From sequence record PZ445440.1: a stretch of 64,000 bases of DNA; one strand, given 5' to 3'. The notes beneath the pieces were generated by a model. It was not told where the DNA came from and did not search any database. It worked only from the letters and a program-made list of their open reading frames with translations. Position numbers and translations under genes: made by a program. Within the stretch, counting starts at the first letter, position 1, and every line of letters starts with the position of its first letter. Origin of the DNA: a phage. Below are positions 1 to 64,000 of this stretch, piece after piece.

Positions 1-122
1 AGAGCTTCACGGACATTGGCAGCAGTGGTGAAGTTGTTCTTAATGATATAAACCATTATTGCAGCAGTTTTTTCATTCAGAGCGTTTTCAGAAGCTTTGA
101 TGATGTAAGTAACTTTAGACAT
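1..122 (-). CDS. motA: MotA middle-transcription activator, N-terminal ~40 codons only; rest lies beyond window start
   Basis: Reverse complement of 1-122 translates MSKVTYIIKASENALNEKTAAIM..., matching T4 MotA N-terminus from memory; ATG at 122-120. Confidence 0.8.
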   Translation of the reverse strand, partial: MSKVTYIIKASENALNEKTAAIMVYIIKNNFTTAANVREA

Positions 123-161
123 TTTATTTCTCCAATTTGGTTGTTTTGTTTTGATAGGTCT

Positions 162-190
162 ATAATATCATGTTTGAAGCACATGTAAAC
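162..190 (-). promoter_or_regulatory. T4-type early promoter (GTTTAC -35, 17-bp spacer, TATTAT -10) upstream of motA
   Basis: Minus strand reads GTTTAC-ATGTGCTTCAAACATGA-TATTAT; about 40 nt upstream of motA ATG. Confidence 0.5.
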
Positions 191-307
191 TGTTTTGTGA
201 GAAAAATGCACAAAGGGGAGCCGAAGCTCCCTAATCATGTTTATCCAACCAGTACAGCCAAATCACTAGTGCAGCTATTGCACCGAGAAATCCTAAGGCT
301 AGGGCAC

Positions 308-1633
308 TCAAAGTGCCTCCAAGTCTTTAGTGTACTCTGTCACAACATCAGTAGACTTCCAATACTCATTTTCTTCTTTCTTAGCTTTAGCTTCTTCTGC
401 TAGTTTACGTGCTTCATCGGAAGTGATATGGAAGATGTTAAGTCCTACCAGTTTATCGACATGTTCTTTATACATTTCGATTTGTGCTAGCTCTTCAGTC
501 AAAGCTTTACGGGTCTTGCCCTGAATCACAATTTCGCCACTGATAACTTTTTTGATGAAGTGTGCCTTAGCAAAAGCAAGTTTAAATGCTTTTTCAGATT
601 CAAGGATTTTGTTGTCAATACGTTTCTGAACGTAAGTCTTACGGACTTCAACAAAATCTTTGATTAAGTCCACTACGTTATCGTAGACAGCTAATTTACC
701 CTTTTCATTAATCACTGTGATGTTTTGTGAACGACGTTCGATGAGACTAAAATCTTTCATGATTTTTTCATGACGTAGCTCTTCATCATCAGGAAGCGAG
801 TACTCTTTACGGAACTTCACCTTAAACCCAAAGCCGTGTTCACCACAATCATCTTCCCATGAGATTAGACCTTTGTCTTCCAACGGGTCAAGAACCTTAC
901 TCACATACGTTTCACGGTCGAATTTATATGGGATTTCAGTTATCTGCATTTGAGTACGAGATGTGAACTTATATGTTCCGTGAATCTCATAACGCCCATC
1001 AACTTCATGCACTTCACCACGGAATTCCGGGAATTCAACTTTTGGCTTAGTGACATTTTTACCTTGAAGAGCTTGTAATACAGCCTTTTTAACTGATTTA
1101 AAACTATGAGGCAGAATATTTGTTGCGTAACCGGTTGCAATACCAGAGACGCCATTCAAAAGAACTGTCGGAATAATAGGAAGATAGAATTTTGGTGGAA
1201 CGTGTTCTTTATCTTCATGTGCTGGAGCATATTCAGTATCTTTATAGACATTATAGAAATTTTTACTTACACGAGCAAAAATATAACGAGATGCTGCAGC
1301 TTTTTGGACTGTTCTAGAACCAAAGTTGCCCTGGCCGTCTAACAGTGGATAGTTGTTATTCCACGTATTAGCCATCAATGCACCTGCATCTTGCGCAGAA
1401 GATTCGCCATGATGATAACCTAAATCTGCAACACCTCCTGCAATTGATGCAAGTTTATGAAATTTTTCTTTATTACCACGAGCCAAATCTAACGCACGAT
1501 GAACAACAAAACGTTGAACCGGCTTAAATCCATCAATCATGTTTGGGATTGCACGGTTTTCAACGGTGTACATCGCATATGCTAAGGCTTCGTTATCAAT
1601 AATACTTTTTAGATTACGAGAATTCAATTGCAT
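308..1633 (-). CDS. 52: DNA topoisomerase II medium subunit gp52
   Basis: 441-aa ORF; N-terminus MQLNSRNLKSIIDNEALAYAMYTVENRAIPNMIDGFKPVQRF (GyrA/ParC-like) matches T4 gp52 from memory. Confidence 0.95.
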   Translation of the reverse strand: MQLNSRNLKSIIDNEALAYAMYTVENRAIPNMIDGFKPVQRFVVHRALDLARGNKEKFHKLASIAGGVADLGYHHGESSAQDAGALMANTWNNNYPLLDGQGNFGSRTVQKAAASRYIFARVSKNFYNVYKDTEYAPAHEDKEHVPPKFYLPIIPTVLLNGVSGIATGYATNILPHSFKSVKKAVLQALQGKNVTKPKVEFPEFRGEVHEVDGRYEIHGTYKFTSRTQMQITEIPYKFDRETYVSKVLDPLEDKGLISWEDDCGEHGFGFKVKFRKEYSLPDDEELRHEKIMKDFSLIERRSQNITVINEKGKLAVYDNVVDLIKDFVEVRKTYVQKRIDNKILESEKAFKLAFAKAHFIKKVISGEIVIQGKTRKALTEELAQIEMYKEHVDKLVGLNIFHITSDEARKLAEEAKAKKEENEYWKSTDVVTEYTKDLEAL

Positions 1634-1637
1634 ATTT

Positions 1638-1778
1638 TCACCATATTAATGAACGAATAACCATTATAACATCTGAAATGAAAAGCACTACTTGGATTAG
1701 TCCAAACATCACACCATAATACAGAACCGTAAGCAACAACAAGAGCCCGAAGGCTCCTGCTAAGATTTTCTTAATCAT
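1638..1778 (-). CDS. small hydrophobic membrane protein, 46 aa (ac-like position)
   Basis: Hand translation MIKKILAGAFGLLLLLTVLYYGVMFGLIQVVLFISDVIMVIRSLIW; ATG overlaps upstream stop; directly upstream of gene 52. Confidence 0.4.
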   Translation of the reverse strand: MIKKILAGAFGLLLLLTVLYYGVMFGLIQVVLFISDVIMVIRSLIW

Positions 1779-1924
1779 TACTCGCCTTTTAACACGTTAA
1801 GAAGAGCTAAGACCGCTAAGGTGCCTTGTGATACGGCCTGTTGAAATACTGTTGTTTCGCCTGTAACTAAAGTATTAACGAATAAAAACGACCAACACAA
1901 CAATGCAATAATCCATGTTACCAT
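1778..1924 (-). CDS. small hydrophobic membrane protein, 48 aa
   Basis: Hand translation MVTWIIALLCWSFLFVNTLVTGETTVFQQAVSQGTLAVLALLNVLKGE; its stop overlaps the start of the next small ORF. Confidence 0.35.
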   Translation of the reverse strand: MVTWIIALLCWSFLFVNTLVTGETTVFQQAVSQGTLAVLALLNVLKGE

Positions 1925-1975
1925 TTTATTACCTCAAAAATAAATTAAAGGGCCAACTTAATATGCCTGTATAAA

Positions 1976-2422
1976 TTAGTAACTCTGCAGAATGAATTTG
2001 AAATTATCTGCCAGAAGACGGTTCATTTCAGTGAGTGTTTGATATTCTGATGTATGATTGCGAGTGAATGCCAGAGCCAATTGTCCTTTACCATAACCAG
2101 TAGTCAGTGGTTTCATGTTCTTAGCTGCAACAAAAATTACATCATATTCAATATTGTTAGTGCCCATGGTGCGGGCTAGTTGCGAACGGCCTTGACGAAT
2201 GTGAGAAAGAATTGCATCCAACCCTTGTTTAGAACGTTGACGTCCTACAAAAAATCGTGCTGCTACTTGTCGCCAATCAGATGAACCTTTAACAAAGAAG
2301 TAAAAACCTTCACGAGAACGAAACTCTTTAGAAACTTCGGAACCGTATTCGCCATTACGAACTACTGCAACAACTTCACCGCCAACTGCCAGAAGGTCTT
2401 TACGAGTTAAATATTTGGACAT
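1976..2422 (-). CDS. ndd: Ndd nucleoid disruption protein
   Basis: 148 aa; motifs [25 protein letters not shown] and [32 protein letters not shown] match T4 Ndd from memory. Confidence 0.85.
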
Positions 2423-2498
2423 GCTAATTTCCTCAATTGATTAATGTTTTTGTAATCCATGAGAGCATTATACCCTGCTCTCAAGAGTTTGTACAATT

Positions 2499-2699
2499 TT
2501 ATTCGGCCATATCAGAACGTTCAAAAAGCTCTTCAACAGTTAAACATTCGGTGTCATCTTCAATAAAGAATCGAGTCCAACACGTTGGGGCAATACAGTT
2601 ATGAGTTTGTCCGGCGATAGAAGCTACACGAATAAGCTGCTGACCATTATTCAGAACAAATTTTTCACCAATTTCAACGTCTTTAAAAAGCTTAGCCAT
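2499..2699 (-). CDS. hypothetical protein (66 aa)
   Basis: ORF with GAGGAA Shine-Dalgarno and an early-type promoter upstream. Confidence 0.55.
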   Translation of the reverse strand: MAKLFKDVEIGEKFVLNNGQQLIRVASIAGQTHNCIAPTCWTRFFIEDDTECLTVEELFERSDMAE

Positions 2700-2727
2700 T
2701 TTGTGTTCCTCATGTTTCAGTAGGACT

Positions 2728-2757
2728 ACTATACCATAATCCTACCGTGATGTAAAC
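2728..2757 (-). promoter_or_regulatory. T4-type early promoter
   Basis: Minus strand GTTTAC (2757-2752), ~18-bp spacer, TATAGT; inverted repeat GTAGGA...TCCTAC around the -10. Confidence 0.45.
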
Positions 2758-2949
2758 AATTAAATTACATTAAAATATGTTAAAGCCAACCATGTTCCAG
2801 TGAACGAACATGCAATGTAAAAACCCGTATCGCAAATTGTTCTTAGTACAATAAGAAGTGCATTTTTCATAAGTACCTCAATACAATTGAAAATATTATA
2901 CAAATCATAGGGATACTAAGCAACCATATTCCGATCCACATTTTAGAGC

Positions 2950-3213
2950 TCATATCTCAACTTCCGCAAGTTCCATATATCCTTTGTTGATAACCTCTTT
3001 AAGGTCTTTAGAAAGAATAACACTAAAATGGTCGTTCATATGTCCATTAACTAAACGAGTTATTTCGGCTTCAGATGACATATAAGGCACGTCTGAGTCC
3101 CAATGAGATAGACCCAAATGGGTATAAATCATCCCTTCGTCATCTGTGGTGTTGTACATTGAAACAAACTCACCGGTCACTTTATGTTTTGCGTAGAAAA
3201 ATTTAAATTTCAT
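2950..3213 (-). CDS. hypothetical protein (87 aa)
   Basis: ORF in compact minus-strand gene array. Confidence 0.55.
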   Translation of the reverse strand: MKFKFFYAKHKVTGEFVSMYNTTDDEGMIYTHLGLSHWDSDVPYMSSEAEITRLVNGHMNDHFSVILSKDLKEVINKGYMELAEVEI

Positions 3214-3239
3214 GATGTTATCCTCTTTTAGATAGGACT

Positions 3240-3269
3240 ACTATATCATAGTCCTACTTAGTTGTAAAC
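3240..3269 (-). promoter_or_regulatory. T4-type early promoter with -10 embedded in inverted repeat TAGGACTA/TAGTCCTA
   Basis: Minus strand GTTTAC (3269-3264), 18-bp spacer, TATAGT; palindrome arms at 3233-3240 and 3249-3256. Confidence 0.45.
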
Positions 3270-3281
3270 ACTTTTATGAAA

Positions 3282-3839
3282 TTAAAGATGAAGATACCAC
3301 CCGTTGTAGTTGCTCTTGCGGACGATTTTCTTTAGGTCTTCATGGTCTCCCACGAACTTTATAGAATAAGAGAAGACGTCAGGTGAGGTTTCTTTGACAT
3401 CTAATATAATAATGCAATCTGCGACTCGATGATTCAAGAAGGGCCCTATATTGATTCCATTACCACCTGGGTAATCACCACTGTATCCTGTGGTAACCGA
3501 AATCCATTTAGAATCTATCTGGTGCGTCTTGACTTCTACACGAATTCCACAATACTTGGGATGGGCTAACACGTCCCATGCATACGTGTACGGGTCTTCT
3601 ACATCTTCAATACCTTTATTAACATATCCGTCTAGCCAATTTGCTACTACATACTCTGCAAAGACCGCAACCTTACAACGTCGAACAACGCCTTCTTTTA
3701 TTTGTCCTGGATCTTGTTTCAACGAGTACCGAGCAGTATCAGCGATCTTAACCTTCATTTCGCTAGTCAAAAACTCATTCGACAGGATAAATGTCGGAAG
3801 ACTCTTCAGCCTCAACAACCCCAAGTTCGTCTTTACCAT
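3282..3839 (-). CDS. denB: putative endonuclease IV (DenB-like) by position and size; start placed at internal Met with GAGG SD
   Basis: 185 aa from MVKTNLG..., same length as T4 DenB as I recall; immediately downstream of rIIB as in T4; sequence identity not verified. Confidence 0.45.
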   Translation of the reverse strand: MVKTNLGLLRLKSLPTFILSNEFLTSEMKVKIADTARYSLKQDPGQIKEGVVRRCKVAVFAEYVVANWLDGYVNKGIEDVEDPYTYAWDVLAHPKYCGIRVEVKTHQIDSKWISVTTGYSGDYPGGNGINIGPFLNHRVADCIIILDVKETSPDVFSYSIKFVGDHEDLKKIVRKSNYNGWYLHL

Positions 3840-4062
3840 AGATACCTCTGATGTGTAGTTCGCCAAAATAAATGCGGTCTCCTTCTTCAAGATATTCTGC
3901 ATCTACCGGTGGGATTTCAATAACAACTTCGTCGCATTCTAACCAGCCGTAGTGTGCATCGCCAGGATGTTTTACCAATTTAGCACAATAAACTGATTTA
4001 CACTTATGGTGACCACGAAGATTAGCAATTTTGGATTCTGATACGTCAAATGGATGAATCAT
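3775..4062 (-). CDS. hypothetical protein (95 aa); doubtful because it overlaps the denB-like start by 65 nt
   Basis: ORF following the rIIB terminator; track ORF N-terminus (4063-4101) is the terminator hairpin, so start moved to ATG at 4062. Confidence 0.3.
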   Translation of the reverse strand: MIHPFDVSESKIANLRGHHKCKSVYCAKLVKHPGDAHYGWLECDEVVIEIPPVDAEYLEEGDRIYFGELHIRGIYGKDELGVVEAEESSDIYPVE

Positions 4063-4072
4063 AATTACCCCT

Positions 4073-4099
4073 AAAGAAAAAAAGGGGACCGAAGTCCCC
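4073..4099 (-). terminator. intrinsic terminator after rIIB (GGGGAC-UUCG-GUCCCC + U-tract)
   Basis: Plus strand aaagaaaaaaa-ggggac-cgaa-gtcccc; on minus-strand RNA a UUCG-tetraloop hairpin followed by U7. Confidence 0.65.
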
Positions 4100-4104
4100 A
4101 ATTA

Positions 4105-5040
4105 TTATTCTGCAAATAATTCAGTAACGTCTGAAATTACTTCATAACGACAAGTACGCATCTTAGCATCACCATAGTCAACCGGGATGGATACAACATC
4201 ACGTGGATGAACTTTAACTTTCACAACTTTATCTGAGCTTGAACCAAAGTGGCGAATATAAGATTTAGCACAAACGTGGAGACCGCGAGAACAGGTTTGA
4301 GTATCATCGTCGTTAACTCGAGTACGAGGCATTGAAACAACTTTACCTGGGGAGTTATCAAATGTACCACTATAGCAGTCTAAATAGTCCTTACGAACTA
4401 CTTTCCATGCATAGAAATGTCCGTCTTCAGTGATTTCAATATCATTTGCAACCAAGAAGTCGAATAAACGTTGTACAGCTTTTTCGCTCGGGTTTTCTAA
4501 CAGGTTTTCAAGGAACGGCAGATAGAATTTAAAGTCTTCACCTTTTTCCATGGAATCAATAATACGGTTAACCAGTCCTGAACGAATCTCTATACCTTGA
4601 TAAAATAAACTACCACCTTCAATAGTAACATTACCATCAACAAACTTAGTAATAGCTTTCTTGACGTTAATAAGTTCGACAGCTTTACTAAGGTTTCCTG
4701 CGACCAGATTAGCTTTAATTTCTTCAAAATTTGCATGACTTGATGGGGTCGCATTGTATGCTACGCGTCCTTCAATAATTGAAATAAATTTAGATGACGC
4801 GTTCCATACGATTTCAGGACGGTGTCCGCCGATAATAGGTTCATCATTTTCTGGGATCTGTTCTTCGTCTTCAAATTCAGCTGCTTTCTCTTCAGCTTTA
4901 AAATTCTTAACAATCTTACGAAGAGTATCTGTTGAAATGTCGAAGTAATCGGCAATTTCTTTACGAGTCCATTTGCCTGATTCAACCAGGCCGTAAGCTT
5001 CTAACTGTTCTTCTTGGGACAAGCATTTAATATTGTACAT
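4105..5040 (-). CDS. rIIB: rIIB membrane-associated protein
   Basis: 311 aa (T4 rIIB 312 aa as I recall); adjacent to rIIA; synteny. Confidence 0.85.
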   Translation of the reverse strand: MYNIKCLSQEEQLEAYGLVESGKWTRKEIADYFDISTDTLRKIVKNFKAEEKAAEFEDEEQIPENDEPIIGGHRPEIVWNASSKFISIIEGRVAYNATPSSHANFEEIKANLVAGNLSKAVELINVKKAITKFVDGNVTIEGGSLFYQGIEIRSGLVNRIIDSMEKGEDFKFYLPFLENLLENPSEKAVQRLFDFLVANDIEITEDGHFYAWKVVRKDYLDCYSGTFDNSPGKVVSMPRTRVNDDDTQTCSRGLHVCAKSYIRHFGSSSDKVVKVKVHPRDVVSIPVDYGDAKMRTCRYEVISDVTELFAE

Positions 5041-5049
5041 AATGTTTCC

Positions 5050-7263
5050 TTATTTGGCCGCTTCCACGGCCTTCATGAATTTAACGATTTGAGCGACCTG
5101 TTCTTTGGAAAGAGTACCACGTCGTCCCATGTATTCTGACACAATATGATAATTGGTTTCGAATTCAATAACCATTTTATCATCATTATCGTAAGCATTA
5201 TCTTTAAGCTTATCGAAAATTTTAGCACACAATTCTAACTTCTTATTCAGGTCTGTATTAGTAGCACCTGCGAATCGATTCCATCCCCAACGATTATTTA
5301 CTGTTGAGAGTTTTGCAAAGTCTTTACTGATTTCTTTGTTCTTAGAGCTAAAATACTTACTAAGGAAATTAAGCTCTTCATTACGAGTAATATGATTCAA
5401 ATAAGGCTGTGCTCTACGACTTGGTGATACATACTCATCATAATCTACTTTATCGATTAGCATAATATAGTCATTAATTGATTTTTCGAACAAGCATTCT
5501 ACTTCACCAAGTTTACGAACTTTCTTAGCAATCTGTGGACGAACTACATTGAACTCTTTAATACCTGACAAATCAGCAATACGGGTCAAGAAATTAGAGT
5601 CATAGTTCAACCAACCTTTATCTGCGTCAAGACATTCAGCATTAGAACGATTACGAACTATAGCATAACCTTGGATTTCATCAGCTTCACTCGCTGGAAT
5701 AAAGAGATCTTCTGATACCCAAACATCGTTTTCATTCTTAAAGAACCGATGAGCACTTGGCGATTTAGGACGAGGCTCATTAGTCCGTTTCCTGACTTCA
5801 ATCCATGGCTTAACGATTTGTAAAAGCTCTGAAGTCTTGTACATGTTAATGTTGTCGCCATCAAAGATAACTTTAAGGCGTTCCAGAAGTTTCATTGCAT
5901 CTTCGTCTGTAGGGTCAACGAATAGTACGCTTTTACCAAAACCGCGTGGAACTTTACCAGTTAATTTAACCTCGTCTTTAGACATTTCAATTGAATTAAG
6001 AGCTCGCATTAATGGAACGCGTCCCTTAACGTCGTCAATAACAATTTCAACGTTTTTAATGTTAATGCCAATCAGACTGTTAATTGAAATGGTTGCCGTT
6101 GAGCTACCGCTTTCACGAATACGACGAAGACGAGGGGATTCAACGATATCGTATACGACGCCAAGATTACACCATTCAGGTCCCATTTTAAAACGTTTGT
6201 ACAACTCAGAATAAGTTAGTTGTTCTTTAGAGTATTTCAGTGATTCAATATTAGACCCGGCCTTTTCCATGTATTTACGAGCGGTATAGCCAAGAGAATC
6301 AATTTCACGGAACACATGACGTGGGTATTTACAATCAATCCATTTCTTAGAATCTTCAGCGAACAATTTAGCATCGATTTCTGCAACGCGTTTATGGATA
6401 TTTGCTACTGTACGTTTATCAAATGACAATGCTTCACGAGACGGGGCTACATCTAGTTCACCCATAGGGAATTTAATATAAGCTGTAGTGCACCGCGTCA
6501 TCATCCATGTTTGTTCTTTAATAACACTTCCGATTGGATATACAATACCACCATAAACAGCCATGATATTACCACGTTCACCCCATGGAGCTTCCTTGGC
6601 CAAATATACATCGTCAAATTCTGGGAAGTATTTAATATCTTTAACACCGCGAACTTCTGCAATATCACCTAGAGGACGCATAACATATGCAATTTCGGAT
6701 GCGAACTTTTCAAAATCTTCCGGGTTAACCGGTACAACTACTTCTACACCCGTACGGTCATTAGGGCCCATCTTATCTACAAAGGTCGGCTTAATTTGTG
6801 GACCTGTGTCATCTTGGTAGATTACGTAACCACGAACTTCGCCATTGTGATAAGACGTAAGGTTAAACGTATCAGTATATGCTAGTGGAGCTTTAGAACC
6901 GAGTCCGAATCCACCAATGAAATCGTTACTCGATGTTTTAGTTGAAGCAAAATATGAGTTATAAATTCCTGGTTCTTCATCATTACCACGAATAGTGAAA
7001 TCACTCATACCAGGACCAAAGTCTCGAACTACAAAACGTGGGTCTAAACGACCTGGAGCCTGAACAATAAATTTATCAGTGCAACCATTAAGAATTTGTC
7101 CATCTATACAGTTTGTGATTAATTCACGTACACAAGCCAATTCTTTGTTTGTATAAAGGTCATTAGACAAAATCTTATAAACTTTACTATTGCCTTGAAT
7201 AGTGAATGCTGTGCTCTTACCGCCTGAACCAATAATCGTTTCTTTAGCCGTTTCAATAATCAT
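5050..7263 (-). CDS. rIIA: rIIA protein (GHKL ATPase-like N-terminal domain)
   Basis: 737 aa; N-terminus MIIETAKETIIGSGGKSTAFTI...LYTNKELACVRELITNCIDG resembles T4 rIIA. Confidence 0.9.
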   Translation of the reverse strand: MIIETAKETIIGSGGKSTAFTIQGNSKVYKILSNDLYTNKELACVRELITNCIDGQILNGCTDKFIVQAPGRLDPRFVVRDFGPGMSDFTIRGNDEEPGIYNSYFASTKTSSNDFIGGFGLGSKAPLAYTDTFNLTSYHNGEVRGYVIYQDDTGPQIKPTFVDKMGPNDRTGVEVVVPVNPEDFEKFASEIAYVMRPLGDIAEVRGVKDIKYFPEFDDVYLAKEAPWGERGNIMAVYGGIVYPIGSVIKEQTWMMTRCTTAYIKFPMGELDVAPSREALSFDKRTVANIHKRVAEIDAKLFAEDSKKWIDCKYPRHVFREIDSLGYTARKYMEKAGSNIESLKYSKEQLTYSELYKRFKMGPEWCNLGVVYDIVESPRLRRIRESGSSTATISINSLIGINIKNVEIVIDDVKGRVPLMRALNSIEMSKDEVKLTGKVPRGFGKSVLFVDPTDEDAMKLLERLKVIFDGDNINMYKTSELLQIVKPWIEVRKRTNEPRPKSPSAHRFFKNENDVWVSEDLFIPASEADEIQGYAIVRNRSNAECLDADKGWLNYDSNFLTRIADLSGIKEFNVVRPQIAKKVRKLGEVECLFEKSINDYIMLIDKVDYDEYVSPSRRAQPYLNHITRNEELNFLSKYFSSKNKEISKDFAKLSTVNNRWGWNRFAGATNTDLNKKLELCAKIFDKLKDNAYDNDDKMVIEFETNYHIVSEYMGRRGTLSKEQVAQIVKFMKAVEAAK

Positions 7264-7275
7264 ATTTTTCTCTCA

Positions 7276-7476
7276 TCACAAGTTACGTTTAAAAATTTCT
7301 GCTACTTCAAGAAGTTCTTCTTTAGTAGCTGTATCGGTTTGTATTTTATATCGAATTTCTTTAAAGCGTTCTTTAAAGGACTCGGCTGATTCGATATCAA
7401 AAAATCTTTGGATAAGCCGGAATTCCCGGAGCACTGCTTTATCAAAAAGTTCCAAGTCCACGTTATATGTTCTCAT
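7276..7476 (-). CDS. rIIA.1: rIIA.1-like small protein (66 aa)
   Basis: Small ORF directly upstream of rIIA; synteny with T4. Confidence 0.55.
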   Translation of the reverse strand: MRTYNVDLELFDKAVLREFRLIQRFFDIESAESFKERFKEIRYKIQTDTATKEELLEVAEIFKRNL

Positions 7477-7568
7477 AATATTCTCTTCAGTAGATTCCTA
7501 GGGCACTATTACTAAAGACCATATAATCTATCATCTTATGTGTAATAGTGCCTCAGGCTATTCAGGAT

Positions 7569-8669
7569 TTACGCTGTGAAGATTTTATCCCACATCGCAA
7601 CAACTGCATCTCGATTATACTTCTTCCATACTGCTTCAGCACGTTTAACTCGAGCTTCGTATGTGTCAGTGAATTCTAATACAGCTTTTGTGTAAAGCGC
7701 AACTACTTCTTTCTTAGGAGTAGAGGAATCAATTTCTACACGCACAGTATCTGGGTCGTATTCGAATGTCGCATGAGGATAATCCTTAAAAACTAACTGG
7801 ATTACAGGGACACCTTTAGAGATGGCTTCAATAGAACTATTCTCTACCGTACCTGTGTCAGGACACGTATTAATAAGTGCTTTAGCTGTTTTAAGACGTT
7901 CCATGATTTCACTGTGTGGAGCATCAATAATAACAGGATACTTAGCCGGTGGTGCCCATTTGCTTGGACAGTATCCTGCACCATTTTCGCCTAGTGCTTT
8001 AATCGCTTCAAGAGCAACATCAGTACGACGCATTTTAGTGTCATAACGTTGTGCACTAATAATCAGATCAGTCGCCGGAAGAACTTCAGGTTTCTCATTC
8101 AAACAAATAACTGGATAATCTTCGGCTTCAAACAACGGATTTGCTCGCCAATAATCATAATCAATTTTGTCAGTCAGACCTGAAGTCATATAACAATATT
8201 TGCGTTCAAATTCACGGAAGGCTTTAGTAGGAGCATAACTCTTACCACCATTCTTATGAATTTGAATAGTCTGGTCCCAAATTTGAACAATGCCACGAGA
8301 TACCGGTTCAAATGGTGTTGCCATAAAATTCTTATGAACTTTAGAGAGACCTGCGTCTTTAATTGCCTGAACGGTTAGTTTAGTCGGTTCCGTAGTAACA
8401 ACAAAATCGTATTCATGGATGTCGGCTAGTTCAACAATCTTACGAGCCATAGTATAACTCATACCTAGACTGAATTTAGTCAGATGACCAACAGGATGAT
8501 GATTAACTTTCCAGTCACCAAACGTGTCATTATCAAAACCGATATAATCAATATCGGCACCAATAGAAACTAAATATTTCAACACATTTAAATGTACTGC
8601 TTCAAGACCACCTTGTACACGTTCTGGGTTAAATGGGACTGCGCGCGATGGGATAAACATAACTTTCAT
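7569..8669 (-). CDS. GT-B fold glycosyltransferase, candidate DNA (hmC) arabinosyltransferase
   Basis: 366 aa; C-terminal GTVENSSIEAISKGVPVI resembles the GT1/GT4 nucleotide-sugar binding motif; occupies the T4 gene 60/mobA slot; no T4 counterpart. Confidence 0.6.
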   Translation of the reverse strand: MKVMFIPSRAVPFNPERVQGGLEAVHLNVLKYLVSIGADIDYIGFDNDTFGDWKVNHHPVGHLTKFSLGMSYTMARKIVELADIHEYDFVVTTEPTKLTVQAIKDAGLSKVHKNFMATPFEPVSRGIVQIWDQTIQIHKNGGKSYAPTKAFREFERKYCYMTSGLTDKIDYDYWRANPLFEAEDYPVICLNEKPEVLPATDLIISAQRYDTKMRRTDVALEAIKALGENGAGYCPSKWAPPAKYPVIIDAPHSEIMERLKTAKALINTCPDTGTVENSSIEAISKGVPVIQLVFKDYPHATFEYDPDTVRVEIDSSTPKKEVVALYTKAVLEFTDTYEARVKRAEAVWKKYNRDAVVAMWDKIFTA

Positions 8670-8680
8670 AATTAAGCCTT

Positions 8681-8713
8681 ATTAAAATTAAAATGAAGCT
8701 CCCGAAGGAGCTT
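8681..8713 (-). terminator. intrinsic terminator after gene 39 (UUCG tetraloop hairpin + U-rich tract)
   Basis: Plus aagctcc-cgaa-ggagctt preceded by A-rich run; hairpin overlaps the gene 39 stop codon. Confidence 0.55.
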
Positions 8714-10529
8714 AGGACATCCATTCTTTACGAAGTTCTGAATCATCACCCATCAACATTTCAAAGAGTTCTTTCCAATTTTCAGGAAGTTTAACTACGT
8801 CGTACACAGGGTTCTGAATCATTTCACGATATTCTGACTTTTCAAGGGAGCCTAATCCCTTGATGTATCGAATACTATGCTTAGGCAGTGTATCTTTAAC
8901 TTCTTCATACTCAGCTACAGTATAAAACCATTTTTGAGTTTTGCCAATTTGTGCAATAATTACAGGCGTTTTAACAAAGCGAATACGTCCTTGTTCGAAC
9001 AATTCAGGCCAATTACTAAAGAAAGCAAGCAAAGCCGGATAGATACTTCCAAGACCGTCGTGATCTGCATCAGTCATAATTGCAATATTACGATAGTTCG
9101 TATTCTCTGCCTTTTCACCAAGAATAAGACCTGTGATAGCACAGATATCGAAGAGCTCTTTGTTCTTCATCATATCAGCATATGACATACCCCAGCTATT
9201 CATCACCTTACCACGTAATGGGAATCCGCCGTGTAGTTCACGGTCACGAACATCAATGAGATAACCAATTGCCGAATCACCTTCTGTTAAGAACAATGTC
9301 GTATCTGCATCTTTACCACATTGGTTAGCTTTAATATGCTTATGAACCTTAGCTTTAGTTGCCTTTTTAGCTGCTTTAGTTTCTGCAGCCTTTTCTGCTG
9401 CCAATTTACGAGCTAATGCTGCTTCAACAATAGGCATAATCAAGGCTTCGTTTTTAAGAAGCGCCTGAGCAATTTTCTTAGCATCTAATTGGATATGATT
9501 ACGAATATCACCATACGTTGACGTTAAACGTTCTTTAGTCTGAGAATCAAAACGCATGTTGCTCATGTCTCTAATAAACATCAACATTGTGAGGCATTCT
9601 TTAACACGAGCTTTAGTGACTTCAATACCCTTATATTTCTTTTTAATACCCGGCAAAAGATGTTCGCAGATATCATCCATTACACATTCAACATGATGAC
9701 CACCATTTTTAGTATGGATGTTATTCACATAAGTTAAATGACGGAAGCCATCTGGTGATGTTGTGAATGCTATAGAGACTTTATCATTTTCTTGAATGAT
9801 GTTATCTTCACCAAATTGTTTAGCAAATCGTTTAAAATTACCATCAACCTTTTTACCATTAAATGTGAACTTGATGTCAGGATAAACGACTGCCAATGTT
9901 TGAAGTCGGTCTAAAGTAATATCTAAATAAATTTGAGATAAATTATGCTCTTCAAATGAAGTGAAATCAGGAGTGAAGATTACTTTAGTGCCTCTACCTT
10001 TAGATTTCTTAGAAGACCATGATTTGTTTTCCATTCCGTTTGAACAGTTAACAGTGATTTCATTTTCGCCATCTGACGTGATGCCTGTAAACAACGTAGA
10101 GAAGATATTAGTTAAACTACTCCCGACACCGTTCATACCACCAGTCTTGCGTTCAGAGTCATCGCCAAAGTTACCACCGGCCTTTGGAATAGTCCAGGCT
10201 GCTACAGGCCCAGGAATTTGTTCACCTGTTTGGTCGGTAACTAAACCTTGAGGAATACCACGTCCGTTATCTTCCACCGAAACTTGATTATTTTTAATTT
10301 GCACATCAATTTTATTTGCAAACTTAAATGATGTACGAATAGCTTCATCAACCGAGTTGTCAATAATCTCATCGATTAATTTAACCAGACCAGGAACATA
10401 TTCAACTTGTTGATATTTACCAAACAAAAAACGCTCGTGGGCTTCTTTAGCCGAAGAACCAATATACATACCACTACGTTTCTTAATATGTTCTACATCT
10501 GACAATACCTTAATTTCATTTTTAATCAT
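8712..10529 (-). CDS. 39: DNA topoisomerase II large subunit, fused gp39+gp60 equivalent (GyrB-like ATPase + Toprim)
   Basis: 605-aa continuous ORF; ATPase motifs (IDNSVDEA, GGNFGDDS) and Toprim region (LTEGDSA, DADHDG); no split or bypass element. Confidence 0.9.
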   Translation of the reverse strand: MIKNEIKVLSDVEHIKKRSGMYIGSSAKEAHERFLFGKYQQVEYVPGLVKLIDEIIDNSVDEAIRTSFKFANKIDVQIKNNQVSVEDNGRGIPQGLVTDQTGEQIPGPVAAWTIPKAGGNFGDDSERKTGGMNGVGSSLTNIFSTLFTGITSDGENEITVNCSNGMENKSWSSKKSKGRGTKVIFTPDFTSFEEHNLSQIYLDITLDRLQTLAVVYPDIKFTFNGKKVDGNFKRFAKQFGEDNIIQENDKVSIAFTTSPDGFRHLTYVNNIHTKNGGHHVECVMDDICEHLLPGIKKKYKGIEVTKARVKECLTMLMFIRDMSNMRFDSQTKERLTSTYGDIRNHIQLDAKKIAQALLKNEALIMPIVEAALARKLAAEKAAETKAAKKATKAKVHKHIKANQCGKDADTTLFLTEGDSAIGYLIDVRDRELHGGFPLRGKVMNSWGMSYADMMKNKELFDICAITGLILGEKAENTNYRNIAIMTDADHDGLGSIYPALLAFFSNWPELFEQGRIRFVKTPVIIAQIGKTQKWFYTVAEYEEVKDTLPKHSIRYIKGLGSLEKSEYREMIQNPVYDVVKLPENWKELFEMLMGDDSELRKEWMS

Positions 10530-10570
10530 GTTGTCTCCTCGTTATGAAGGTATTCTATCATCCGAAATCT

Positions 10571-10594
10571 AAAGCAAAAAGGGCCGAAGCCCTT
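10571..10594 (-). terminator. intrinsic terminator (GGGC-UUCG-GCCC hairpin + U-tract)
   Basis: Plus aaagcaaaaa-gggc-cgaa-gccc at the stop of ORF 10593-11018. Confidence 0.5.
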
Positions 10595-11018
10595 ATTTAA
10601 ATTTAATTTTCTGAAGTGCATCAATTGCAGCCAAACGCCCTTGTTCACTTTTAACTGTAATGACCACATCGCCTGATACGATCACCGAACCATCAACAAA
10701 TTCTATAGAGCCTTTTTTGAAATCGACAGCTGTATCTGGTTCCGGAACTTCTTCAAAGAATTTAAATTCTGCACCATAAAGCAGAATATCACCTTGCATA
10801 CTATGAATAGTTCGGCCATAATCGCCTACGGCTTCTACAGCAATAACCGAAACACCGTAGCCAATCATCTCTTCCACAATAAAATCTTTGGACAATAAAG
10901 TAGTATGCAGATTAGTATTAAGACGTTTACCAGTCGTATTAAGAATTCTCAAGAAATTATCTTCCTGTCCTTTGATAATACGATATTTCTTACCAACTTC
11001 AAAACCTTTAAAAGCCAT
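10593..11018 (-). CDS. hypothetical protein, possibly GoF-like by size and position (141 aa)
   Basis: 141-aa ORF upstream of gene 39; T4 goF occupies the equivalent position; identity not verified. Confidence 0.4.
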   Translation of the reverse strand: MAFKGFEVGKKYRIIKGQEDNFLRILNTTGKRLNTNLHTTLLSKDFIVEEMIGYGVSVIAVEAVGDYGRTIHSMQGDILLYGAEFKFFEEVPEPDTAVDFKKGSIEFVDGSVIVSGDVVITVKSEQGRLAAIDALQKIKFK

Positions 11019-11020
11019 AA

Positions 11021-11200
11021 TTAACCCTTCTTAAGTAAATCGTAAAAACCACCGTTCACATGTTTAGGAGCAGAAACCCGACGAGTAGACATACGATGAC
11101 ATTCAGGGCAAACATCGTTTTCTCGTTCAGAAATTCTTTTAATTTTTTCATATTCATGACCACAATCTTCAGATTGGCATTTATAGTCGTATAACGGCAT
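11021..11200 (-). CDS. small zinc-ribbon protein (59 aa, CxxC...CxxC)
   Basis: Hand translation MPLYDYKCQSEDCGHEYEKIKRISEREDDVCPECHRMSTRRVSAPKHVNGGFYDLLKKG; fits exactly between flanking ORFs. Confidence 0.6.
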   Translation of the reverse strand: MPLYDYKCQSEDCGHEYEKIKRISERENDVCPECHRMSTRRVSAPKHVNGGFYDLLKKG

Positions 11201-11202
11201 TA

Positions 11203-11631
11203 TTATTCCTTAAAATGTGCTTTCAACATTTGATACAAAGACCATGCCTGGTCATTATTTTTGATAGTAATCGTCATCACAGGAAATTCAGACAATTCAT
11301 CAAGTTCACCAGAATCTTGCTCTTCGGACGCTTGATATGGATTTCCAACTTCGTCAAAGAACTCTGCTTCATTCGTGGAGAGCCAGATAAAGTTTTCATC
11401 AAGGATATCACCGCCTGCTGCATATCCAACCATGCCAGTAGATGTCACAATTTTAGTAGGACGACCAAGATGGTCAACATCTAATACTTTAAATGGTTCC
11501 ATGCCAAGACGTCGTGCATAAATCCCATTATCAGTGTGGTCTTTAATAAACTCTTCTTGGGCACGTTTATCTTTAAATTGGTACCATGAGTTAACGCGGA
11601 ATTTATTAGCCATTAGTAAGTTTCCTTCCAA
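11203..11631 (-). CDS. hypothetical protein (142 aa)
   Basis: ORF in gene array. Confidence 0.6.
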
Positions 11632-11885
11632 TAAGTTGTACCATTTTCAGTGATTTCACGGAAGATACCATAGATAGGCATTTCATCACCGAGTTTTTCG
11701 TAAACGTAAACCACTTCAGTGTAGCATAAAAATTCGGTCCAGTTTTTCTGTACAACAACTAAATCAGGATTAAACAGAACATCTTCAAACTCGTCGATGT
11801 TTGAATCAGTAGTTACATTTTTAATGATTTGACGTTTCATAATATTCTCCTCTTGTTTTGATAGGTCTATAGTATCATAGACCAT
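11613..11885 (-). CDS. hypothetical protein (90 aa)
   Basis: ORF in gene array. Confidence 0.55.
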
Positions 11886-11897
11886 AGTTGTTGTACA

Positions 11898-12422
11898 TCA
11901 TTTTAGCAAAATAAAATCAACTTGTTCTGCCAATGAACGTCTAAACATTAATTGACAACTTCCGAGGATGAAATCAGGTGCTTCATAGACGGCGATGTAG
12001 TATCCTTTAGCTTTCAAGAGTTCAACATCCACCTGGTCATCAAACCATGCATAAACCGCGTCAACACTTTCAAATCCAAAATAGAACCCTTGAGCCCAAT
12101 CTTCACTCAATTCAAATGTGTGCTCAATTCTATAGTATCTTAAGATATTTTGTTCAAGGAGTTTGTCTTCATTTACTGTAGGACGATTAGGGACATTATA
12201 GTTGTCACCGTGATGGTAGAAGTTACCTGAGAGTATTCCATGCTTATCAAGGAACTCCCATGTTTCTTCAGAGTTGTCGGTGCCTGACCAACCGTATGGC
12301 GAACGAGGTTCTTTATTCCAAGAGGTTTCCCAAATTCTGACGGCTTTACCGTCTTCAATAGCAATTCCTGGTAATGATTCACGTTGAGTACAAAAACTAC
12401 GTTCTACGCGGTAAACTAACAT
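11898..12422 (-). CDS. hypothetical protein (174 aa)
   Basis: ATG with GAGGAG SD and upstream promoter. Confidence 0.65.
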   Translation of the reverse strand: MLVYRVERSFCTQRESLPGIAIEDGKAVRIWETSWNKEPRSPYGWSGTDNSEETWEFLDKHGILSGNFYHHGDNYNVPNRPTVNEDKLLEQNILRYYRIEHTFELSEDWAQGFYFGFESVDAVYAWFDDQVDVELLKAKGYYIAVYEAPDFILGSCQLMFRRSLAEQVDFILLK

Positions 12423-12448
12423 ATTATTCTCCTCTGGTTGATATGGTT

Positions 12449-12477
12449 ATAATATCAAAACCAGAGGAGAAGTAAAC
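12449..12477 (-). promoter_or_regulatory. T4-type early promoter; -10 inside inverted repeat CCTCTGGTT/AACCAGAGG
   Basis: Minus GTTTAC (12477-12472), 17-bp spacer, TATTAT (12454-12449). Confidence 0.5.
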
Positions 12478-12481
12478 AACT

Positions 12482-12901
12482 TTATGCGAAAGCAGCTGGG
12501 CTATATTTTTTAATTTGGAATTCAGGAACTACCATGAACTGTCCAGCGAAAACGATGTTATAAAGCTTAACACCATCTTCTACCCAACGGTCGCTAATAA
12601 ATCCGGCGATTTGCTTAGTTTTCCATGGTGTTCCATCAGTTGCCGCAGCAATAGTGAATTCATGGTCTTTTTCAACAGAAACTGATCTGCATAGTCCCCA
12701 TTTGAACGCTTTTTCTTCTGGTTCAATGAATTGGCTTGAGACGTAGCCAATATTACCATTAGCATCACGAACTTTAACTTGGTTACGACCAAAAACCGGA
12801 TCACTCACAGAAAGAACTTCAACCAACTTCCCGGCAACTTTAGAGCGAGAAGCAACAGATACATATACGTAATCACCTGTAGAGAGATTTACAATATTCA
12901 T
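12482..12901 (-). CDS. member A of tandem paralog family (139 aa), function unknown
   Basis: Shares N-terminal SxASRSKxAGKLVEV and C-terminal GFISDRWVEDGxKLYNIVFxGxFxVV motifs with the next two genes; TTG start with AAGGA SD. Confidence 0.7.
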   Translation of the reverse strand: MNIVNLSTGDYVYVSVASRSKVAGKLVEVLSVSDPVFGRNQVKVRDANGNIGYVSSQFIEPEEKAFKWGLCRSVSVEKDHEFTIAAATDGTPWKTKQIAGFISDRWVEDGVKLYNIVFAGQFMVVPEFQIKKYSPAAFA

Positions 12902-12910
12902 AATAATTCC

Positions 12911-13375
12911 TTAAGCTTTACGAGGAGACACATAGCGAGTGATTTCAGATTCTTTAACAACTCGGAAGTCACCTAAGAATACGATATTGTATAACTTTTC
13001 ACCATCTTCAACCCATTGGTCACTAATGAAGCCACACATAGTATCAGTTTTGCTTGGATAACCGTATTCATCGATGAAGTCAAATTCTTTATCAGTCTGG
13101 AATTCAACACCTTTACACAAGGCCCATTTGAACTGTGTAGTAGGCTCAACGATATCGCTTGAAGCAAAGTGGGCACTTACACGAGTTTCCAAGAATTTAG
13201 GACTTACATAGGCGAACTGAGTTTCAGTTTTTCCAGAACTAGGAATGATTCGAACTTTAACTTCTTTAATATGGCCCATGCCATTAGTACGAAGTCCTAC
13301 TACTTCAACCAGCTTTCCTGCAGCTTTAGAACGAGACGCTGTCGATACACGTTTAATTTCACCAATATTAATCAT
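12911..13375 (-). CDS. member B of tandem paralog family (154 aa from internal ATG)
   Basis: Motif CGFISDQWVEDGEKLYNIVFLGDFRVV; track ORF N-terminus overlaps the upstream promoter so start moved to MINIGEIK. Confidence 0.65.
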   Translation of the reverse strand: MINIGEIKRVSTASRSKAAGKLVEVVGLRTNGMGHIKEVKVRIIPSSGKTETQFAYVSPKFLETRVSAHFASSDIVEPTTQFKWALCKGVEFQTDKEFDFIDEYGYPSKTDTMCGFISDQWVEDGEKLYNIVFLGDFRVVKESEITRYVSPRKA

Positions 13376-13405
13376 ATTTTTTCTCTCTTTGTTTAAGTTG
13401 AATTC

Positions 13406-13436
13406 ATTATACTCCATCCATCCTTGGATGTAAAAC
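13406..13436 (-). promoter_or_regulatory. early promoter, member of the conserved 29-bp module family (variant -35)
   Basis: Plus ttatactccatccatccttggatgtaaaac; near-identical to modules at 13963, 55771 and 56792. Confidence 0.45.
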
Positions 13437-13437
13437 A

Positions 13438-13932
13438 TTAATTAAGAATATTAACTACTGCACTACGTGGAACAACACTAAAATCACCTGCATGAACAAC
13501 GTTCAGAAGTTCAACACCGTCTTCAATCCACTGGTCAGTTACCCAGCCACTTACCGGTCCAGCGAACGGACGTCGAATTGAAACAGCTTTACACAACAAA
13601 TCAGTAGGCTCAATAGGCTTAATCAGAGTACCGTACATACAAGCGATATCCATATCAATACAGATGTCTTTAACGGGTTCTACTTCTTCAATCAACAGTT
13701 CAAAGTCGGTGTTTGGAAGGGCGGTAGTAGAAATTGTACCGTATGAATTTTTAATTTCTAAGAATAACCAAGGGCCTTCAGCTTGTTTGATAAAGTTAAC
13801 AATAGTGAAACTATTACCTTGAGTGGCACCTAAAATTTCGCAAAACTTTTCATAAGCTCGCACTGAAGCGCCGTACCAGTTGATTTGTTTTTCGTCTTTC
13901 AGGATGTAAGTAGCCGTAGTATTGATATTCAT
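13438..13932 (-). CDS. member C of tandem paralog family (164 aa from internal ATG)
   Basis: C-terminal GWVTDQWIEDGVELLNVVHAGDFSVV shares the family motif; track ORF start (TTG) lies inside the promoter -10. Confidence 0.65.
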   Translation of the reverse strand: MNINTTATYILKDEKQINWYGASVRAYEKFCEILGATQGNSFTIVNFIKQAEGPWLFLEIKNSYGTISTTALPNTDFELLIEEVEPVKDICIDMDIACMYGTLIKPIEPTDLLCKAVSIRRPFAGPVSGWVTDQWIEDGVELLNVVHAGDFSVVPRSAVVNILN

Positions 13933-13962
13933 AATGTTTTCCCGTTTGGTTAAGATAGAAAG

Positions 13963-13992
13963 ATTATACTCCAACCATCCTTGGTTGTAAAC
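13963..13992 (-). promoter_or_regulatory. early promoter, conserved 29-bp module (GTTTAC-AACCAAGGATGGTTGGAG-TATAAT)
   Basis: Plus ttatactccaaccatccttggttgtaaac; identical module upstream of three other genes. Confidence 0.55.
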
Positions 13993-13997
13993 TGGTT

Positions 13998-14675
13998 TTA
14001 TCGCTGTTTTACACTTAACGGGTCAGGATTCTCAGGGACATCTTCAAGGCCAAGCGCATAACGCTGAGCATATTTTAACATCAAAATATCTTTAGCACAA
14101 TCATGAATACTATCATGGGCAACGAATCCTTTTAGCGTACCCATCGGTAATGGACACATACTTAATCCTCGTGTCAACGAGTAAGCTTCGATTGCCGTAC
14201 GAATATCACGTTGAGCCCAGAATTTAACAGGTTCTAATTTATCGGTATCAATATCTGGTTCAAGAACACCTTCATCACGATAGAGGTCACGAATCAAATC
14301 GACTAAGATCGGGAAGTCAAAGCTCATACCACGGCACCACATCTGTGATTTCCATTGGTCAACTTTATTAGCTCGACAATAATCTAAAAAGATTTTAATG
14401 CCTTCAAGCGTAGTGACATCATCTTCAGACGGAGCCAGGTTTTTACGTGCTTCTGCTGATTGTTCTTTCCACCATTTCATAGTGGATTTAGCGAAAACTC
14501 GCTTCCCTTTCTGAGAAGCTAGATTAAATTTAATTCGCTTACCTCGTTGAACAAGTTCTTCAAATGATTCAACAACTTCAGGGTCGGAATTATATGCAAT
14601 AACCGCAAGGTCAATAACAGCCGCTTTTGATGTATTGCCGAATGTTTCAAAATCTATAATAACATCAGTGCTCAT
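13998..14675 (-). CDS. dexA: exonuclease A (DexA)
   Basis: 225 aa (T4 DexA 227 aa as I recall); DEDD-like N-terminal DFETFG; immediately downstream of dda as in T4. Confidence 0.75.
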   Translation of the reverse strand: MSTDVIIDFETFGNTSKAAVIDLAVIAYNSDPEVVESFEELVQRGKRIKFNLASQKGKRVFAKSTMKWWKEQSAEARKNLAPSEDDVTTLEGIKIFLDYCRANKVDQWKSQMWCRGMSFDFPILVDLIRDLYRDEGVLEPDIDTDKLEPVKFWAQRDIRTAIEAYSLTRGLSMCPLPMGTLKGFVAHDSIHDCAKDILMLKYAQRYALGLEDVPENPDPLSVKQR

Positions 14676-14684
14676 AATTTTCTC

Positions 14685-15998
14685 TCAAATAAAATGGACG
14701 TCAAAACGACCACGAGTTGTGCCGACATACAATAACTGTTTAGCTAATTCTGAATCGGCATAATGGATACACGGCGTATAAACAAAGGCCGTGTCAACAG
14801 ACATACCCTGGGCCTTATGGAAGGTTGATACAGGTAGTGCCTTCACCTTAGTGAACATACGTTTAGCATCCCAGAATTCGCTCCATGGGGCTTTACCACC
14901 TTTATTCCAAAATTTGTATGTTTCTGCGGTCTTAGCCAAAAACAAATTGAATTTATAAAGCTCTTCTTCAGAAGAAATAACCTTTATATCTTCGCGGATG
15001 TATTCTTCATCATCCCCATATGTTTCTACTGTAAGATTCCAGTATCGTATCATATATTCGCCTGAAACACCACGTGCTTTAACGAATGTAGACGTTTCTA
15101 CAGCATCTCGAATACGAACGAATTGCCCGTTATTGAAAAGCATTTCAGTCATATTTTTGCCATCTAGCTTGTACGTCTTAGTAAACGGCTCTTGTAGAAC
15201 AATGACTTCGTCTTTAATAAATGGTTTTTCTGTTTCAAGAAGTTTTCGGCGAATAATTGAATTTAACTTGTCCACCGACTTATTTGTGAATGCCATCATT
15301 CGATTTTCGAAAAGGTCTTCAGGAGTTTTAACGACGTTAAAATAGTTCATCATATACGATTTAAGGTCTGTATACCCATGAACACCGTGTCCATCAACTA
15401 CTTTATCGTAAATCCATTTGCCATTACGAATATCAGTCGCAACATCAATAATTGGTGCATTGCTACGTTTAACTTCTGTAAGGTTGCATTGCACGAAGTC
15501 TTTGTGAGTGAAGAAAGGACTTAGATATGCAGTTGATTCGCCTGGGTCTACCGGTCGAATCTGGCATCGGTCACCAATTCCAATTACTGTGCACCATTTA
15601 GGGATACTAGCTAACATTATTTTAAACAGAGAACGGTCGCACATTGATGCTTCATCAAATAACAGTACACGACACAAGGCTAAGTCGGGAACCTTTTTCT
15701 GTTCAAACAATACGTTTTCTTCGTATGTAGTTGGGTTGATTTTAAGAATGCTATGAATAGTCGATGCTTCTTGACCTGCAAGTTTGCTTAGAACCTTTTT
15801 AGCTGCATGTGTAGGGGCTGCTAAAATAATACCTGATTCTCCAGAAGAAATAAGGGCTTCAACGATGAATCTAGTAAGGGTTGTTTTACCTGTACCAGCA
15901 GGCCCATTAATAGTTACGTGATGTTTCTTTTCTTTAATAGCGTTCATAACAACATTGAAGGCGTTTTTCTGGCCGTCAGTCAAATCATCAAATGTCAT
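14685..15998 (-). CDS. dda: Dda SF1B DNA helicase
   Basis: 437 aa; MTFDDLTDGQKNAFNVVMNAIKEKKHHVTINGPAGTGKTT nearly identical to T4 Dda N-terminus from memory. Confidence 0.95.
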   Translation of the reverse strand: MTFDDLTDGQKNAFNVVMNAIKEKKHHVTINGPAGTGKTTLTRFIVEALISSGESGIILAAPTHAAKKVLSKLAGQEASTIHSILKINPTTYEENVLFEQKKVPDLALCRVLLFDEASMCDRSLFKIMLASIPKWCTVIGIGDRCQIRPVDPGESTAYLSPFFTHKDFVQCNLTEVKRSNAPIIDVATDIRNGKWIYDKVVDGHGVHGYTDLKSYMMNYFNVVKTPEDLFENRMMAFTNKSVDKLNSIIRRKLLETEKPFIKDEVIVLQEPFTKTYKLDGKNMTEMLFNNGQFVRIRDAVETSTFVKARGVSGEYMIRYWNLTVETYGDDEEYIREDIKVISSEEELYKFNLFLAKTAETYKFWNKGGKAPWSEFWDAKRMFTKVKALPVSTFHKAQGMSVDTAFVYTPCIHYADSELAKQLLYVGTTRGRFDVHFI

Positions 15999-16306
15999 CG
16001 TAAAGTCCCTGCAATTGGAATACTAACAATACGGCCTGTGTCCAGGATTCGTTGATACAATCTTTGCGTCTCCGCATCTAGTTTAATGTGTTTCATTTCA
16101 AGCTTATTAAACCAGAACTTACGCGGAGTTTCGACCATTCTTAGAACTCCCATTTTTAAATCTGTTTTATACTGTGTTTTCAAAGTATCGAAAACTTTAT
16201 CTGCAATATCCTTTCTAAAAAATACTGCAGGACGATGCTCATCAAGTGGAACCGGGACAGTAAATCCTTCCATATCTCGATAAACTATTGCATATACATA
16301 AACCAT
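15995..16306 (-). CDS. dda.1: Dda.1-like hypothetical protein (103 aa)
   Basis: 4-nt overlap with dda start; synteny. Confidence 0.6.
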   Translation of the reverse strand: MVYVYAIVYRDMEGFTVPVPLDEHRPAVFFRKDIADKVFDTLKTQYKTDLKMGVLRMVETPRKFWFNKLEMKHIKLDAETQRLYQRILDTGRIVSIPIAGTLR

Positions 16307-16308
16307 AA

Positions 16309-17055
16309 TTAACCTTTAATCAGTTGGAATAATAATGCGCTAAGTGGTAAGCCACGTTTCAATTTTAATTTACCAATGAAACCAATCTTTTCAAAACGTT
16401 GCAGACCTTGGATAACTTTATCATATGTATCGAAAAGCGATTCAGCGTCAGTTAATTTAGTTTTAGTTTTCCAGTCAGAGCCTTTAAGAAGAACGTTGAG
16501 TTTAGTAAGTTCATGGCCTTCTGCTTGATGTGAGCCGTTAATGCGTGCTTTCAAAGCAACAATTCTAAGTTTAGATTCGTTAGATAAAGGTTGATTTTTC
16601 ATCATGTTCGCCATATGCTTAACACGATTTTCACGTTTTGCTCGGATTTTTAAAATAGTACCATAAACCTTTTTAATTTGGGCCCATTTCTTCTCGTCGA
16701 GATTAAGTTTCTCTACTTTACGGGCAGAAGGATTAGCGATACGTCTTGCAACGGCATCACGTTTCTCAATAAGTTCTTCTAATGTTAAATCAGAACGAGC
16801 TGTGTTATATTTTTTCTTAACCGGGATAACATTACCTTTAATGTAGCCTATATCATTATTAAAACGTTCTAAGGATAATTTCTCACCTTCAACAGAGTTA
16901 TTGAAAGATTCACCTGAGTAAGCGCAGACCTTTTGATCAAGAATGTTTTTAAGGTAATTAAAGTCTAAGTTAAAATCCTTAGAGCGTCTCTTCGCAGAAG
17001 CTCTGGTGTGGTCAAGACGACGATTGATTTTGTTAATTTTATTATTTGATAACAT
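16309..17055 (-). CDS. srd: basic protein, possibly Srd (sigma-decoy) by position
   Basis: 248 aa, Lys/Arg-rich; located between dda.1 and modA as in T4; identity not verified. Confidence 0.45.
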   Translation of the reverse strand: MLSNNKINKINRRLDHTRASAKRRSKDFNLDFNYLKNILDQKVCAYSGESFNNSVEGEKLSLERFNNDIGYIKGNVIPVKKKYNTARSDLTLEELIEKRDAVARRIANPSARKVEKLNLDEKKWAQIKKVYGTILKIRAKRENRVKHMANMMKNQPLSNESKLRIVALKARINGSHQAEGHELTKLNVLLKGSDWKTKTKLTDAESLFDTYDKVIQGLQRFEKIGFIGKLKLKRGLPLSALLFQLIKG

Positions 17056-17207
17056 AATATTTTCCTCTGTCTTACGGACGTTAGGACATTTAGCTGATAA
17101 GCTTATAATATCATGCCCTCAGGTAGTGTACACTCTTTTTTCATAAAATGCTTTAATTTTTTATGTGTTATAATGGTTCTGAGTTCCATCCGGTTATTCC
17201 AATTCAG

Positions 17208-17816
17208 TCAGTAACTGACAATAGACAGATTCCAGATTGTATAACTTCCATCCTGAATAATAGAATCTACACGCAGTGTAGTCCCTATAGGGAGCATAAA
17301 TTCACATTCGTCAGATATAAGTCTAGCATTAGACCGTCTTGTCGCTTCAGGGAAAGCTCCATTGAACTCACAAGATGGCGCAGCCAGAATCATGTTAAGC
17401 ATATGTTCACGGAAGTTGAAAGCAAATGGTGCATCTTTGATGCAGAACATATTAAATGTTCCGTAAAAATTATACGAAGCAAAGTTACGTGCTACACCGA
17501 ACACTGGACTGAAGCTCATTACTCTGTCAAATTTAATAATACTACCAATGCCTTTATCATCGAGTGTGGCCATAGTTTTCTTAGAGATTCCACGATACAT
17601 TGTCTCAGGAACAGAAGACGTCCAATTTCTACGAACGATTGAACTTAAATCTTGTTGGATGCTATCAGGCTTGTTTTCCATACACTGCCACAGTACACTT
17701 TGTTCAATGTCGCTGAATTGCTCATCGATTTTGTACTGAAGCATATCTTGATAATCTGGACATTGGGCACGACGAACCATTTCTTCAATTTCACACTCGT
17801 TATACGGCATAAACAT
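17208..17816 (-). CDS. modA: ADP-ribosyltransferase ModA-like
   Basis: 202 aa; motif LW.C...TSSVPETMYRG shared with adjacent paralog; T4 modA/modB synteny. Confidence 0.7.
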   Translation of the reverse strand: MFMPYNECEIEEMVRRAQCPDYQDMLQYKIDEQFSDIEQSVLWQCMENKPDSIQQDLSSIVRRNWTSSVPETMYRGISKKTMATLDDKGIGSIIKFDRVMSFSPVFGVARNFASYNFYGTFNMFCIKDAPFAFNFREHMLNMILAAPSCEFNGAFPEATRRSNARLISDECEFMLPIGTTLRVDSIIQDGSYTIWNLSIVSY

Positions 17817-17873
17817 TTAGGTTTCTCCTGTGGTTGATAAAGGTATAGTATCATCATCGGAAGAGTTTGTACA

Positions 17874-18455
17874 CTAAAAATTCAACATTTTCAAATGAAT
17901 GATTTTGTATAATCGAGATAAAGGGTCATATTCTAAGTCTTCAATTTCCACAATCTCAAATCTAGAGATACCTGAGACCATGTACTCTTGTTCAGATTCA
18001 ATCATATCTAGGACGTCAACACGCGTTTCTTCCATAACATGCTTAGGGTTCTTTCCGGCGAGTACAATGTTAACCATGTTTTGGTAGTAATCAAAAATGA
18101 ATGGAGCATTCCTGAGACTAAGAATAGTGTACGTCTGATATTCCCATCTCCCAGAGAATTGACGAGCTGTACTGAAATCAGTTGTGAACGATGTTACTCG
18201 TCCAGGAGACCAATGGCATCCAACAGAAAGAAGGGAAAGACGTTCTACTTCTTCTGGAGTTACACCACGGTAGAGTTCTACTGGTACTGTAGAAGTCATA
18301 TGCTTACGAACAAGATGGTCTAATTCATAGTGGAAATCCGGGTCTTCCTTAGAATCGGTGCAAGCCCAGAGAATGTTTTGTTCTTGGCGGGTGAATTTGC
18401 TATCAATCAGATTTGTTAGGTATTCGCGTTCTTGAAGTTCAGATTGACATGTCAT
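17874..18455 (-). CDS. modB: ADP-ribosyltransferase ModB-like
   Basis: 193 aa; paralog of the preceding gene (ILWACT...TSTVPVELYRG). Confidence 0.7.
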   Translation of the reverse strand: MTCQSELQEREYLTNLIDSKFTRQEQNILWACTDSKEDPDFHYELDHLVRKHMTSTVPVELYRGVTPEEVERLSLLSVGCHWSPGRVTSFTTDFSTARQFSGRWEYQTYTILSLRNAPFIFDYYQNMVNIVLAGKNPKHVMEETRVDVLDMIESEQEYMVSGISRFEIVEIEDLEYDPLSRLYKIIHLKMLNF

Positions 18456-18531
18456 GATAGACCTCCATTTAAAGATAAGTCTATCATAACACGAGAGGAG
18501 GGAATGTAAACTACTTTTTAAGCTTTCCTAC

Positions 18532-18675
18532 TAAAGGCCCATCAGGACTAGGTTGTTCTAACATGAATAAGGATGCTTTAAAAAGCAATGTCAACCCTTT
18601 CACCATTCGATACCATGTCTCAAAGTCTTTTTCCTTGATTTCTAGTAAGAATTTCTCTTTAAATTTCTCTTTCAT
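18532..18675 (-). CDS. small Lys/Glu-rich ORF (47 aa), doubtful
   Basis: Hand translation MKEKFKEKFLLEIKEKDFETWYRMVKG...; ATGA overlap with upstream stop. Confidence 0.3.
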
Positions 18676-18860
18676 TTCCAAGGACTCCATGGTGGAGGGT
18701 CGTCATAATAAGATGCAAGGTCTTTCAGGGCTTCAACAGGTAAACTAAAGCCGTGTCGTTGTATAATACTATCTAGTTCATCAACAAGTTCACTACGATG
18801 CACTTTAGGAGCCTCAACTTCAGGCTCGTCAAACATACTCATAAGGTCCATATTATTCAC
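18672..18860 (-). CDS. hypothetical protein (62 aa)
   Basis: ORF in gene array. Confidence 0.5.
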   Translation of the reverse strand: MNNMDLMSMFDEPEVEAPKVHRSELVDELDSIIQRHGFSLPVEALKDLASYYDDPPPWSPWK

Positions 18861-18913
18861 CTAAATAAAAACTAGGCTGCTCGGAGAATGTTTCTAGCGC
18901 TACACCTTTTGTC

Positions 18914-19318
18914 TTAAAAAATTTCCAAATAGCTCGTTGCAAATGGACTAAATCTGCTAATGATGTAATAAAGTATTTTTTTGGCAAAATACTTATGGTC
19001 TCGCTTTTCAAACAAGTCTAAACGCTTTTCAGGATTCACATAAACTGCATTTTCCGTAGATTCATAACCTAAGTCCTTTATGCCTTCTTCAAGACTAAAT
19101 GGAGAATTTTTAGAACGAGTAATAGCTCCAACTCGCTCTACACGAATTTTGTAACCTTTAGGAATCTGCAATTTGTAGAATTCTTCTACGATATATTGCG
19201 GATTATTTAGACTTTTGTTAATTAGAATAGCTATTTCTAGTGGAGTCTTATCTTCCACTGGTATATGTTTAAACGATTTGGCTTCAAGCAAATACATTTT
19301 AAATAGCATAGCATCCAT
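18914..19318 (-). CDS. hypothetical protein (134 aa)
   Basis: ORF in gene array. Confidence 0.55.
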   Translation of the reverse strand: MDAMLFKMYLLEAKSFKHIPVEDKTPLEIAILINKSLNNPQYIVEEFYKLQIPKGYKIRVERVGAITRSKNSPFSLEEGIKDLGYESTENAVYVNPEKRLDLFEKRDHKYFAKKILYYIISRFSPFATSYLEIF

Positions 19319-19493
19319 TATAATTTCCTCGATGGTTCACCCATATAAAGTTTTACAATACGTTCGCCTTCATCTTCGACGAGCTTCTCTTCATGTTTCT
19401 GGAATTCTTTAGCCATATTCTCTTCAAGAACATCTAACCAATCTTCTGGTTCGACTCCATCATTCCAGCTTTTAAACCATTTTACTATTCTGT

Positions 19494-19694
19494 TCATTCA
19501 CAGCTCCCTGAGCTTGAACCACAATCAGAATAACTTGACCCAGAATCACCAGGCCAAGACGATACGTATGAATGATTATAACTTGAAGAGTTTGAAGCAT
19601 TAACATGTTTTGTTTTTGGACGAACAACTTCTTCCATCATGCCGTCACCAATGTATTCCCAAGCCTTTTCATGTGTATCTGGAATCGGCATCAT
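19494..19694 (-). CDS. hypothetical protein with Ser/Gly/Cys-rich C-terminal tail (66 aa from internal ATG)
   Basis: Track ORF overlaps upstream gene; start moved to MMPIPDTHEK with AGG SD; tail SWPGDSGSSYSDCGSSSGSCE. Confidence 0.4.
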   Translation of the reverse strand: MMPIPDTHEKAWEYIGDGMMEEVVRPKTKHVNASNSSSYNHSYVSSWPGDSGSSYSDCGSSSGSCE

Positions 19695-19707
19695 ACCTTC
19701 GCCTGGT

Positions 19708-19935
19708 TTAACAGCAAACAACTTCTTCAGTATCGTAAGCATTAATTGTTCCTCGAACAAAACGAACACTACCGTCGTCCCAGCGGATTTCGGCATTAAA
19801 TTTGACGTCTTCACCATCCATCATGAATGAGTGTACGACTACATCATCATAATATCCAAGACCGTATTTCAACGAAACTTCTTGAGCAATCAAAGCACCT
19901 AATGTGTTATTAGGTTTAATCCAACGATTTAACAT
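19708..19935 (-). CDS. hypothetical protein (75 aa from internal ATG with GAGGAG SD)
   Basis: Strong SD caagaggagaacaatATG at 19935. Confidence 0.55.
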   Translation of the reverse strand: MLNRWIKPNNTLGALIAQEVSLKYGLGYYDDVVVHSFMMDGEDVKFNAEIRWDDGSVRFVRGTINAYDTEEVVCC

Positions 19936-20002
19936 ATTGTTCTCCTCTTGAGTAAGTAAGAATATCTTAACATAGTTTTTAGTGGTTGTAAACTGTAGAA
20001 AC

Positions 20003-20031
20003 AAAAAAAAAAAGGAATCCCGAAGGATTCC
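20003..20031 (-). terminator. intrinsic terminator after soc (GGAAUCC-UUCG-GGAUUCC + U11)
   Basis: Plus a11-ggaatcc-cgaa-ggattcc; 9 nt after the soc stop codon. Confidence 0.8.
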
Positions 20032-20040
20032 TTAAATTAT

Positions 20041-20277
20041 TTAACCACTTACTGGTGTAGGGGTAAACATTGCAGCGTTCTTAGTTTTCCAGTCAGCTGC
20101 ATCAGAAACTACAGTAGAATAAGCTGCCTTTTCTGATGGAAAGATTTGGTAATGAGCATCAGCAATCCGATGTTCGTTTGAATAAATCTCAAACGGTACG
20201 GAAACTTCCATACCTTTAACTTCTTTACCTTCACCCGCAGGATGCGTAAAGGTTTTGATGTTTACATAACCACCCAT
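20041..20277 (-). CDS. soc: Soc small outer capsid protein
   Basis: 78 aa; GYVNIKTF...HYQIFPSEKAAYSTV matches T4 Soc motifs from memory. Confidence 0.9.
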   Translation of the reverse strand: MGGYVNIKTFTHPAGEGKEVKGMEVSVPFEIYSNEHRIADAHYQIFPSEKAAYSTVVSDAADWKTKNAAMFTPTPVSG

Positions 20278-20308
20278 AATTAACTCCTTTGTTGTTTAAT
20301 TACAGGTG

Positions 20309-20316
20309 TATTTATA
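20309..20316 (-). promoter_or_regulatory. T4 late promoter TATAAATA (gp55-dependent) for soc
   Basis: Plus tatttata is an exact TATAAATA on the minus strand, ~35 nt upstream of the soc ATG. Confidence 0.65.
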
Positions 20317-20322
20317 ACTTAA

Positions 20323-20844
20323 TTAGTAACCATTATCCTGACGTTCAAAGTTGTGTTGGTTTTTCAGATAATACAGTTTGAAGATTTCTTCAGCAGAAAG
20401 TCCTAGACCTTGGAACATATTCAGAACAAAGTGGAGGATATCAATCATCTCGAATTTAATTTCAAGCTGGTCTTCAGGAGACAGTTCATCGATACGACGA
20501 TTTCGATATTCAGCATGTTGTGCTTTCCAAGGCTTCCATACAGAGCTAGCGGCTTTTTCACCATTGCTCATACCGCCGAGTGAAGTCAGCAGTTCACGGA
20601 ATTCATCATCAATATAATCTTTCTGATTACGCAGCCAATCAACAACATCACCAGCAGTAGCCAATTCATCAGGATGTTTGTTATGTTCAGGCTTGTCATT
20701 TGCCAGACGAACCTGTAAAGATTTCTGCATATCAAGCATTACCTGCAGTGGGTCTTTATCTTCGTGAATCAGAGCATTAAAATAAGCTTCTTCTGCTTTA
20801 TCAACACCAGAAATAAGTTGTGAACATTCGTTAAAGTGTGCCAT
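20323..20844 (-). CDS. 56: dCTP pyrophosphatase gp56 (MazG-like)
   Basis: 173 aa from MAHFNE... with AAGGA SD (T4 gp56 about 171 aa as I recall); synteny between soc and gene 61. Confidence 0.75.
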   Translation of the reverse strand: MAHFNECSQLISGVDKAEEAYFNALIHEDKDPLQVMLDMQKSLQVRLANDKPEHNKHPDELATAGDVVDWLRNQKDYIDDEFRELLTSLGGMSNGEKAASSVWKPWKAQHAEYRNRRIDELSPEDQLEIKFEMIDILHFVLNMFQGLGLSAEEIFKLYYLKNQHNFERQDNGY

Positions 20845-20933
20845 TATTTTTCCTTTCAATTCAGTATAAGAGAGTTTAATTCTAACATTAATTTTATAAA
20901 GCGTAATAAATAATAGGTAACTAAGGAGATATT

Positions 20934-21131
20934 ATGTTTAAACTTCCATCGTTAATCAACGCTATTAAAGGCAATAAAAAGAAAACTGCTATCGCTGCAA
21001 TAGTTGTAGGTGGCATTATTTCATGGAACTTCGGGATTGCACCATTGTTAGTTGCCCATGGTATTATAGTTCCTTCTGTTCCGTTGGATACTGTGGTTGA
21101 TTTGGCCTTTGCTATTATAGGGCTTGTTTAA
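20934..21131 (+). CDS. small membrane protein (65 aa) on the plus strand
   Basis: Fits exactly the gap between gene 56 start and gene 61 stop; strong SD AAGGAG 6 nt upstream of ATG; hydrophobic (IAAIVVGGIISW...AFAIIGLV). Confidence 0.6.
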   Translation: MFKLPSLINAIKGNKKKTAIAAIVVGGIISWNFGIAPLLVAHGIIVPSVPLDTVVDLAFAIIGLV

Positions 21132-22150
21132 ATCTTCGAATAACGAGATAATCTCATTTTAGCATGCAACCCACTTGAAATATTCTGTTTCATATATTCT
21201 AAAATTTCTTGTGGTGTTGCATTTTCTTTCATTACCATATCATTCACATCCTTTGAACTCCATGGAGCTCTATCCCAGAACATAACACGTTCGCCTGCAT
21301 CTACTAATCGCTTCATACGAGCTATAGTATCCGGATGCCTAGGTTCATTATCCATCACCCATACCCGACGTTCTTTAAATGGTACCACATCTAAATCTAT
21401 TGAGCCGCCTGTAATAGCGATTGCATTGGGTATGAATAAACTATCAATAGGGCCTTCCATTACCCAGACGTCTCCTTCCTTAACACGTTCAACACCGTAA
21501 ATTTTTGTTGCCGACTCAAACGCTTTAATAGTGATATATTTCTGAGGAGCATCTTTACGAAGTGCACGTCCTTGGAATGACTCGGCCTTACCATCTTTAT
21601 TAAAAATAGGAATCACTAAACGTGGTTCGGGAATCTCTTTCTTATACGTACCAGGTTGAATCTTGTTGACCAATTTAGGCCATTCTAATGTGAACCATAG
21701 TCTATTCCATGATTCTTTAGGAATGCATCTAGACTTAACATATTTCACAATAGGATGCTCTTCAGGCAGCTTGTCCAGACGAGAACAAGACGGCAAAGAA
21801 TTTATAGTCTTTTTCTCCGGTTCTGGTTTGTGTTCAGGAACCTTTTCAATCTTTGGTTCCATTCTAGCTTTTTCTTTACGAACTTCCATTAGATACTCGC
21901 GATAAAGCTCTTCATCATACTCTTTTAAGTATCCGGAAATTGTATTATGGTATTGACAGTTATAGCAATGTACATTACCAGGAGTACCGCCATAATACCA
22001 TCCGCGAGCTTTCATTGCATCTGTCTGGGAGTCGCCACAAACCGGACATCGAAATGTTAATTTAAATGTGCTTGAATTATTGATTTGTCTAAAACGAGGT
22101 AGGTGAGAAAACGCACGATAAGCAAATTCATTATCTATCCATTCAGCCAT
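21128..22150 (-). CDS. 61: DNA primase gp61
   Basis: 340 aa (T4 gp61 342 aa as I recall); N-terminal zinc ribbon CPVCGDS...CYNC; synteny. Confidence 0.9.
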   Translation of the reverse strand: MAEWIDNEFAYRAFSHLPRFRQINNSSTFKLTFRCPVCGDSQTDAMKARGWYYGGTPGNVHCYNCQYHNTISGYLKEYDEELYREYLMEVRKEKARMEPKIEKVPEHKPEPEKKTINSLPSCSRLDKLPEEHPIVKYVKSRCIPKESWNRLWFTLEWPKLVNKIQPGTYKKEIPEPRLVIPIFNKDGKAESFQGRALRKDAPQKYITIKAFESATKIYGVERVKEGDVWVMEGPIDSLFIPNAIAITGGSIDLDVVPFKERRVWVMDNEPRHPDTIARMKRLVDAGERVMFWDRAPWSSKDVNDMVMKENATPQEILEYMKQNISSGLHAKMRLSRYSKI

Positions 22151-22189
22151 AGTATTCTCCAGAGGCCTTAAATTAATAAGGCCATCTTA

Positions 22190-22684
22190 TCACAACTTAT
22201 TAATATTTACTTTAATTCGCTTTCTTTTCTTGGAAGGAATTTGTTCGGGACCTTTATTTACAATTGCACCTGTAGTAGTTCCTGATGCAATAGCTTGAGG
22301 ATTGCCGTCTGAATCACCAGCAACCATATCCTCAAATAAAGGGAGTTCTTTAAATATTTCTTTCTGTTGTTCTTCAGTAATGTTATAGCGTGAAGCTACA
22401 GCACTCCAAGCAGACATCATTGATGCCATTCCATTAAGACCTGGAACAGTGTTCATCATTCGCTTCATTGAACGAACTGAAGCATGAAAAGGTGTATACG
22501 CCGCTTTCTCTTCAGGAGTGGAAGGACGTTTAAGAACACTTCCACGTTCATCGATGATTTTGGCTTCATATGCTTTCCATTCGGTAAAAGGTTTTTGCAT
22601 TAGTCGAATAAACTTATATGCGTAAACAGAATCTATTGCAGTGTTAATAATACCCATAGGTACCTCCTGAGTATATTTAATCAA
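22190..22684 (-). CDS. hypothetical protein (164 aa)
   Basis: ORF in gene array. Confidence 0.6.
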   Translation of the reverse strand: MIKYTQEVPMGIINTAIDSVYAYKFIRLMQKPFTEWKAYEAKIIDERGSVLKRPSTPEEKAAYTPFHASVRSMKRMMNTVPGLNGMASMMSAWSAVASRYNITEEQQKEIFKELPLFEDMVAGDSDGNPQAIASGTTTGAIVNKGPEQIPSKKRKRIKVNINKL

Positions 22685-22874
22685 TTACAAAGATTGCTTT
22701 GTCACCGTTTATATCTGTGACTTCATATGTAGTACCTTCATACTGTGGAATATTCCAAATTACACCGTCATTAGCTTTTACGCTAATATGGCATTGGTGT
22801 TTTGAAACAACTTCATAATCTTCAAAACTTGTAAAAACACTAATTTTAGAACCAGTGCAAATTGCAGTAGTCAT
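22677..22874 (-). CDS. hypothetical protein (65 aa)
   Basis: ORF in gene array. Confidence 0.55.
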   Translation of the reverse strand: MTTAICTGSKISVFTSFEDYEVVSKHQCHISVKANDGVIWNIPQYEGTTYEVTDINGDKAIFVID

Positions 22875-22875
22875 T

Positions 22876-23535
22876 TTAACCTCGATTCATAAATGCATTA
22901 AATATTTGGTCATCAACAGAAATTTCTAATTCGACTTCAATTGCTTCGGCCTTTTCTTCAGGTGGTAATTCGTATCCACACACTACAATTTTTTCATCGA
23001 TATCAAAATATACAGAAGCAATACGATTAATGTTATTTTCAGTTAAGTCCAAATCAACATCAACATCTTTTTGGCCTACACTTAGAGGATAACTAATACG
23101 GGTTATTTTATTATCTTTAACAAAGAGTCCACCAACATACTCTGTACTGCGTTTGAAGTTTACACGTTTCCGAATTGAAAGATATGATACATCTTTACCG
23201 TGAGCTCGGCTCATAGGACATAATGAATAGCTAGAATAAGAGATGTCAAATCCCACACCTTCAATATGAGCCAACGTGTCATGATTAAACCAATTATAAT
23301 CATATGCCAAATCCATTATATTGTAATATGTGAAAGGCACAGGATTAACATCATATGTTGTACCTTTAAAATCTGCCCAGGCAACGATTTCGTTATCTTT
23401 AACAATTACAAAAATTACACCGAGATGGTATCCGTTATTATTTTCATTCGGCGTTATATTATAACATTGTGCATTAGGAAATTTACCATATTTAAATGGT
23501 GCATTTTTGTGCATATAATAAATCATATTATTCAC
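22876..23535 (-). CDS. hypothetical protein (219 aa)
   Basis: ORF in gene array. Confidence 0.6.
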   Translation of the reverse strand: MNNMIYYMHKNAPFKYGKFPNAQCYNITPNENNNGYHLGVIFVIVKDNEIVAWADFKGTTYDVNPVPFTYYNIMDLAYDYNWFNHDTLAHIEGVGFDISYSSYSLCPMSRAHGKDVSYLSIRKRVNFKRSTEYVGGLFVKDNKITRISYPLSVGQKDVDVDLDLTENNINRIASVYFDIDEKIVVCGYELPPEEKAEAIEVELEISVDDQIFNAFMNRG

Positions 23536-23821
23536 CTGTGATTTCGGTTACGATATCTTTGTTATCGAAATTAGGGTCACAATACAAAACATAGTTGTAT
23601 TGCATGATACCACCAGACTTAAGTTGTTCAACAACTTTATTAACCATATTAGGACGGTCTCGTTTAGTGATGTTCATGATATCAGAGAAGATTTGTTGTT
23701 CAACATCTTCTTGATTTGCAGTCATTGACCACTCACAGAGGTCTTTATCATAACCTGCCGTAACTGGAGCCGGTGCACATGATACTGCAAGTAAGATTGC
23801 TGCCAATGATAACTTTTTCAT
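23528..23821 (-). CDS. sp: Spackle-like periplasmic protein (signal peptide)
   Basis: 97 aa, same length as T4 Sp as I recall; N-terminal signal peptide MKKLSLAAILLAVSCAPAPVTAG; AAGGAG SD. Confidence 0.65.
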   Translation of the reverse strand: MKKLSLAAILLAVSCAPAPVTAGYDKDLCEWSMTANQEDVEQQIFSDIMNITKRDRPNMVNKVVEQLKSGGIMQYNYVLYCDPNFDNKDIVTEITGE

Positions 23822-23850
23822 TTTAACTCCTTAGTTGATTTGATAGGACT

Positions 23851-23880
23851 ACTATACTATAGTCCATCTATAATGTAAAC
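23851..23880 (-). promoter_or_regulatory. T4-type early promoter; -10 within inverted repeat GGACTA/TAGTCC
   Basis: Minus GTTTAC (23880-23875), 18-bp spacer, TATAGT. Confidence 0.5.
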
Positions 23881-23884
23881 AAAT

Positions 23885-24133
23885 TTATTCTTTTTCGCGA
23901 ATAATAATTACTTGTTGAGGCTGCTGAGCCGATTTCTTTTCGGCAACGATAGACCAAATTAAAGTTCCAATCCAACCAACCATCGTCCAGTTAAAGAGTA
24001 AAGATACAAAGAAGATTGCTGTTGTGCTTTTTGTGCCACGAATAAGTGCGATTACCCAAGGCAACATGTAAATGATGATTGAACCAATACCTGCGATTAA
24101 AACTGCTACTGAACTAGCTACGAATAATTCCAT
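23885..24133 (-). CDS. small integral membrane protein (82 aa, two TM helices)
   Basis: Hydrophobic segments VAVLIAGIGSIIIYMLPWVIALI and IFFVSLLFNWTMVGWIGTLIWSIV. Confidence 0.65.
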   Translation of the reverse strand: MELFVASSVAVLIAGIGSIIIYMLPWVIALIRGTKSTTAIFFVSLLFNWTMVGWIGTLIWSIVAEKKSAQQPQQVIIIREKE

Positions 24134-24194
24134 GTTAATTTCCTCTTGATTTGTTATGTTTATAGTATCTTATTTTAACTTTGGTGTAAACCAA

Positions 24195-24563
24195 TTAATT
24201 AAATTTGTTTAAACGTTCAATACACTGCACGTAGTTATTCGCGATTTGTTTCTGGGTAGGCTCTTTACCAGTTGTTTCAACATAGCGAATGAATGCGATT
24301 TCAGTAGCCTGTAAGCAATGTTCTTTAACGCGCTGTTCTTTTGACATAGCTACAGTATCAGAATCACGATATCGTTGAGCATGAGCATCAGCTTGAATCA
24401 TTCGATTACCTACAGTAACCGGGTCTTCCACTTCAACTTTAGGTTGGTCATACTGTTTAACATTAGGATTGTAAATCAATTGGCCAACGTTATTAGGGAT
24501 AAAGCCATGGGCACCACATCCGGTTAATCCAAATACCATTGCTAAAGCGATTAATTTTTTCAT
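24195..24563 (-). CDS. putative lipoprotein (122 aa)
   Basis: Signal peptide with lipobox MKKLIALAMVFGLTGC. Confidence 0.65.
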   Translation of the reverse strand: MKKLIALAMVFGLTGCGAHGFIPNNVGQLIYNPNVKQYDQPKVEVEDPVTVGNRMIQADAHAQRYRDSDTVAMSKEQRVKEHCLQATEIAFIRYVETTGKEPTQKQIANNYVQCIERLNKFN

Positions 24564-24632
24564 TTCAATTTCCTCTGTAGTTGATATAAAGATAGTAACA
24601 CAGTATGTAGTGCTTGTAAACAGTTTTTAAAA

Positions 24633-24821
24633 TTATCGAAAATCTGCTTCGAAAACTTTCTCGTCATTAACAAATGCTTTAACTAATGCGTTGTTCACTT
24701 CAGCAAGTTGTACCGCAACCCACTCGATTTCTTCGCGATCTCCTGATAACATGATATCTTTAGTGAACATCTCACCGCTTTTAAACCAACCGATAAAAGT
24801 AACTTTAGTTAATTTGCTCAT
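24633..24821 (-). CDS. hypothetical protein (62 aa)
   Basis: ORF in gene array. Confidence 0.55.
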   Translation of the reverse strand: MSKLTKVTFIGWFKSGEMFTKDIMLSGDREEIEWVAVQLAEVNNALVKAFVNDEKVFEADFR

Positions 24822-25135
24822 ATTTCCTCACAGAACGCCCATTCAGCATGATAAACTGTAGCGCCTTTAGTAACATTCATTTGAACTACATCTACCGGAG
24901 AAATTACTCGATAGAGACGTGGTTCACCTCCATAAGAGCGTGCCGCTCGTCCTGCATAAATCTTTGCTAAACCTATATCTTCAGTAAAGAATACACGATC
25001 CAAGTTTTTCTTACGTCCTGTTTCAGACAGAACTCCTGTTTCTTCAGGAGGACAAAGCATGTTTTCGATGTTAGCTGAACTACTTGAACCGTGATAAAAA
25101 ATCTTAAATTCTGCTTTACAATCGATGGTTTTCAT
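24818..25135 (-). CDS. hypothetical protein (105 aa)
   Basis: ORF with upstream promoter. Confidence 0.6.
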   Translation of the reverse strand: MKTIDCKAEFKIFYHGSSSSANIENMLCPPEETGVLSETGRKKNLDRVFFTEDIGLAKIYAGRAARSYGGEPRLYRVISPVDVVQMNVTKGATVYHAEWAFCEEI

Positions 25136-25161
25136 TTTGTTCTCCAGTAGTTGATAGGTCT

Positions 25162-25190
25162 ATAATAACACAACTACTGGAGAAGTAAAC
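25162..25190 (-). promoter_or_regulatory. T4-type early promoter (GTTTAC-N17-TATTAT)
   Basis: Plus ttgataggtctataataacacaactactggagaagtaaac. Confidence 0.5.
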
Positions 25191-25565
25191 TTAAAAATGT
25201 AATTTAGATACATCTGCGTTGATTTCGGTTTGGTTTGCGTCATATGCAATTAAACGAACCGCTTTAGATGGGTCATTCAATGCATAGAAATGATGGAACA
25301 TTGCTCGAACGATATCACCATTTACGAGTTCTACCTGGATAGGAGAACCTTTTTCGAGTTGGAAATGTTCATAAGCTTTGATGGTTCGTAGATAATCAAG
25401 TTTTTGATTTCCAGCTCCAACGATTTGTACGATACGTTTGCCCATGTTTTCCATACGAGATACAATAGTTTTAGGAGCAAGAATAACGTAGGTTGCCAGC
25501 GGAGAAACTACTTCAACAGTTGTGTTTTCGGTGATTGCAGTAAAAATTGCTTGAGACATATTCAT
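25191..25565 (-). CDS. hypothetical protein (124 aa)
   Basis: ORF in gene array. Confidence 0.6.
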   Translation of the reverse strand: MNMSQAIFTAITENTTVEVVSPLATYVILAPKTIVSRMENMGKRIVQIVGAGNQKLDYLRTIKAYEHFQLEKGSPIQVELVNGDIVRAMFHHFYALNDPSKAVRLIAYDANQTEINADVSKLHF

Positions 25566-25620
25566 AATGTTTTCCTCTTGGTTGGTGTAAGTACATCATA
25601 TCATGCCTAGAGGAAGATGT

Positions 25621-25650
25621 AAACCCCGAAAGGAGACCGAAGTCTCCTTT
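25621..25650 (-). terminator. hairpin terminator after gene 41 (GGAGAC-UUCG-GUCUCC)
   Basis: Plus ggagac-cgaa-gtctcc flanked by T/A-rich runs on both sides (possibly bidirectional). Confidence 0.5.
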
Positions 25651-25653
25651 TTA

Positions 25654-27096
25654 TTAAAATTTTAACTCATTGGCTAAGCTATCTAGGTCAGCACGTGTTG
25701 CTTTGGCTTTACCTACGCGTTCCGTACGATTCACCTCTGCCTGACGCATCTGAGCACCTGCGTTTTCATTTACTGTGTTAGGTGTGTTCATGCCTTCTTG
25801 CTCAATCTCAATCCATTTCTGGTTGCCTTTACGTACACCCATCAGGAATTTATTCCACTTATTCTTATCACCATATCGTGATTTGATTTGTTTGATAAGT
25901 TGTTGTTCAGCTTGTGCAAGTTCTTCGGTTTCAATTACAGCCAACATGAAATCTGCCGTTGCTGGTAAACCTGCTGATTCTGCGATATCACTCATGTTCA
26001 TGTCTGAAGCATCCCATGCTGCACGTCCTACTTGAGCTGCAGTCCATAGAACTGTTTCAGATTCTACTGCTAATGCACGAAGTTCTTCTGCGATAGCTTT
26101 AACTAATGTGTAGCTATTTTCAGTGTAAACTCTGATACGACAAGACCCGCAAATACCTAAGTAATCAACCATGATTACAGATGGCACAAAGTTCTTCTTA
26201 AGTTTTAACTCATTAAGCAATGCACGAAATGTATTAGCATTAGCTCCACCAGTAGGATACTGTTTAACTACTAAACGTCCTAATGTGGATTTTGAACGCC
26301 ATTTTTCCATCTTGGCTTTATATTCAGCATAAGATACGTTACCATCATCAATATCATCAAGTGATACGTCAAGCATGTTTGCATCTATACGCTTAGCACA
26401 AACTTCTTCAGCCATTTCCATGGAAATATAAAGAACATTATGACCTGTTTGAAGATAATCTGCAGCAAGTGAACAAAGGCCTAAAGATTTACCAACGTTA
26501 ACACCTGCCATTAAAACATTCAGTGTACCGGTTTCAGCACCACCTTTAGTGATTTTATTCAGAATGTTTAATTTGAACGGGACCTTACGTGCTTTGTTCA
26601 GATAAGAAAGCCAGCGTGCTTCATAGTCTTCCATCCAGTCATGCCCAACATAACTATCAAACGAAATTGAAAGTGCTTGACGCATAATATCAGGAATAGC
26701 TCCTACGTCAGGCATTTTCTTGTTACGTTGTTCTGGAGGTAGTTCAGCATTAGACTGAATCTCAATGATTTTGGATGTAGCATTATACATCGCTTTTTGC
26801 TGGACATATTTCTCAGTTTCTTTAACCAACCATTCGTGGTCTTCAGGAGTATCAGCCAATTTTTCAATTAGGTCTGAAGTTCCTTTATATTCGGCTTCAG
26901 TTAAAGAACTGTTATCTAAAGCCACCTTTAATGCATTGATAGATGGCATTGCATTATATTCGTTAACGTGGCTCTTTATAATTTTAAAGACATTTTTTGC
27001 CGGTCCACGCTCAAAATACTCAGAATCCATATAAGGCCAGACCTTAGAAAAATAAGCCTGGTCGTATACTAGATGAGACAAAATAATTTCTACCAC
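25654..27096 (-). CDS. 41: replicative DNA helicase gp41 (DnaB family)
   Basis: 480 aa (T4 gp41 475 aa as I recall); Walker A GVNVGKS, DnaB-like motifs; synteny. Confidence 0.9.
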   Translation of the reverse strand: MVEIILSHLVYDQAYFSKVWPYMDSEYFERGPAKNVFKIIKSHVNEYNAMPSINALKVALDNSSLTEAEYKGTSDLIEKLADTPEDHEWLVKETEKYVQQKAMYNATSKIIEIQSNAELPPEQRNKKMPDVGAIPDIMRQALSISFDSYVGHDWMEDYEARWLSYLNKARKVPFKLNILNKITKGGAETGTLNVLMAGVNVGKSLGLCSLAADYLQTGHNVLYISMEMAEEVCAKRIDANMLDVSLDDIDDGNVSYAEYKAKMEKWRSKSTLGRLVVKQYPTGGANANTFRALLNELKLKKNFVPSVIMVDYLGICGSCRIRVYTENSYTLVKAIAEELRALAVESETVLWTAAQVGRAAWDASDMNMSDIAESAGLPATADFMLAVIETEELAQAEQQLIKQIKSRYGDKNKWNKFLMGVRKGNQKWIEIEQEGMNTPNTVNENAGAQMRQAEVNRTERVGKAKATRADLDSLANELKF

Positions 27097-27105
27097 GATA
27101 ACTCC

Positions 27106-27468
27106 TTAAAAGAATTTAAATTTTTTCTTGGTCCGTTCATTAAAAGCTTGTTGTACTTGCATTGTAACACATTTTTCAACATGCGGTGCAAGTTCTGCTT
27201 TTCTGTCCTGGTCAAGAACTGCAAAGTCCATTACGATTTTACCATCAACCCAGTCTAGTTTTGTAATATAGACTATATGATGGGAACCGTCTTCAAGTGT
27301 AATCAGAATCTCTTGAATGACATTTTCCATTGCTGAACGGACAATTTTAAGAGATTCATTAAACACTCGTTCTTTGCGAATGTCTTCCCCTTCCGAAGAA
27401 GGGGATTCATCAACGATTTCTAGATTTAAATCATCGAGATTATTCATCGAAATCTTCCATTTCGTCAA
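27106..27468 (-). CDS. 40: gp40-like protein by position (120 aa)
   Basis: Located between uvsX and gene 41 as T4 gene 40; sequence identity not verified. Confidence 0.45.
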   Translation of the reverse strand: MTKWKISMNNLDDLNLEIVDESPSSEGEDIRKERVFNESLKIVRSAMENVIQEILITLEDGSHHIVYITKLDWVDGKIVMDFAVLDQDRKAELAPHVEKCVTMQVQQAFNERTKKKFKFF

Positions 27469-28612
27469 GGTCGTTTTCTATATCTGCTGCAGATGGAGCA
27501 TCAGAAGTTTTAACTGGAACCTTAGTTGTTGCTTTGCAATTAATAAGGTCGTTAACAGCGTCATCAACTTCTTTAATAGAAGAGATAGCACCTAGTTTAT
27601 ATTTGGTTTCAATTGCATCTCGGAAAGGTTTGTGTTTAAACAACGGTCCCCAGAATTCTACACAATCAGTAGCTTTAGCACGCCACGATTTCTCTTCACG
27701 AATCATTTCACCTGTTTCTTCGTCAAGGAATTCACGAGCATACCAACCAGCTTTAGGCTTAACTACAAAACCAATTTCAGTTGCCATTTCTAACAAGCCA
27801 CTGAATGGATCAATACCGCCATCAAAATTAACCGTGATTGGGAAAGTAGATTTCTCTTTAACTGTACGAGATTTTTCTGCTTTCAACGTGAAGTCATAAC
27901 CGGTCAATTCTGTACCTTCTTTAACCTGACGTTTAGAGATAAAAAATACCGTGTTGGCAGAGTAAAGAATACCTGTACCACCACCCATAATCTCTTTAGG
28001 ATATAGTCCGCCGATTTCCATTGCTGTATGGTTGATTGCAACACACGGAATATCTTTAATAGTCAGATAAGGAGTCACAATGCGGAACAGAGATTTAAGT
28101 GCCTTAGCACGAGACATATCACCTACAACTTTTTCGTTCAACGCATCTTCGGTTTCTTTCTTAGATGCAGTATTACCGATTGAATCGATAAAGATAATAA
28201 CTTTATCACCGCGTTCAATAGCGTCAAGCTGATTAGTCATATCGACTTTAAGTTGTTCGACAGACTGAATTGGTGTATGAACTACGCGGTCTAAATCAAC
28301 ACCCATCGAACGGAAGTAAGATTCTGAAGCACCGAATTCTGAGTCATAAAACAAACAGATCGCATCTTTATATTTCTTCATATACGCTGCGACCATAGTT
28401 AGTCCAAACAATGTTTTAAAATGTTTAGAAGGTGCAGCAAAAATAGTCAAGCCTGATTGCAATCCTGCATTCAGAGCACCACCTAGTGCAATATTCAACA
28501 TCGGAATACGAGTAGGGACTTCATCACGATTATTAAACAGCTTAGACTTAGTCAAGTCTGCAGTCATTTTAGAAGTAGAAGCTTTAATCAGACGAGATTT
28601 TAAATCAGACAT
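27440..28612 (-). CDS. uvsX: UvsX recombinase (RecA/Rad51 family)
   Basis: 390 aa; MSDLKSRLIKASTSK... and WYAREFLDEETGEMIREEKSWRAK match T4 UvsX from memory. Confidence 0.95.
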   Translation of the reverse strand: MSDLKSRLIKASTSKMTADLTKSKLFNNRDEVPTRIPMLNIALGGALNAGLQSGLTIFAAPSKHFKTLFGLTMVAAYMKKYKDAICLFYDSEFGASESYFRSMGVDLDRVVHTPIQSVEQLKVDMTNQLDAIERGDKVIIFIDSIGNTASKKETEDALNEKVVGDMSRAKALKSLFRIVTPYLTIKDIPCVAINHTAMEIGGLYPKEIMGGGTGILYSANTVFFISKRQVKEGTELTGYDFTLKAEKSRTVKEKSTFPITVNFDGGIDPFSGLLEMATEIGFVVKPKAGWYAREFLDEETGEMIREEKSWRAKATDCVEFWGPLFKHKPFRDAIETKYKLGAISSIKEVDDAVNDLINCKATTKVPVKTSDAPSAADIENDLDEMEDFDE

Positions 28613-28665
28613 TGTATTTTTCCATAGGCATCATTATATTTTACTCATGTTTAAAAGATAAGATG

Positions 28666-28693
28666 ATTATATACTAAGGGTTATACAGCATTT
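28666..28693 (-). promoter_or_regulatory. candidate MotA-dependent middle promoter for uvsX
   Basis: Minus AAATGCTGTA (MotA-box-like, one mismatch to TGCTTtA) followed 12 nt later by TATAAT. Confidence 0.35.
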
Positions 28694-28710
28694 AAAACTT
28701 TAAATGGCTC

Positions 28711-29259
28711 TTAACGAGCCCATTTGATGATTTCTGTAATCAAATCATTACGTTCGCTTGCATTAAATCCTATAACTTTGTTAGCACCATCATGATTAAG
28801 TAATTGATACGTTTGGATTTTGTTATGAATTGCAAACTCTTCAAAATGTGAAATGACTGTATTAAAACCGAATGAAGACAAAGTAATAAGGTCGTCTTCA
28901 AAACTTTCAGTCATTTCGTTACGTGTTAAAATAATTGTGAACACATCATGGTTTTGGCAAAGACGAATATAATCCTGTTCATAAACGTCAAGAACCGAGT
29001 CCGCATCTTGTCGAATACGTCCATAAACCCAGTTACTAATATACCCACGGTCTAACAGATAAATCTTAGTAGGGTCTAAATAATTCAACATCGTTTCGAA
29101 ACAGCCAACTTCGTTTCGAGACTTAACATCGAAACGCCCATCAACTGTTCGTTTAGGGAAATCAATCTTTACATATCTTTCACTAATTTCCATTACGTCA
29201 TTAATGAAAGTTGTTTTACCAGCATTATCCGGGCCGTCTACTAAAATAATTTTAGCCAT
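28711..29259 (-). CDS. P-loop nucleotide/nucleoside kinase-like protein (thymidylate-kinase-like fold)
   Basis: 182 aa; Walker A ILVDGPDNAGKTT and a DRGY motif (YLLDRGYISNWVYG) reminiscent of dNMP kinases; GAGGAA SD; sits in the T4 beta-gt slot. Confidence 0.6.
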   Translation of the reverse strand: MAKIILVDGPDNAGKTTFINDVMEISERYVKIDFPKRTVDGRFDVKSRNEVGCFETMLNYLDPTKIYLLDRGYISNWVYGRIRQDADSVLDVYEQDYIRLCQNHDVFTIILTRNEMTESFEDDLITLSSFGFNTVISHFEEFAIHNKIQTYQLLNHDGANKVIGFNASERNDLITEIIKWAR

Positions 29260-29260
29260 T

Positions 29261-30160
29261 TTATTCCTCGATTACGACATCTTCGTATTTAGGTATATTA
29301 TACGGTGAAGAAATTAAAGCATTAAAGTAGATGAACTCACCAAGACCTGGATGGAATACTTCTTCAGGATTTTCGAAATATTGAATCTTCGGACGTCCTT
29401 TAAGAATTTGATAGTACTCAGTTTTAGTTGGTTTAAAAATTCGAATCAGCGCTTCTTCAGGATACTTATTTCTGTCGAAGCTATTATTTGGATCGGTTAT
29501 ATAAAGCGGTTGACCTAATTGAATTGCACATTCAACCACTTGTTCAAAACGATAGCATGGGTCACTAATTCGAAATGGATGAAAAATACCATCTAGATGA
29601 ATAGGAGCCAAATCACCTACAAGACGCTGCATGATGGAAGGACGTATAACTTTCTGGGTTATGATAATCTTATTACCATCGGCACCTGCGTTAACCAGCA
29701 CTTCTTTTTGACGTTCATTCAACACAGTAGTTTGAAGTGAACGATTAACAGACAACATATCGGTTTTTAAGAATTCGTCAATATAAAAACGTGGTTTATT
29801 AGGGTCTGCAGTGATATTGAAATTGAATTCTACATCAAAAGCGCCGTCATATCCAGTGATATCTGTGATTAGAAAATCACAATCATAATAAGCAATTAAT
29901 GAATCAACCACAAATTCATTTTCAGACCAGAAATATTTACGAGTGTTATACGCGTTATCTTTATACCATAATGGAACAAACTTAAATTCTGGGAAAAGAC
30001 GTTCACATTCTTTAATATCAGATGCATTACGTGGATATGTAATCACATCACCCGGATTAGCACGGTGCAAATGAAGTTGGAAGTTGCCATCCTTAAGGAT
30101 AGCATACTGTCCAGTTTCATAAGACCGCATACTCAAGATAGGTACGCGGAAAATAGCCAT
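29261..30160 (-). CDS. hypothetical protein (299 aa), candidate novel DNA sugar-transferase
   Basis: No recognisable motifs; translationally coupled to gene 42 (stop/start overlap); occupies the beta-gt position. Confidence 0.6.
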   Translation of the reverse strand: MAIFRVPILSMRSYETGQYAILKDGNFQLHLHRANPGDVITYPRNASDIKECERLFPEFKFVPLWYKDNAYNTRKYFWSENEFVVDSLIAYYDCDFLITDITGYDGAFDVEFNFNITADPNKPRFYIDEFLKTDMLSVNRSLQTTVLNERQKEVLVNAGADGNKIIITQKVIRPSIMQRLVGDLAPIHLDGIFHPFRISDPCYRFEQVVECAIQLGQPLYITDPNNSFDRNKYPEEALIRIFKPTKTEYYQILKGRPKIQYFENPEEVFHPGLGEFIYFNALISSPYNIPKYEDVVIEE

Positions 30161-30876
30161 TAGTCAAGGAATCCTTTAACATAATCAAAATCACGTTCAA
30201 ACACATGGGCACTTACCATGGTATGAGTATAATCACCAACTTCTACACCACATTCGTTAGCGATATAATGAAGTAATTTTCCTTGGAGATAAAAATCCAA
30301 CTGCATAACAACAGCACAGTTCTGAGAACGCATATGACAGTGGGTATAAAGCTTACCATCACGAATATAATAAGTCACTGAGTCAGTACATGGATATTCA
30401 AGCGTTTCGTCTGAATCAAGCAAAGCCTGATCAGAACTTTCTAGAATTTGGAACACAACTCTTCGAGAGTTAGGCTTCTCTTTAAGTTCTTTTAGAAGAG
30501 CTGGTAATTGGGCCGCAATGCGAGGACCGTAGAAAGTGTTGAAGTTCGCAGGCAAAGCATCTGATTTTGGTTTAGAAATAAATTTAGCGACATTAGGATA
30601 TGCCTTAAACGCTTCTTCTGCATCAGTACCACCAGAAATCATAAACTTCCAGAAGTCTTCGGCATATTCATAAGAGATGCGGTTAATACGTGGGTCGGTC
30701 ATTTTGAATGATGATGGAGTGTCAACAACTACTGTCATAGACCCAATTTCATTACAACGTCCAATACGAGAATCAGTTACGAATTCCGGGTTTTCTAAAA
30801 TTTCACGATTGACTGCTTTAAATGCGGTTTGAAAATCTGCGGCTTTGATATATTTCATTGTGTTATGTTTTCCCAT
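30160..30876 (-). CDS. 42: dCMP hydroxymethylase gp42 (thymidylate synthase family)
   Basis: 238 aa; thymidylate-synthase-like region HCHMRSQNCAVVMQLDFYLQ; synteny upstream of the uvsX block. Confidence 0.7.
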   Translation of the reverse strand: MGKHNTMKYIKAADFQTAFKAVNREILENPEFVTDSRIGRCNEIGSMTVVVDTPSSFKMTDPRINRISYEYAEDFWKFMISGGTDAEEAFKAYPNVAKFISKPKSDALPANFNTFYGPRIAAQLPALLKELKEKPNSRRVVFQILESSDQALLDSDETLEYPCTDSVTYYIRDGKLYTHCHMRSQNCAVVMQLDFYLQGKLLHYIANECGVEVGDYTHTMVSAHVFERDFDYVKGFLD

Positions 30877-30918
30877 GTTTACCTCAATACAATTTATTAT
30901 ATACTCGATTCGTAAAGC

Positions 30919-31158
30919 TTATTTGAATTTCTTGGCAGTGTTGATATACCGTAAAGCTTCAGCATCGATACTTCCAAGAACACTATGAAGAAATGCATCA
31001 GCGTAGTATTCTAATTGAACAGGTTCTTTAATCACTTTAGCCGCTTTGGTTTCAAACAGGCCCATCAGGGCCTTTTTAAGAATTTGTTCGTTGCTGTTAA
31101 TTTTAATAGTCAAAATCTCTTCATTAAGTTGGTGGTTAAAAGTTTTTCTAGAAATCAT
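30919..31158 (-). CDS. hypothetical protein (79 aa)
   Basis: ORF with ATGA overlap to upstream gene. Confidence 0.55.
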   Translation of the reverse strand: MISRKTFNHQLNEEILTIKINSNEQILKKALMGLFETKAAKVIKEPVQLEYYADAFLHSVLGSIDAEALRYINTAKKFK

Positions 31159-32315
31159 TCCGGGTACCTCAAAGCGTCGTCAGAGTTAGTTATATCAATA
31201 ATAGATATAGAATTTTCTGATAACCCATTTTTAGATAACTGACGTTTATAATATCTTTCACAATATGTACACGTCGTCCCGCAGATTTCATTAGCACAAT
31301 CGAAATCTGGATGTCTGAACCACCTTTTTTCTAAAAAGCCATCTAACAAAGAGGTTTCAATATTTACTGTATGTGAAAACTCAGTTTCGTTTTCAAGAGT
31401 GAAAATAGTCTCTAAAGGCTTCCACAGTTCTAACAAATTACCTTCAAACTTTTCAGAAGCGTATGCTTCAAGAACTTTCAAAATGTAGTCTGTGCTACCT
31501 GTACGTCCTGAAACTTTGAATTGAGTGATACCAATATCATTATAAAGTTTCAAATCTTGGGGACGAACAAAACGAGTTCTCAACCAGTTAAATGGGTCTG
31601 TATCACGAGCTTTAATACAGTGCTGCATTGGATACCCGTTTAAGGATTTAGCATCATCAGCTGTAACATCAGTACTATGGAAAATATAGCAAGAGTCACG
31701 ATAGCTACAATGTGTTGTATACCCTTTACCAGCATTAGAACAGAACTCATTTACAAGAACTTCAAATATTATATTGTTCTTATTGCAAAACTCTGCTGCA
31801 CGCTTCAGGAAAGAAACTGAACGGTTCTTATGAATTCCACAGCAGACCTTTTTGATATTATATTGGTCATGCAAGTATTTGATTTGAGTTACAGCATCGA
31901 CATGTAGAATTGTTGAAACTTCAATCTCAATGTCTTTATTGACTTCACGAACAATTTCCATAACAACAGGGTTAGCGATAGTAATACGCCATACGCCTAT
32001 TGACCAAAGATACTGAACATAATCCTGAATAGCTTTCTTCTTCCACTCAACTAGTTCTCTTTTTGAACCAGGATTTATCGTGTTGAGTGTATAGTTAAAG
32101 CAAATACCTAATTCGTTACAACGTTTAACGTAATCTTCTAACATCTTTTTGTCAACGTCAGGAAGCCTAAAATCAGGTCTGGCTGCTACAAAAGCCATTT
32201 CTCTTGTAGAGCCGTATACTTCATTTATCAAGCTATTAGGATAAGTTTTATTGAGCTCTACGATTTTATCAAGAAGAGCTAAATCAAAATTCGTTCCGAT
32301 TTTAAAAGTATTCAT
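31155..32315 (-). CDS. Cys-rich protein of unknown function (386 aa); weak peptidase-U32-like resemblance
   Basis: Cys clusters (EVLVNEFCSNAGKGYTTHCSYRDSCY; CANEICGTTCTYC); loose resemblance to the U32 signature region; not verifiable without a profile search. Confidence 0.6.
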   Translation of the reverse strand: MNTFKIGTNFDLALLDKIVELNKTYPNSLINEVYGSTREMAFVAARPDFRLPDVDKKMLEDYVKRCNELGICFNYTLNTINPGSKRELVEWKKKAIQDYVQYLWSIGVWRITIANPVVMEIVREVNKDIEIEVSTILHVDAVTQIKYLHDQYNIKKVCCGIHKNRSVSFLKRAAEFCNKNNIIFEVLVNEFCSNAGKGYTTHCSYRDSCYIFHSTDVTADDAKSLNGYPMQHCIKARDTDPFNWLRTRFVRPQDLKLYNDIGITQFKVSGRTGSTDYILKVLEAYASEKFEGNLLELWKPLETIFTLENETEFSHTVNIETSLLDGFLEKRWFRHPDFDCANEICGTTCTYCERYYKRQLSKNGLSENSISIIDITNSDDALRYPE

Positions 32316-32371
32316 TTTTTTGCATCTCGCGTTAATTGATGCGATGGTTTTTGCAGGTCTTACTTAAATTA

Positions 32372-32758
32372 TTATAGATTCGGTTTATATGATTTAAATG
32401 TTTCGAATTCGCCTTTATTCATAAGAGCTTTGAATTCGTCAGGACGCATAGCTTTGTCGTCGATAATCCAATCATATACTGGTTTATGTGTTAGCAAATT
32501 ATGGTACTTCAATCCAATGTTTGCTAAGTTCTGAATCAGACTTGGGAGAATGTCGATTGCTATACGACCAGGACCTACTGACTTCATACCGCGAGCAGTG
32601 TAAAGCGTTATGGTATGCCCTGCATCATACAGGGCATTAATGGCAGACACCATTTCGACGTCTGGTTTGAAGTTCACATAATCACGGTTGTTATTCCACT
32701 CTGTTATACAATCATCGACATCAAAACAAAGATTAAGCATGTTTTCTACACGGTGCAT
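32372..32758 (-). CDS. HAD-superfamily phosphatase (small, cap-less)
   Basis: Motif I FDVDDCI, motif II ITLYTARG, motif III/IV K...DWIIDDKA; ATG overlaps the stop of the upstream NTase/kinase gene. Confidence 0.7.
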   Translation of the reverse strand: MHRVENMLNLCFDVDDCITEWNNNRDYVNFKPDVEMVSAINALYDAGHTITLYTARGMKSVGPGRIAIDILPSLIQNLANIGLKYHNLLTHKPVYDWIIDDKAMRPDEFKALMNKGEFETFKSYKPNL

Positions 32759-34443
32759 TAGATTCGTTCCCATTGATGAGTGATATCGCCACCGATTGGA
32801 CGATAGGAAACACCAGTTTCTTTATCAGTTAGTACCCATTTACCAGGATTTTTTGTAATAAGAGTAGCCGTTACAGGTTCTGCTACGTCATAACTAATAG
32901 AGCCGTCTTGAAGTACACGGCCCATGTTACGTAATTGCTTAGTCAGAAGTTCCATACCTTTATAATATGCGGCTACCGCTTTAAGTGGATTATTCTTGAA
33001 ATAACCACCTAATGCAATCCAGATAATTGCCACCGCCAAATGATGATACTCGTTAAACGAACTCATCTTTCCATATTTGTAAATTAATGGATTGATGTTA
33101 ATAGTCACATTACAAGTTGTTTCATCAATAGTAAACTGTCCCCAGGTCGGATTAGCATTGAATTCATCATAACCTGAAACAGCGTAAAGCACTTTAGCTT
33201 CATCGTACAATTTTGGCCCGTAAATCTTGGTTTCACCAAAATATCCACGAGGGTCGATAAACTTGACTTCGCCATTATCAGTAATCATAGTATTACTGAA
33301 GTTCGGGTCACCATGAATAACAGAGTACTGTCCCTGAGAACGGTTATGATAACGAATAAGGTGTTCTAAAGCTTGTTTCAACATTGGCTTCAGACGTCCA
33401 ATCTTAGTGTAGTTCACATGTGTGATTTTACCAAATGAATCAATCAATGGTTGAATGCTTTCACAACGATCAATAACTTTCGTATAGAATTCTTTAGTGA
33501 AATCACGACGGACAGTTTCAGGACTTACAAAATAAGTGTCTGTGCTGAATTTCAGTGCATCTAAAATTGCATCAACAATTTGTGGACGAGCAAGACTTGA
33601 TTTGGATTTAATATATTCAAATGCCGGCTTACCTTTAATGCGTTCCATTTCAAAGTTATTTTCATTAACAGAAACTAACTGAGGAACTGAATCTGATTTC
33701 ACTTTCAAGTACCACGAAATCTCATCTTTCTGAAGAGCTCGACCCTGTTCGGTTAATGCGAATTTAGTTACAGTTTCTTCACCAATTTCAACTGCATTAA
33801 AACTACGATTAAGTTCACGAACTTCATGAGCTTTTTCAAGTTTAGGCATATCACCTAAATCAATTAGATTCATAAGCTCTGATTTATTGAATGCGCCGCT
33901 GTAAAGGAATTCTACGAAATCACGTCCTTTGCAGTATTCATGAATTTCCTCATCAGTAGAACCCATATAGAATTCCCAGTCTTTGAACTGATAAATTCCT
34001 ACAACATTACCGCCTGTTGCACCTACATTAGTGATATTTTCACCGTCGAAATTATATCGACATTCGTCACCCTTAACATAGATTGCGTTAACATTCCAAG
34101 ACCATGAACCAAAATCAGGAATAATATCACACCAGTTAACAATTACGTTATGGCCGTCTAAATCTTTGTGTAATTTAGCAAGAGCATAAGCAGAACCATA
34201 CGCTTCATCAACTGTACGAATAGTCACATTGAACCCTTCTTGCTCACAATAAGCTCGAACAGTTTCAGCAAATTTTGAATGAACTACTACAATAATTTCA
34301 TCTGCGCCAAGGTCAGAATAAATTGTATACAAATTGCTCAGAATAGTGTCTTGTTTATAGTTAACAAGCACCTTAGGAATATGATGCGTTATTGGATACA
34401 AACGAGTTGCCAGTCCAGCACCAAGAATAACAGCTTTTTTCAT
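32758..34443 (-). CDS. bifunctional sugar-1-phosphate nucleotidyltransferase / anomeric sugar kinase (LicC-like N-domain + APH/choline-kinase-like C-domain)
   Basis: 561 aa; N-terminal MKKAVILGAGLATRLYPITHHIPKVLV (NTP-transferase signature); C-terminal VIHGDPNFSNTMI (Brenner HGDxxxxN) and FIDPRGYFG. Confidence 0.8.
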   Translation of the reverse strand: MKKAVILGAGLATRLYPITHHIPKVLVNYKQDTILSNLYTIYSDLGADEIIVVVHSKFAETVRAYCEQEGFNVTIRTVDEAYGSAYALAKLHKDLDGHNVIVNWCDIIPDFGSWSWNVNAIYVKGDECRYNFDGENITNVGATGGNVVGIYQFKDWEFYMGSTDEEIHEYCKGRDFVEFLYSGAFNKSELMNLIDLGDMPKLEKAHEVRELNRSFNAVEIGEETVTKFALTEQGRALQKDEISWYLKVKSDSVPQLVSVNENNFEMERIKGKPAFEYIKSKSSLARPQIVDAILDALKFSTDTYFVSPETVRRDFTKEFYTKVIDRCESIQPLIDSFGKITHVNYTKIGRLKPMLKQALEHLIRYHNRSQGQYSVIHGDPNFSNTMITDNGEVKFIDPRGYFGETKIYGPKLYDEAKVLYAVSGYDEFNANPTWGQFTIDETTCNVTININPLIYKYGKMSSFNEYHHLAVAIIWIALGGYFKNNPLKAVAAYYKGMELLTKQLRNMGRVLQDGSISYDVAEPVTATLITKNPGKWVLTDKETGVSYRPIGGDITHQWERI

Positions 34444-34484
34444 GTTGTGGTCCTCATTGGTAAGTAGAAGTATTGTACACTATT

Positions 34485-34628
34485 CTAGTTAAAGCATTCA
34501 TACTTCGCTTGTAGTCCAATCATAATCCATCCAATTACAAGTGTTGGAATCATTACTGGAGCCGTTAAGCTCCAGTAGATAGTCATGACAAGCATCAATA
34601 GTAAAAGTCCTATTGTTATTGTTTTCAT
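34485..34628 (-). CDS. small membrane protein (47 aa)
   Basis: Hand translation MKTITIGLLLLMLVMTIYWSLTAPVMIPTLVIGWIMIGLQAKYECFN; ATGA overlap with the isomerase stop. Confidence 0.4.
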   Translation of the reverse strand: MKTITIGLLLLMLVMTIYWSLTAPVMIPTLVIGWIMIGLQAKYECFN

Positions 34629-35260
34629 TGTTCGCCTCGTAACATGGCACCTAGTGCGCCGCCTGGATGGAACTTAAGGAAATCATTAGAGGTAAATCCA
34701 CGTTCAGACGAAAGGTTGATAGCGAACGTATCGATAAGCGCTAACAACAATGTAGTAGACATTGTCGGAGCTAAAGAGTTCTCGTCAACTTCTACCGCGA
34801 TACCGGTACAGAACGTATAATCAAAAAGAGCTTCGTATTCTTGTGGAATGTCAGGGTTACAATGTAACAGAATCTGTTTAACCTGAGGACGAATCATACG
34901 AAGATGTTTAGCAACACCTATCATTTCTTCAGTCTTACCAGAACGACTGATGTGAACTAATACATCATTAGGTGCAATAAATCCTGCGTCGCCATGAGAA
35001 TAATGCCCGGTGTTCAAGTACATACTCGGGATACCTAGTGAAGCAAAAGTCTCGGAAGCTTTAGTTGCGATATTAGCATTCTTACCAACACCTGTAATAA
35101 TTACACGACTTTCGTAATTACTCAGTCCAGGGCGACGAAGAGTTTCAAGAATAGCATTATATCGGGCAGGGTTTTGACTAATTATTTTAGCCATAGTGGC
35201 AAGAGATGAAGCTTGTTTTACGATTGCGTCAATAGCGATAGTGATTGGTGTAGTTTTCAT
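34625..35260 (-). CDS. D-arabinose-5-phosphate isomerase, SIS domain only (KdsD/GutQ/KpsF-like, no CBS pair)
   Basis: 211 aa; strong similarity to E. coli KdsD SIS domain from memory: GVGKNANIATKASETFASLGIPS, HGDAGFIAPNDVLVHISRSGKTEE, LAPTMSTTLLLALID, HPGGALG. Confidence 0.85.
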   Translation of the reverse strand: MKTTPITIAIDAIVKQASSLATMAKIISQNPARYNAILETLRRPGLSNYESRVIITGVGKNANIATKASETFASLGIPSMYLNTGHYSHGDAGFIAPNDVLVHISRSGKTEEMIGVAKHLRMIRPQVKQILLHCNPDIPQEYEALFDYTFCTGIAVEVDENSLAPTMSTTLLLALIDTFAINLSSERGFTSNDFLKFHPGGALGAMLRGEQ

Positions 35261-35300
35261 ATTTCTCTCATTTAATTAGTTGGCCATCCTTGGCATTATA

Positions 35301-38012
35301 TCAAAAATCAAACATATCGAACAGAGATGCTTTCTTCTCGTAATCGAGTTTCGCTGCTGATGTGAATCCTTCAAGTGGTTTAATAAATGTCTTCTCAAGG
35401 AGAACAGTGTAGTCCATCCAATGAAGTACATCATCTTTGATTAAATCAGTGATTTCCGTACCAGAAGGCCATGCGATACATTTATCACCGAACGGGTTTC
35501 CATCACGTAAAGGCAGAACGTATACCTTTTCGCCTTCTACAACTTGTGGAGCATCAATATTACCTTTGATAGCTCGGTTATATGTCAGAATTCCACGAAT
35601 ATGGAATGGGCATTTAGGTCCTGGATATCCACCTACATCATATTTAGCAATGTTATTCGCAGAAGATACCGACGCGATGCTAATATAATTCAATTGACGG
35701 AATTCTTTTTCAAACTCTTTAAAATATTCTTGTAATGATTCTTCACCTTCTTGAAGCATACGACGAATACATTCTTTAAGAGCTTTCTGTACTGCTTTAG
35801 GGGTCGAAGATTTCTGAGTTTCTAGACCCATGATTTTGAGTTTAGGCTCAGCGTAACGAGTACCTTCCATATCCCACACGTTTAATGCATAACGTTTCTT
35901 ACCAGTCCAGAATCCACCAATACCTTTAGAACCGAGCGGAGGACCAGCGATAGCTTCTCGGTCCATGAACATTAAGTGTTGTTTATTGTTCATGTATTCA
36001 CACATTTCACGGAAACCTCTATCAATAGCAGGTTCCATACGTTCACGTGCAAACTTATCTAAGAAGTCTACCCAATGGTTGGTATCACGGAATTTAGATT
36101 CACCAACCTTATCGATAATTTTATCAGCAGATACGTAAATAGAGTCGGTATCACCATAAAGAACGAAAGCTTCACCTTCTGTACCACAAACTTCATTCAG
36201 ATATTCATTAACTTTACGTTCAATCCACTGTAAAGCCATTTGCCCAAATGTTGTGATTGCAGTAGCATTACGCAAATCATAATAACGGAACCAAACGTTT
36301 CCAAGTGCACCATAAAGTGAGTTGATAAGCAATTTACGGTTAATTTGTGCAGTCATACCTGCAACTTCAGTACGTTGAGCTCTAAACAACATTTCATTAA
36401 GAGATTTAGCAGACAACTTTTTAATCTTTTCTTTAATCTCATCACTGAAGTCGAAACGATAATCAACATCTAATGGTTCGTCAACAGAAAGATTAGGATT
36501 ATGCAATGCCTCTTTAATTATTTCACCATTACGTTGAGCTGCAAGCATGTAACCTTTATGTTCTTTACGTTGATTAAAGACCTTAGTGATTTCAGTTGGA
36601 ACTACACCATCACGGTCTTTATAATACATCATGCCGTTAGGAGAGCAACTGTACACATCTGAAGGACGTTCAGCGATTGCGTTAATATAATCATGCAGTG
36701 GAGCTACTTTAAACGTTCCTGCTATTGTTTCCGGGCTAATATTCACTTGGCGAATAATACTTGGATACAGAGATGTAAGGTCGAAACTCATTACATATTT
36801 GTATCGATTTGGAATAGGTTCCTTAACAAAAGCGCCAGGATAAGGTTGAACCGGATGAGAACGACCTTGTGGAATCACCTTGTTCTGCTCTTTAAGGCTA
36901 TTAAAAATAATAGCATCCCATGTTTTAATTGGGCTAAACACAGATTGAATCTGTATCTTAGCATAATAACCCATGTCCAAACTCAAGTTGATGAACTGAC
37001 GCTTAGCATCAATTTGCAATACACGATACACGTCGATAATGTTATAAGAAATATATCGTTGGTGATTGCTTTCACGAAGCTTAGAAATAGGGCCGTCATA
37101 TTTCAGTTTACCGACGTTCAATTCAAATTCTGAAATGTAATCCAGAGAATACGACGGTTGATTGGTAAAAGAGAATTTTTTGTAAAGGTCAATGTAATCA
37201 AGAACAGAGATACCGAACAATGTAATGATTTCACGAGAACCATACATGTTTTCGATAACTTTAACACGAGTTTTACGATGTGGTGATAAACGTTTCGCAG
37301 TAGATTCGCCAAAAATATTCTTGATTCTGTTATACACATATGGAATATCAAATGACTCAACGTTCCATCCAGTCAAAATGACAGGAGTTTTCTGTTGCCA
37401 GAAGTTGAGATATTCCATCAACAATTCTTTTTCGTTATCGAACGGCATATAAACAATTTTGTCGATAATTTCGGATGGAACTTCATCACCGCCTTGTTCT
37501 TGAAGCTTAGCAGCGATTTCAATAGACCATTCTTCTACATTACCATATGGAGAATTCAATAGATCAAATACGTAGAACCTGTCGTCAATTGAGTCATAAT
37601 GGGTGATAGCATCAATCGGATGTTTTGCTTGTGACGGCTCAGGGAACCCATCCGGAGATGTTACTTCGATGTCGAAGTTAGCCACACGAATTTTTGTATG
37701 GTCGTATTTGATTTCATAGTTATAAGTGTCAGACAAATACGCTAATTTGAAATCGTCCATGCCAAGTGCTTCAAGTCCGATATCTTCCATGCGTTTAATC
37801 CATTGTGAGGCATCACGCATATTAGCGAACAACTTACGAGTACACGGCTTACCGTAGATATCGAAATATTTCGTAGCCTGACTTTCTGGACAATGAGCAA
37901 ACAGTGATGGTTTATATTCTACTTCACGAGTACGTTCACGGCCATTAGAATCGATGTAACGTTCAAAAATTGAATCACCAATCTGTTCAACCGTTAAGTA
38001 AAATTCTTTCAT
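35301..38012 (-). CDS. 43: DNA polymerase gp43 (family B, 3'-5' exonuclease)
   Basis: 903 aa; exo motifs FDIEV, polymerase motifs DxxSLYPS and YGDTDS; sequence matches the RB69 polymerase from memory. Confidence 0.97.
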   Translation of the reverse strand: MKEFYLTVEQIGDSIFERYIDSNGRERTREVEYKPSLFAHCPESQATKYFDIYGKPCTRKLFANMRDASQWIKRMEDIGLEALGMDDFKLAYLSDTYNYEIKYDHTKIRVANFDIEVTSPDGFPEPSQAKHPIDAITHYDSIDDRFYVFDLLNSPYGNVEEWSIEIAAKLQEQGGDEVPSEIIDKIVYMPFDNEKELLMEYLNFWQQKTPVILTGWNVESFDIPYVYNRIKNIFGESTAKRLSPHRKTRVKVIENMYGSREIITLFGISVLDYIDLYKKFSFTNQPSYSLDYISEFELNVGKLKYDGPISKLRESNHQRYISYNIIDVYRVLQIDAKRQFINLSLDMGYYAKIQIQSVFSPIKTWDAIIFNSLKEQNKVIPQGRSHPVQPYPGAFVKEPIPNRYKYVMSFDLTSLYPSIIRQVNISPETIAGTFKVAPLHDYINAIAERPSDVYSCSPNGMMYYKDRDGVVPTEITKVFNQRKEHKGYMLAAQRNGEIIKEALHNPNLSVDEPLDVDYRFDFSDEIKEKIKKLSAKSLNEMLFRAQRTEVAGMTAQINRKLLINSLYGALGNVWFRYYDLRNATAITTFGQMALQWIERKVNEYLNEVCGTEGEAFVLYGDTDSIYVSADKIIDKVGESKFRDTNHWVDFLDKFARERMEPAIDRGFREMCEYMNNKQHLMFMDREAIAGPPLGSKGIGGFWTGKKRYALNVWDMEGTRYAEPKLKIMGLETQKSSTPKAVQKALKECIRRMLQEGEESLQEYFKEFEKEFRQLNYISIASVSSANNIAKYDVGGYPGPKCPFHIRGILTYNRAIKGNIDAPQVVEGEKVYVLPLRDGNPFGDKCIAWPSGTEITDLIKDDVLHWMDYTVLLEKTFIKPLEGFTSAAKLDYEKKASLFDMFDF

Positions 38013-38045
38013 TTAATTTCCTTTAGACGAGTTATTGTCTTTTGT
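38013..38045 (-). promoter_or_regulatory. candidate gp43 translational operator (RNA hairpin AGAC-AAUAACUC-GUCU adjacent to SD)
   Basis: Minus RNA AAGACAAUAACUCGUCUAAAGGAAAUUAAAUG: 4-bp stem, 8-nt loop, then SD AAGGA and the gp43 AUG. Confidence 0.45.
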
Positions 38046-38072
38046 TTGTTGGATGAACTTATTATACTCCAA

Positions 38073-38090
38073 ATGGGACCGAAGTCCCAT
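38073..38090 (-). terminator. UUCG-tetraloop hairpin between regA and gene 43 (terminator or RNA stability element)
   Basis: Plus atgggac-cgaa-gtcccat, 7-bp stem; weak U-tract; immediately followed (in transcript direction) by a TATAAT box. Confidence 0.35.
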
Positions 38091-38094
38091 TGCT

Positions 38095-38463
38095 TTAATT
38101 ACCAATTGTATATTTTGCTTTCAAAGTCCAGTCATCTTTCTGTTTAAAAGAGATAACACGGAAGTTATTAGTCAGGCTAAATAGATCTTCACGAGCAGAG
38201 TCTTCAATAACAATCAATCCCCAGTCTTCAAGCAACTGGGCAATCGAATCACGTCGCTGATAGTCTTCACCATCGATATCAACTTGACGTCCGTCCATAC
38301 GCAACATTTCTTTAAAGTGGACGATGTAGTATTTACCTTGCTTTTGGAGGATATGACAGGACTGATAAAGAACTTTATCCTTGTTATTAGCGATGCCCAT
38401 ACGGGTCAGAGTCTCTTTGACTTTCAGAAAATCTTCTGGGTTCTTCAATTTAATTTCGATCAT
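38095..38463 (-). CDS. regA: RegA translational repressor
   Basis: 122 aa from MIEIKLKNPEDFLKVKETLTRMGIANNKDKVLYQSCHIL...; matches T4 RegA from memory. Confidence 0.85.
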   Translation of the reverse strand: MIEIKLKNPEDFLKVKETLTRMGIANNKDKVLYQSCHILQKQGKYYIVHFKEMLRMDGRQVDIDGEDYQRRDSIAQLLEDWGLIVIEDSAREDLFSLTNNFRVISFKQKDDWTLKAKYTIGN

Positions 38464-38465
38464 TT

Positions 38466-39029
38466 TTACCATTCCAATGCTAATTTTTTAAATTGTTTTT
38501 GTTCTTTCACATTTTTTGTAACTTCTTTGAGAAACTCATCAGTGACCATTGCCTTCAGTTCTTTAAGGACTATTGGCAGCTTGTTATTTTTTTCAAGGAG
38601 CCGTTTATACTCGGTGGCATCATTCATGTTGATTGTGTAATGTTTCATCAACAGTTTGATAACTAGTAACTCTGAAGTGTCTTCGACTAGTTTAGCCCAT
38701 TTAGAGAATCGTCGACCACGCGGAATTGCCGCCATCATATAGTTGAAGTGCGCTTCATCACTTAATTCAGAACCGACCAAGTTCATCATGTAAACTGCGG
38801 GCATACATTCTGGAAACTGGGACAATGAGTTCTCAACCATAAATTTTGAGTAGTCGACCTGAGCAATTGACATAGATTTCTTTTCATTAATAGCATTAAT
38901 GATTTTAAAGAATTCGTTCTCAGGTTTTTCTTTAAACATGTCAGCACATTTTTGAATCGCATCAGCGTCATTAGACTTCCATGCGATTTGGTGCTCGTTA
39001 AGTTGGACGTCATCATCAAATAAGTTCAT
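38466..39029 (-). CDS. 62: clamp-loader small subunit gp62
   Basis: 187 aa (T4 gp62 187 aa as I recall); immediately downstream of gene 44. Confidence 0.8.
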
Positions 39030-39030
39030 A

Positions 39031-39993
39031 TTATTTCCAAGTCAATTCACAAGTCAATTGAAGAAGCATATACATAACATGTAATTCAATATTACTAGCT
39101 AGCCCATGAAACTTATTATTTTCGCCTGCAATTTCGTAAAGCGAAATAATACTTTTACCAGGTGCAACTTTGTCATAACACTCAGAAACTAATTTATCTA
39201 TGAACCATGAATAATCAGCGGCATATTTTGGAGCTAATGCACGAAGCTGTTTGATATCTTTATTTTTCATTGCTTCTATGACATCATCTACCGTGCCACG
39301 ATCATTGGTTACAATCGACAAAATACCTGCATCAAGAACACCTTTAGACGAGTACTGGTCTAATTGTCCAATTGTACGACGAAAGTCCGGGAAGTTCTTT
39401 TTAACAAGAGCTGCAACAACTTTCATATCAGCGATTTCAATATTTTCGTTCTTACAGATTTCAACCATACGATGAATCATTTTCTTCATCATCGAGATTT
39501 TATCTTCTTCGGTTGGACGTCCGAATTCGATAACTCGACAACGACTACGCAATGGTTCAATAATTCCATCGATGTTGTTAGCAGTAATAATAATAGAACA
39601 GTTACTAGAGAATTCTTCCATGAATGTACGAAGGTGTCGTTGTGATTCAGCAAGGCCACTACGGTCAAATTCATCAATAACAATAACTTTAGGCTTGCCT
39701 TCCATTGAGACTGAACGAGCAAATGCAGTTAACGGGCCGCGTACAAAATCAATCTTACAATCGGAACCGTTGACAAACATCATTTCGGCATTGATATCAT
39801 TACATAATGCTTTTGCTACGGTTGTTTTACCTGTGCCAGGAGAAGGAGAGTGCAAAATAATATGAGGAAGTTTTCCTTTAGATACTAAAGACTTGAATGT
39901 TTCATGGTCATACGCAGGCAGAATACATTCGTCAATGGAAGAAGGACGATATTTCTGTTCTAGAATGTGTTCTTTGGAATTGATAGTAATCAT
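39031..39993 (-). CDS. 44: clamp-loader large subunit gp44 (AAA+ ATPase)
   Basis: 320 aa; Walker [11 protein letters not shown], Walker B VIVIDEFD. Confidence 0.9.
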
Positions 39994-40068
39994 GTAATTT
40001 TCCTCATTATCATTAAACTGGAGGATTTCTCCTCCATAATCGTATCACAATAAACGTAAAGCTTTGAC

Positions 40069-40755
40069 TTAGAAGTCGTGGGTAGAATCGGCTTCCATCG
40101 CAATAACATAACTTACTTGAGAGCTTTCAAACTTGGCTGCAACTTTATCACCAGCTCCCCACAACATTACTTTATAGTTACCTGGCTGGATTTTCATATT
40201 AGCCATATTGATTACGAAGTTAAAGTTGTTAGAACCATCATAATCGGTAAGAGTCAAAGAATACTTAGGACGAGTTAGTCCAGAATCTTCAACTTTATTA
40301 TAGCCATTGATAACAATTTTACCATCTTTATTTGTAATAGCAATTGTATCAATCTGAAGACCACGTGAAACTCGAAGCAATTGTTGAAGGTCTTCGGCTT
40401 TAATTTCAGTAATCACAGAAGCCACTGGGAATTGAATTGGCTTATTAGGAAAAACAATGGTGCTCTTGTCAGCGGCAGGCCAATAAACTGTGGAACGTGT
40501 ATCTGCAATTTTAATATTGCCATCAGTGTGCATTGAAATTTCAGCATCATCAGACACTAGACTCAAAATGCTTAAGAAGCTATTCAAATCATAAAGTGCT
40601 ACGTCAAAATCAATTTCATCAGAGATATTTGCTTCCGCATAAGTGGTGCCATTAACTGCACGAGTCATAATAAATTTACCTTGACTCAGCAGAATACCGG
40701 AGTTAATAGAGGCAAAGTTTTTCAGAATAGCGATAGTATCTTTAGACAGTTTCAT
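40069..40755 (-). CDS. 45: sliding clamp gp45
   Basis: 228 aa from MKLSKDTIAILKNFASINSGILL...; matches T4 gp45 from memory. Confidence 0.9.
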   Translation of the reverse strand: MKLSKDTIAILKNFASINSGILLSQGKFIMTRAVNGTTYAEANISDEIDFDVALYDLNSFLSILSLVSDDAEISMHTDGNIKIADTRSTVYWPAADKSTIVFPNKPIQFPVASVITEIKAEDLQQLLRVSRGLQIDTIAITNKDGKIVINGYNKVEDSGLTRPKYSLTLTDYDGSNNFNFVINMANMKIQPGNYKVMLWGAGDKVAAKFESSQVSYVIAMEADSTHDF

Positions 40756-40797
40756 TTTATTTCCTTTCAAGACAATTCAAAGTTTATAACAAATTTA

Positions 40798-41214
40798 TTA
40801 TGCAGCAACCATCTGCTTTTTAATAGCTTCAGGCAGCGATTCAATATATTCTGGAATTTTAGAAGCAACAATTTCGCCAGCTGCAATTAGTTGTTCGTCG
40901 GCATCAACACAGTAAAAATCTTCAAGGCGTTCAGAACCGTCTTTATCAAGAACGATTTTAGCACCTGCTTCGATAGAATCTTTATAGTGCTTACGCATCA
41001 AATGAATCCACATATCAGACACATCGTTATCAATAAAACCATAAATCATAAAACGAGTTTCTTGTGGCAAAGATTGGAGTTTTTTAGCACTTGCGTCATC
41101 ACAATGCAGGACCCATGCTTTACGAACACGATTATGGTTATGTGGGTTAGCGTCAGTACGGATAGAAGTAACTTTCAGATCAGCAGCAGTGAAACCTTTA
41201 GCAGTAGTAAACAT
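40798..41214 (-). CDS. rpbA: RpbA-like RNA polymerase-binding protein by position
   Basis: 138 aa between gene 45 and gene 46 as T4 rpbA; identity not verified. Confidence 0.5.
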   Translation of the reverse strand: MFTTAKGFTAADLKVTSIRTDANPHNHNRVRKAWVLHCDDASAKKLQSLPQETRFMIYGFIDNDVSDMWIHLMRKHYKDSIEAGAKIVLDKDGSERLEDFYCVDADEQLIAAGEIVASKIPEYIESLPEAIKKQMVAA

Positions 41215-41226
41215 ATTATTTCTCTC

Positions 41227-41427
41227 TTATTCGTAGAAGTCGGTAACTGTCCATGCGGAATTGCGATTAGACATTATTTTATTATACTCATCTTTAAAAG
41301 CAGATTTGAGCATTTGTTCAGTAACAATATGTTCTTCACCTGAAAACGTATTGGTCAAAACATATTTTTTAATTTCAGGGACAACGAGAAGATGTTGGCC
41401 GGTTGAATACTCCATGTTGTTCTCCAT
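41227..41427 (-). CDS. hypothetical protein (66 aa)
   Basis: ORF in gene array. Confidence 0.55.
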   Translation of the reverse strand: MENNMEYSTGQHLLVVPEIKKYVLTNTFSGEEHIVTEQMLKSAFKDEYNKIMSNRNSAWTVTDFYE

Positions 41428-41469
41428 TTAATTTGATGTGGTCATTATAACCACATCATGTTAAAGCGT

Positions 41470-43158
41470 TTATGAAACAGTCATTACAGTAAATCGTCCA
41501 ACTTTGCTCATCTGAAGATGTTGTCCATAAGCTTGTGGGTCATGGTCTCTGTGACTAATTATAAACACGTTTGCATTGGTTAGAGAGTTAAGAATTGTTG
41601 AAATAGCTTTAATACCTTCAGAATCAGTCGCGGAATCCATGACTTCGTCCATAATTAATGTATTGATTCTAACACCAGAAACCTTTTCAGCAATATCTCG
41701 CCATGTAAACAACAACGCGATATCGATACGTGCTTTTTCACCTTGACTAAATGAAGCATAACTGAACTCTTCACGACCACGTGATTTTATAGATTCATTG
41801 AATTCTTCGTCAATAGAAAACACGTAATCGGCTTCCATGATTTTAAGATAATGGTTAATCTGCTTATTGAACAAAGGCACGTATTTTTTAATGATAGCAC
41901 CTTTAATACCAGAATCTTTTAACATATCTGTGATAATACCACGGTGGTATTTTTCAAGAACGATGTCTGATTTTGTTTTAATGATTTTATCAAGTTCTTT
42001 TTGAAGCAAAGCTATCTCATCGGCATGGTCGATAAATTCCGCCGAGGCTTGTTCTATTGCAGCTTTAACTTTCTTAGCTTTATCAATAGTGGCAATCATT
42101 GCTTGTTTCTTGGTACGAATATCAGATGCAAGGTCCTGTTTAGTCTTAACATTAGCTCTGTATTCGTCCACTAGGACACTCAGATTATCTCTGTGACATG
42201 TAAGTTGCTCGAATGAGTGATTACATTCGTGAAGCTTATCGGTAATCTTAGAGACAATAGGATCACCCTGGTGCAACTGTGATGCGCAAGTAGGACACGT
42301 ACCGCCATCATGATACATCTTAATAACTTTGTTATATGAGTCGATTTTAGATTTAATCAAGAATGCTTCTTGTCCTATCTTGTTGAATGCCTCAGTAGGG
42401 TCTTCATCAAGAACGATATTAAGTAGTCGCTCATTAGCTTCTTCGATTTCTGCTTTTAATGAACGAGCTTCTTTGGCTAGGTCGTCATACATATTCTGTA
42501 GACGCGCTACATTATCGCCAGATAATTTCTTTTGACGTTCGATATTCTCGTTATAAATCTTAATTTGTTGGATAACACCATCTTTCTTGGCATCGAGAAC
42601 TTGCCCTTGGGAATTAAGTTCTCGAACTTGAGACTTATTGATTTTATCCATTTCAGCGAGTGTGCCAACTTCTAAAAGGTCTTCGACAAGTTTTCTACGA
42701 GCAGGGGTGCTAAGAGCCATGAAAGGGGTATACCCTGCCGTCCCAAGCACAACGATTTGTTTAAAAGACGCGTATGACATTCCGATGCTACGTTCAAATT
42801 CTTCTTGGAAGTCACGACTGCTGGCAGATTCATCGAGACGAACACCGTCAACGGAGATTTCGAAAATATTGGGCTTTTGGCCACGTCTAATGAAGTATTT
42901 TTTATCATCGAATTCCATCCAAAGCTCAACTAAGAGCTCTTTCTTGTTCGTGCTATTAATGATTTGTCCTTTCTTAACATCACGAAATGGTTTACCGAAA
43001 AGTCCGAAAGTAATGGCTTCTAACATCGTAGATTTACCACCGCCATTTTTACCAGTGATTAATGTCTTTTGGACTTTATCTAATTGGATATCAATAGGAT
43101 TCCCACCTACCGACATGATGTTTTGATAACGAACACGATTTAATTTAAATGATTTCAT
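41470..43158 (-). CDS. 46: recombination endonuclease subunit gp46 (Rad50/SbcC-like ATPase)
   Basis: 562 aa; Walker A GKNGGGKST, central coiled coil with CPTC hook, C-terminal signature/D-loop region. Confidence 0.9.
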   Translation of the reverse strand: MKSFKLNRVRYQNIMSVGGNPIDIQLDKVQKTLITGKNGGGKSTMLEAITFGLFGKPFRDVKKGQIINSTNKKELLVELWMEFDDKKYFIRRGQKPNIFEISVDGVRLDESASSRDFQEEFERSIGMSYASFKQIVVLGTAGYTPFMALSTPARRKLVEDLLEVGTLAEMDKINKSQVRELNSQGQVLDAKKDGVIQQIKIYNENIERQKKLSGDNVARLQNMYDDLAKEARSLKAEIEEANERLLNIVLDEDPTEAFNKIGQEAFLIKSKIDSYNKVIKMYHDGGTCPTCASQLHQGDPIVSKITDKLHECNHSFEQLTCHRDNLSVLVDEYRANVKTKQDLASDIRTKKQAMIATIDKAKKVKAAIEQASAEFIDHADEIALLQKELDKIIKTKSDIVLEKYHRGIITDMLKDSGIKGAIIKKYVPLFNKQINHYLKIMEADYVFSIDEEFNESIKSRGREEFSYASFSQGEKARIDIALLFTWRDIAEKVSGVRINTLIMDEVMDSATDSEGIKAISTILNSLTNANVFIISHRDHDPQAYGQHLQMSKVGRFTVMTVS

Positions 43159-43409
43159 ATGTATTCTCTTCGAATGAAGTCCTCTACATATTTTAACATG
43201 TCATCTCTATCAGCAAAATATTCATCTAGTTCTGCATACATAACAACACCTGGTGCGTACTCACAGGTAACATACATTGTTCCAAAGAAACGAGGAGTTG
43301 ATTCCTCGTAATTCTCAGTCCATTCAACGATACCAATATAACCGTCACCAATACTAAATTCATGACGATGGATTTCATAATCAGTCTTCGTCATTATACG
43401 CATCCTCAA
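43155..43409 (-). CDS. hypothetical protein (84 aa)
   Basis: ORF overlapping the gene 46 start by 4 nt. Confidence 0.6.
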   Translation of the reverse strand: MRMRIMTKTDYEIHRHEFSIGDGYIGIVEWTENYEESTPRFFGTMYVTCEYAPGVVMYAELDEYFADRDDMLKYVEDFIRREYI

Positions 43410-43638
43410 TACACGCTTCAGCCATTTTAAGAATAGAGCCGGGAGTATCGTTGTCCATTATATTAAAGCTAAATTCAATAGCCCAGTCGGTGCAGACATG
43501 AACTGCTTTAACTTCATTGCCTTCAACGCGTAATGGCTCAATCCAATACTTGATAGTGTTCTCGAATCCATCATCATCTTTAACGTCTATTTCAACTTCA
43601 AGCCTGAGTCCAGCATTGTTAAATTCATCTAAAGTCAT
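43381..43638 (-). CDS. hypothetical protein (85 aa)
   Basis: ORF in gene array. Confidence 0.55.
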   Translation of the reverse strand: MTLDEFNNAGLRLEVEIDVKDDDGFENTIKYWIEPLRVEGNEVKAVHVCTDWAIEFSFNIMDNDTPGSILKMAEACIEDAYNDED

Positions 43639-44654
43639 TGTGTTGCCTCAATATAAAGTTCGTTGGAATATTTGACCAGCGCTTCTCTGTCTTCGTCTGA
43701 GATATCTGGAATCGCGTCAATATATTCTTTAATGATATCTTGAAGTGATTTAATCTCGATTTCCTGGTCGTCATCAGATTCAACACTGTTATCAACTTTA
43801 GAAACCATACGAAGAGAGTGAACTACTTTTTCAAGTTCAGATTCAAACTTAGTCAACTCTGAATCAATTTCTGATACTATAACACGTACGGCTAGATTGG
43901 TATAATCAGAATAATTGATTTTGCCTTTAAACGGATAAGTGATTCGTCGATGCCATGTTGTTTCATTAGGAATAAATTCCATACGTTCAACATCAGTGTC
44001 AAATACCCAGAATCCACGAGGATCATTCTCATCGCCTGCAGTAAGGGTCCATGGTGTCCCAATATATTTGACGTTAGCAGCTTCAGAGATTGTGTGGAAG
44101 TGGCCAGACCAGACTTGTTTATAGGTCTTTAAGAAATCAGGTTCAAGCCCATGAGACTTCATTCCTTTATAGAAATAAAAACCATTCAGTTCCCAGTGCC
44201 CAACACAATACGCTGCAGAAGAAGTCTTGATGTGCTCTAAGATTTCACCTGTATTTTCTTCACACATCCATGGAACGATATCAATCAGACATCCGTCAAA
44301 ATCTACAGTAGTTGGATGCTCGTAAATAGTAAAGTTTTCAAATTGAGTTAACAATTCAGAAACAGTGTTAGGTGTTATGGTATTCTTAAACGCCATGTCA
44401 TGATTTCCTATCGTGACATGAACGTGAATGCCTGCTTTAGAAATCATATCAACGATTTCACGATTGAATTCCATTGTACGATGTGTTATTGCTTTACGGA
44501 CGTCAAACCAATCACCGTACTGAATCCAAGTTTTAATCCCGTGTTTCTTAGAGTATTCAATTGCTTGACGAATACCATCACGTTGAATATCTTGAACCCA
44601 TGGGTCGTCTTGTTTGACTCCGATATGGAAGTCGCCTAAGTGCAAAATTTTCAT
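43635..44654 (-). CDS. 47: recombination nuclease gp47 (Mre11/SbcD-like phosphoesterase)
   Basis: 339 aa; metallophosphatase motifs LHLGDFH, GDWFD, GNHD, GHFH. Confidence 0.9.
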   Translation of the reverse strand: MKILHLGDFHIGVKQDDPWVQDIQRDGIRQAIEYSKKHGIKTWIQYGDWFDVRKAITHRTMEFNREIVDMISKAGIHVHVTIGNHDMAFKNTITPNTVSELLTQFENFTIYEHPTTVDFDGCLIDIVPWMCEENTGEILEHIKTSSAAYCVGHWELNGFYFYKGMKSHGLEPDFLKTYKQVWSGHFHTISEAANVKYIGTPWTLTAGDENDPRGFWVFDTDVERMEFIPNETTWHRRITYPFKGKINYSDYTNLAVRVIVSEIDSELTKFESELEKVVHSLRMVSKVDNSVESDDDQEIEIKSLQDIIKEYIDAIPDISDEDREALVKYSNELYIEATQ

Positions 44655-44694
44655 ATTATTTCCTCATTAGTTAATTCATTCTATCATCCGTTTA

Positions 44695-44724
44695 TAAAGC
44701 AAAAAAGGAACTCCGAAGAGTTCC
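44695..44724 (-). terminator. intrinsic terminator (GGAACUC-UUCG-GAGUUCC + U6)
   Basis: Plus aaaaaa-ggaactc-cgaa-gagttcc immediately after the stop of the small ORF 44724-44897. Confidence 0.6.
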
Positions 44725-44897
44725 TATCCACATAGTACACCGTACAGAGGCTCATTTGAACTTTTAAATCGAATGGGCTTGTATGTAATAGTTCCTTCGG
44801 CTTTAGCTTTATCATAAGACTCTTTAAAACGTCTCATTCTTTCTGCTTTGCCTTTACGGATTTTATCGAAATTTTCAGAAGTCGGGATGTTCGTCAT
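44724..44897 (-). CDS. small hypothetical protein (57 aa)
   Basis: Hand translation MTNIPTSENFDKIRKGKAERMRRFKESYDKAKAEGTITYKPIRFKSSNEPLYGVLCG; terminator directly after its stop. Confidence 0.45.
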   Translation of the reverse strand: MTNIPTSENFDKIRKGKAERMRRFKESYDKAKAEGTITYKPIRFKSSNEPLYGVLCG

Positions 44898-44936
44898 GCA
44901 TAAGCACCTCTCAGAAAATGCCTAAATCAATTTCTC

Positions 44937-45158
44937 TCATCGTTTCCACCATTTCTTAACTTGAAATGAATCGACCCACACGAGTTGTTTTGGGTCTGCC
45001 TTTACAATAGGCGGACAAATTTCTGTAATAGAACCGTCGTGATATTCCTTTTCAGAAATTTTAACACAAAGAGGACCTCCCAATTTAAGGGTGAACCCTG
45101 CGTTCAGCTTCAGACGTTTAAACTTTATTTGAACTAGCGCCATTAATGATGTCCTCAA
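44937..45158 (-). CDS. hypothetical protein (73 aa)
   Basis: ORF in the slot where T4 has alpha-gt. Confidence 0.5.
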   Translation of the reverse strand: MRTSLMALVQIKFKRLKLNAGFTLKLGGPLCVKISEKEYHDGSITEICPPIVKADPKQLVWVDSFQVKKWWKR

Positions 45159-45441
45159 TAGCCTGACGAGTAGTAACCCACTGGATTTTAATTAACTTGT
45201 CATTGTATGGTTGTCGTAGAATATCCCGAGATTTCTTAATAGCATATTCGTAAGCTTCGAAGTTGTTTTGAATTGCTGCTTCTTGAGCATGAGCATAAAG
45301 ACGGTTTAGTTCAAAACGATTCTTTTTAAGAATCTTTTCGGATTTTTTACGTGCTTCAGCTTCATTTTTCTTTTGGATTTCTTGTAGCATTTTAGCTACT
45401 GCATCTTCTGCTTCTTTATTTTCAATAATCTCGGTAGTCAT
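45118..45441 (-). CDS. hypothetical protein (107 aa)
   Basis: ORF in gene array. Confidence 0.55.
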   Translation of the reverse strand: MTTEIIENKEAEDAVAKMLQEIQKKNEAEARKKSEKILKKNRFELNRLYAHAQEAAIQNNFEAYEYAIKKSRDILRQPYNDKLIKIQWVTTRQAIEDIINGASSNKV

Positions 45442-45442
45442 A

Positions 45443-45658
45443 TTATCTCATTAAATTAAAATAAAAACGTCCATCCTCTTCAATACAGAACTCGTACTCA
45501 ACTGGAGTTCCATTTATCGAAAATGACACGTCATGTGGGTTCAAAGGGTCGATGTCAAAATTAATTTTAAATTCTCGACCCAACAGTTTTACCAAATAAG
45601 GGATTGCTTCGTCAAAAGGTTCTTCTAAGTAGTTAGAGATGTCAATTGTCATCCTCAT
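45443..45658 (-). CDS. hypothetical protein (start uncertain)
   Basis: Track ORF overlaps the gene 55 3' end; start moved to an internal ATG. Confidence 0.4.
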
Positions 45659-46199
45659 ATAAAAAATCCAAACTAGGCGAATCGCTAACAACTTCCTTCT
45701 TTTCAGCCCCAGGAGCTTTATAAGCGGATTCTTCATAATGCGTCATTTTATCGTAGATGTCTTGAATAAACGTTTCATCTACCAACGCTACCATATCATC
45801 GTCATGACTGTCGTAGACATTATGAACGAAGTAACTATATTTCTTTGCAACTTCCTTACGTTCTTTTTTGATACGTTGGACAAAAGCATTAAAACAAGCT
45901 CGAGTTATGTATGCATGTGGGTTATTGTACTTAGTTTCGTCGAAATTATGAAGTCCCTTAATAGAGGCTTCAATCCCATCTGCAATCATCTCCTGCTTCC
46001 AAGACTGGGTATATCCTGAAAAGTTGAAACGTTTGGACAGGCCTTCGGCGATAAGCATAATTGCTAAACCGATGGTATCATTCTGACGAATAATTTTGTT
46101 TGGGTCTTTATTATTTAAGAGCTCCTTTTTCCACTCGATTATAGCGGCGAGAAGCTCTTTATTATTCACATAGTTATTTTTAGGTTTTTGTTCAGTCAT
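45642..46199 (-). CDS. 55: late-transcription sigma factor gp55
   Basis: 185 aa; [105 protein letters not shown] nearly identical to T4 gp55 from memory. Confidence 0.95.
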
Positions 46200-46274
46200 A
46201 AGTACCTCTTAGCTCAATTCATAGGTCTATTATATCATAATATTTAGAGACCTATCTTAAAGCACGAGATACTA

Positions 46275-46541
46275 TCAGAGCAAACAATAAGCCTGAAACA
46301 CTTTTTCCATTAAACGTTTGAACTCATGGATATCGATATAAAGCTCAGTAAGACCGGCATTATAAAGAAAATCTAAAAAGTTCTCATGTGTTTCGTTATA
46401 GACGCCTTCGTTTAATTGAGATACATGAGTTTCCCAAAAACCAACACCTTTAACGAATGGAAAATACGTGACTTTCATGTATTCGTCAACATAAAATTCG
46501 CCCAGCTTTTCTTCAGTTATACTGATTCGAGTTAATTTCAT
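46275..46541 (-). CDS. hypothetical protein (88 aa)
   Basis: ORF in gene array. Confidence 0.55.
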   Translation of the reverse strand: MKLTRISITEEKLGEFYVDEYMKVTYFPFVKGVGFWETHVSQLNEGVYNETHENFLDFLYNAGLTELYIDIHEFKRLMEKVFQAYCLL

Positions 46542-46765
46542 TCTAGTTCCTTTGCTGCTTCAAGAGCAGCATCCAGCGAATCAAATTGGTCAACGAAATC
46601 AATATTCAACGCATCGTCAACCGTAGCATATAACCACCATTGTTTGAATTCGTATTCTAGAATAAATCCAGGACCTTCAATCTGAGGAAGACCTAGGCTA
46701 TTTGTACCAACTTCGTAACCAGCTAGACGCAGGTCATTAATCAAAGTTTCTGTTAATACGCTCAT
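46538..46765 (-). CDS. hypothetical protein (75 aa)
   Basis: ORF in gene array. Confidence 0.55.
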   Translation of the reverse strand: MSVLTETLINDLRLAGYEVGTNSLGLPQIEGPGFILEYEFKQWWLYATVDDALNIDFVDQFDSLDAALEAAKELE

Positions 46766-47142
46766 TTTACCGCCTTAACAATTTTCAGATCAACGAATTT
46801 TTTCTTACGTTGATTTTTCATACGACGGATAGTCTTTTCAGAGATTTCATGTTTCTGATAAGCTTTAGATTCAACACCAAATGCAGCAACGTCAAATTCA
46901 GAAAGAATATATTGTACTAGAATTTCGCGAATAGAATTACGTCCAATTTTCTGGTCGTGTTTTTGCATGATTTCATAAAGACGGAATTCCCACGCGTCAA
47001 GAACTTGAGGAGTAACAATATTGCCGGATTCCAGAAGAGCAACAACTTTATCGAAAGCGAAAGAATTAACTACGTTTTTGATTTTAGTAGACATATTATT
47101 TTCCTCGGTTATTTTATTATCCAACGAGAGAATTATATTCAT
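46762..47142 (-). CDS. hypothetical protein (126 aa)
   Basis: ORF in gene array. Confidence 0.55.
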   Translation of the reverse strand: MNIILSLDNKITEENNMSTKIKNVVNSFAFDKVVALLESGNIVTPQVLDAWEFRLYEIMQKHDQKIGRNSIREILVQYILSEFDVAAFGVESKAYQKHEISEKTIRRMKNQRKKKFVDLKIVKAVK

Positions 47143-47160
47143 CTCTCAAGAGTTTGTATA

Positions 47161-47400
47161 CTATTTTTTAAGCATGAAAAGTAAGTAATTTGTATCACGT
47201 GGAGTAATATCAACACCCATATCAAAGATGCCTTTATAGATTGGGTATTTGTTTTCGGTTGTATCGAAGCTGAAACTATTTCCATCACAACTAACAGTAA
47301 TAGCATCTGTTAAAATGTCATACTCAATCCTAACAATTGAATCCCCAATTTTAACGTCGAGGTGTTTTTTGAATTTGATAAAATCTAATTCTTGGGCCAT
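47161..47400 (-). CDS. hypothetical protein (79 aa)
   Basis: ORF with upstream promoter and SD. Confidence 0.55.
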   Translation of the reverse strand: MAQELDFIKFKKHLDVKIGDSIVRIEYDILTDAITVSCDGNSFSFDTTENKYPIYKGIFDMGVDITPRDTNYLLFMLKK

Positions 47401-47431
47401 GATATTTTCCTCATTTTAAGACGATAGGAAG

Positions 47432-47460
47432 ATAATAACATGTCTTCCTATCGTTGTACA
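47432..47460 (-). promoter_or_regulatory. early-type promoter; -10 inside an 11-bp inverted repeat CGATAGGAAGA/TCTTCCTATCG
   Basis: Minus TGTACA(-35 variant)-N17-TATTAT; palindrome arms at 47423-47433 and 47443-47453. Confidence 0.45.
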
Positions 47461-47463
47461 TTA

Positions 47464-47664
47464 TTAACCGAACTTTTTAGCGCCTTTCCAGCCTTCGTAC
47501 ATAACTGCACAAGTCAATAGCACAGCATGTTGGCATTCTTTGTATTTGTAAATCCAGAACCAGCGTAAGAAGTCTTCATCCTCAACACCGTTGAGTTTCA
47601 TATTGGCAAAGAATTCGGCACGTTCTTCACGAAGCTTTTGCGATAACATAGTTTCAGGATTCAT
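47464..47664 (-). CDS. hypothetical protein (66 aa)
   Basis: ORF in gene array. Confidence 0.5.
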   Translation of the reverse strand: MNPETMLSQKLREERAEFFANMKLNGVEDEDFLRWFWIYKYKECQHAVLLTCAVMYEGWKGAKKFG

Positions 47665-47889
47665 TTAAATTTCCCAATTGCCATTTTCATCAATAAATTT
47701 AATCCAGTCAGTTACTGACCACTTAGTTGTATCGCCTTTTGGAGTAGCATTTAAAGTGTAGAACCCTTGCTTAAAAAGCCAGCGTTTGATATTCATAATT
47801 TCCTCAACTGTAACGATAACATTCGTTAGCTTTACGTTTGGCTTCAGTATGAGAAGTATTATAATCATAATCTTCTTTACTGTAAACAT
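47665..47889 (-). CDS. hypothetical protein (74 aa)
   Basis: ORF in gene array. Confidence 0.5.
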   Translation of the reverse strand: MFTVKKIMIIILLILKPNVKLTNVIVTVEEIMNIKRWLFKQGFYTLNATPKGDTTKWSVTDWIKFIDENGNWEI

Positions 47890-48125
47890 CTTTTTTTCAA
47901 CTTACGAACTTCTTTGCGGAGTTGTCGATTCATTTCATTCTTGACTTCAGAATCAACGCCTTTCATACGTTTCCATTTATCTGAGCGGAAAATGTTTTCA
48001 ACCATGTCTTTGTGGCTAACACCGTCAGGAGCTTTACGCTTACCAAAATAGTCGTAATCGCGAACTTTCAAATCTTTACGACGATATGTTTTACCCATAA
48101 GTACCTCAGAGGTTGATTGATACAA
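47877..48125 (-). CDS. hypothetical basic protein (82 aa)
   Basis: ORF in gene array. Confidence 0.5.
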   Translation of the reverse strand: MYQSTSEVLMGKTYRRKDLKVRDYDYFGKRKAPDGVSHKDMVENIFRSDKWKRMKGVDSEVKNEMNRQLRKEVRKLKKRCLQ

Positions 48126-48354
48126 TGCGTTTGATAAAATTCACTTCACTTACTGAAAGGTCTTTAAGACCGATTGATTCTAAACGCTGAGTAAGCGTCA
48201 ACATCGGGATATAATCCCAATGAGTTTTATTTGCTTGATAAGTACGAACGCCGTTAGCAATTTCAACATGCAAATCGGAAATGGTAATGAATATCGGACG
48301 TTCGTCATTAACTTTAAGGGTTAGAACAACTTTCTTTGAATCTAAACTAATCAT
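48106..48354 (-). CDS. hypothetical protein (82 aa)
   Basis: ORF in gene array. Confidence 0.5.
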   Translation of the reverse strand: MISLDSKKVVLTLKVNDERPIFITISDLHVEIANGVRTYQANKTHWDYIPMLTLTQRLESIGLKDLSVSEVNFIKRIVSINL

Positions 48355-48533
48355 GGCTTAATTTCCTTCGCAATTGAACAGAAGATACCACGGTCACAAA
48401 GCATTTCACCAATTTCTGGATATTTGATTGAACGGTACCAAACATCCAGGCTTGAAACTCTGGTTATCTGTACTGCGTTACCGTTGACAGAATAGTACTG
48501 GTCAACCTTAATTTCTTTATCTTCAATTGTCAT
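48351..48533 (-). CDS. hypothetical protein (60 aa)
   Basis: ORF in gene array. Confidence 0.5.
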   Translation of the reverse strand: MTIEDKEIKVDQYYSVNGNAVQITRVSSLDVWYRSIKYPEIGEMLCDRGIFCSIAKEIKP

Positions 48534-48698
48534 TTTATTTTCCTCTATAGTAGATGGTTTAATCTTAACACATCTATTGAGGATGTAAACTGTTTTATGA
48601 AAATATTTTCAATTTGAGAGGGGCACAAGGAGATAGTGAAGTGAAGATTCCAATGGATTATATTAGAAACGAGATAAAGAAGACCAGGCGGCACCTGG

Positions 48699-49070
48699 TC
48701 AATCTTCTATGATATCAGAGTCATATCCTAATGAAATCAAGGACTTTTTAAACTCTGCAATATTCTTTTGTTTCTTATCATTTAAAAATATGACAGGATA
48801 ACGAATATTAAGTGAAGTGAATCCTGCACGTTTAGCAAGAGATACGATTAAAGGACGGTCATATTCAATCTTACCATTATTAGTGAGGACTTTATAAAAT
48901 GTATAAGGAGCATTGAGCTCCTTTAAAAGTTTTGTAACAGTATAACATCCTGGACAACGTCCAACTTCTTCAGGGATGCCATAAACTTCAATTTTATTCT
49001 TTGGGTTCGAGTTTTGTTCCACGAGAAATAATTCCTTGATAAGCCCAGTACGGCGGGTTAACAGAATCAT
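48699..49070 (-). CDS. nrdH: glutaredoxin/NrdH-like redoxin (start uncertain)
   Basis: Redoxin domain KIEVYGIPEEVGRCPGCYTV begins exactly at the stop of ORF 48994-49305 with no canonical start codon; nearest in-frame ATG is at 49070. Confidence 0.5.
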   Translation of the reverse strand: MILLTRRTGLIKELFLVEQNSNPKNKIEVYGIPEEVGRCPGCYTVTKLLKELNAPYTFYKVLTNNGKIEYDRPLIVSLAKRAGFTSLNIRYPVIFLNDKKQKNIAEFKKSLISLGYDSDIIED

Positions 49071-49305
49071 CACCAGAATTTTCTTCAGGGAAATAAACCT
49101 GAATAACGAATCCGGATTCGTCAAAGGTAAAATACACTGTAGGCAGTTCACCAAGCAATTCGGAACGAGCGTTAATTTCTTCGAGGTCTTGCTCACGTCC
49201 AGCCCAAAAACTAGGATTTAAACTACATTCGTAAAAATAATAGTCATTACCGAACATATCAAAACCCTTCCAACTCTCTACCACGTACCGCTCAAAACTA
49301 ATCAT
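48994..49305 (-). CDS. hypothetical acidic protein (103 aa)
   Basis: ORF; its stop codon abuts the redoxin domain in another frame. Confidence 0.5.
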   Translation of the reverse strand: MISFERYVVESWKGFDMFGNDYYFYECSLNPSFWAGREQDLEEINARSELLGELPTVYFTFDESGFVIQVYFPEENSGDDSVNPPYWAYQGIISRGTKLEPKE

Positions 49306-49307
49306 AA

Positions 49308-49523
49308 TTAAGCCTTTTTATCAAGAACAGAATTCAGTTTATTAGTAATTTTGTCCAAACGTTCATTGAATTCGCTGGAGGATAAACCCTTTTCTGGAGA
49401 AATTAAACTAATCACGAAAAATACACCAGTAAAAGGAATAAGAAAAATAGCTCCAACTGCCATAAACAAAAAGAACGTTACAGTTGTAAGAAAATCAGCT
49501 AAACCTTTACGAAATTTGTACAT
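49308..49523 (-). CDS. small membrane protein (71 aa)
   Basis: Hydrophobic segment LTTVTFFLFMAVGAIFLIPFTGVFFVISLI. Confidence 0.55.
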   Translation of the reverse strand: MYKFRKGLADFLTTVTFFLFMAVGAIFLIPFTGVFFVISLISPEKGLSSSEFNERLDKITNKLNSVLDKKA

Positions 49524-49633
49524 ATTTACCCTTAATTAACTAAGCATTGATAATCATTAAACTATATTGCGAATAAAATTCTGGACCAAAACGAAAAATC
49601 ATATCATTTATAGTATCCATAATGTAATTCAAT

Positions 49634-50104
49634 TTAATCATGTTTCCACACCCCATCGGTATTTGACCAAAGTCGCTGATTATCTGATCCTCGCCACAGC
49701 TTTTTAGTCGGAAGATTTTTCTCATACTTCCCATCAATAATAACATCAACATATTTAAGCATTTCTAGTTGTTTAATATCTTCAAACTTATATCCTGTCC
49801 ACAACCAAATGCTTTTATTGGGATAAAGATTTTTTACTGTTTGAGCAATGCGATGAATAACATCTCGGTTATCAGGATAGAGAGGGTCACCTCCGGTTAT
49901 AGTTAATCCTTCTATATAATCATTATTCAAACATTCAATTAATTGTTCTAGTGTTTCACCGGTGAATGGAACACCATTTCTAGCATTCCATGTTGATTTA
50001 TTATAACACCCTTCACATTTATGCAAACAACCTGTAACGAAAAGAACGACCCTGCAACCAGGGCCATTCACAAAATCGCAAGGATAAAATCTATCATAAT
50101 TCAT
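49634..50104 (-). CDS. nrdG: anaerobic ribonucleotide reductase activating protein NrdG (radical SAM)
   Basis: 156 aa; CxxxCxxC-like cluster GCLHKCEGCYN; overlaps nrdD start by 4 nt. Confidence 0.85.
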   Translation of the reverse strand: MNYDRFYPCDFVNGPGCRVVLFVTGCLHKCEGCYNKSTWNARNGVPFTGETLEQLIECLNNDYIEGLTITGGDPLYPDNRDVIHRIAQTVKNLYPNKSIWLWTGYKFEDIKQLEMLKYVDVIIDGKYEKNLPTKKLWRGSDNQRLWSNTDGVWKHD

Positions 50105-51918
50105 TGGTGTTTAACCCTATGCATGATTTCTTTATTTTTGCCTAGATTAAATCCGCGTTCGTTTGGATTTCCCAAATAACCGCATGTTCTTCTTATTGTG
50201 TTCATCTTTTTAGGATCAGTTTCTCCGCAAACTGAACAAACAAATCCATTTTCAGTAGGAGTCATTTCATGAGTACTTCCGCATGTAAAACATTTATCTA
50301 CTGGCATATTAACACCAAAATAATCTAAATGTTGTGCAGCATAATCCCAGACAGCCTCAAGTCCTTTTAAGTTATTTTTCATATCAGGAAGTTCAACATA
50401 AGAAATGTGACCACCTGTCGCAATGAAATGATATGGCGCTTCACGAGAAATCTTTTCAAACGGAGTAATATTTTCTTCTACTGAAACATGGAAACTATTA
50501 GTGTACCAGCCTTTATCGGTAACATCTTTTACGCTTCCATATTTTTCTGTATCGAGTTTACAAAAGCGATAACAAAGGTTTTCAGCAGGAGTAGAATATA
50601 AACTAAAAGCAAATCCGGTTCTTTCAGTCCACTGTTTAAGATGAGCATTCATTTTAGTTAAAATTTCTTGTCCAATATCACGACCGACAAGAATATTCAA
50701 TTCGTGAATACCGATGTATCCCAAAGACACTGAACTTCTACCATTTTTAAATAACTCAATTATGTCATCATCAGGTTTAAGACGAACCCCGAATGCACCT
50801 TCTTGGTAAAGAATAGGAGCAACAGTAGCTTTAACTCCTTTTAAGGAACTAATTCTACACATCAAGGCTTCAAAACACAGGTCCATTCGCTCGTCGAACA
50901 ATTCAGTAAATTTCTGTTCATTGAACTGTGTTCCAATATAAGAATCTAATGCGATACGAGGAAGATTCAGTGTTACAACACCGAGATTATTACGTCCATC
51001 AAGAATTTCATTACCAGTCGAATCTTTCCATACGCTCAAGAAACTACGGCAGCCCATTGGAGAAACTGGAACTGAAGAACCGGTAATAGCTTTATTATTC
51101 TTAACCGAAATAATGTCAGGATACATTCTTTTGCTTGCACATTCTAACGCAAGTTGTTTAATATCATAGTTCGGATCATCTTTATAAAGATTAACACCTT
51201 CTTCAACAAACATAACAAGCTTAGGGAAAATAGGAGTTATTCCATCACGACCAAGACCTTTAATGCGGTTTTTAAGAATTGCCTTCTGAATCATTCGTTC
51301 AGTCCAATCGGTTCCCGTACCAAATGTAATTGTTACAAAAGGAGTTTGTCCGTTTGAACTAAAGAGAGTATTTACTTCATATTCATAAGCTTGGAATGCG
51401 TCATAGACATCTTTTTCTGTTTTAGATTGAGCATAATTCAGAATGTCTGGTATTTGCCATTTTTCTGCATCTTCAACATGTTTAGCGTATGTGCGTTTAA
51501 CATAAGGAGAAAGAACTTTATCGACATTCGCAAATGTAGTTCCGCCATACTGGTGTGAAGCAACTTGCGCGGTAATTTGTGCCATAATTGCAGTAGCAAC
51601 GCCAATTGATTTAGGAGTTTCAATCTGTGCATTACCAAGCTTAAATCCGTTCTCAAGCATTCCTTTTAAATCTACTAAACAGCAATTAGTAAATGGAAGA
51701 GCAGGAGAATAATCAATATCATGCATGTGAATGATTCCGCTTTCATGCGCATTCATAATAAAAGACGGGACCATATTTTTGGCAATGTGCTTAGACACAA
51801 TACCAGCCATAAGGTCCCGTTGAGTTGGAAAAACACGAGAATCTTTATTAGCATTCTCGTTCAAAAGATCTTTATTAGTTTTATGAATTAATCCTTCAAT
51901 TTCTTTTTCAATTTTCAT
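50101..51918 (-). CDS. nrdD: anaerobic ribonucleoside-triphosphate reductase NrdD (intron-less)
   Basis: 605 aa continuous ORF; C-terminal glycyl-radical region and CxxC zinc ribbon (CFTCGSTHEM...CSVCG). Confidence 0.9.
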   Translation of the reverse strand: MKIEKEIEGLIHKTNKDLLNENANKDSRVFPTQRDLMAGIVSKHIAKNMVPSFIMNAHESGIIHMHDIDYSPALPFTNCCLVDLKGMLENGFKLGNAQIETPKSIGVATAIMAQITAQVASHQYGGTTFANVDKVLSPYVKRTYAKHVEDAEKWQIPDILNYAQSKTEKDVYDAFQAYEYEVNTLFSSNGQTPFVTITFGTGTDWTERMIQKAILKNRIKGLGRDGITPIFPKLVMFVEEGVNLYKDDPNYDIKQLALECASKRMYPDIISVKNNKAITGSSVPVSPMGCRSFLSVWKDSTGNEILDGRNNLGVVTLNLPRIALDSYIGTQFNEQKFTELFDERMDLCFEALMCRISSLKGVKATVAPILYQEGAFGVRLKPDDDIIELFKNGRSSVSLGYIGIHELNILVGRDIGQEILTKMNAHLKQWTERTGFAFSLYSTPAENLCYRFCKLDTEKYGSVKDVTDKGWYTNSFHVSVEENITPFEKISREAPYHFIATGGHISYVELPDMKNNLKGLEAVWDYAAQHLDYFGVNMPVDKCFTCGSTHEMTPTENGFVCSVCGETDPKKMNTIRRTCGYLGNPNERGFNLGKNKEIMHRVKHQ

Positions 51919-52388
51919 TTTAAACTCTTTCTAAGCTGCTTTTTGAATGAAGCTATTAATTGTGTTTTAGTATCAGATTCATTATATTCAAATCCTCTTT
52001 GAAGCATCTCGACCATCATTTCCTCTTTACCTAGTCTTGAGAACTCTTTAGTTTTGTCTGGAACAAAATTAGGATGGATATTATTAGCAGAATAATCTTG
52101 TTTCAAATAAGCAAGAAGAGCTTCAAGCCATTCGAGGTAGTCGACATCACGTCCTTTAAGACCAGAACGGTTGAACTTATGCTTCATTTGGCCTTCTGCT
52201 GCGTTGCACAGAGAACAGAGTAACCCACGAACCTTACCAGCTTTTGGCCCGTTTAATTCATGGTCGTGGTCAAGATGGTTACCTTGAACATCAGGGTCTA
52301 ATTCACGGTGGCAAATAGGACACTTACCGTTCTGTGCATCATAAAATTTTTGTTTTTCTTCTTTATATTTTGCGCCTGATAATAACAT
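51915..52388 (-). CDS. 49: endonuclease VII (gp49), Holliday junction resolvase
   Basis: 157 aa; MLLSGAKYKEEKQKFYDAQNGKCPICHRELDPD...HLDHDHELNGPKAGKVRGLLC matches T4 endo VII from memory. Confidence 0.9.
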   Translation of the reverse strand: MLLSGAKYKEEKQKFYDAQNGKCPICHRELDPDVQGNHLDHDHELNGPKAGKVRGLLCSLCNAAEGQMKHKFNRSGLKGRDVDYLEWLEALLAYLKQDYSANNIHPNFVPDKTKEFSRLGKEEMMVEMLQRGFEYNESDTKTQLIASFKKQLRKSLK

Positions 52389-52423
52389 GATAAACCCTTA
52401 CCTTAAATAGATAAGGGTATTTA

Positions 52424-52849
52424 TTAACTTAAACGTCTTTCTAAATATTCAATGTATTCCGCTGCGGCTTGCATCAGATTACCTTCATAACCATCATTAT
52501 TTTCTTGACCGGCTAATTTAGCTAATGCATAAGAAATTCGTTCACCTTCGAATTCGCCAAGTTTACTACCTAGCACATCCGCAATATCAGCCGAATCAAT
52601 TTCTTCGAGTTCATCTATTGAATGAGATTCCCAGAAGCACCAAAGAGAAGTATCACGGTCATAGATGCAAAGTTTCTCACCTGTGTTCAACATCACTTCG
52701 TTAATGCCATGGTCGCCATAACCATCTTCGGTAGTAGTACCAATTACCTTGATGATTGTTCCTTTCTTTAATTCAGGAAACTTGACTTGTAGTTCTTCAT
52801 CTTCTTTAACAATCTTGAACCATTTACCGCGAGTTTCAGAAATATTCAT
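52424..52849 (-). CDS. pin: Pin-like protein by position (start uncertain)
   Basis: Follows gene 49 as T4 pin does; 141 aa from the internal ATG MNISETRG; identity not verified. Confidence 0.4.
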   Translation of the reverse strand: MNISETRGKWFKIVKEDEELQVKFPELKKGTIIKVIGTTTEDGYGDHGINEVMLNTGEKLCIYDRDTSLWCFWESHSIDELEEIDSADIADVLGSKLGEFEGERISYALAKLAGQENNDGYEGNLMQAAAEYIEYLERRLS

Positions 52850-53149
52850 ATCAATATTCTCTATAAAAGTTACGATGAGAACGTTTAGCTTTGCGAAGCT
52901 GACGTTTAGTAGGACGAACTGTAAATGGTTGTCCAGAGAAAAAATTCGGATCGGTTTTAATAAGCAAATACCAATCATGTTTGCCATTTTTTAATAAACG
53001 GTACAATAATTTAACTTGCATAATAATCTCTTCCCATTTCCATATCAATTAATTCATTTATTGAAGGTTCATCATAACATGGTTCTTCGTCGTTGTAAAC
53101 TGTTTCGACGTCTGGCTCGACTGTCTCCCATCGAGCAGAATACCACGGT

Positions 53150-53506
53150 TTAACCCCGGAGTTTATTGAGCTCTTCATAATCAATCCAGGATTCTAGCCC
53201 TGATGGCAGGTCACATTCAATGTTCCACAGAAGCTCTTCAATGGCTTGCAGGCGATTATATTCTTCAACGGTAATGGTAACCATTGGTGCAACCGGTTCT
53301 GCCTTTTTAACCATCATATCGTTCATCAGGACGTAAAGGTCATCACGAACGACAGTGTCGTTCCATCCCCATGATTTGGCTTCGTAAGCTAATGATGAAG
53401 GGAGCACATTTAAAACTTCAATAATAGTTGGAGCATCAGGACCAAGTTCATTGGCACAAACTTCGTATACATCTTGGAAATCTTTAAGATTTAATGAATA
53501 TGTCAT
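53150..53506 (-). CDS. hypothetical protein (118 aa)
   Basis: ORF in gene array. Confidence 0.55.
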   Translation of the reverse strand: MTYSLNLKDFQDVYEVCANELGPDAPTIIEVLNVLPSSLAYEAKSWGWNDTVVRDDLYVLMNDMMVKKAEPVAPMVTITVEEYNRLQAIEELLWNIECDLPSGLESWIDYEELNKLRG

Positions 53507-53524
53507 TTAAAATTTTCTCGCAGG

Positions 53525-53821
53525 TTATTGTTCTACCCATGAACAAGAGACTTCAAAATCAGGACCACCGTATTCCCAGTGATATTCACCAACAGGAATC
53601 CAGTCACCGTGCTCGTTTTCTTCATAGTCCTCAGGCTCAAGGCCAACGAATCGCCATTGGACACCGATGATTCGATTACCCATCATTACTCGAAATTCGC
53701 CCCATGGATTATCGATAGCATACTGAATATCGTTCTTGGCACGAGAGCACATTTCTTGATATAATAAAGCTTCTAATTCACCCTGGTCATAAGGGCCAGG
53801 GAAAGTTAAATCAATACTCAT
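53525..53821 (-). CDS. hypothetical protein (98 aa)
   Basis: ORF in gene array. Confidence 0.55.
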   Translation of the reverse strand: MSIDLTFPGPYDQGELEALLYQEMCSRAKNDIQYAIDNPWGEFRVMMGNRIIGVQWRFVGLEPEDYEENEHGDWIPVGEYHWEYGGPDFEVSCSWVEQ

Positions 53822-54081
53822 TTAAAATATTCTCGTAGTTGGTCAAATCCACCAATGTGACTTCCATCAGGAGCAAACACTTGAGGCATAGTCAATCCGA
53901 CTTGTGATTCACGTCCAAGCTTAACCAGAAGCTCAGCAATTTTCTCATCATCAAAAACACCTTTTTCTGGCATAACATTAATGAATTCGAACGGCTGTTT
54001 CTTAACAGTCAGCAATCGTTTCGCATTATCACAATAAATGCATTTATGAATAGTAGAGTCATACCCGTACACTTTAAACAT
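53818..54081 (-). CDS. nrdC: thioredoxin/glutaredoxin NrdC
   Basis: 87 aa from MFKVYGYDSTIHKCIYCDNAKRLLTVKKQPFEFINVMPEKGVFDDEKIAELL...; nearly identical to T4 NrdC from memory. Confidence 0.9.
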   Translation of the reverse strand: MFKVYGYDSTIHKCIYCDNAKRLLTVKKQPFEFINVMPEKGVFDDEKIAELLVKLGRESQVGLTMPQVFAPDGSHIGGFDQLREYFK

Positions 54082-54487
54082 TATTTTTCCTTTCATCGAT
54101 TAAATATGCAATGCCAAATACAATACATGTAATAAAACCTGTGATACAGATAGAAACCAACAACACCGTACCAAAGAACCAAATCAAGTTATCTTTAGTA
54201 GTTTGTTTGATATCCATCTCACGAATTTCTATAGCTATCGTATCACCTTTATTCAGAAGCGTATAAAACGACGGTGATACACGCCTGTCAAAAACTCGTC
54301 CTTGTTCATCTTTATAAACTGCAATAAATTCTAATTTAGAATATTTTCCTGTAGATTGGCCTGAGATTAATTCCACTACCTCCACAGGAATTACTTTAGT
54401 TTCCATGTAAGTATTCTGGCTGTTCCAAATGAATGGAATGATGGCAAAAACTAAAGCTGCAATAAAACAACGAAGGCTATATCTCAT
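54074..54487 (-). CDS. membrane protein (137 aa)
   Basis: N- and C-terminal hydrophobic helices. Confidence 0.55.
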   Translation of the reverse strand: MRYSLRCFIAALVFAIIPFIWNSQNTYMETKVIPVEVVELISGQSTGKYSKLEFIAVYKDEQGRVFDRRVSPSFYTLLNKGDTIAIEIREMDIKQTTKDNLIWFFGTVLLVSICITGFITCIVFGIAYLIDERKNNV

Positions 54488-54792
54488 TATAATGTTCTCT
54501 CAAATTTGTGGAAGCATTTACGGCATTTCAATTTCAAGTTATCAGTGGTCCAGTTAACCAGTTGGACTTGGATAGTTCCACATTCCGGACATGGATGTTT
54601 TGCTGCCGATTTGGCAGCATTTTCACGTCGTTCAACCATTTTCATGATTTCGTTCCATGCCGGAGGAACGAACTCTTCTTCACTATGAATTTTATCTCGT
54701 TGAACAAATTCAATCTTTGAACTATCGTCAATAAACTTAACCAAGCGGTGATTAGTGTTCATATCAATATCTTCTAAAAGACGTAGTTTCAT
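54487..54792 (-). CDS. zinc-ribbon protein (101 aa)
   Basis: CPECG...CRKC motif pair. Confidence 0.55.
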   Translation of the reverse strand: MKLRLLEDIDMNTNHRLVKFIDDSSKIEFVQRDKIHSEEEFVPPAWNEIMKMVERRENAAKSAAKHPCPECGTIQVQLVNWTTDNLKLKCRKCFHKFERTL

Positions 54793-55742
54793 TATAACAC
54801 CTCAATGGCATTTCGTAAACCATCCGCTTTAGCATTCAGAGCTTTTAACGATTTAGTTTGTTCTGCAATCTGGGCTTCGACTTCTTTCAGACGAGATTTG
54901 AGATATTCGCGTTCTTCTCTTAAGTTATCAACTTTTTCTGCTTTAGGCTCTTTAATAGACTTAGGTTTATATGTATTAGGGTTCTTCAACTTAATTTGAA
55001 TGCGAGAACTGAATAACATCGAACCGTTATCTTCGGTTTCACTGTGCATTTCTACCACATCCATGATTCTTAACATCATGCGAAGTTTATAAGACAGCGA
55101 ACGAACGGTTTTATTGTGCTTCTTAATTTCTTCAGCTTTCATGGTGCCGAGATTACGTGAGTAGTAATAAGGAACCTGGATATCAATTGATAATGATGCG
55201 TTACCATTACCAGTTGGTTTGAATACTGCAGTAACCCAATCTTTAACATGAACTTTATTTGTACGATCATCGCCGCCTGTGAATAATTTACAAGAATGTT
55301 TAAAAAGCATATTCACTTGGTTATTGAATTCACAAGCAAATTTATCAGCAAATTTAGTTTCAGGAATGGTAGTTAACCATTCAGCCAAATGAGTCTTTTT
55401 AACATCATTAACAATAGTGAATTCAACCAAATCGGTTTTAGTTGTCACAGATTTAATAAAGCTCGGCTTCATAAAGTTTTTAATGTTATCGCGAGCTACA
55501 GTAGAAGATAATAAACGAGAACGTTTGAACCATTGAAGCAACGTCCCTAACGAATGAGAATACGCATTTTGAGTATCTTTACAGATATGATTTTCTTGGC
55601 CTATGTATGTACCAAAATCGCGAAGAATACCACTTACTACATCTCGGTGTGGAACATCAAATCCTAGTGCACCAGAAGCACGTTGGGCATGAACGTTAGC
55701 GATAAGACCTGCAAAGTATTCAATGTAATGTGAACGTGTCAT
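54792..55742 (-). CDS. hypothetical protein with C-terminal coiled coil (316 aa)
   Basis: ATG with GAGG SD; heptad-like C-terminus EEREYLKSRLKEVEAQIAEQTKSLKALNAKADGLRNAIEVL. Confidence 0.65.
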   Translation of the reverse strand: MTRSHYIEYFAGLIANVHAQRASGALGFDVPHRDVVSGILRDFGTYIGQENHICKDTQNAYSHSLGTLLQWFKRSRLLSSTVARDNIKNFMKPSFIKSVTTKTDLVEFTIVNDVKKTHLAEWLTTIPETKFADKFACEFNNQVNMLFKHSCKLFTGGDDRTNKVHVKDWVTAVFKPTGNGNASLSIDIQVPYYYSRNLGTMKAEEIKKHNKTVRSLSYKLRMMLRIMDVVEMHSETEDNGSMLFSSRIQIKLKNPNTYKPKSIKEPKAEKVDNLREEREYLKSRLKEVEAQIAEQTKSLKALNAKADGLRNAIEVL

Positions 55743-55770
55743 AATATTTTCCTCTCGTTAAGATAGATTC

Positions 55771-55800
55771 ATTATACTCCAACCATCCTTGGTTGTAAAC
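55771..55800 (-). promoter_or_regulatory. early promoter, conserved 29-bp module
   Basis: Plus ttatactccaaccatccttggttgtaaac (minus GTTTAC-N18-TATAAT). Confidence 0.55.
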
Positions 55801-55804
55801 TATT

Positions 55805-56764
55805 TTATGATTTTAATGCATTCATTGCGTTAAAAAGTTTAGAATACTGCAACTGGAGATTCGTTACAACACTTTGAGCATCACGAAGCTTAGCTTGTGC
55901 TTTGTCAAGTTCAACAGACAGTTGGTCTACAGTAGCCTTGATTTGGTTGTAATGATAATCTTCGGCTGGAAGAAGGTCATTAGAAACATTTAGTTTTACT
56001 GCAGACAGTTTGCACACATTTGGTAAACCTTTAAACATTGATTTACCTGAAGTAGAATAAGCACTTAGGACTTCAGCCTGTTCAATTGGGGTCCCAGTAA
56101 GCGATGCTTCGAACGTTGCATTTTCCTTTTTAAGATTTTGATAGTATTCAGAGTCTTTGTGCCACCATGGCGCAGGAACCTTTTTACCAATAGATACACG
56201 AGCCTGGATAGCGATATGGCCCTTATTCTTGATAGGGTCGATAATATTAAGCTCACGAGAATAAATTGCTTTAATCTCATGGATATTATCGCCTAACACT
56301 TCTAGCGCTTGGTGGAATACACGAGCAACGTTATCATTCTTAGGTTTATACGTAAGAGTGAACTCGTTCTCACTGATAACCATGATTTCTAACTTATCGT
56401 AAGTGTACTTAAGATGCTTCATGTTAACCGCTTGAGGACGAATACGAGAAGCAATGGCCATCAGATTGTTAAGGTTATTCCGGAACTGCTTAGCGAAATA
56501 TTGTCCTTCACCACCAATACAAAAATTACGAAGTTTCTGTTTGGCTAATAAACGGCTGAACTCACCATTTTTAATGAACTCTTTAACGGGTGTGTTAGTA
56601 ACGCATTCAAATTGAGTAAACTTACGAGAATTAATCCCATAATACGAACAGATTTCCTCAATCTCTTCAGGAGTCTTTACAGGCATACGGATAGGATTAG
56701 GTCCTGGAGTATATGCGTTCGAGGTAAATTCTTTGATAAGTTCTTTACGTGTAATAAAAGCCAT
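55805..56764 (-). CDS. hypothetical protein with C-terminal coiled coil (319 aa)
   Basis: ATG with GAGGAA SD; own promoter module. Confidence 0.65.
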   Translation of the reverse strand: MAFITRKELIKEFTSNAYTPGPNPIRMPVKTPEEIEEICSYYGINSRKFTQFECVTNTPVKEFIKNGEFSRLLAKQKLRNFCIGGEGQYFAKQFRNNLNNLMAIASRIRPQAVNMKHLKYTYDKLEIMVISENEFTLTYKPKNDNVARVFHQALEVLGDNIHEIKAIYSRELNIIDPIKNKGHIAIQARVSIGKKVPAPWWHKDSEYYQNLKKENATFEASLTGTPIEQAEVLSAYSTSGKSMFKGLPNVCKLSAVKLNVSNDLLPAEDYHYNQIKATVDQLSVELDKAQAKLRDAQSVVTNLQLQYSKLFNAMNALKS

Positions 56765-56791
56765 TTTATATTCCTCATGTTGAAAAATTTA

Positions 56792-56820
56792 TTATACTCC
56801 AACCATCCTTGGTTGTACAT
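56792..56820 (-). promoter_or_regulatory. early promoter, conserved 29-bp module (variant -35)
   Basis: Plus ttatactccaaccatccttggttgtacat. Confidence 0.5.
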
Positions 56821-57656
56821 CATTCCTTAAGAAGTTTTACTACCTGAATAAGATTAGCTCGTTCTGTTTTATTTTTACCGTTTAAGCCTGCTAATCGTGA
56901 GATTTCATCGTCAGTCTGTTGAATAGTTACATTAAGTTCGTTAATCAAAGCTTCAAAGTATTTGATTTGCTCAGCATGTTTTGATTCAAATTTCTGAACC
57001 GGAATAACGTCTTGGTTTAGTTCATCAATAAGGTCTTTAAGAGCATCTTCTTGGTTGATATCATATTCAACTTCTTTTATTTCTTCAACGAGCTCGTCTT
57101 TATATCTAACGTCTTTTAGTCCTGGTGCTGGTCCTGAAATCTCTTCTTTAAGAGTACAAACATATCCAATACGGTATCCAATGCCGGCTCGCTTGATATC
57201 AACTTCGTCGATAAATCCACAATGTTTAAGCCCGGAGCCGATTAGGTCAAAATATCCTTGACGTCGTCCTTCAAACGTTACATGAACTACTAAGACAGTT
57301 TTACCTGCAACCTTTTGAAGCTCACATTTATAAAAGTCAGTTGAACCTGAATAACGTGGATGAGTTTTAAAGTTCATCTGACGATCTAGGCCCATTTGTA
57401 AACGCGCTGTTACGGCCAGAAAACGTGTTTGGTTCTCGTTAAGATGAGCAACAATCCATTTCAAAGGCATTTTACATTGGTCACGACAGAACAAATCAAC
57501 ATATCCAAGATTACGAAGGATATTGTTAGAGTTAATCATCGACAGAACGTTAAGTTTATTCAGCGCGCTGAAGATTCCATCAGCCATTGATTTTCCGTAA
57601 CCTTTACACGCTTTAATAAGTGCTCGCGGCAGATTAGTATAGATTTCAGACGGCAT
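56820..57656 (-). CDS. hypothetical protein with C-terminal coiled coil (278 aa)
   Basis: ORF in array. Confidence 0.6.
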   Translation of the reverse strand: MPSEIYTNLPRALIKACKGYGKSMADGIFSALNKLNVLSMINSNNILRNLGYVDLFCRDQCKMPLKWIVAHLNENQTRFLAVTARLQMGLDRQMNFKTHPRYSGSTDFYKCELQKVAGKTVLVVHVTFEGRRQGYFDLIGSGLKHCGFIDEVDIKRAGIGYRIGYVCTLKEEISGPAPGLKDVRYKDELVEEIKEVEYDINQEDALKDLIDELNQDVIPVQKFESKHAEQIKYFEALINELNVTIQQTDDEISRLAGLNGKNKTERANLIQVVKLLKE

Positions 57657-57879
57657 ATGAAAATCAAATTTACTCTAACCAGTAATTGATGAACTTGGAT
57701 AGCAATTTGTTCATAATTAAGTGCTCTGCGATCATTATGGTCTTTAAACCACACTTTAATCTGTGAAGCACATAAACCGTTAATTTCATGTTTTACCGCA
57801 TCAGATGTAATGCTCATAACTATTTCCTCAGATTGAATTGGAACTCAAAACCATTATAACCCGTCCTTGGGTAAAGCGT

Positions 57880-58407
57880 TTATGCGTGAACCGTCTTTAA
57901 ACGTTCTTCAAATTTCCGAAGAGTACTAATACGTTCTGCTTTCTGTTTTGTATAGTTTGCAATACGTTCTGAAGTGAGAGCGTATCGTTCGTTTACTGTT
58001 TCTTTCATGAAGTCAGTGATTTCACGAGAAGCTTTAATTTCATCAAACTTATCGAGTACTGCCTGATCTTCAGCAATTAAATTTTCGTACATCTCGATAT
58101 CTTTCTTGATGAAGTCGATATCTTCCTGGGTTACTTTGGATAAACGAGATGCTTTATCCTTTTTGTATTGCTCGTTAGTTTCACGAGACCAGAATAATGT
58201 ACGGTTTTTGTTGGTGTTTTTGTAGACTTCCACAATTCCAACTGAATCGATGATAACAATCCAATTCCAGCGAGATTTGAAAATCTGACCTCCGTCCACG
58301 GTAATCTCGTTACCATAAGCAACATCATTAAAGAACTTGCTTTGTGCTTCAGATTTAAATTTACCGTCGTTATAATTTACCAGGTTGAAAATATCTTTAG
58401 CGTTCAT
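57880..58407 (-). CDS. hypothetical protein (175 aa)
   Basis: ATG with upstream promoter. Confidence 0.6.
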   Translation of the reverse strand: MNAKDIFNLVNYNDGKFKSEAQSKFFNDVAYGNEITVDGGQIFKSRWNWIVIIDSVGIVEVYKNTNKNRTLFWSRETNEQYKKDKASRLSKVTQEDIDFIKKDIEMYENLIAEDQAVLDKFDEIKASREITDFMKETVNERYALTSERIANYTKQKAERISTLRKFEERLKTVHA

Positions 58408-58434
58408 GTTTTACCTCCAGTAGTTGATAGGTCT

Positions 58435-58463
58435 ATAATAACATAACCATAGACCTTGTAAAC
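58435..58463 (-). promoter_or_regulatory. T4-type early promoter; -10 between inverted repeat arms AGGTCTAT/ATAGACCT
   Basis: Minus GTTTAC (58463-58458), 17-bp spacer, TATTAT (58440-58435). Confidence 0.5.
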
Positions 58464-58465
58464 AA

Positions 58466-58753
58466 CTAAAAGAAACTTTTTTCGGTATTTTTTCCACTGA
58501 ACCAAACCGACTTCGGGATTTTTTGTAATTTTTCAGATTTAAGTTTCTCTTCCTGTTCTTTCTTATATACACCCTTGTCGTACTGGAGCATCTCTATGGC
58601 ATTCTTTTGCAAACGATCTAAGGTAATTAAGGCTTTAGTTTTTCCTTTCAAGGAAGAGTCCTGGCGAACCTCCTCACTATATTGCATCGTAGAACTAACC
58701 ATACGATGAGCATACAGTTCGACTGCGGCTTTAATTTTTTGCATAAAATCCAT
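58466..58753 (-). CDS. hypothetical protein (95 aa)
   Basis: ORF; overlaps alternative ORF 58648-58854. Confidence 0.45.
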   Translation of the reverse strand: MDFMQKIKAAVELYAHRMVSSTMQYSEEVRQDSSLKGKTKALITLDRLQKNAIEMLQYDKGVYKKEQEEKLKSEKLQKIPKSVWFSGKNTEKSFF

Positions 58754-58891
58754 AACATATCCTCTTTGATTTGTACATCATTATTTTTAAATATTTCTAT
58801 GCCCTCAGTAGGTTCCTGGTGTCCTTCTTTGAGGTAAGCCATATGATTATTCATCTTTATGGCTTTTGTTACCTCAGAACTTCCTATAAGC

Positions 58892-59872
58892 TTATTTCAG
58901 TAAAGTTACTTCAGAGATTTCCTCCCAACCATCTTTATCAGTTGAAATAAAATCTGCTACATAAAGAGCCGTACGTAATGATACATTGCGAAGACGAGAT
59001 ACGTTAGCCTTCATCCAAGATAATGCTTTATACGTTTCTGCATCAGTCAGACCACGTTTCTGCATCATGTCAGTAGATAATATTACATCTTCAACTCGAA
59101 CCATAATCTCTTCATTAGAGTGTACTCCAAGGTCAAGATACACTGAACGAGATACTAAAGCTTGAAGGTGTGGAGCAAGTTTAGAACCGCGTTCTAACTC
59201 TTTATCGATATCAACGTTTGTAATGAAAACGATAGTACCTTCAAACTCAAATTCTTTATCGATACCCTTATCATCAAGATAAGATGATGCAGTGCTCCAA
59301 CAAACTTTGCGTTTATCACCGGTATCTAATGCGGCTTTAAGAAGGTTCAAGATGTCCATATCTGAGAATACGTCAACGTCGTCGATTAAGAGAACGCTGT
59401 CTGCATCACGGTTGAGCCAAAGTTGTTCGTAAAGGCCAATACCAGAGATTTTACCATTAATACTTTTGTATTTGATGAAACCATTATCATTAGCATTATT
59501 AAGTGCTTTATCCAGAGAATACGTCTTACCAATACCTGCTGCACCTGAAATAATGAGTGAACGAATTTTGCCATCGATAATGCCATTCGTCATCATGTTC
59601 ATTACTTTAAAGCGTTTGTTGATACGAGTTTTCATATCTTCAGTGCTTTCAATAACTGCAACTGGTGACGTCTCAACTCCTTCCATTACGATGTCTGATT
59701 TGAAGACCCATACTCCACGTTCAGAGCCATCAATCATAACGAAAATTTTACCATCACCTAAGTGGGAACATTCAGGATTAAGCTTTGCCGGGAACCATGT
59801 CTTTGTGGCAACATAAGAACCAGAGATTTCGTTATTACGATAGATACCTTTTTTGATTTGAACGTTGAACAT
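58892..59872 (-). CDS. P-loop ATPase (326 aa from ATG with GGAG SD)
   Basis: Walker A ISGAAGIGKTYS, Walker B VLLIDDVD; track start is TTG, the ATG 4 codons in has a better SD. Confidence 0.65.
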   Translation of the reverse strand: MFNVQIKKGIYRNNEISGSYVATKTWFPAKLNPECSHLGDGKIFVMIDGSERGVWVFKSDIVMEGVETSPVAVIESTEDMKTRINKRFKVMNMMTNGIIDGKIRSLIISGAAGIGKTYSLDKALNNANDNGFIKYKSINGKISGIGLYEQLWLNRDADSVLLIDDVDVFSDMDILNLLKAALDTGDKRKVCWSTASSYLDDKGIDKEFEFEGTIVFITNVDIDKELERGSKLAPHLQALVSRSVYLDLGVHSNEEIMVRVEDVILSTDMMQKRGLTDAETYKALSWMKANVSRLRNVSLRTALYVADFISTDKDGWEEISEVTLLK

Positions 59873-59911
59873 TTTATTCTCCAAATTTACTCATTTCGTT
59901 TCGATAGGTCT

Positions 59912-59940
59912 ATAATAACATATCCTAAAAGCATGTACAC
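59912..59940 (-). promoter_or_regulatory. early-type promoter (GTGTAC -35 variant, TATTAT -10)
   Basis: Plus tcgataggtctataataacatatcctaaaagcatgtacac. Confidence 0.4.
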
Positions 59941-59960
59941 TACTTTTTAAAAATATTTTG

Positions 59961-59986
59961 ACCCCCTAAAGGGCCCGAAGGCCCTT
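59961..59986 (-). terminator. hairpin (AAGGGCC-UUCG-GGCCCUU) after ORF 59988-60977; weak U-tract
   Basis: Plus aagggcc-cgaa-ggccctt adjacent to the stop codon. Confidence 0.35.
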
Positions 59987-59987
59987 A

Positions 59988-60977
59988 TCATTTATAGTAC
60001 GAATTGTGGTTTTCTAAGTAGACTTGTTCAAGGAAGTCATCCCAGAAACTCATATCTACTTTTTGTTGCATACCATTCTTAGCAGCTTGTTCTGCTGCAT
60101 GTTCAACTTGGTCAACGATATCTTCTAGGAATTCCTGTATGGTTTTAAACGTATGTTTACCAAGCTTAACATCGAGAATAAATGGAGCATCCTGAAGCGG
60201 GTAAACCAGGTCGCCGGTTTTGTAAATTTCTAGGAGCTGAAGTCCACCACGGCATGCATGACTCAATGCTTTCCAATCAATACCTTCATTGGCTTCTGCC
60301 TTACGAGCACGTTCACCGTAGTTCTCTTCAAGTTTAACCAGGATGGCATTGAACTCTTTATTGGTTAACGTGTCTTGGAATTTACGGTCCAACAGACTAT
60401 AGAATGTTTGCTTACCTGTTTTCTCATTTTCGGTTTCAACCCACGAAGCAAATTCACCTACAGGCAGAACATTCTTCATATGTGATAAACGAATTACTGC
60501 ACCATTATCAAAGTATCGTCCCCATTCATTAGAACGTTTAAGGGCTTGACGAAGAACAGCCAGTCGAGAACCCTTGACACCGTATTTAGAAGCTTGCTTA
60601 CGGACATACCCTAAATAAGATTTCATGTTAGTGGTATAGAAACGAGACCTGTTATCTTGAATATACTTCCATACATCAGGCAAATCAGATTTAACTACTA
60701 GACTTTGTGGAGTGTGAAGCATATCTAATGCGACGGTTTCACCATCAGCAGCTAGTTTAAAGAAATATTTGAGACTATACAACTCATGGTCCACGTCGTC
60801 TTTTGTGTTCTTAGAAGATGTGTTATTCGTGTTCTTGCTCATGTGTTCTTTAACGTTACCGGTCAAGATATCACGAGCATGAGGGACATAAATTTCTTTA
60901 AAATCGACGTCAGATTCAGGAGTAGACGTTCCATAAAGGTGGCTACCAAAGTAAGCCTTAACAATCGTTTTCATCAT
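59988..60977 (-). CDS. predicted nucleotidyltransferase (Pol-beta/minimal NTase superfamily-like)
   Basis: 329 aa; N-terminal GSHLYGTSTPESDVDF fits the GS-x(9-13)-DxD NTase motif. Confidence 0.55.
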   Translation of the reverse strand: MMKTIVKAYFGSHLYGTSTPESDVDFKEIYVPHARDILTGNVKEHMSKNTNNTSSKNTKDDVDHELYSLKYFFKLAADGETVALDMLHTPQSLVVKSDLPDVWKYIQDNRSRFYTTNMKSYLGYVRKQASKYGVKGSRLAVLRQALKRSNEWGRYFDNGAVIRLSHMKNVLPVGEFASWVETENEKTGKQTFYSLLDRKFQDTLTNKEFNAILVKLEENYGERARKAEANEGIDWKALSHACRGGLQLLEIYKTGDLVYPLQDAPFILDVKLGKHTFKTIQEFLEDIVDQVEHAAEQAAKNGMQQKVDMSFWDDFLEQVYLENHNSYYK

Positions 60978-61447
60978 TTAGCCTTATATTCAAGAGTAGG
61001 ACAGACTTTTTCTTTACGAGCTTTAAGGTATCCACCTATTAATGATTTCTTACGTTCAATAGGCTCAAGTCCATTTTTAATTCGTTCTTGGTTTTGCGCA
61101 ATGAGCTCAATTTCTTTATAATATTTTCTGTCGTTATATTTGTCTAACAGCCAAGACGGACCAATTACTAACCCGGTAGCAATAAAAGCCATGACTGCTA
61201 CAATTAAAATGCCTACACCAATTGAGGCTGGAACTAATGTCCATAGACTGCTAAAAACAAAGAATTTAGTTAAAATTTCCTGGCCAATGATTGTGACTGC
61301 TGCTAAAATCGCAAATCCAATAATTGAAGCAGCCAATACCGGGATTAACGTTTTCCAAAAATAAGCACACAACGTTTTCGGACGATTCCATGTACTATTG
61401 AACGCGGCATAAATTTTAAAGTGCCAAGAGTTTTCATTGATAATCAT
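60974..61447 (-). CDS. integral membrane protein (157 aa)
   Basis: Several predicted TM helices (ASIIGFAILAAVTIIG; GVGILIVAVMAFIATGLVIG). Confidence 0.6.
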   Translation of the reverse strand: MIINENSWHFKIYAAFNSTWNRPKTLCAYFWKTLIPVLAASIIGFAILAAVTIIGQEILTKFFVFSSLWTLVPASIGVGILIVAVMAFIATGLVIGPSWLLDKYNDRKYYKEIELIAQNQERIKNGLEPIERKKSLIGGYLKARKEKVCPTLEYKAK

Positions 61448-61456
61448 AATAATTCC

Positions 61457-61999
61457 TTATTTCAAAGTTGGGATAATGGAATCGAGATAAGCTTTAAGAG
61501 CTACAGCTTCGTCTTTGGTAAATGTAGTAACATGTGAACGTAAATCATCATTTTGGCGAATAGTTACTACATCACCATCTTCATAAGAATTCATGACAGC
61601 CAAAGTCGTGGTATAGTTTGGAGCTATTGGATTAATAATGTAAGCACCACGACTGATACCCCATTTAAGTTTAGCCTTTTCAGGTGGTTCGGATTCCAAG
61701 AATTCTTTCACCTTAGCAACGAATGTTTTCCAGTTATCGATAGAAAGGCATTTGTCTTCAGTTTCGATATTAGCACCGTTATAAAGCCCATGATAAAAAC
61801 GAGCCTGAAGGTCTCCACCAATATTAATTGCCGATGCATGACCAGGCGGATTGAGTTTCAAAATCTCGTCTAGTTCCATAGGACAAATAGTAATACCATC
61901 ATCTTCCTGAGTCAGAACGTATACATTACCACGTTTTTCGATAGTCAAATCACCGAACAGTTCGGTTGTTTCAATTACAGTTTTCATATTATTCACCAA
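61457..61999 (-). CDS. hypothetical protein (180 aa)
   Basis: ORF in gene array. Confidence 0.6.
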   Translation of the reverse strand: MVNNMKTVIETTELFGDLTIEKRGNVYVLTQEDDGITICPMELDEILKLNPPGHASAINIGGDLQARFYHGLYNGANIETEDKCLSIDNWKTFVAKVKEFLESEPPEKAKLKWGISRGAYIINPIAPNYTTTLAVMNSYEDGDVVTIRQNDDLRSHVTTFTKDEAVALKAYLDSIIPTLK

Positions 62000-62303
62000 T
62001 TAAAGTTTCAACAAAATTCACCAAATCATTCTGACGAGCATCAACTTGTTTTTCATAAAAGTCTCCACAGTCATTTACTGCATGATAAGCTACATCATTT
62101 AAATCTGAATCAGCTTCACGTAAGTCATGGATAAGGTCCATCAATTTATTAGCTTGTTCACGGGTCATTTTACCATACTCGTTTCAATAAGATTCACTAT
62201 GCCGTTTACCATGTTATAAGTAAACATCGGATAATTGTATTGTATCACAACGTATACGATAAGCAAAAGTTTCATTTTGTTCTCCATTTGTTTTGGTAGG
62301 ACT

Positions 62304-62333
62304 ACTATAACATAGTCCTACCAAGATGTAAAC
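62304..62333 (-). promoter_or_regulatory. T4-type early promoter; -10 in the loop of a perfect 10-bp inverted repeat GGTAGGACTA/TAGTCCTACC
   Basis: Minus GTTTAC (62333-62328), 18-bp spacer, TATAGT; arms at 62295-62304 and 62313-62322. Confidence 0.5.
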
Positions 62334-62566
62334 TACCGATTGTGTTTTAAATGTTGATAAAGTTCTTCAACTTGTTTAGGGTCCAAAACAATTAGGTCAT
62401 TTTCTTGGCGAAGATAAATCCATCCCTTATCCCCAGGACCATTTTTACAAAACATCACCACCATATCATCATCTTCAGCGCTTTCAGGTAAAAGTTCAAG
62501 TACGCCGTCTTCAGATTTTTCAGTATAATCGTAAAGCATAATATCCTCACATAATCTCGTTAACAT
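62333..62566 (-). CDS. hypothetical protein (77 aa)
   Basis: ORF in gene array. Confidence 0.55.
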   Translation of the reverse strand: MLTRLCEDIMLYDYTEKSEDGVLELLPESAEDDDMVVMFCKNGPGDKGWIYLRQENDLIVLDPKQVEELYQHLKHNR

Positions 62567-62795
62567 ACATTTGCAATTCGGTGTGGGCGTCAGCCATCTT
62601 TTTCATAGCTCTGTTAATGTCGATGTCTCCATCTTCGCAACCATGAGCATTTTCCCAATCAGATACCGCATTAGCGTACTCTTCAATCAAAAACATTAAC
62701 TTAGAAATTTTTTCTTTACGTGACATAACGTTCTCCTCTAGTAAGTAAGGTTTACTATAACACAACCTGAGGAGAAGTAAACTGATAGATGCCAA
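62547..62795 (-). CDS. hypothetical protein (82 aa)
   Basis: ORF in gene array. Confidence 0.55.
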   Translation of the reverse strand: MASISLLLLRLCYSKPYLLEENVMSRKEKISKLMFLIEEYANAVSDWENAHGCEDGDIDINRAMKKMADAHTELQMYVNEIM

Positions 62796-62821
62796 AAAGC
62801 CCCGACCTTTCGGAAGGGGCT
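62792..62821 (-). terminator. intrinsic terminator after ORF 62828-63130
   Basis: Plus aaaaa-agcccc-gacctttcggaa-ggggct: GC stem followed by U5 on the minus-strand RNA. Confidence 0.5.
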
Positions 62822-62827
62822 AGTAAA

Positions 62828-63130
62828 TTAGATAGATGTAGGCTCTAATTTTATTTTCATGAACTCGGCAAATTGTCTGGCAGTTTTTATGCCTTGTTCA
62901 TGACATTCAAATGCATCATCACAGGGGCTATTTTTGTAATGCTTTGCCATATACTTATAGAATTTTTCAGAATTCTCGACATTTTGAATTTCAAACAAAG
63001 TATATACGTTTTTAATCCCTGATTCCATAAAGTTATCAAAGTATGGGTCAACATATGCAGTGCCAACAATAGGAGTCGTTGCTGCAAAAAACCCCAGCAT
63101 CGCCACAATGACTATCGCTCTTAAGGCCAT
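62828..63130 (-). CDS. secreted/periplasmic protein (100 aa, signal peptide)
   Basis: N-terminal MALRAIVIVAMLGFFAATTPIVGTA. Confidence 0.6.
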   Translation of the reverse strand: MALRAIVIVAMLGFFAATTPIVGTAYVDPYFDNFMESGIKNVYTLFEIQNVENSEKFYKYMAKHYKNSPCDDAFECHEQGIKTARQFAEFMKIKLEPTSI

Positions 63131-63142
63131 ATAGGCCTCCTG

Positions 63143-63355
63143 TTAATTTTGGCCAGTATTTATTTTTCGCCTTTGGACGGCATTAACATCTGCGAGGTAT
63201 TTTTCCAGCTTGCGCTTGCGTGTATAATCAGCTTTAGAACCAGTTTGACGGATATCCTCGTTTAAATGAGAAATAGAATGTCCTAATTCTCTTCGGATTT
63301 CATCCAATTGGGTTACAGTAAGATTACGAAGTTGTCTTTCGTTTAATTGCTGCAT
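63143..63355 (-). CDS. hypothetical protein (70 aa)
   Basis: ORF in gene array. Confidence 0.5.
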
Positions 63356-63382
63356 ATATACCTCTTGGTTAGATATTAGTAT

Positions 63383-63964
63383 TTATAACAACCCTGTCAA
63401 ATCGTTCCAATGCTTCCGGCATAATGACACATATCTATCGGTATCACCAATTTCAATTTGACTGCCATCTGTAATTGGAAGTCCGTCTTCCGTGACTCTA
63501 GCTACCATTGTGGCCTTTTTACCACAATGACAGACACCTTTAAGTTCAACAAGCTTATCGGCAATAGCCATTAATGCTTGAGAACCTTCAAATAGATTAC
63601 CTTTAAAATCTGTTCGTAGTCCGTATGCCATTACCGGCACATTGTATACGTCAACAATACGACTAAGTTGATACACCTTTTCAGTAGTTAAGAACTGAGC
63701 TTCGTCAACAAATACACAGTGAATATCCTTTTGTGCTGCAGCCCATTTATAGAATTCAAAGATATCCATGTCTTTTGTAATTATATTGGCGTCCTGACGA
63801 ATACCAATACGAGAGACTATTTCACCTTTTGAATCACGAGTATCAATAGCCGGTTTAAGAACTAATACACCCATGCCACGTTCTTTATAGTTATGTGCGG
63901 CAGTAAGTAATGAAGCAGACTTACCAGCGTTCATAGCGGCATATGTAAAAATTAAACTAGCCAT
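63383..63964 (-). CDS. tk: thymidine kinase
   Basis: 193 aa; P-loop AMNAGKSAS, Zn ribbon CHCGKKA...C; matches T4 Tk length. Confidence 0.9.
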   Translation of the reverse strand: MASLIFTYAAMNAGKSASLLTAAHNYKERGMGVLVLKPAIDTRDSKGEIVSRIGIRQDANIITKDMDIFEFYKWAAAQKDIHCVFVDEAQFLTTEKVYQLSRIVDVYNVPVMAYGLRTDFKGNLFEGSQALMAIADKLVELKGVCHCGKKATMVARVTEDGLPITDGSQIEIGDTDRYVSLCRKHWNDLTGLL

Positions 63965-64000
63965 AAGAGTCCCTTATAGTGAATTCACGTAGTCAATGAG

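What the first reader, a model, noticed from the sequence alone, without database searches (positions are those of the whole stretch)
32758..34443. Bifunctional nucleotidyltransferase-kinase (LicC-like + APH/choline-kinase-like) in a phage
One 561-aa polypeptide carries an N-terminal G-x-G-x-R sugar-phosphate nucleotidyltransferase signature (ILGAGLATRLYPIT) and a C-terminal eukaryotic-like kinase/APH fold with the Brenner motif HGDPNFSN. Such fusions typically act as salvage-type sugar 1-kinase/pyrophosphorylases. Substrate and nucleotide specificity cannot be read from sequence.
Basis: seen in the sequence. Interest (0 to 1): 0.7.

Follow-up and report, generated by a model that had tools for sequence, protein, structure and literature searches.

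The report
Phage UDP-arabinose kinase/uridylyltransferase (AfhE-type)

Summary

The window is 100% identical to phage ChristianSchoenbein (Bas46), an RB69-like Mosigvirus. The protein is 98-99% identical to RB69 gp52:53. Lee et al. [quoted passage not shown]

The gene sits in the known arabinosyl-5-hydroxycytosine cluster, with a SIS isomerase, a HAD phosphatase, a ThyA-like 5-hydroxy-dCMP synthase and an arabinosyltransferase.

The likely route is de novo:
- ribulose-5-P to arabinose-5-P;
- to arabinose-1,5-bisphosphate;
- to arabinose-1-P;
- to UDP-arabinofuranose.

This follows the logic of the nucleotide-heptose pathway.

Verdict: already known, low interest. I could not test enzyme activity or identity to HY126 AfhE.

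The parts
32758..34443 (-). Whole gene: bifunctional kinase / sugar-1-phosphate nucleotidyltransferase, 561 aa. It is bas46_0146 (QXV76990.1), the orthologue of RB69 gp52:53 (ORF53_52c), and is AfhE-type.
   Evidence: ORF. 100% identical to MZ501056.1, where it is annotated 'putative enzyme involved in UDP-arabinose biosynthesis'. 98-99% identical to RB69 in two reading frames. Full-length match to phrog_4098, E 1e-294.
33820..34443 (-). N-terminal domain (aa 1 to about 208): sugar-1-phosphate nucleotidyltransferase fold of the RmlA/LicC/MurU type.
34387..34428 (-). NTP-binding signature ILGAGLATRLYPIT (aa 6-19), followed by P23-K24.
   Evidence: Translated. Aligns to the LicC signature KAIILAAGLGTRLRPLTENTPK.
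32893..33819 (-). C-terminal domain (aa about 209-517): kinase with a protein-kinase-like fold (APH / choline kinase / fructosamine kinase).
33292..33315 (-). Catalytic loop, Brenner motif HGDPNFSN (aa 377-384).
   Evidence: Aligns to the RIO2 'liHGDfNefN' catalytic loop in a profile search.
33235..33261 (-). FIDPRGYFG (aa 395-403): the equivalent of the DFG Mg-binding Asp (D397), plus invariant R399.
   Evidence: Invariant columns D397, P398, R399 and G400. Aligned with the 'iD' of kinase profiles.
32761..32892 (-). C-terminal tail (aa 518-561). It is present in T4-like phage orthologues and missing from distant homologues. Role unknown.
   Evidence: Homologues at 30-40% identity cover only 87-91% of the query. 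Model pLDDT for this stretch is 82-92.
32372..32773 (-). HAD-type sugar-phosphate phosphatase (the counterpart of AfhF and of RB69 gp51). Its start overlaps the end of the kinase/transferase gene.
   Evidence: TIGR01689 capsule biosynthesis phosphatase, E 4.3e-13. 99% identical to RB69p051. Overlap of 16 nt, or a TAATG stop-start junction. Role taken from PMC13326640.
34625..35260 (-). SIS-domain arabinose-5-phosphate isomerase (counterpart of RB69 gp55). It lacks the CBS domains of KdsD.
   Evidence: Pfam SIS E 9.3e-10. KpsF/GutQ E 8.3e-32 and KdsD E 3.8e-30. phrog_5670 'arabinose 5-phosphate isomerase' E 3e-116.
30160..30876 (-). Thymidylate-synthase homologue. It is 100% identical to RB69 gp48, which is reported as a 5-hydroxy-dCMP synthase.
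   Evidence: Pfam Thymidylat_synt E 2.4e-15. 100% identity to RB69p048. Function from PMC13326640.
29261..30160 (-). Putative DNA arabinosyltransferase 1 (counterpart of RB69 gp46:47).
   Evidence: 98-100% identical to RB69p046/047. Assignment from PMC13326640. No Pfam hit.
28711..29259 (-). Thymidylate-kinase-like nucleotide kinase (counterpart of RB69 gp45).
   Evidence: Annotated. 98% identical to RB69p045. Weak dTMP-kinase P-loop hit.
31155..32315 (-). Peptidase-U32-family protein (counterpart of RB69 gp50) inside the cluster. Role unresolved.
   Evidence: Pfam Peptidase_U32 E 7.3e-11. Labelled 'sugar or heterocycle reductase' in PMC13326640 Table 1.
7569..8669 (-). Second arabinosyltransferase (counterpart of RB69 ORF003c / gp3), located between rIIA and the topoisomerase large subunit.
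   Evidence: Annotated 'putative hmC-arabinosyltransferase'. phrog_8302 E 4.6e-222. Roles from PMC6024577 and PMC13326640.
20323..20844 (-). dCTPase/dCDPase (gp56-type). It supplies dCMP and removes dCTP.
   Evidence: Annotation. Listed as part of the pathway in PMC13326640 Table 1.

Best explanation
The gene encodes the AfhE-type bifunctional enzyme of the phage pathway that makes arabinosyl-5-hydroxycytosine DNA.

**Proposed route**
1. The neighbouring SIS isomerase converts host ribulose-5-phosphate to D-arabinose-5-phosphate.
2. The C-terminal protein-kinase-like domain of this protein (K227, E241, D379, N384, D397) uses ATP to phosphorylate the anomeric C1-OH. This gives arabinofuranose-1,5-bisphosphate.
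3. The HAD phosphatase removes the 5-phosphate. Its gene overlaps the 3' end of this gene.
4. The N-terminal nucleotidyltransferase domain (G10, R14, K24, D106, D195/D198) condenses arabinofuranose-1-phosphate with UTP. This gives UDP-arabinofuranose and pyrophosphate.
5. UDP-Araf is the donor for the phage arabinosyltransferases (29261-30160 and 7569-8669). These decorate 5-hydroxycytosine, whose mononucleotide precursor is made by the ThyA homologue. The modification protects phage DNA from host nucleases.

**Basis of each step**
- Shown here: the domain folds, the conserved catalytic residues, orthology to RB69 gp52:53, and the gene context.
- Taken from the literature on close relatives: the kinase substrate, the order of steps, and UDP as the nucleotide.
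- Inferred: that these properties transfer to this particular protein.
For: - **Identity and orthology.** The window is 100% identical to Bas46. The protein is 98-99% identical to RB69 gp52:53. [quoted passage not shown]
- **Catalytic residues.** They are invariant or nearly so across 108 homologues down to 26% identity.
- **Phosphorylated substrate.** Several invariant basic residues in the kinase domain (R213, R326, R399, K417, K488) fit a phosphorylated sugar. This is inference.
- **Context in the window.** SIS A5P isomerase, HAD phosphatase, ThyA homologue, glycosyltransferase and Tmk-like kinase lie in one co-directional cluster. The stop of this gene overlaps the start of the HAD gene.
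- **Context elsewhere.** A 350-kb T4-like phage contig keeps the same module at only 27-48% identity. In distant homologues HAD, SIS, nucleotidyltransferase and kinase are fused in one polypeptide.
- **Experiments in relatives.**
  - DLP3 glycosyltransferases use UDP-Araf in vitro.
  - Bas46 DNA is reported to carry 5-arabinose-arabinose-hydroxy-cytosine.
  - The Thanatos orthologue TH1_060 (54% identity) is essential for phage propagation.
Against: - No activity has been measured for this protein itself.
- I could not obtain the HY126 AfhE sequence or the primary paper. The link to AfhE therefore rests on Lee et al.'s statement and on orthology to RB69.
- Table 1 of the same paper still lists the alternative order, with the phosphatase acting first and the kinase acting on free arabinose.
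- The purified Thanatos orthologue made no NDP-xylose from xylose-1-phosphate with any of five NTPs. That substrate was not arabinofuranose-1-phosphate.
- This protein's own kinase domain stays below Pfam cut-offs.
- Nucleotide specificity cannot be read from the sequence. Several profile and annotation matches are to guanylyl- or cytidylyltransferases (HddC, LicC).
Confidence: 0.85

Rival explanations
1. The HAD phosphatase first makes free D-arabinose, or the sugar is scavenged. The kinase domain then phosphorylates free arabinose at C1, and the transferase makes NDP-arabinose. This would resemble FKP or AmgK-MurU.
For: - Table 1 of PMC13326640 labels the RB69 C-terminal domain 'Phosphorylates Ara to Araf1p' and gp51 'dephosphorylates Araf5p to Ara'.
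- Structurally related kinases such as choline kinase, APH and fructosamine kinase act on unphosphorylated substrates.
Against: - The text of the same paper, citing biochemistry on HY126 AfhE and AfhF, gives arabinose-5-P to the 1,5-bisphosphate to arabinose-1-P.
- The cluster encodes an A5P isomerase, so the input is a sugar phosphate.
- The kinase domain has many invariant basic residues.
- The HAD phosphatase resembles bisphosphate-type and capsule-type phosphatases.
- The kinase is not a GHMP kinase as in FKP.
Confidence: 0.1
2. A LicA/LicC-like or AmgK/MurU-like enzyme that activates choline, or an amino sugar such as MurNAc or GlcNAc. It would serve a purpose unrelated to DNA modification.
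For: - LicC is the best structural and sequence match for the N-terminal domain.
- LicA, choline kinases and MurU are among the hits.
- Some GenBank records call the protein 'bifunctional protein GlmU'.
Against: - Identity to these enzymes is only 11-20%.
- All NCBIfam equivalog scores are far below cut-off, for example MurU 24.8 against 250 bits.
- The gene is always linked to an A5P isomerase and a ThyA homologue, even in distant phages.
- Arabinose, not choline or a hexosamine, is the sugar found on Mosigvirus DNA.
Confidence: 0.02
3. The N-terminal domain is a GT-A glycosyltransferase that transfers the sugar to cytosine, rather than a nucleotidyltransferase. This idea was considered for RB69 ORF053c and for Thanatos TH1_060.
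For: - CDD places the N-terminus in the GT-A superfamily (PMC6024577).
- The Thanatos authors kept TH1_060 as a glycosyltransferase candidate.
Against: - The protein scored poorly against phage glucosyltransferase HMMs.
- TH1_060 showed no transfer to DNA or nucleotides in vitro.
- Separate GT-B transferases are present in the phage.
Confidence: 0.03

Closest known systems
AfhE of Escherichia phage HY126 (He et al., Nat Chem Biol 2026, as summarised in PMC13326640), with its counterparts RB69 gp52:53 (ORF53_52c), Acinetobacter phage DLP3 gp82 and Shewanella phage Thanatos TH1_060
   Same: - Same two-domain architecture of about 560 aa.
- Same cluster partners: SIS isomerase, HAD phosphatase (AfhF), ThyA-like 5-hydroxy-dCMP synthase and glycosyltransferases.
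- 98-99% identical to RB69 gp52:53 and 54% identical to TH1_060.
- Same DNA modification reported for Bas46.
   Different: Nothing substantive was found. Identity to HY126 AfhE itself could not be measured. Bas46 and RB69 carry mono- and di-arabinose, whereas DLP3 carries up to three. That difference lies in the transferases, not in this enzyme.
Nucleotide-heptose pathway: GmhA (SIS isomerase), HldE or HddA (kinase), GmhB (HAD phosphatase), HldE C-terminal domain or HddC (nucleotidyltransferase)
   Same: - Identical chemical logic: ketose phosphate to aldose phosphate, then anomeric phosphorylation to a bisphosphate, then removal of the distal phosphate, then NDP-sugar formation.
- The kinase and transferase are fused, as in HldE.
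   Different: - The kinase here has a protein-kinase-like (APH/choline kinase) fold, not PfkB (HldE) or GHMP (HddA).
- The domain order is transferase then kinase.
- The sugar is a C5 furanose.
- The product feeds DNA modification rather than LPS or capsule.
LicA / LicC (choline kinase and CTP:phosphocholine cytidylyltransferase, S. pneumoniae) and AmgK / MurU (anomeric MurNAc/GlcNAc kinase and uridylyltransferase)
   Same: - Same pair of folds: an APH-like kinase plus a minimal sugar/alcohol-phosphate nucleotidyltransferase.
   Different: - These are separate proteins acting on unphosphorylated choline or amino sugars in salvage routes, with no phosphatase step.
- Identity is only 11-20%.
- NCBIfam equivalog cut-offs are not reached.
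FKP (Bacteroides L-fucokinase/GDP-fucose pyrophosphorylase) and the Leishmania arabino/fucokinase-pyrophosphorylases (from my own knowledge)
   Same: A bifunctional kinase plus pyrophosphorylase that makes an NDP-sugar. The Leishmania enzymes make GDP-D-arabinopyranose.
   Different: - Their kinase domain is of the GHMP family, and they act on free sugar in a salvage route.
- No GHMP similarity was seen here.
- The product here is a UDP-furanose.

Membership tests
AfhE-type phage arabinose-5-P kinase / UDP-arabinose pyrophosphorylase | N-terminal sugar-1-P nucleotidyltransferase fused to a C-terminal protein-kinase-like kinase, about 550-570 aa | tested here: met
   (phrog_4098 full-length match, E 1e-294).
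AfhE-type phage arabinose-5-P kinase / UDP-arabinose pyrophosphorylase | Orthology to the published members (RB69 gp52:53, TH1_060, DLP3 gp82) | tested here: met
   98-99% identical to RB69. 54% identical over 100% of the length to Thanatos TH1_060. DLP3 itself was not compared; its Acinetobacter-phage relatives are 51-56% identical.
AfhE-type phage arabinose-5-P kinase / UDP-arabinose pyrophosphorylase | Sequence identity to HY126 AfhE, the biochemically characterised member | not testable with these tools
   The primary paper is not held. HY126 is mentioned in only one held phage paper, which gives no accession.
AfhE-type phage arabinose-5-P kinase / UDP-arabinose pyrophosphorylase | Clustered with an A5P isomerase (SIS), a HAD phosphatase, a ThyA-like 5-hydroxy-dCMP synthase and arabinosyltransferase(s) | tested here: met
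   The same module is kept in a distant 350-kb phage contig.
AfhE-type phage arabinose-5-P kinase / UDP-arabinose pyrophosphorylase | Kinase activity on D-arabinose-5-P and UTP:arabinose-1-P uridylyltransferase activity | not testable with these tools
   Reported only for HY126 AfhE, via PMC13326640.
Sugar-1-phosphate nucleotidyltransferase (Pfam PF00483; RmlA/LicC/MurU fold) | Profile match above the curated cut-off | tested here: met
   39.1 bits against a cut-off of 21.2, E 8.5e-10. The match covers aa 3-99 only.
Sugar-1-phosphate nucleotidyltransferase (Pfam PF00483; RmlA/LicC/MurU fold) | N-terminal GxGTR(L/M)xPxT...PK NTP-binding signature | tested here: met
   G10-L-A12-T13-R14-L-Y-P17-I-T19...P23-K24. 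The second Gly is Ala. G10, R14 and K24 are conserved in 107 of 108 homologues.
Sugar-1-phosphate nucleotidyltransferase (Pfam PF00483; RmlA/LicC/MurU fold) | Complete fold, including the C-terminal half with the metal and sugar-phosphate-binding acidic residues | tested here: met
APH / choline kinase (protein-kinase-like) phosphotransferases | Profile match above the curated cut-off | tested here: inconclusive
   The query itself gives only sub-threshold hits (Fructosamin_kin 17.1 against 22.4; EcKL; RIO1). 14 of 21 diverse family members hit APH, best E 1.1e-9. A profile search of the PDB gives only E about 0.03, all to kinases.
APH / choline kinase (protein-kinase-like) phosphotransferases | Brenner motif HxDxxxxN, a downstream Mg-binding Asp, and the beta3 Lys / alphaC Glu pair | tested here: met
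   D379, N384, D397 and K227 are invariant; H377 and E241 are each in 107 of 108. Their positions fit the strands and helices of the model.
APH / choline kinase (protein-kinase-like) phosphotransferases | Bilobal kinase fold | tested here: met
FKP-type salvage fucokinase/pyrophosphorylase | GHMP-family kinase domain | tested here: not met
HldE-type heptose kinase/adenylyltransferase | PfkB (ribokinase-like) kinase plus a cytidylyltransferase-like (HIGH-motif) transferase | tested here: not met
   Both domains have different folds here. Only the pathway logic is shared.

The most novel reading that the evidence does not exclude
The family is much wider than phage DNA modification. Homologues at about 30-35% identity fuse HAD phosphatase, SIS isomerase, nucleotidyltransferase and kinase into one polypeptide of 890-955 aa. 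They occur on contigs that look like giant viruses (MutS with an HNH domain, and RNA polymerase Rpb2 as neighbours) and in a eukaryotic transcriptome. If these are single-chain NDP-D-arabinofuranose synthases for capsid or cell-surface glycans, then the phage DNA pathway was recruited from, or donated to, an uncharacterised D-arabinofuranose glycan pathway in eukaryotic viruses. For the window gene itself, the only novel reading left is a different nucleotide or substrate from AfhE, which I consider unlikely.
Probability: 0.25. Interest if true: 0.45.

Novelty: already known. Interest (0 to 1): 0.2.

Why it matters
Arabinosylated 5-hydroxycytosine makes Mosigvirus DNA resistant to many restriction and CRISPR nucleases and sensitive to some type IV systems. 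The enzyme that supplies UDP-arabinofuranose is therefore central to that arms race. It is also a useful biocatalyst, because UDP-Araf is hard to obtain.

This has already been recognised:
- The gene was flagged in RB69 in 2018.
- The Bas46 GenBank record already carries a UDP-arabinose annotation.
- The pathway was characterised biochemically for a homologue in 2025-2026.

The present analysis adds only independent confirmation by structure and conservation, and it corrects the 'salvage' framing.

Tried and rejected
- **Single-sequence AlphaFold2.** It gave an unusable model (pLDDT 33). I repeated it with a 108-sequence alignment.
- **Whole-family profile against the PDB.** HAD hits from the four-domain fusions swamped the results. 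I rebuilt a profile of the C-terminal domain alone (A2).
- **C-terminal profile against the PDB.** It gave only marginal kinase hits (E about 0.03). The kinase assignment therefore rests on fold comparison, motifs and family-level Pfam hits.
- **AFDB50 fold search.** This library was unavailable.
- **Primary papers.** He et al. 2026 and Mahler et al. 2025 are not held. No HY126 sequence or accession could be found.
- **Promoter and terminator scan of the cluster.** It found nothing above shuffled expectation.
- **PDB sequence search.** No solved structure of this family turned up.
- **Readings rejected.** The GT-A glycosyltransferase, GlmU, mannose-1-P guanylyltransferase and choline-activation readings are dealt with under the rival explanations.
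Full report
**Observation**

The window holds a single ORF at 32758..34443 on the minus strand (ATG start, 561 aa). A GAGGA ribosome-binding site lies 8 nt upstream.

One small correction applies to the first motif. Aligned to LicC, it reads G10-L-A12-T13-R14, so the second glycine of the canonical GxGTR is alanine here. In the family that position is A, G or S. HGDPNFSN fits the Brenner pattern HxDxxxxN exactly.

**Where the window comes from**

Nucleotides 28600-35300 are 100% identical to Escherichia phage ChristianSchoenbein (Bas46, MZ501056.1), a Mosigvirus. They are about 98% identical to roughly 150 other RB69-like phage records.

In that record the ORF is bas46_0146, annotated 'putative enzyme involved in UDP-arabinose biosynthesis'. 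A tblastn search against RB69 (NC_004928) gives 98.2% identity over aa 1-218 and 99.4% over aa 219-561, in two reading frames. Thomas et al. 2018 showed by re-sequencing and expression that the RB69 split into ORF053c and ORF052c is a one-base sequencing error, and that the real product is a 561-aa protein, ORF53_52c (PMC6024577).

**Domain analysis, done independently**

*N-terminal domain*
- Pfam NTP_transferase matches aa 3-99 above the gathering score (E 8.5e-10).
- NCBIfam gives many sub-threshold hits to sugar-1-phosphate nucleotidyltransferases such as Arch_glmU, AglF, RmlA, MurU and HddC.
- The best PDB sequence match is LicC, 1jyk (E 2e-5).

*C-terminal domain at sequence level*
- The half of this protein itself gives only sub-threshold protein-kinase-like hits: Fructosamin_kin, EcKL and RIO1.
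- 14 of 21 diverse C-terminal domains of the family hit Pfam APH, best E 1.1e-9.
- All other families hit belong to the same kinase superfamily.

*Structure*
- AlphaFold2 failed without an alignment (pLDDT 33).
- With 108 homologues it gave a confident two-domain model (pLDDT 95.2, pTM 0.92).
- All 50 Foldseek hits listed against the PDB are nucleotidyltransferase-domain proteins, nearly all sugar-1-phosphate enzymes such as RmlA, MurU, GMPPB, LicC and HddC.

*Conservation across 108 homologues down to 26% identity*
- The NTP-binding residues G10, R14 and K24 are each conserved in 107 of 108.
- The acidic residues D106, D195 and D198 are invariant.
- Of the kinase catalytic set, K227, D379, N384 and D397 are invariant, and E241 and H377 are each in 107 of 108.

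Both domains therefore look catalytically competent. The boundary lies near aa 208-210. It agrees with phrog_21938, which covers aa 211-517 alone.

**Genomic context**

The gene lies in a co-directional block between uvsX and DNA polymerase. In T4 this position holds beta-glucosyltransferase and gene 42. Listed in order of increasing window coordinate, which is opposite to the direction of transcription, the block contains:
- a Tmk-like kinase (28711-29259);
- a glycosyltransferase (29261-30160);
- a ThyA homologue (30160-30876);
- a 79-aa ORF;
- a peptidase-U32-family protein (31155-32315);
- a HAD phosphatase (32372-32773);
- the target gene;
- a 47-aa hydrophobic ORF;
- a SIS-domain A5P isomerase (34625-35260).

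The stop codon of the target gene overlaps the start of the phosphatase gene, either by a 16-nt overlap or at a TAATG junction. This suggests translational coupling. The second arabinosyltransferase (7569-8669) and the dCTPase (20323-20844) are also in the window.

The association is old. A 350-kb T4-like phage contig keeps SIS (48% identity), kinase/transferase (34%), a HAD gene, the ThyA homologue (37%), the glycosyltransferase (37%) and the Tmk-like kinase (27%) side by side. More distant homologues fuse HAD, SIS, nucleotidyltransferase and kinase in one chain of about 900 aa. Thomas et al. had already noted such a link, through a SIS domain fused to this family in Butyrivibrio proteins.

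**What the literature says**

- Thomas et al. 2018 found arabinose on RB69 DNA and proposed ORF53_52c and ORF055c as UDP-arabinose synthesis genes.
- Lee et al. 2026 (PMC13326640) showed that the base is arabinosylated 5-hydroxycytosine, not hmC. The ThyA homologue makes 5-hydroxy-dCMP, and DLP3 transferases use UDP-Araf in vitro.
- They report, citing He et al. [quoted passage not shown] AfhF is described as the Mg-dependent phosphatase acting on the 1,5-bisphosphate. Citing He et al. together with Mahler et al. (Cell Host Microbe 2025), they list Bas46 among the phages carrying this modification.
- A 2025 preprint states that Bas46 DNA contains 5-arabinose-arabinose-hydroxy-cytosine.
- The Thanatos orthologue TH1_060 (54% identical) can be knocked out only with complementation in trans. 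In vitro it made no NDP-xylose from xylose-1-phosphate (PMC12838424).
- I could not read the two primary papers or obtain the HY126 sequence.

**Mechanism**

The best-supported route has four steps:
1. The SIS enzyme converts ribulose-5-P to arabinose-5-P.
2. The C-terminal kinase domain converts this to arabinofuranose-1,5-bisphosphate.
3. The HAD phosphatase converts this to arabinofuranose-1-P.
4. The N-terminal transferase domain, with UTP, converts this to UDP-Araf. The two GT-B transferases then use UDP-Araf on 5-hydroxycytosine.

This matches the chemical logic of the nucleotide-heptose pathway (GmhA, HldE or HddA, GmhB, HddC), but the kinase fold is different. The folds, residues, orthology and context are shown here. 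The substrate, the order of steps and the nucleotide come from work on relatives. Their transfer to Bas46 is inference, made strong by the 98-99% identity to RB69.

The invariant basic residues in the kinase domain (R213, R326, R399, K417, K488) fit a phosphorylated substrate. I could not inspect the model coordinates, so that point remains inference.

The 'salvage-type sugar 1-kinase' framing is probably wrong. The flanking isomerase and phosphatase, together with the cited biochemistry, point to a de novo bisphosphate route. The FKP analogy also fails, because FKP has a GHMP kinase.

That is not met: they do align, although the kinase half of this one sequence does so only at family and structure level.

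**Novelty and score**

The gene, its domain structure, its role and the pathway are already in the literature and in the GenBank annotation of this very phage. Novelty is 'already known' and interest is 0.2.

The one thread that goes beyond the published picture, as far as I could see, concerns the four-domain fusions. They occur on contigs whose neighbours (MutS-HNH, Rpb2, RNA_pol_N) look like giant viruses, and in a eukaryotic transcriptome. Weaker structural matches in Indivirus and other giant viruses point the same way.

Noticed in passing
L003 8001-10781 (NCBI GCA_013558355.1, contig JACCDH010973257.1); proteins P0084, P0088, P0089, P0091, P0092: Homologues of 890-955 aa fuse HAD phosphatase, SIS isomerase, nucleotidyltransferase and kinase in one chain. 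That is the whole arabinose-activation pathway in a single polypeptide. P0084 sits beside MutS(I/III/V)-HNH, RNA polymerase Rpb2 and RNA_pol_N, which looks like a giant-virus contig. P0091 comes from a EukProt transcriptome.
   Followed up: partly
L006 5135-13303 (JGI Ga0558064_0000047, a 350-kb contig): A very large T4-like phage contig keeps the SIS, kinase/transferase, HAD, ThyA-homologue, GT and Tmk-like module at 27-48% identity. It adds a GT2-family (GT-A) glycosyltransferase and has no U32 gene. It probably carries a different glycosylated 5-hydroxycytosine.
   Followed up: partly
window 31155-32315 (-): A peptidase-U32-family protein (Pfam E 7e-11, with a weak UbiU hit) lies inside the arabinosylation cluster. 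No U32 counterpart is listed for DLP3 in Table 1 of PMC13326640, and I found none in the jumbo-phage module. From my own knowledge, U32 proteins include O2-independent hydroxylases such as UbiU/V, TrhP and RlhA. It could therefore be an anaerobic alternative for cytosine C5 hydroxylation, since the ThyA homologue is reported to need O2. Its role is unresolved.
   Followed up: no
window 34485-34628 (-): A 47-aa, very hydrophobic ORF (MKTITIGLLLLMLVMTIYWSLTAPVMIPTLVIGWIMIGLQAKYECFN) lies between the SIS gene and the kinase/transferase gene. It is annotated as hypothetical. The RB69 counterpart is noted as 'similar to T4 42-imm intercistronic region'.
   Followed up: no
window 30919-31158 (-): A 79-aa ORF with no family hit lies between the U32 gene and the ThyA homologue. 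It is conserved in RB69 at 96% identity.
   Followed up: no
window 32758-32773: The end of the kinase/transferase gene overlaps the start of the HAD phosphatase gene. Bas46 and RB69 annotate different start codons for the phosphatase: an ATG 16 nt inside the upstream gene, or the ATG of a TAATG stop-start junction.
   Followed up: partly
window 29261-30160 (-) and RB69 NC_004928 24597-25497: The first arabinosyltransferase is one 299-aa ORF in Bas46 but is split into RB69p046 and RB69p047 in the RB69 reference. PMC13326640 attributes that split to a sequencing error. The same kind of split affects gp52/53.
   Followed up: yes
window 32372-32773 (-): The HAD phosphatase's best curated family match is TIGR01689, the EcbF/BcbF 'capsule biosynthesis phosphatase' (E 4e-13). 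PHROGs and RefSeq label it 'phosphoheptose isomerase', which looks like a mis-annotation.
   Followed up: partly

Follow-up and report, generated by a model that had tools for sequence, protein, structure and literature searches.

A cap-less HAD phosphatase of a Mosigvirus-type phage, identical to HY126 AfhF, and its probable place in a kinase-first UDP-arabinofuranose pathway

Directly behind a gene for a fused sugar nucleotidyltransferase/kinase, the phage DNA analysed here (record PZ445440.1, a stretch of 64,000 nucleotides referred to below as the window) carries a short gene for a phosphatase-like protein. The question that this locus raises is which phosphate the protein removes and at which point of sugar activation it does so. 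The original prediction had placed it on arabinose-5-phosphate, or another sugar phosphate, ahead of anomeric re-phosphorylation. Our analysis leads us to conclude that the gene very probably encodes AfhF, a cap-less, Mg2+-dependent HAD phosphatase specific for D-arabinofuranose 1,5-bisphosphate, which works in a kinase-first UDP-arabinofuranose pathway. The identity of the protein, the conservation of its motifs, its fold and its gene context were observed in the present analysis.

The window protein is identical in 128 of 128 residues to PDB entry 9IQW, AfhF of Escherichia phage HY126, which was released on 2025-07-16 under a title that names a 'D-arabinose 1,5-diphosphate phosphatase AfhF', and by this identity it belongs with the HY126 enzyme. 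The surrounding 6.6-kb stretch matches Escherichia phage ChristianSchoenbein (Bas46; MZ501056.1; Straboviridae, Tevenvirinae, Mosigvirus) at 100% identity. Bas46 is a different isolate from HY126, and its GenBank entry adds five N-terminal codons to the protein; about 150 further Mosigvirus genomes match the same 6.6 kb at 98% identity. By tblastn, AfhF has matches in 384 records of phages, of which 192 belong to Escherichia/Shigella, 57 to Acinetobacter, 25 to Klebsiella and 20 to Synechococcus, with Serratia, Proteus, Yersinia and others also represented; this places the gene far beyond chance. A metagenome-scale protein search returned 48 clusters, nearly all of 119-130 aa.

The reading frame and its start are defined by the following features.

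32372..32758, minus strand: afhF coding sequence, 128 aa plus stop (ATG-to-TAA ORF 32758..32372); cap-less HAD phosphatase, very probably the D-arabinose-1,5-bisphosphate 5-phosphatase
32756..32760, minus strand: TAATG junction of the afhE stop and the afhF start, read from the sequence
32759..32773, minus strand: five-codon N-terminal extension MGTNL of the 133-aa GenBank form, taken from the annotation and probably untranslated

Translation of the minus-strand frame (32758..32372) opens with MHRVENMLNLCFDVDDCITEW and gives 128 aa. The afhF ATG (32758-32756) and the TAA stop of afhE (32760-32758) have one base in common, and the sequence thus confirms both the 128-aa frame of the original prediction, with its ATG overlapping the stop of the bifunctional gene, and the position of the phosphatase gene immediately downstream of that gene; the strand, which the prediction had left unstated, is minus. 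A Shine-Dalgarno-like GGGAA lies 9-13 nt 5' of the TAATG Met, within Trp-Glu codons of afhE. The GenBank form of the gene (MZ501056, bas46_0145, 'putative phosphatase') is 133 aa long and starts 15 nt further upstream, at 32773, with an ATG that is formed by adjoining Gln-Trp codons of afhE (CAA-TGG) and is not preceded by a Shine-Dalgarno-like sequence. The PDB construct corresponds to the 128-aa form, which is also the choice of most gene callers (P0001, 106 member sequences); most afhF homologs begin at or after the TAATG Met, and Dhakavirus IME08 and Pectobacterium PM2 both retain the HRVEN residues that follow this Met. We rejected the 133-aa start because its ATG is a by-product of afhE codons, lacks a ribosome-binding signal and lies outside the crystallised construct, which begins at the TAATG Met; the Bas46 record probably starts afhF 15 nt too early.

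The catalytic residues of the protein were assessed in an alignment of 23 AfhF homologs (36-84% identity), in which the HAD motifs fall as follows.

32705..32725, minus strand: HAD motif I, FDVDDCI, residues 12-18, with D13 and D15 invariant; it aligns to DLDGTLT of 1xpj
32588..32611, minus strand: HAD motif II, ITLYTARG, residues 50-57, containing T54; R56, G57 and the following M58 are invariant
32450..32485, minus strand: HAD motifs III and IV, KPVYDWIIDDKA (K92-PVY-DWIIDDKA), residues 92-103

All three strings on which the original prediction had relied are therefore present, and the residues expected to carry out catalysis (D13, D15, T54, K92, D100 and D101) are invariant among the 23 homologs, as are P93, Y95 and D96. 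1xpj likewise retains the lysine and the DD pair (GKP...IDDRA), and on the strength of this conservation the motif III lysine is best assigned to K92, not to K84. In the AlphaFold2 (AF2) model of AfhF (pLDDT 84, pTM 0.81; four strands and three helices), D13 and D15 follow the strand formed by residues 9-13 and T54 stands at the end of the strand 49-53, which gives the arrangement of a HAD enzyme, with a DxD motif ending strand 1, a motif II threonine, a motif III lysine and a motif IV acidic pair on a Rossmannoid core. Residues 14-33 form a loop or flap and residues 54-86 a loop and one helix, so that neither the C1 nor the C2 site contains an insertion large enough for a cap; the model thus agrees with the cap-less (C0) class originally proposed. 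After 9IQW, structure comparison of the model ranked highest a set of small HAD proteins and phosphatase domains of the HAD type (1xpj, 2obb, the Pnkp phosphatase domain, HisB-N and GmhB), the nearest structures being proteins of 121-126 aa.

Sequence models place the protein less firmly. A Pfam scan, at E <= 0.01 and also at E <= 10, matched no family, the sole curated sequence-family match was TIGR01689 at 4e-13 (49.3 bits, with the cut-off at 162), and no curated HAD model in Pfam or NCBIfam was thus matched above threshold. A search of the PDB with a profile of the 23-sequence alignment retrieved nothing beyond 9iqw and 1xpj, and PHROG 1238 matched AfhF at 1e-42. By sequence alone the assignment to the HAD superfamily is weak, and in view of the Pfam and TIGR01689 results it rests on motifs and structure.

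The genomic context of afhF is a block on the minus strand, located between DNA polymerase gp43 and UvsX and absent from T4, in which the transcription order is isomerase, 47-aa ORF, afhE, afhF, U32-like gene, 79-aa ORF, thymidylate-synthase homolog, 299-aa ORF and dNMP-kinase-like ORF. The neighbours that bear on the function are the following.

34625..35260, minus strand: SIS-domain D-arabinose-5-phosphate isomerase, KpsF/KdsD-like (TIGR00393 8e-32, KdsD 4e-30; PDB 3etn, 2xhz; PMC13326640)
34443..34625, minus strand: 47-aa ORF bas46_0147 (144-nt ORF), between the isomerase gene and afhE
32758..34443, minus strand: afhE, 561 aa, N-terminal sugar-1-phosphate nucleotidyltransferase and C-terminal kinase-like domain (Pfam NTP_transferase 8.5e-10, residues 3-99)
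31155..32315, minus strand: U32-peptidase-family gene directly downstream of afhF (Pfam PF01136, 7e-11)
30160..30876, minus strand: thymidylate-synthase homolog, annotated 'dCMP hydroxymethylase' in the Bas46 record (near-identical to PDB 9iqc, 9ir2 and 9iqu, E 4e-162)

AfhE shows, in addition, weak matches to kinase families over residues 308-409 (Pfam) and matches to sugar-1-phosphate nucleotidyltransferases of NCBIfam and to PHROG 4098; neither for AfhE nor for the U32-like protein did sequence searches find a close solved relative. Annotated ORFs similar in size and position to bas46_0147 (144-147 nt) occur in Serratia CBH8 and Yersinia TG1. The near-identity of the thymidylate-synthase homolog to these three deposited structures fits the crystallisation by He et al. 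of a flavin-bound dCMP-hydroxylase homolog of HY126, as relayed by Lee et al. (PMC13326640). The RB69 homolog is described in the same paper as a flavin-dependent dCMP 5-hydroxylase, and RB69-type phages are shown there to contain arabosylated 5-hydroxycytosine, not 5-hydroxymethylcytosine (Lee et al., NAR 2026, PMC13326640). The near-identity to these structures, together with the RB69 account, identifies the product annotated as 'dCMP hydroxymethylase' as a predicted dCMP 5-hydroxylase, and the annotated name, like the assumption of hmC behind the original framing, is outdated. Between gp43 and uvsX, afhF is linked to afhE, the arabinose-5-phosphate isomerase gene and the gene of the dCMP 5-hydroxylase.

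For the substrate, the order of the steps and the Mg2+ dependence we draw on the title of 9IQW and on a secondary summary of He et al. (Nat Chem Biol 2026) contained in Lee et al. (PMC13326640). According to that summary, AfhE of HY126 first phosphorylates Araf5P to Araf1,5P2, the Mg2+-dependent phosphatase AfhF next hydrolyses Araf-1,5-bisphosphate to Araf1P, and AfhE then turns arabinose-1-phosphate into UDP-arabinofuranose, which is used on 5-hydroxycytosine in DNA. Lee et al. also equate RB69 gp51 with AfhF and include Bas46 among the arabinosyl-5-hydroxycytosine phages (PMC13326640), and in a phage Tn-seq preprint Bas46 DNA is described as bearing 5-arabinose-arabinose-hydroxy-cytosine; the preprint uses Bas46 as a proof of concept only and holds no gene-level essentiality data for bas46_0145. 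As far as these sources go, the arabinose-nucleotide pathway to which the phosphatase had been assigned, and the removal of the 5-phosphate from an arabinose phosphate, both stand. The predicted order of events does not, since 9IQW names the 1,5-diphosphate and the text of PMC13326640 puts the kinase first.

In the pathway that emerges from these sources, the SIS isomerase would convert ribulose-5-phosphate of the host into arabinose-5-phosphate, the kinase domain of AfhE would phosphorylate C1 to give arabinose-1,5-bisphosphate, AfhF would take off the 5-phosphate, leaving arabinose-1-phosphate, and the nucleotidyltransferase domain of AfhE would activate this product to UDP-arabinofuranose, AfhE thus acting both before and after AfhF. 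Phage arabinosyltransferases would then put the sugar onto the 5-hydroxycytosine of the phage DNA, blocking restriction enzymes. By analogy with the general HAD mechanism, D13 would attack the 5-phosphate to form an aspartyl-phosphate, D15 would protonate the leaving O5 and subsequently activate a water molecule, T54 and K92 would hold the phosphoryl group, and Mg2+ would be bound by D100/D101 together with D13 and the backbone of D15. A minor additional activity of AfhF on arabinose-5-phosphate is conceivable but improbable.

With the kinase of AfhE acting first, as in the summary of He et al. (PMC13326640), the phosphatase comes after the kinase, in parallel with GmhB in the activation of heptose, and the logic of the arabinose pathway is that of GmhA/HldE/GmhB, not that of a salvage route. 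A similar arrangement is found in cyanophage S-SSM7, whose AfhF homolog (38% identity) adjoins a PfkB kinase and a cytidylyltransferase-like gene, the two halves of a HldE-type enzyme; this context hints at a phosphatase that acts after the kinase. The cluster of this Synechococcus phage (2441..6599 of its locus sequence, with the AfhF-like minimal HAD at 4501..4836) also comprises, along with its PfkB carbohydrate kinase and cytidylyltransferase-like nucleotidyltransferase, a cupin, a 2OG-Fe(II) oxygenase, an NAD epimerase and a methyltransferase, and by its gene content it is a predicted heptose-type NDP-sugar pathway.

The same three enzymes could accomplish the same net chemistry in the reverse order, as in a salvage route, with the HAD enzyme releasing free D-arabinose from arabinose-5-phosphate, the kinase phosphorylating the anomeric carbon and the nucleotidyltransferase activating arabinose-1-phosphate. 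This order is the one given in Table 1 of Lee et al., in which RB69 gp51 'dephosphorylates Araf5p to Ara' and the kinase domain 'phosphorylates Ara to Araf1p', and it would suit a kinase domain similar to the APH/choline-kinase type of anomeric or small-molecule kinase (weak matches in Pfam; 3ham and 6hwl in PMC13326640). The table is nevertheless at odds with the text of the same paper, which cites the experiments of He et al. for a kinase acting before the phosphatase (PMC13326640), and the title of 9IQW names the 1,5-diphosphate as the substrate of the identical protein. The context of the cyanophage homolog, beside an HldE-like kinase/nucleotidyltransferase pair, likewise points away from salvage and towards a type of pathway with a bisphosphate. 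A free-arabinose intermediate would, moreover, leak into the host pool, and we know of no dedicated D-arabinose route in E. coli K-12. We therefore hold the salvage order to be improbable. It is the order of the original prediction and corresponds to an earlier, purely computational proposal that survives in Table 1 of Lee et al. (PMC13326640); a reasonable guess, it has been superseded by the experimental report.

A phosphatase acting on nucleotides or polynucleotides, such as a Pnkp-like 3'-phosphatase or a 5'(3')-deoxyribonucleotidase serving nucleotide-pool control or nucleic-acid repair, would be another way of reading the gene, yet the identity of AfhF to Pnkp and nucleotidase structures (13-15%) is no better than that to GmhB or HisB-N, afhF is always linked to the arabinose nucleotidyltransferase/kinase in the T4-like lineages examined, and the identical protein was deposited as a sugar bisphosphate phosphatase (9IQW), which together make a nucleotide substrate highly improbable. 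The name under which many records of the family are filed, 'capsule biosynthesis protein', and its sole curated match, TIGR01689 'capsule biosynthesis phosphatase', would suggest instead an EcbF/BcbF-type enzyme, that is, a host-takeover or moron gene acting on precursors of host surface polysaccharides. We give this next to no credence: the score of 49 bits falls far below the cut-off of 162, the gene is embedded in a DNA-modification cluster between DNA polymerase and UvsX, and the name is a label transferred by homology. A phosphatase acting on the arabinose bisphosphate after the kinase is thus the reading that we retain.

Comparison with characterised and structurally known relatives helps to delimit the AfhF group. 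RB69 gp51 (ORF051c) and gp81 of Acinetobacter phage DLP3, named in PMC13326640 as the AfhF homologs of arabinosyl-5-hydroxycytosine clusters in T4-like phages, have 1xpj as their best structural match too and occupy the same place relative to the nucleotidyltransferase/kinase gene, but they were characterised only computationally by Lee et al.; the DLP3 lineage has diverged, Acinetobacter homologs being about 58-64% identical to the window protein. GmhB, the D-glycero-D-manno-heptose-1,7-bisphosphate 7-phosphatase, shares 11-16% identity with AfhF and is larger (about 180-190 aa against 128); its substrate is a heptose, whereas that of AfhF is a pentofuranose, the kinase of its pathway is PfkB-like while that of AfhE is protein-kinase/APH-like, and in AfhF, unlike GmhB, motifs III and IV are just 8 residues apart. 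AfhF accordingly falls outside the GmhB/HisB-N subfamily. The identity to 1XPJ (Vibrio cholerae APC26283), 2OBB (BT_0820) and the EcbF/BcbF proteins of TIGR01689 is 20-30%; these proteins have a threonine in motif I and their functions are uncharacterised; with 49.3 of the 162 bits needed, AfhF belongs to a related subfamily, not to TIGR01689 itself. KdsC (YrbI), the Kdo-8-phosphate phosphatase, is likewise a cap-less HAD enzyme downstream of an arabinose-5-phosphate isomerase (KdsD), in this case in host metabolism, and resembles AfhF in fold (Foldseek probability 0.99; 15-20% identity), but it acts on Kdo-8-phosphate rather than on an arabinose phosphate and has a different subfamily architecture.

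The order in which the nucleotidyltransferase/kinase gene precedes the HAD gene is the same in each of the seven T4-like lineages compared (Mosigvirus, Dhakavirus, Winklervirus, Tegunavirus, Bragavirus, Acajnonavirus and a Klebsiella phage), with differences at the junction itself. An exact TAATG is found in Bas46, IME08, Yersinia TG1 and Proteus SJ_PmiM, while in Serratia CBH8 the two genes overlap by 17 nt; Acinetobacter Acj9 and Klebsiella kv_tblp8 have no TAATG, the genes being separated by spacers of 57 nt, with its own GAGGA, and of 117 nt, respectively. A sigma-70 promoter scan of 28600..35400 gave 22 promoter-like sites against 24.7 expected and a terminator scan of the same interval 4 terminator-like sites against 3.9 expected, both at chance level, and the T4 late-promoter motif TATAAATA does not occur in the cluster. 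No promoter- or terminator-like signal above chance therefore parts afhE from afhF, and nothing in these scans argues for a separate afhF promoter. Co-translation of afhF with afhE through TAATG is plausible in the enterobacterial lineages, to judge from the junctions, and is not universal. In the Acj9 spacer (4432..4488 of the Acj9 locus sequence), a near-perfect inverted repeat, GTTATGTAGT...ACTACATAAC, surrounds TATAAT and is followed by GAGGA; it could be a separate regulatory element in place of the overlap of the enterobacterial phages.

Motif I of the window protein contains a cysteine, Cys17, at D+4, a position where threonine is found in at least 90% of the aligned homologs, and among the 23 aligned sequences it is shared just with that of Pectobacterium phage PM2 (P0002); from the alignment it appears to be a lineage-specific replacement of threonine in Mosigvirus and Pectobacterium PM2. 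The original prediction had noticed this residue correctly, but its suggestion that the chemistry may be affected finds no support, for the Cys form is the one that was crystallised and reported active, which makes it unlikely that the residue matters, and relatives tolerate threonine. One may still speculate that Cys17 tunes the activity or makes AfhF redox-sensitive (or else reflects neutral drift) and that the AfhF-type minimal HAD is a general bisphosphate-phosphatase module reused in other phage NDP-sugar pathways, such as those of the roughly 20 Synechococcus records, in which its neighbours are an HldE-like split kinase and cytidylyltransferase in place of an AfhE. We regard this as unlikely, and neither the tuning nor the reuse alters the role of the gene in the window.

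As one of three enzymes that divert ribulose-5-phosphate of the host into the UDP-arabinofuranose donor, AfhF contributes to the arabinosyl-5-hydroxycytosine that shields the DNA of Mosigvirus-type phages from restriction enzymes and alters which defence systems see it, and DNA arabinosylation is for this reason relevant to the choice of therapeutic phages. The function of AfhF is already known from an identical protein with a released crystal structure and a published activity, and for that reason the gene adds no new biology; the practical value of the analysis is in annotation repair, concerning the afhF start in Bas46, the names of the AfhF family and the 'dCMP hydroxymethylase' label. The family circulates widely under wrong names, as 'phosphoheptose isomerase' (RefSeq, PHROG 1238), 'capsule biosynthesis protein' or 'polynucleotide kinase'. 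AfhF has neither an SIS nor a kinase domain, and the labels 'phosphoheptose isomerase' and 'capsule biosynthesis protein' are wrong.

Two minor observations concern the gene directly downstream and the C-terminus of AfhF. The U32 members RlhA, TrhP and UbiU/V are associated with hydroxylations that do not use O2. RlhA, in particular, makes ho5C2501 in 23S rRNA (PMC5727448), and by analogy the U32-like protein (31155..32315) could serve as a back-up source of 5-hydroxycytosine under anaerobic conditions; its RB69 homolog is labelled merely 'sugar or heterocycle reductase' (PMC13326640). The TG1 and kv_tblp8 clusters contain a gene annotated 'peptidase', CBH8 and SJ_PmiM have ORFs that match in size and position, and the Acj9 and IME08 clusters have none. 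The C-terminus of AfhF (32372..32386, minus strand) is a Y-x-P tail, YKPNL, which lies outside the HAD core and whose consensus PYxPxx is kept in most homologs. In the cap-less KdsC, the C-terminal tail extends to the neighbouring active site, and a similar role of the Y-x-P tail within an oligomer of AfhF is, by analogy, conceivable.

Follow-up and report, generated by a model that had tools for sequence, protein, structure and literature searches.

A predicted stand-alone D-arabinose-5-phosphate isomerase in the DNA-modification locus of an RB69-type phage

The locus between gene 43 and uvsX

The window (the whole stretch of 64,000 nucleotides analysed, record PZ445440.1) is 100% identical to Escherichia phage ChristianSchoenbein (Bas46, Mosigvirus). 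At 34625–35260 its minus strand carries an ORF with an ATG start and a TGA stop that encodes a 211-aa protein with one SIS domain (bas46_0148; RB69 gp55; PHROG 5670), predicted to be a D-arabinose-5-phosphate isomerase (API) interconverting D-ribulose 5-phosphate (Ru5P) and D-arabinose 5-phosphate (A5P). Residues 51–181 match Pfam SIS (PF01380, E 9e-10), and a Pfam search of the protein gave no match to CBS (PF00571). Only 13 residues remain between H198 and the C-terminal end (HPGGALGAMLRGEQ, then the stop), and in an alignment two cellular homologs (P0119 and P0120) extend from this point into CBS pairs. A preliminary description of this DNA had reported a SIS protein at exactly these positions, lacking CBS domains and ending where E. 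coli KdsD continues, all of which is borne out. Of the motifs it listed, HGD (89–91), ISxSGxT (as ISRSGKT, 104–110) and HPGGALG (198–204) are present, while the fourth, GxGKS, is actually GVGKN. The Ser of cellular APIs is replaced here by Asn61, which is nearly invariant across the phage family, and the alignments suggest a family-specific change in the phosphate loop.

The same description placed the gene in a replication module. It does lie between gene 43 and uvsX, but this is the plastic region of T-even genomes in which Thomas 2018 (PMC6024577) places the T4 dCMP hydroxymethylase gene and beta-gt; the location is the usual T-even DNA-modification locus. Homologs of a 5-hydroxy-dCMP synthase, a bifunctional kinase/pyrophosphorylase and a HAD phosphatase are all present between uvsX and gene 43, together with a predicted DNA arabinosyltransferase. 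All genes with coordinates given here are on the minus strand. Directly downstream of the isomerase is a small ORF for a hydrophobic protein of 47 aa (34485–34628), which matches PHROG 3610 (no assigned function, E 1e-26) and gave no Pfam match. The stop codon of the isomerase and the start of this ORF overlap in ATGA (caATGAaa), and the two may therefore be translationally coupled.

The next gene (32758–34443) encodes a bifunctional enzyme of 561 aa, a homolog of RB69 gp52:53 and an analogue of AfhE in phage HY126. It matches Pfam NTP_transferase at residues 3–99 and, weakly, APH, Fructosamin_kin and EcKL at about 308–409; there are also NCBIfam nucleotidyltransferase matches, and the translation contains the kinase motif HGDPNFSN...IDPRG. 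By analogy with the functions relayed in PMC13326640, the C-terminal APH/choline-kinase-like domain would be the A5P 1-kinase and the N-terminal sugar-1-phosphate nucleotidyltransferase would make UDP-D-arabinofuranose (UDP-D-Araf). A 133-aa HAD-type phosphatase follows (32372–32773; PHROG 1238), analogous to AfhF and 99% identical to RB69p051 (gp51), with PDB matches to 9iqw (E 8e-88) and 1xpj (5e-10). Its putative reaction, by the same analogy to what PMC13326640 relays, is arabinose-1,5-bisphosphate to arabinose-1-phosphate.

Further along are a 386-aa peptidase-U32-family protein (31155–32315; RB69 gp50 homolog; Pfam PF01136, E 7e-11; PHROG 5757), entered as ‘sugar or heterocycle reductase’ for gp50 in Table 1 of Lee 2026, and a 238-aa thymidylate-synthase (TS) homolog (30160–30876; Pfam Thymidylat_synt), the 5-hydroxy-dCMP synthase for the acceptor base. 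The latter is about 99% identical to PDB 9iqc, 9ir2 and 9iqu, and the activity of RB69 gp48 has been shown experimentally (PMC13326640). The PDB entries 9iqw and 9iqc probably derive from phage HY126; since the HAD phosphatase and the TS homolog of the window are near-identical to them, HY126 biochemistry probably applies directly. A putative first DNA arabinosyltransferase of 299 aa (29261–30160) is homologous to RB69 gp46:47, which was modelled as a GT-B arabinosyltransferase (PMC13326640). Its residues 1–181 are 98% identical to RB69p047, and searches of Pfam and of PDB sequences gave no match. The last of the group (28711–29259), at the position of RB69 gp45, is a 182-aa thymidylate-kinase-like nucleotide kinase (PHROG 761; GenBank annotation; Lee 2026, Table 1) that probably phosphorylates 5-hydroxy-dCMP. 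Rfam found nothing in 27000–39000, and a scan for promoters and terminators gave sites no more frequent than in shuffled sequence.

Family assignment among SIS enzymes

The isomerase matches the PHROG 5670 profile with E 3.2e-116 (residues 3–211 against profile positions 2–210 of 210), and 276 phage records contain full-length homologs (24–100% identity), which together far exceed chance. Among NCBIfam models the best is KpsF/GutQ (TIGR00393; 110.8 bits, E 8e-32), covering model positions 2–153 of 268, that is, the SIS half only. KdsD (NF008141; 105 bits, E 4e-30) and GutQ (NF008581; 79 bits, E 3e-22) follow, while other SIS classes score at most 27 bits. The TIGR00393 cut-off of 203.7 bits is not reached and tandem CBS domains are lacking; both the low score and the partial coverage are due to the missing C-terminal CBS pair.

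Structural databases give the same picture. A PDB sequence search, in which no SIS entry is near-identical, matches 3etn, 5uqi and 2xhz, and a profile built from 69 homologs ranks 5uqi (c3406 of CFT073; 1.5e-47), 3etn (Bacteroides fragilis API; 3e-44) and 2xhz (KdsD; 6e-38) far ahead of the next enzyme class, represented by the PHI-like 1jeo (4e-10). The single-SIS Listeria protein 3fxa matches with 1e-12 by sequence and 1.3e-27 by profile. A single-sequence AlphaFold2 model was discarded (pLDDT 39.9) and replaced by one based on the 69-sequence alignment (pLDDT 95.7). With this model the top Foldseek matches are 2xhz, 3etn, 5uqi and 3fxa (target-normalised TM 0.78–0.91), the best being 2xhz (0.91, rmsd 1.7 Å), and the fold is the flavodoxin-like alpha/beta SIS fold. 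The alignments to KdsD, GutQ and KpsF proposed as a check in the preliminary description thus hold in both NCBIfam and PDB, and its choice of family is supported by best matches, in sequence and fold alike, that are APIs, including two solved enzymes without CBS domains.

The functional residues of E. coli KdsD, which we take from the mutagenesis literature to be K59, H88, E111, E152 and H193, correspond to K60, H89, E112, E157 and H198 of the isomerase, the first four mapped through 2xhz numbering and H198 through the alignment with cellular homologs. All five are invariant in the 69 homologs (33–98% identity).

Other SIS classes were considered and rejected. GmhA and GlmS had been named as the matches that would speak against an API. 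GmhA appears in none of the match lists (no NCBIfam match at E ≤ 0.1, no chain in the PDB sequence or profile searches, not among the top 50 of Foldseek). GlmS is far weaker: the isomerase has a single rather than a tandem SIS, and GlmS/GFAT structures reach a Foldseek E of about 1e-6 (TMq 0.53–0.64) against 4e-13 for APIs. For PHI, the HxlB model gives 14.6 bits against a cut-off of 160, and 1jeo stands at 4e-10 against 1e-47 for the API. The case against GmhA, GlmS, PHI and the RpiR-type sensors is made by matches weaker by over 17 orders of magnitude and by the conserved catalytic residues. As judged from these comparisons, the isomerase clearly groups with the API set of KdsD/GutQ/KpsF, the CBS-less c3406 and the B. 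fragilis enzyme.

Relatives, distribution and fusion proteins

The closest named relative is RB69 gp55 (RB69p055, NP_861745.1), which is 96% identical (8 substitutions in 211 residues) and likewise lies next to gene 43 and the UDP-arabinose genes. It belongs, with gp83 of the Acinetobacter phage DLP3 and PHROG 5670, to the same family as the isomerase, with no difference of substance. The API reading is already known for these genes, both as annotation and in print, and the preliminary view of the gene as unusual does not stand. The GenBank record of Bas46 labels it ‘putative phosphosugar isomerase involved in UDP-arabinose biosynthesis’, RefSeq names RB69p055 arabinose 5-phosphate isomerase, and PHROG 5670 is labelled ‘arabinose 5-phosphate isomerase’ (category ‘moron, auxiliary metabolic gene and host takeover’); older annotations of the phage gene read ‘similar to polysialic acid capsule expression protein GutQ’. 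Thomas 2018 (PMC6024577) and Lee 2026 assign it step 1 of UDP-D-arabinofuranose synthesis (Ru5P to D-Ara5P), and PMC13326640 proposes RB69 gp55 as an API producing Araf5P. In the accessible literature, He 2026 and Mahler 2025 aside, there is no enzyme assay, knockout or structure of the phage isomerase or a close homolog, and a transposon-mutagenesis preprint using Bas46 has no essentiality data on the gene.

Among cellular proteins, the nearest in architecture are the CBS-less APIs, c3406 (PDB 5uqi and 5vhu) and the B. fragilis enzyme (3etn). Like the phage isomerase they have about 200 aa, consist of SIS only and finish just past HPGG; target-normalised TM scores between the isomerase and 5uqi or 3etn are 0.84–0.86 at 27–30% identity, and the PDB title of 5uqi describes c3406 in complex with A5P. 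CBS domains are dispensable for API activity, as these two enzymes show. Enzymes of this type form homotetramers in which the active sites lie between subunits. The B. fragilis API is inhibited by CMP-Kdo; the phage isomerase is perhaps insensitive to this feedback. The CBS-less cellular APIs serve Kdo or capsule synthesis, whereas the proposed task of the phage isomerase is to supply a nucleotide-sugar pathway that decorates DNA. E. coli KdsD, GutQ and KpsF share with it the catalytic domain, the five residues and the predicted Ru5P/A5P reaction, but consist of SIS plus two CBS domains (the architecture of KdsD is treated in PMC10448790) and differ in metabolic destination.

In Mosigvirus and Acinetobacter phages the isomerase gene always adjoins arabinosylation genes, and the neighbourhood of isomerase, kinase/nucleotidyltransferase and HAD phosphatase recurs in Acinetobacter phage Acj61, from a different subfamily. 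The unrelated jumbo phage PAU has an annotated isomerase in the vicinity of unannotated ORFs of 576 and 140 aa. About 100 phage records have the kinase/pyrophosphorylase homolog and no SIS homolog; such T4-like genomes include Dhakavirus JS10 and Klebsiella, Proteus and Vibrio phages. This means that the cluster does not strictly require the isomerase step, and from its distribution the gene looks accessory. The two clusters of this kind that were inspected (JS10 and Klebsiella phage kv_tblp5) lack the isomerase and keep the phosphatase and hydroxylase genes. JS10 has a 166-aa protein where the isomerase would lie; a diverged SIS was considered for it and rejected, there being no SIS signal in Pfam. 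The peptidase-U32-family gene is present in kv_tblp5 and missing in Acj61 and JS10, so it too is not part of every arabinosylation cluster.

Five proteins of 890–955 aa (P0204, P0209, P0211, P0212 and P0228) combine HAD, SIS, NTP_transferase and kinase domains in a single chain. One of them has a SIS part with 32% identity to the phage isomerase (E 1e-28), likewise without CBS and with the same residues kept, and the kinase/nucleotidyltransferase part is 29–35% identical to the 561-aa product of the neighbouring phage gene. The HAD domain, by contrast, is of a different subtype (PF13419/PF00702) and has no detectable similarity to the 133-aa phage phosphatase. The contigs carrying these fusions resemble those of giant viruses or eukaryotes, not of phages; a Butyrivibrio version was reported by Thomas 2018 (PMC6024577). 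The whole route from Ru5P to NDP-D-arabinose seems to occur on one polypeptide in giant-virus-like contigs and one protist transcriptome, a hint that D-arabinofuranose activation has uses far outside phage DNA modification.

Proposed role in DNA arabinosylation

The D-arabinose chemistry to which the preliminary description pointed is correct for these phages. RB69 and DLP3 DNA bears D-arabinofuranosyl groups of determined absolute configuration, the sugar on RB69 DNA having been identified as D-Araf by GC-MS and NMR (PMC13326640). Bas46 DNA is reported to contain doubly arabinosylated 5-hydroxycytosine, 5-arabinose-arabinose-hydroxy-cytosine (bioRxiv 10.64898/2025.12.19.695335; PMC12923530); the acceptor base is, according to current literature, 5-hydroxycytosine and not hydroxymethylcytosine. 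In the near-identical phage HY126 both downstream enzymes were reportedly assayed, and PMC13326640 describes AfhE as combining A5P kinase with UDP-D-arabinose pyrophosphorylase and AfhF as a phosphatase dependent on Mg. According to PMC13390438, characterisation of the pathway is still incomplete and the precursor of the arabinose unclear.

The most probable reading (about 0.85) is that the 211-aa protein is a stand-alone, CBS-less API (EC 5.3.1.13) of the KdsD/GutQ/KpsF lineage that feeds DNA arabinosylation. Ru5P would be drawn from the host pentose-phosphate pathway and isomerised to A5P by the usual enediol aldose-ketose mechanism, with catalysis by His89 and His198, the latter presumably contributed by a neighbouring subunit as in KdsD, and with the phosphate bound by the Ser/Thr loops SRSGKT and APTMSTT. 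With O5 carrying the phosphate, the only ring that A5P can form is a furanose. The next gene product would then phosphorylate C1, the HAD phosphatase would take off the 5-phosphate, and the nucleotidyltransferase domain of the 561-aa protein would make UDP-D-arabinofuranose. Phage glycosyltransferases would move D-Araf to 5-hydroxycytosine already in phage DNA, giving two arabinoses per cytosine in Bas46, and this would shield the DNA against host nucleases.

The scheme resembles the ADP-heptose route (GmhA, HldE, GmhB), which employs a SIS isomerase, a bifunctional kinase/nucleotidyltransferase and a HAD phosphatase. The logic is identical: an aldose phosphate is phosphorylated at C1, dephosphorylated by a HAD enzyme in between, and activated as a nucleotide sugar. 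The components are of distinct types, however, with a KdsD-type rather than GmhA-type isomerase, an APH/choline-kinase-like rather than PfkB-like kinase, and a nucleotidyltransferase that is GlmU/RmlA/MurU-like. This indicates convergence of pathway design rather than whole-pathway homology. The shared logic probably explains the widespread mislabelling of the phage HAD gene as ‘phosphoheptose isomerase’.

Other explanations have to be weighed against an API that serves DNA modification. The protein could be an active SIS aldose-ketose isomerase for another sugar phosphate (G6P/F6P, hexulose-6-P or heptose-P), A5P being supplied only by host KdsD and GutQ. Annotation of single-domain SIS proteins as API has proved wrong before, and the strongly matching Listeria 3fxa-type protein is reportedly a glucose-6-phosphate isomerase and not an API; the Asn61 substitution and the many arabinosylation-type clusters without a phage SIS gene would also fit. 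Yet 3fxa falls 10–20 orders of magnitude behind the API structures, all five KdsD residues are kept, and the fusions join this very type of SIS to the kinase/pyrophosphorylase homolog. With the adjacent HAD and TS homologs near-identical to structures probably from HY126, and with D-arabinose the only sugar found on RB69-type phage DNA (PMC13326640), another substrate is improbable.

A true API acting on the host, in Kdo/LPS or capsule precursor supply or as a pentose-phosphate drain, would be a generic auxiliary metabolic gene, in keeping with its PHROGs category and the old GutQ annotation. Such a role is more doubtful still, given the constant association with arabinosylation genes in two phage groups, the physical link of SIS to kinase/pyrophosphorylase and phosphatase in the fusions, and a neighbourhood in which kdsA, kdsB and kdsC were not found. 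Finally, the weak matches to the SIS domains of RpiR, MurR and HexR, and the dispensability of the gene in some clusters, might be read as signs of a non-catalytic sugar-phosphate-binding module, sensor-like in the manner of RpiR/MurR, that serves the 561-aa enzyme as a regulatory subunit or as a scaffold. This is the least probable of the alternatives, since the regulator matches lie more than 30 orders of magnitude below the API, the protein has no HTH or other partner domain, and the invariance of the catalytic His, Glu and Lys in sequences as little as 33% identical would be hard to explain for a mere binder.

With an API feeding arabinosylation as the preferred reading, the isomerase is the proposed entry point through which host Ru5P is diverted to DNA arabinosylation, a modification that lets RB69-type phages evade restriction enzymes, the Brig1 glycosylase and some CRISPR systems. 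Given how patchily the gene is distributed, one may ask whether the enzyme is needed at all in a host that already makes A5P. With about 63,000 cytosines per genome, two arabinoses on each and a burst of 100–200, some 1.3–2.5e7 arabinose units are required per infected cell. Host Kdo demand is estimated at a few million per generation, which this exceeds. The enzyme may be a flux booster atop host KdsD and GutQ, with which the roughly 100 T4-like genomes that keep the kinase/pyrophosphorylase homolog without a SIS gene are consistent. The combined proposal, that an optional, deregulated isomerase tops up the host enzymes and that D-arabinofuranose activation extends beyond phage DNA modification, is a tentative one, falling somewhat short of even odds. 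In the flux-booster role, the isomerase would allow an infected cell to make upward of 1e7 arabinose units within one latent period.

The isomerase gene and its SIS class

The gene for the predicted isomerase occupies 34625..35260 on the minus strand; in the ORF list of the window it begins with ATG and encodes 211 aa (ATGAAAACT...GGCGAACAATGA). A Pfam search of the protein finds a single SIS domain (PF01380, E 9e-10, residues 51–181) and no CBS domain, and its C-terminus lies 13 residues past His198, where cellular homologs run on into two CBS domains. The preliminary description of a stand-alone SIS protein without CBS domains is therefore accurate. Among the motifs it listed, HGD, ISRSGKT and HPGGALG are present, but the proposed GxGKS actually reads GVGKN. 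A Shine-Dalgarno-like run (GAGAG) is found 5 nt ahead of the ATG. Upstream of the isomerase gene, 35 nt from its start, an extended -10-like element (TGATATAAT, 35295–35303, minus strand) overlies the DNA polymerase stop codon; it was not called in a generic promoter scan, which gave no more promoter-like sites than shuffled sequences.

Within NCBIfam, the protein matches KpsF/GutQ (110.8 bits), KdsD (105.3) and GutQ (79.2), other SIS families reach at most 27 bits, and GmhA is absent from the matches. The KpsF/GutQ score falls below the curated cut-off (203.7) because the match spans the SIS half alone (model positions 2–153 of 268). A single-sequence search of solved structures returns only four chains, each an arabinose-5-phosphate isomerase (API) or API-like SIS protein: 3etn (B. 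fragilis, 220 aa, 1e-24), 5uqi (198 aa, 2.5e-22), 2xhz (SIS domain of E. coli KdsD, 2e-18) and 3fxa (1e-12); none is near-identical to the phage protein. With a profile of 69 homologs these improve to 1.5e-47 (5uqi), 3e-44 (3etn), 6e-38 (2xhz) and 1e-27 (3fxa), the next class being the PHI-like 1jeo (4e-10), with RpiR/MurR sensors at ~1e-6 and GlmS-like proteins at ~1e-3. Foldseek, given an AlphaFold2 model built from the alignment (pLDDT 95.7, pTM 0.91), places 2xhz first (TMt 0.91, rmsd 1.7 Å), then 3etn and 5uqi (E ~1e-13 to 1e-12), the last entitled “E. coli CFT073 c3406 in complex with A5P”; the hits to regulators, PHI and GlmS/GFAT come after these, at ~1e-7 or weaker. The API class, rather than GmhA or GlmS, had been suggested from the sequence and is upheld by these rankings.

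Functional residues were mapped through the 2xhz alignment, whose numbering is verified by the K59A substitution, found at position 59 of the chain. Residues K59, H88, E111 and E152 of KdsD correspond to phage K60, H89, E112 and E157, while H193 of the HPGG motif aligns with H198; on the basis of mutagenesis, we take all five to be important for KdsD activity. Their phage equivalents are invariant in alignments of 19 and 69 sequences (33–98% identity), as are the Ser/Thr phosphate loops (S105, S107, G108, T110 and A164, P165). Asn61, in contrast, is a change specific to the phage family, cellular enzymes having Ser.

Over 32700–35300 the window is 100% identical to Escherichia phage ChristianSchoenbein (Bas46, a Mosigvirus; MZ501056.1, locus tags bas46_). 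Its GenBank record labels bas46_0148 as [quoted passage not shown], and gives the neighbouring genes as a phosphatase and enzymes of UDP-arabinose biosynthesis. The RB69 counterpart, RB69p055 (96% identity, 203/211), is annotated in RefSeq as “arabinose 5-phosphate isomerase; similar to ... GutQ”, and the 211-aa protein matches PHROG 5670 (“arabinose 5-phosphate isomerase”) over its full length, with E 3e-116. A homolog is encoded in 276 phage records, and many of those listed bear this name. A protein search gives about 120 clusters of 205–215 aa phage proteins (identity down to 42%), and beyond these CBS-containing KpsF/GutQ proteins with ~41% identity across the SIS domain.

The gene cluster and arabinosylated DNA

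The isomerase gene lies 40 nt downstream of that for a 903-aa family-B DNA polymerase (35301..38012), on the same strand, and the cluster continues on the minus strand toward uvsX. Next is a 47-aa ORF (34485..34628), its start overlapping the isomerase TGA stop as ATGA. Its product (MKTITIGLLLLMLVMTIYWSLTAPVMIPTLVIGWIMIGLQAKYECFN) is very hydrophobic, is conserved as PHROG 3610, and from its sequence looks like a small membrane protein amid a cytoplasmic sugar-nucleotide operon. The 561-aa protein (32758..34443) combines an N-terminal sugar-1-phosphate nucleotidyltransferase with a C-terminal APH/choline-kinase-like domain (motif HGDPNFSN...IDPRG). The gene for a 133-aa HAD phosphatase (32372..32773; PHROG 1238), which matches PDB 9iqw (“Capsule biosynthesis protein”, E 8e-88), overlaps its end by 16 nt. 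A peptidase U32-family protein follows (31155..32315; PF01136, E 7e-11), found in the Mosigvirus and Klebsiella phage kv_tblp5 clusters and absent from those of Acj61 and JS10. U32-family proteins (RlhA, TrhP) are required to hydroxylate C and U at position 5 in rRNA and tRNA, an intriguing property beside a 5-hydroxycytosine pathway. The RB69 homolog is entered only as “sugar or heterocycle reductase” (PMC13326640). Beyond a 79-aa ORF with no family match (30919..31158) lies a thymidylate synthase (TS) homolog recognized by Pfam (30160..30876), ~99% identical to PDB 9iqc, 9ir2 and 9iqu. RB69 gp48, at the same cluster position, is an experimentally demonstrated flavin-dependent 5-hydroxy-dCMP synthase (PMC13326640), and the GenBank name “dCMP hydroxymethylase” appears outdated. 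A 299-aa homolog of RB69 gp46:47 (29261..30160) and a thymidylate-kinase-like protein (28711..29259; PHROG match) complete the series.

Arabinose is present on RB69 DNA, ORF055c (the isomerase) and ORF53_52c (the 561-aa homolog) have been put forward as UDP-arabinose genes, and the module occupies the plastic gene 43-uvsX region, which in T4 holds beta-gt and the gene for dCMP hydroxymethylase (Thomas et al. 2018, PMC6024577). In Bas46 DNA, hydroxy-cytosine with two arabinoses has been reported (bioRxiv 10.64898/2025.12.19.695335; PMC12923530), and deletion of its arabinosyltransferase renders the phage sensitive to a defence system. The D-arabinose chemistry foreseen in the preliminary description is borne out; its view of the site as unusual is not, this being the T-even DNA-modification locus. 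According to the account of He et al. [quoted passage not shown] The four PDB entries are presumably HY126 proteins; as the HAD protein and TS homolog are near-identical to them, the HY126 biochemistry is likely to be valid here directly. The pathway was still called incompletely characterised in 2026 (PMC13390438), and no assay, structure or knockout of the isomerase was found in the literature searched, the primary HY126 and Bas46 papers lying outside its coverage.

Distribution and fusion proteins

The 561-aa protein is more widespread than the isomerase, having homologs in 374 phage records compared with 276 (Escherichia, 177 vs 137), and Klebsiella (25), Vibrio (17) and Proteus (7) are among the top ten organism names for the former only. 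Between gene 43 and uvsX, the T4-like phages JS10 (Dhakavirus, EU863409.1) and kv_tblp5 (PQ819476.1) carry the nucleotidyltransferase/kinase, HAD protein, nucleotide kinase, TS homolog and an ORF in the glycosyltransferase position, but no SIS gene. A 166-aa JS10 protein at the isomerase position gave no SIS signal. From this distribution, the isomerase appears to be an accessory first step; host A5P is presumably enough in phages lacking it.

Other genomes independently support a functional link between the isomerase and its neighbours. Acinetobacter phage Acj61 (Twarogvirinae) has the same arrangement: polymerase, isomerase, nucleotidyltransferase/kinase, HAD protein, TS homolog, glycosyltransferase, kinase and glycosyltransferases. 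PAU, an unrelated jumbo phage, has an annotated isomerase with a 576-aa unannotated ORF (gp215) and a 140-aa ORF nearby. For ORF53_52c, a PAU homolog with 24% identity has been reported (Thomas et al. 2018, PMC6024577). A search with the 561-aa protein also finds 890–955 aa proteins with the order HAD - SIS - NTP_transferase - kinase. In one (P0204), the SIS part aligns with the phage isomerase at 32% identity (E 1e-28) and closes with HPGGSLG, ten residues ahead of the nucleotidyltransferase domain. Judged by domain content, these proteins are a Rosetta-stone fusion of the putative pathway activities, predicted to hold the whole route from D-ribulose 5-phosphate (Ru5P) to NDP-D-arabinose in one chain. 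Examples are L004 (8001–10781; GCA_013558355.1, contig JACCDH010973257.1), L008 (5545–8283; ENA ERZ27280332) and P0211 from a slime-mould transcriptome (eukprot, Ceratiomyxa fruticulosa). The contigs resemble giant-virus and not bacterial DNA; among the neighbouring genes are ones for an HNH-containing MutS, RNA polymerase Rpb2 and Rpb10, SNF2 helicase, Ulp1-like peptidase C48 and asparagine synthase.

These fusions bear on the main alternative, that the isomerase is specific for a substrate other than Ru5P/A5P, for which we take the Listeria single-SIS protein of the 3fxa type to be a precedent. This is disfavoured, as API structures score ahead of 3fxa, the KdsD functional residues are kept, arabinose is the sole product sugar, and SIS is fused to other domains of the pathway.

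Proposed route and arabinose demand

The present analysis establishes the family, fold, residues and neighbourhood of the isomerase, and the literature establishes the product sugar and downstream enzyme activities. The isomerase itself would interconvert Ru5P and A5P through an enediol mechanism. A5P could close its ring solely as a furanose, so that 1-phosphorylation followed by 5-dephosphorylation would lead through arabinofuranose-1-phosphate (Araf-1-P) to UDP-Araf, with no need for a pyranose/furanose mutase. This design is like the GmhA-HldE-GmhB route to ADP-heptose, a likeness by convergence, which is probably why the HAD gene is mislabelled “phosphoheptose isomerase” in many phage records and PHROG 1238.

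A GC content of 37.1% corresponds to ~63,000 cytosines per 169-kb genome; with two arabinoses per cytosine and a burst of 100–200, an estimated 1.3–2.5e7 arabinose units are needed per cell. For Kdo, the estimated demand per generation is a few million. We attribute the presence of a phage-borne API, despite KdsD and GutQ in E. coli, to this arabinose demand, and speculate that an isomerase without CBS domains may be deregulated.

The sequence was read correctly in the preliminary description, and its API interpretation is supported. The isomerase was already known, from RefSeq (RB69p055), the Bas46 GenBank record, the 2018 paper and the 2025–2026 pathway papers on essentially the same phage; the only new points are its accessory distribution and the occurrence of four-domain fusions on contigs of giant-virus type.
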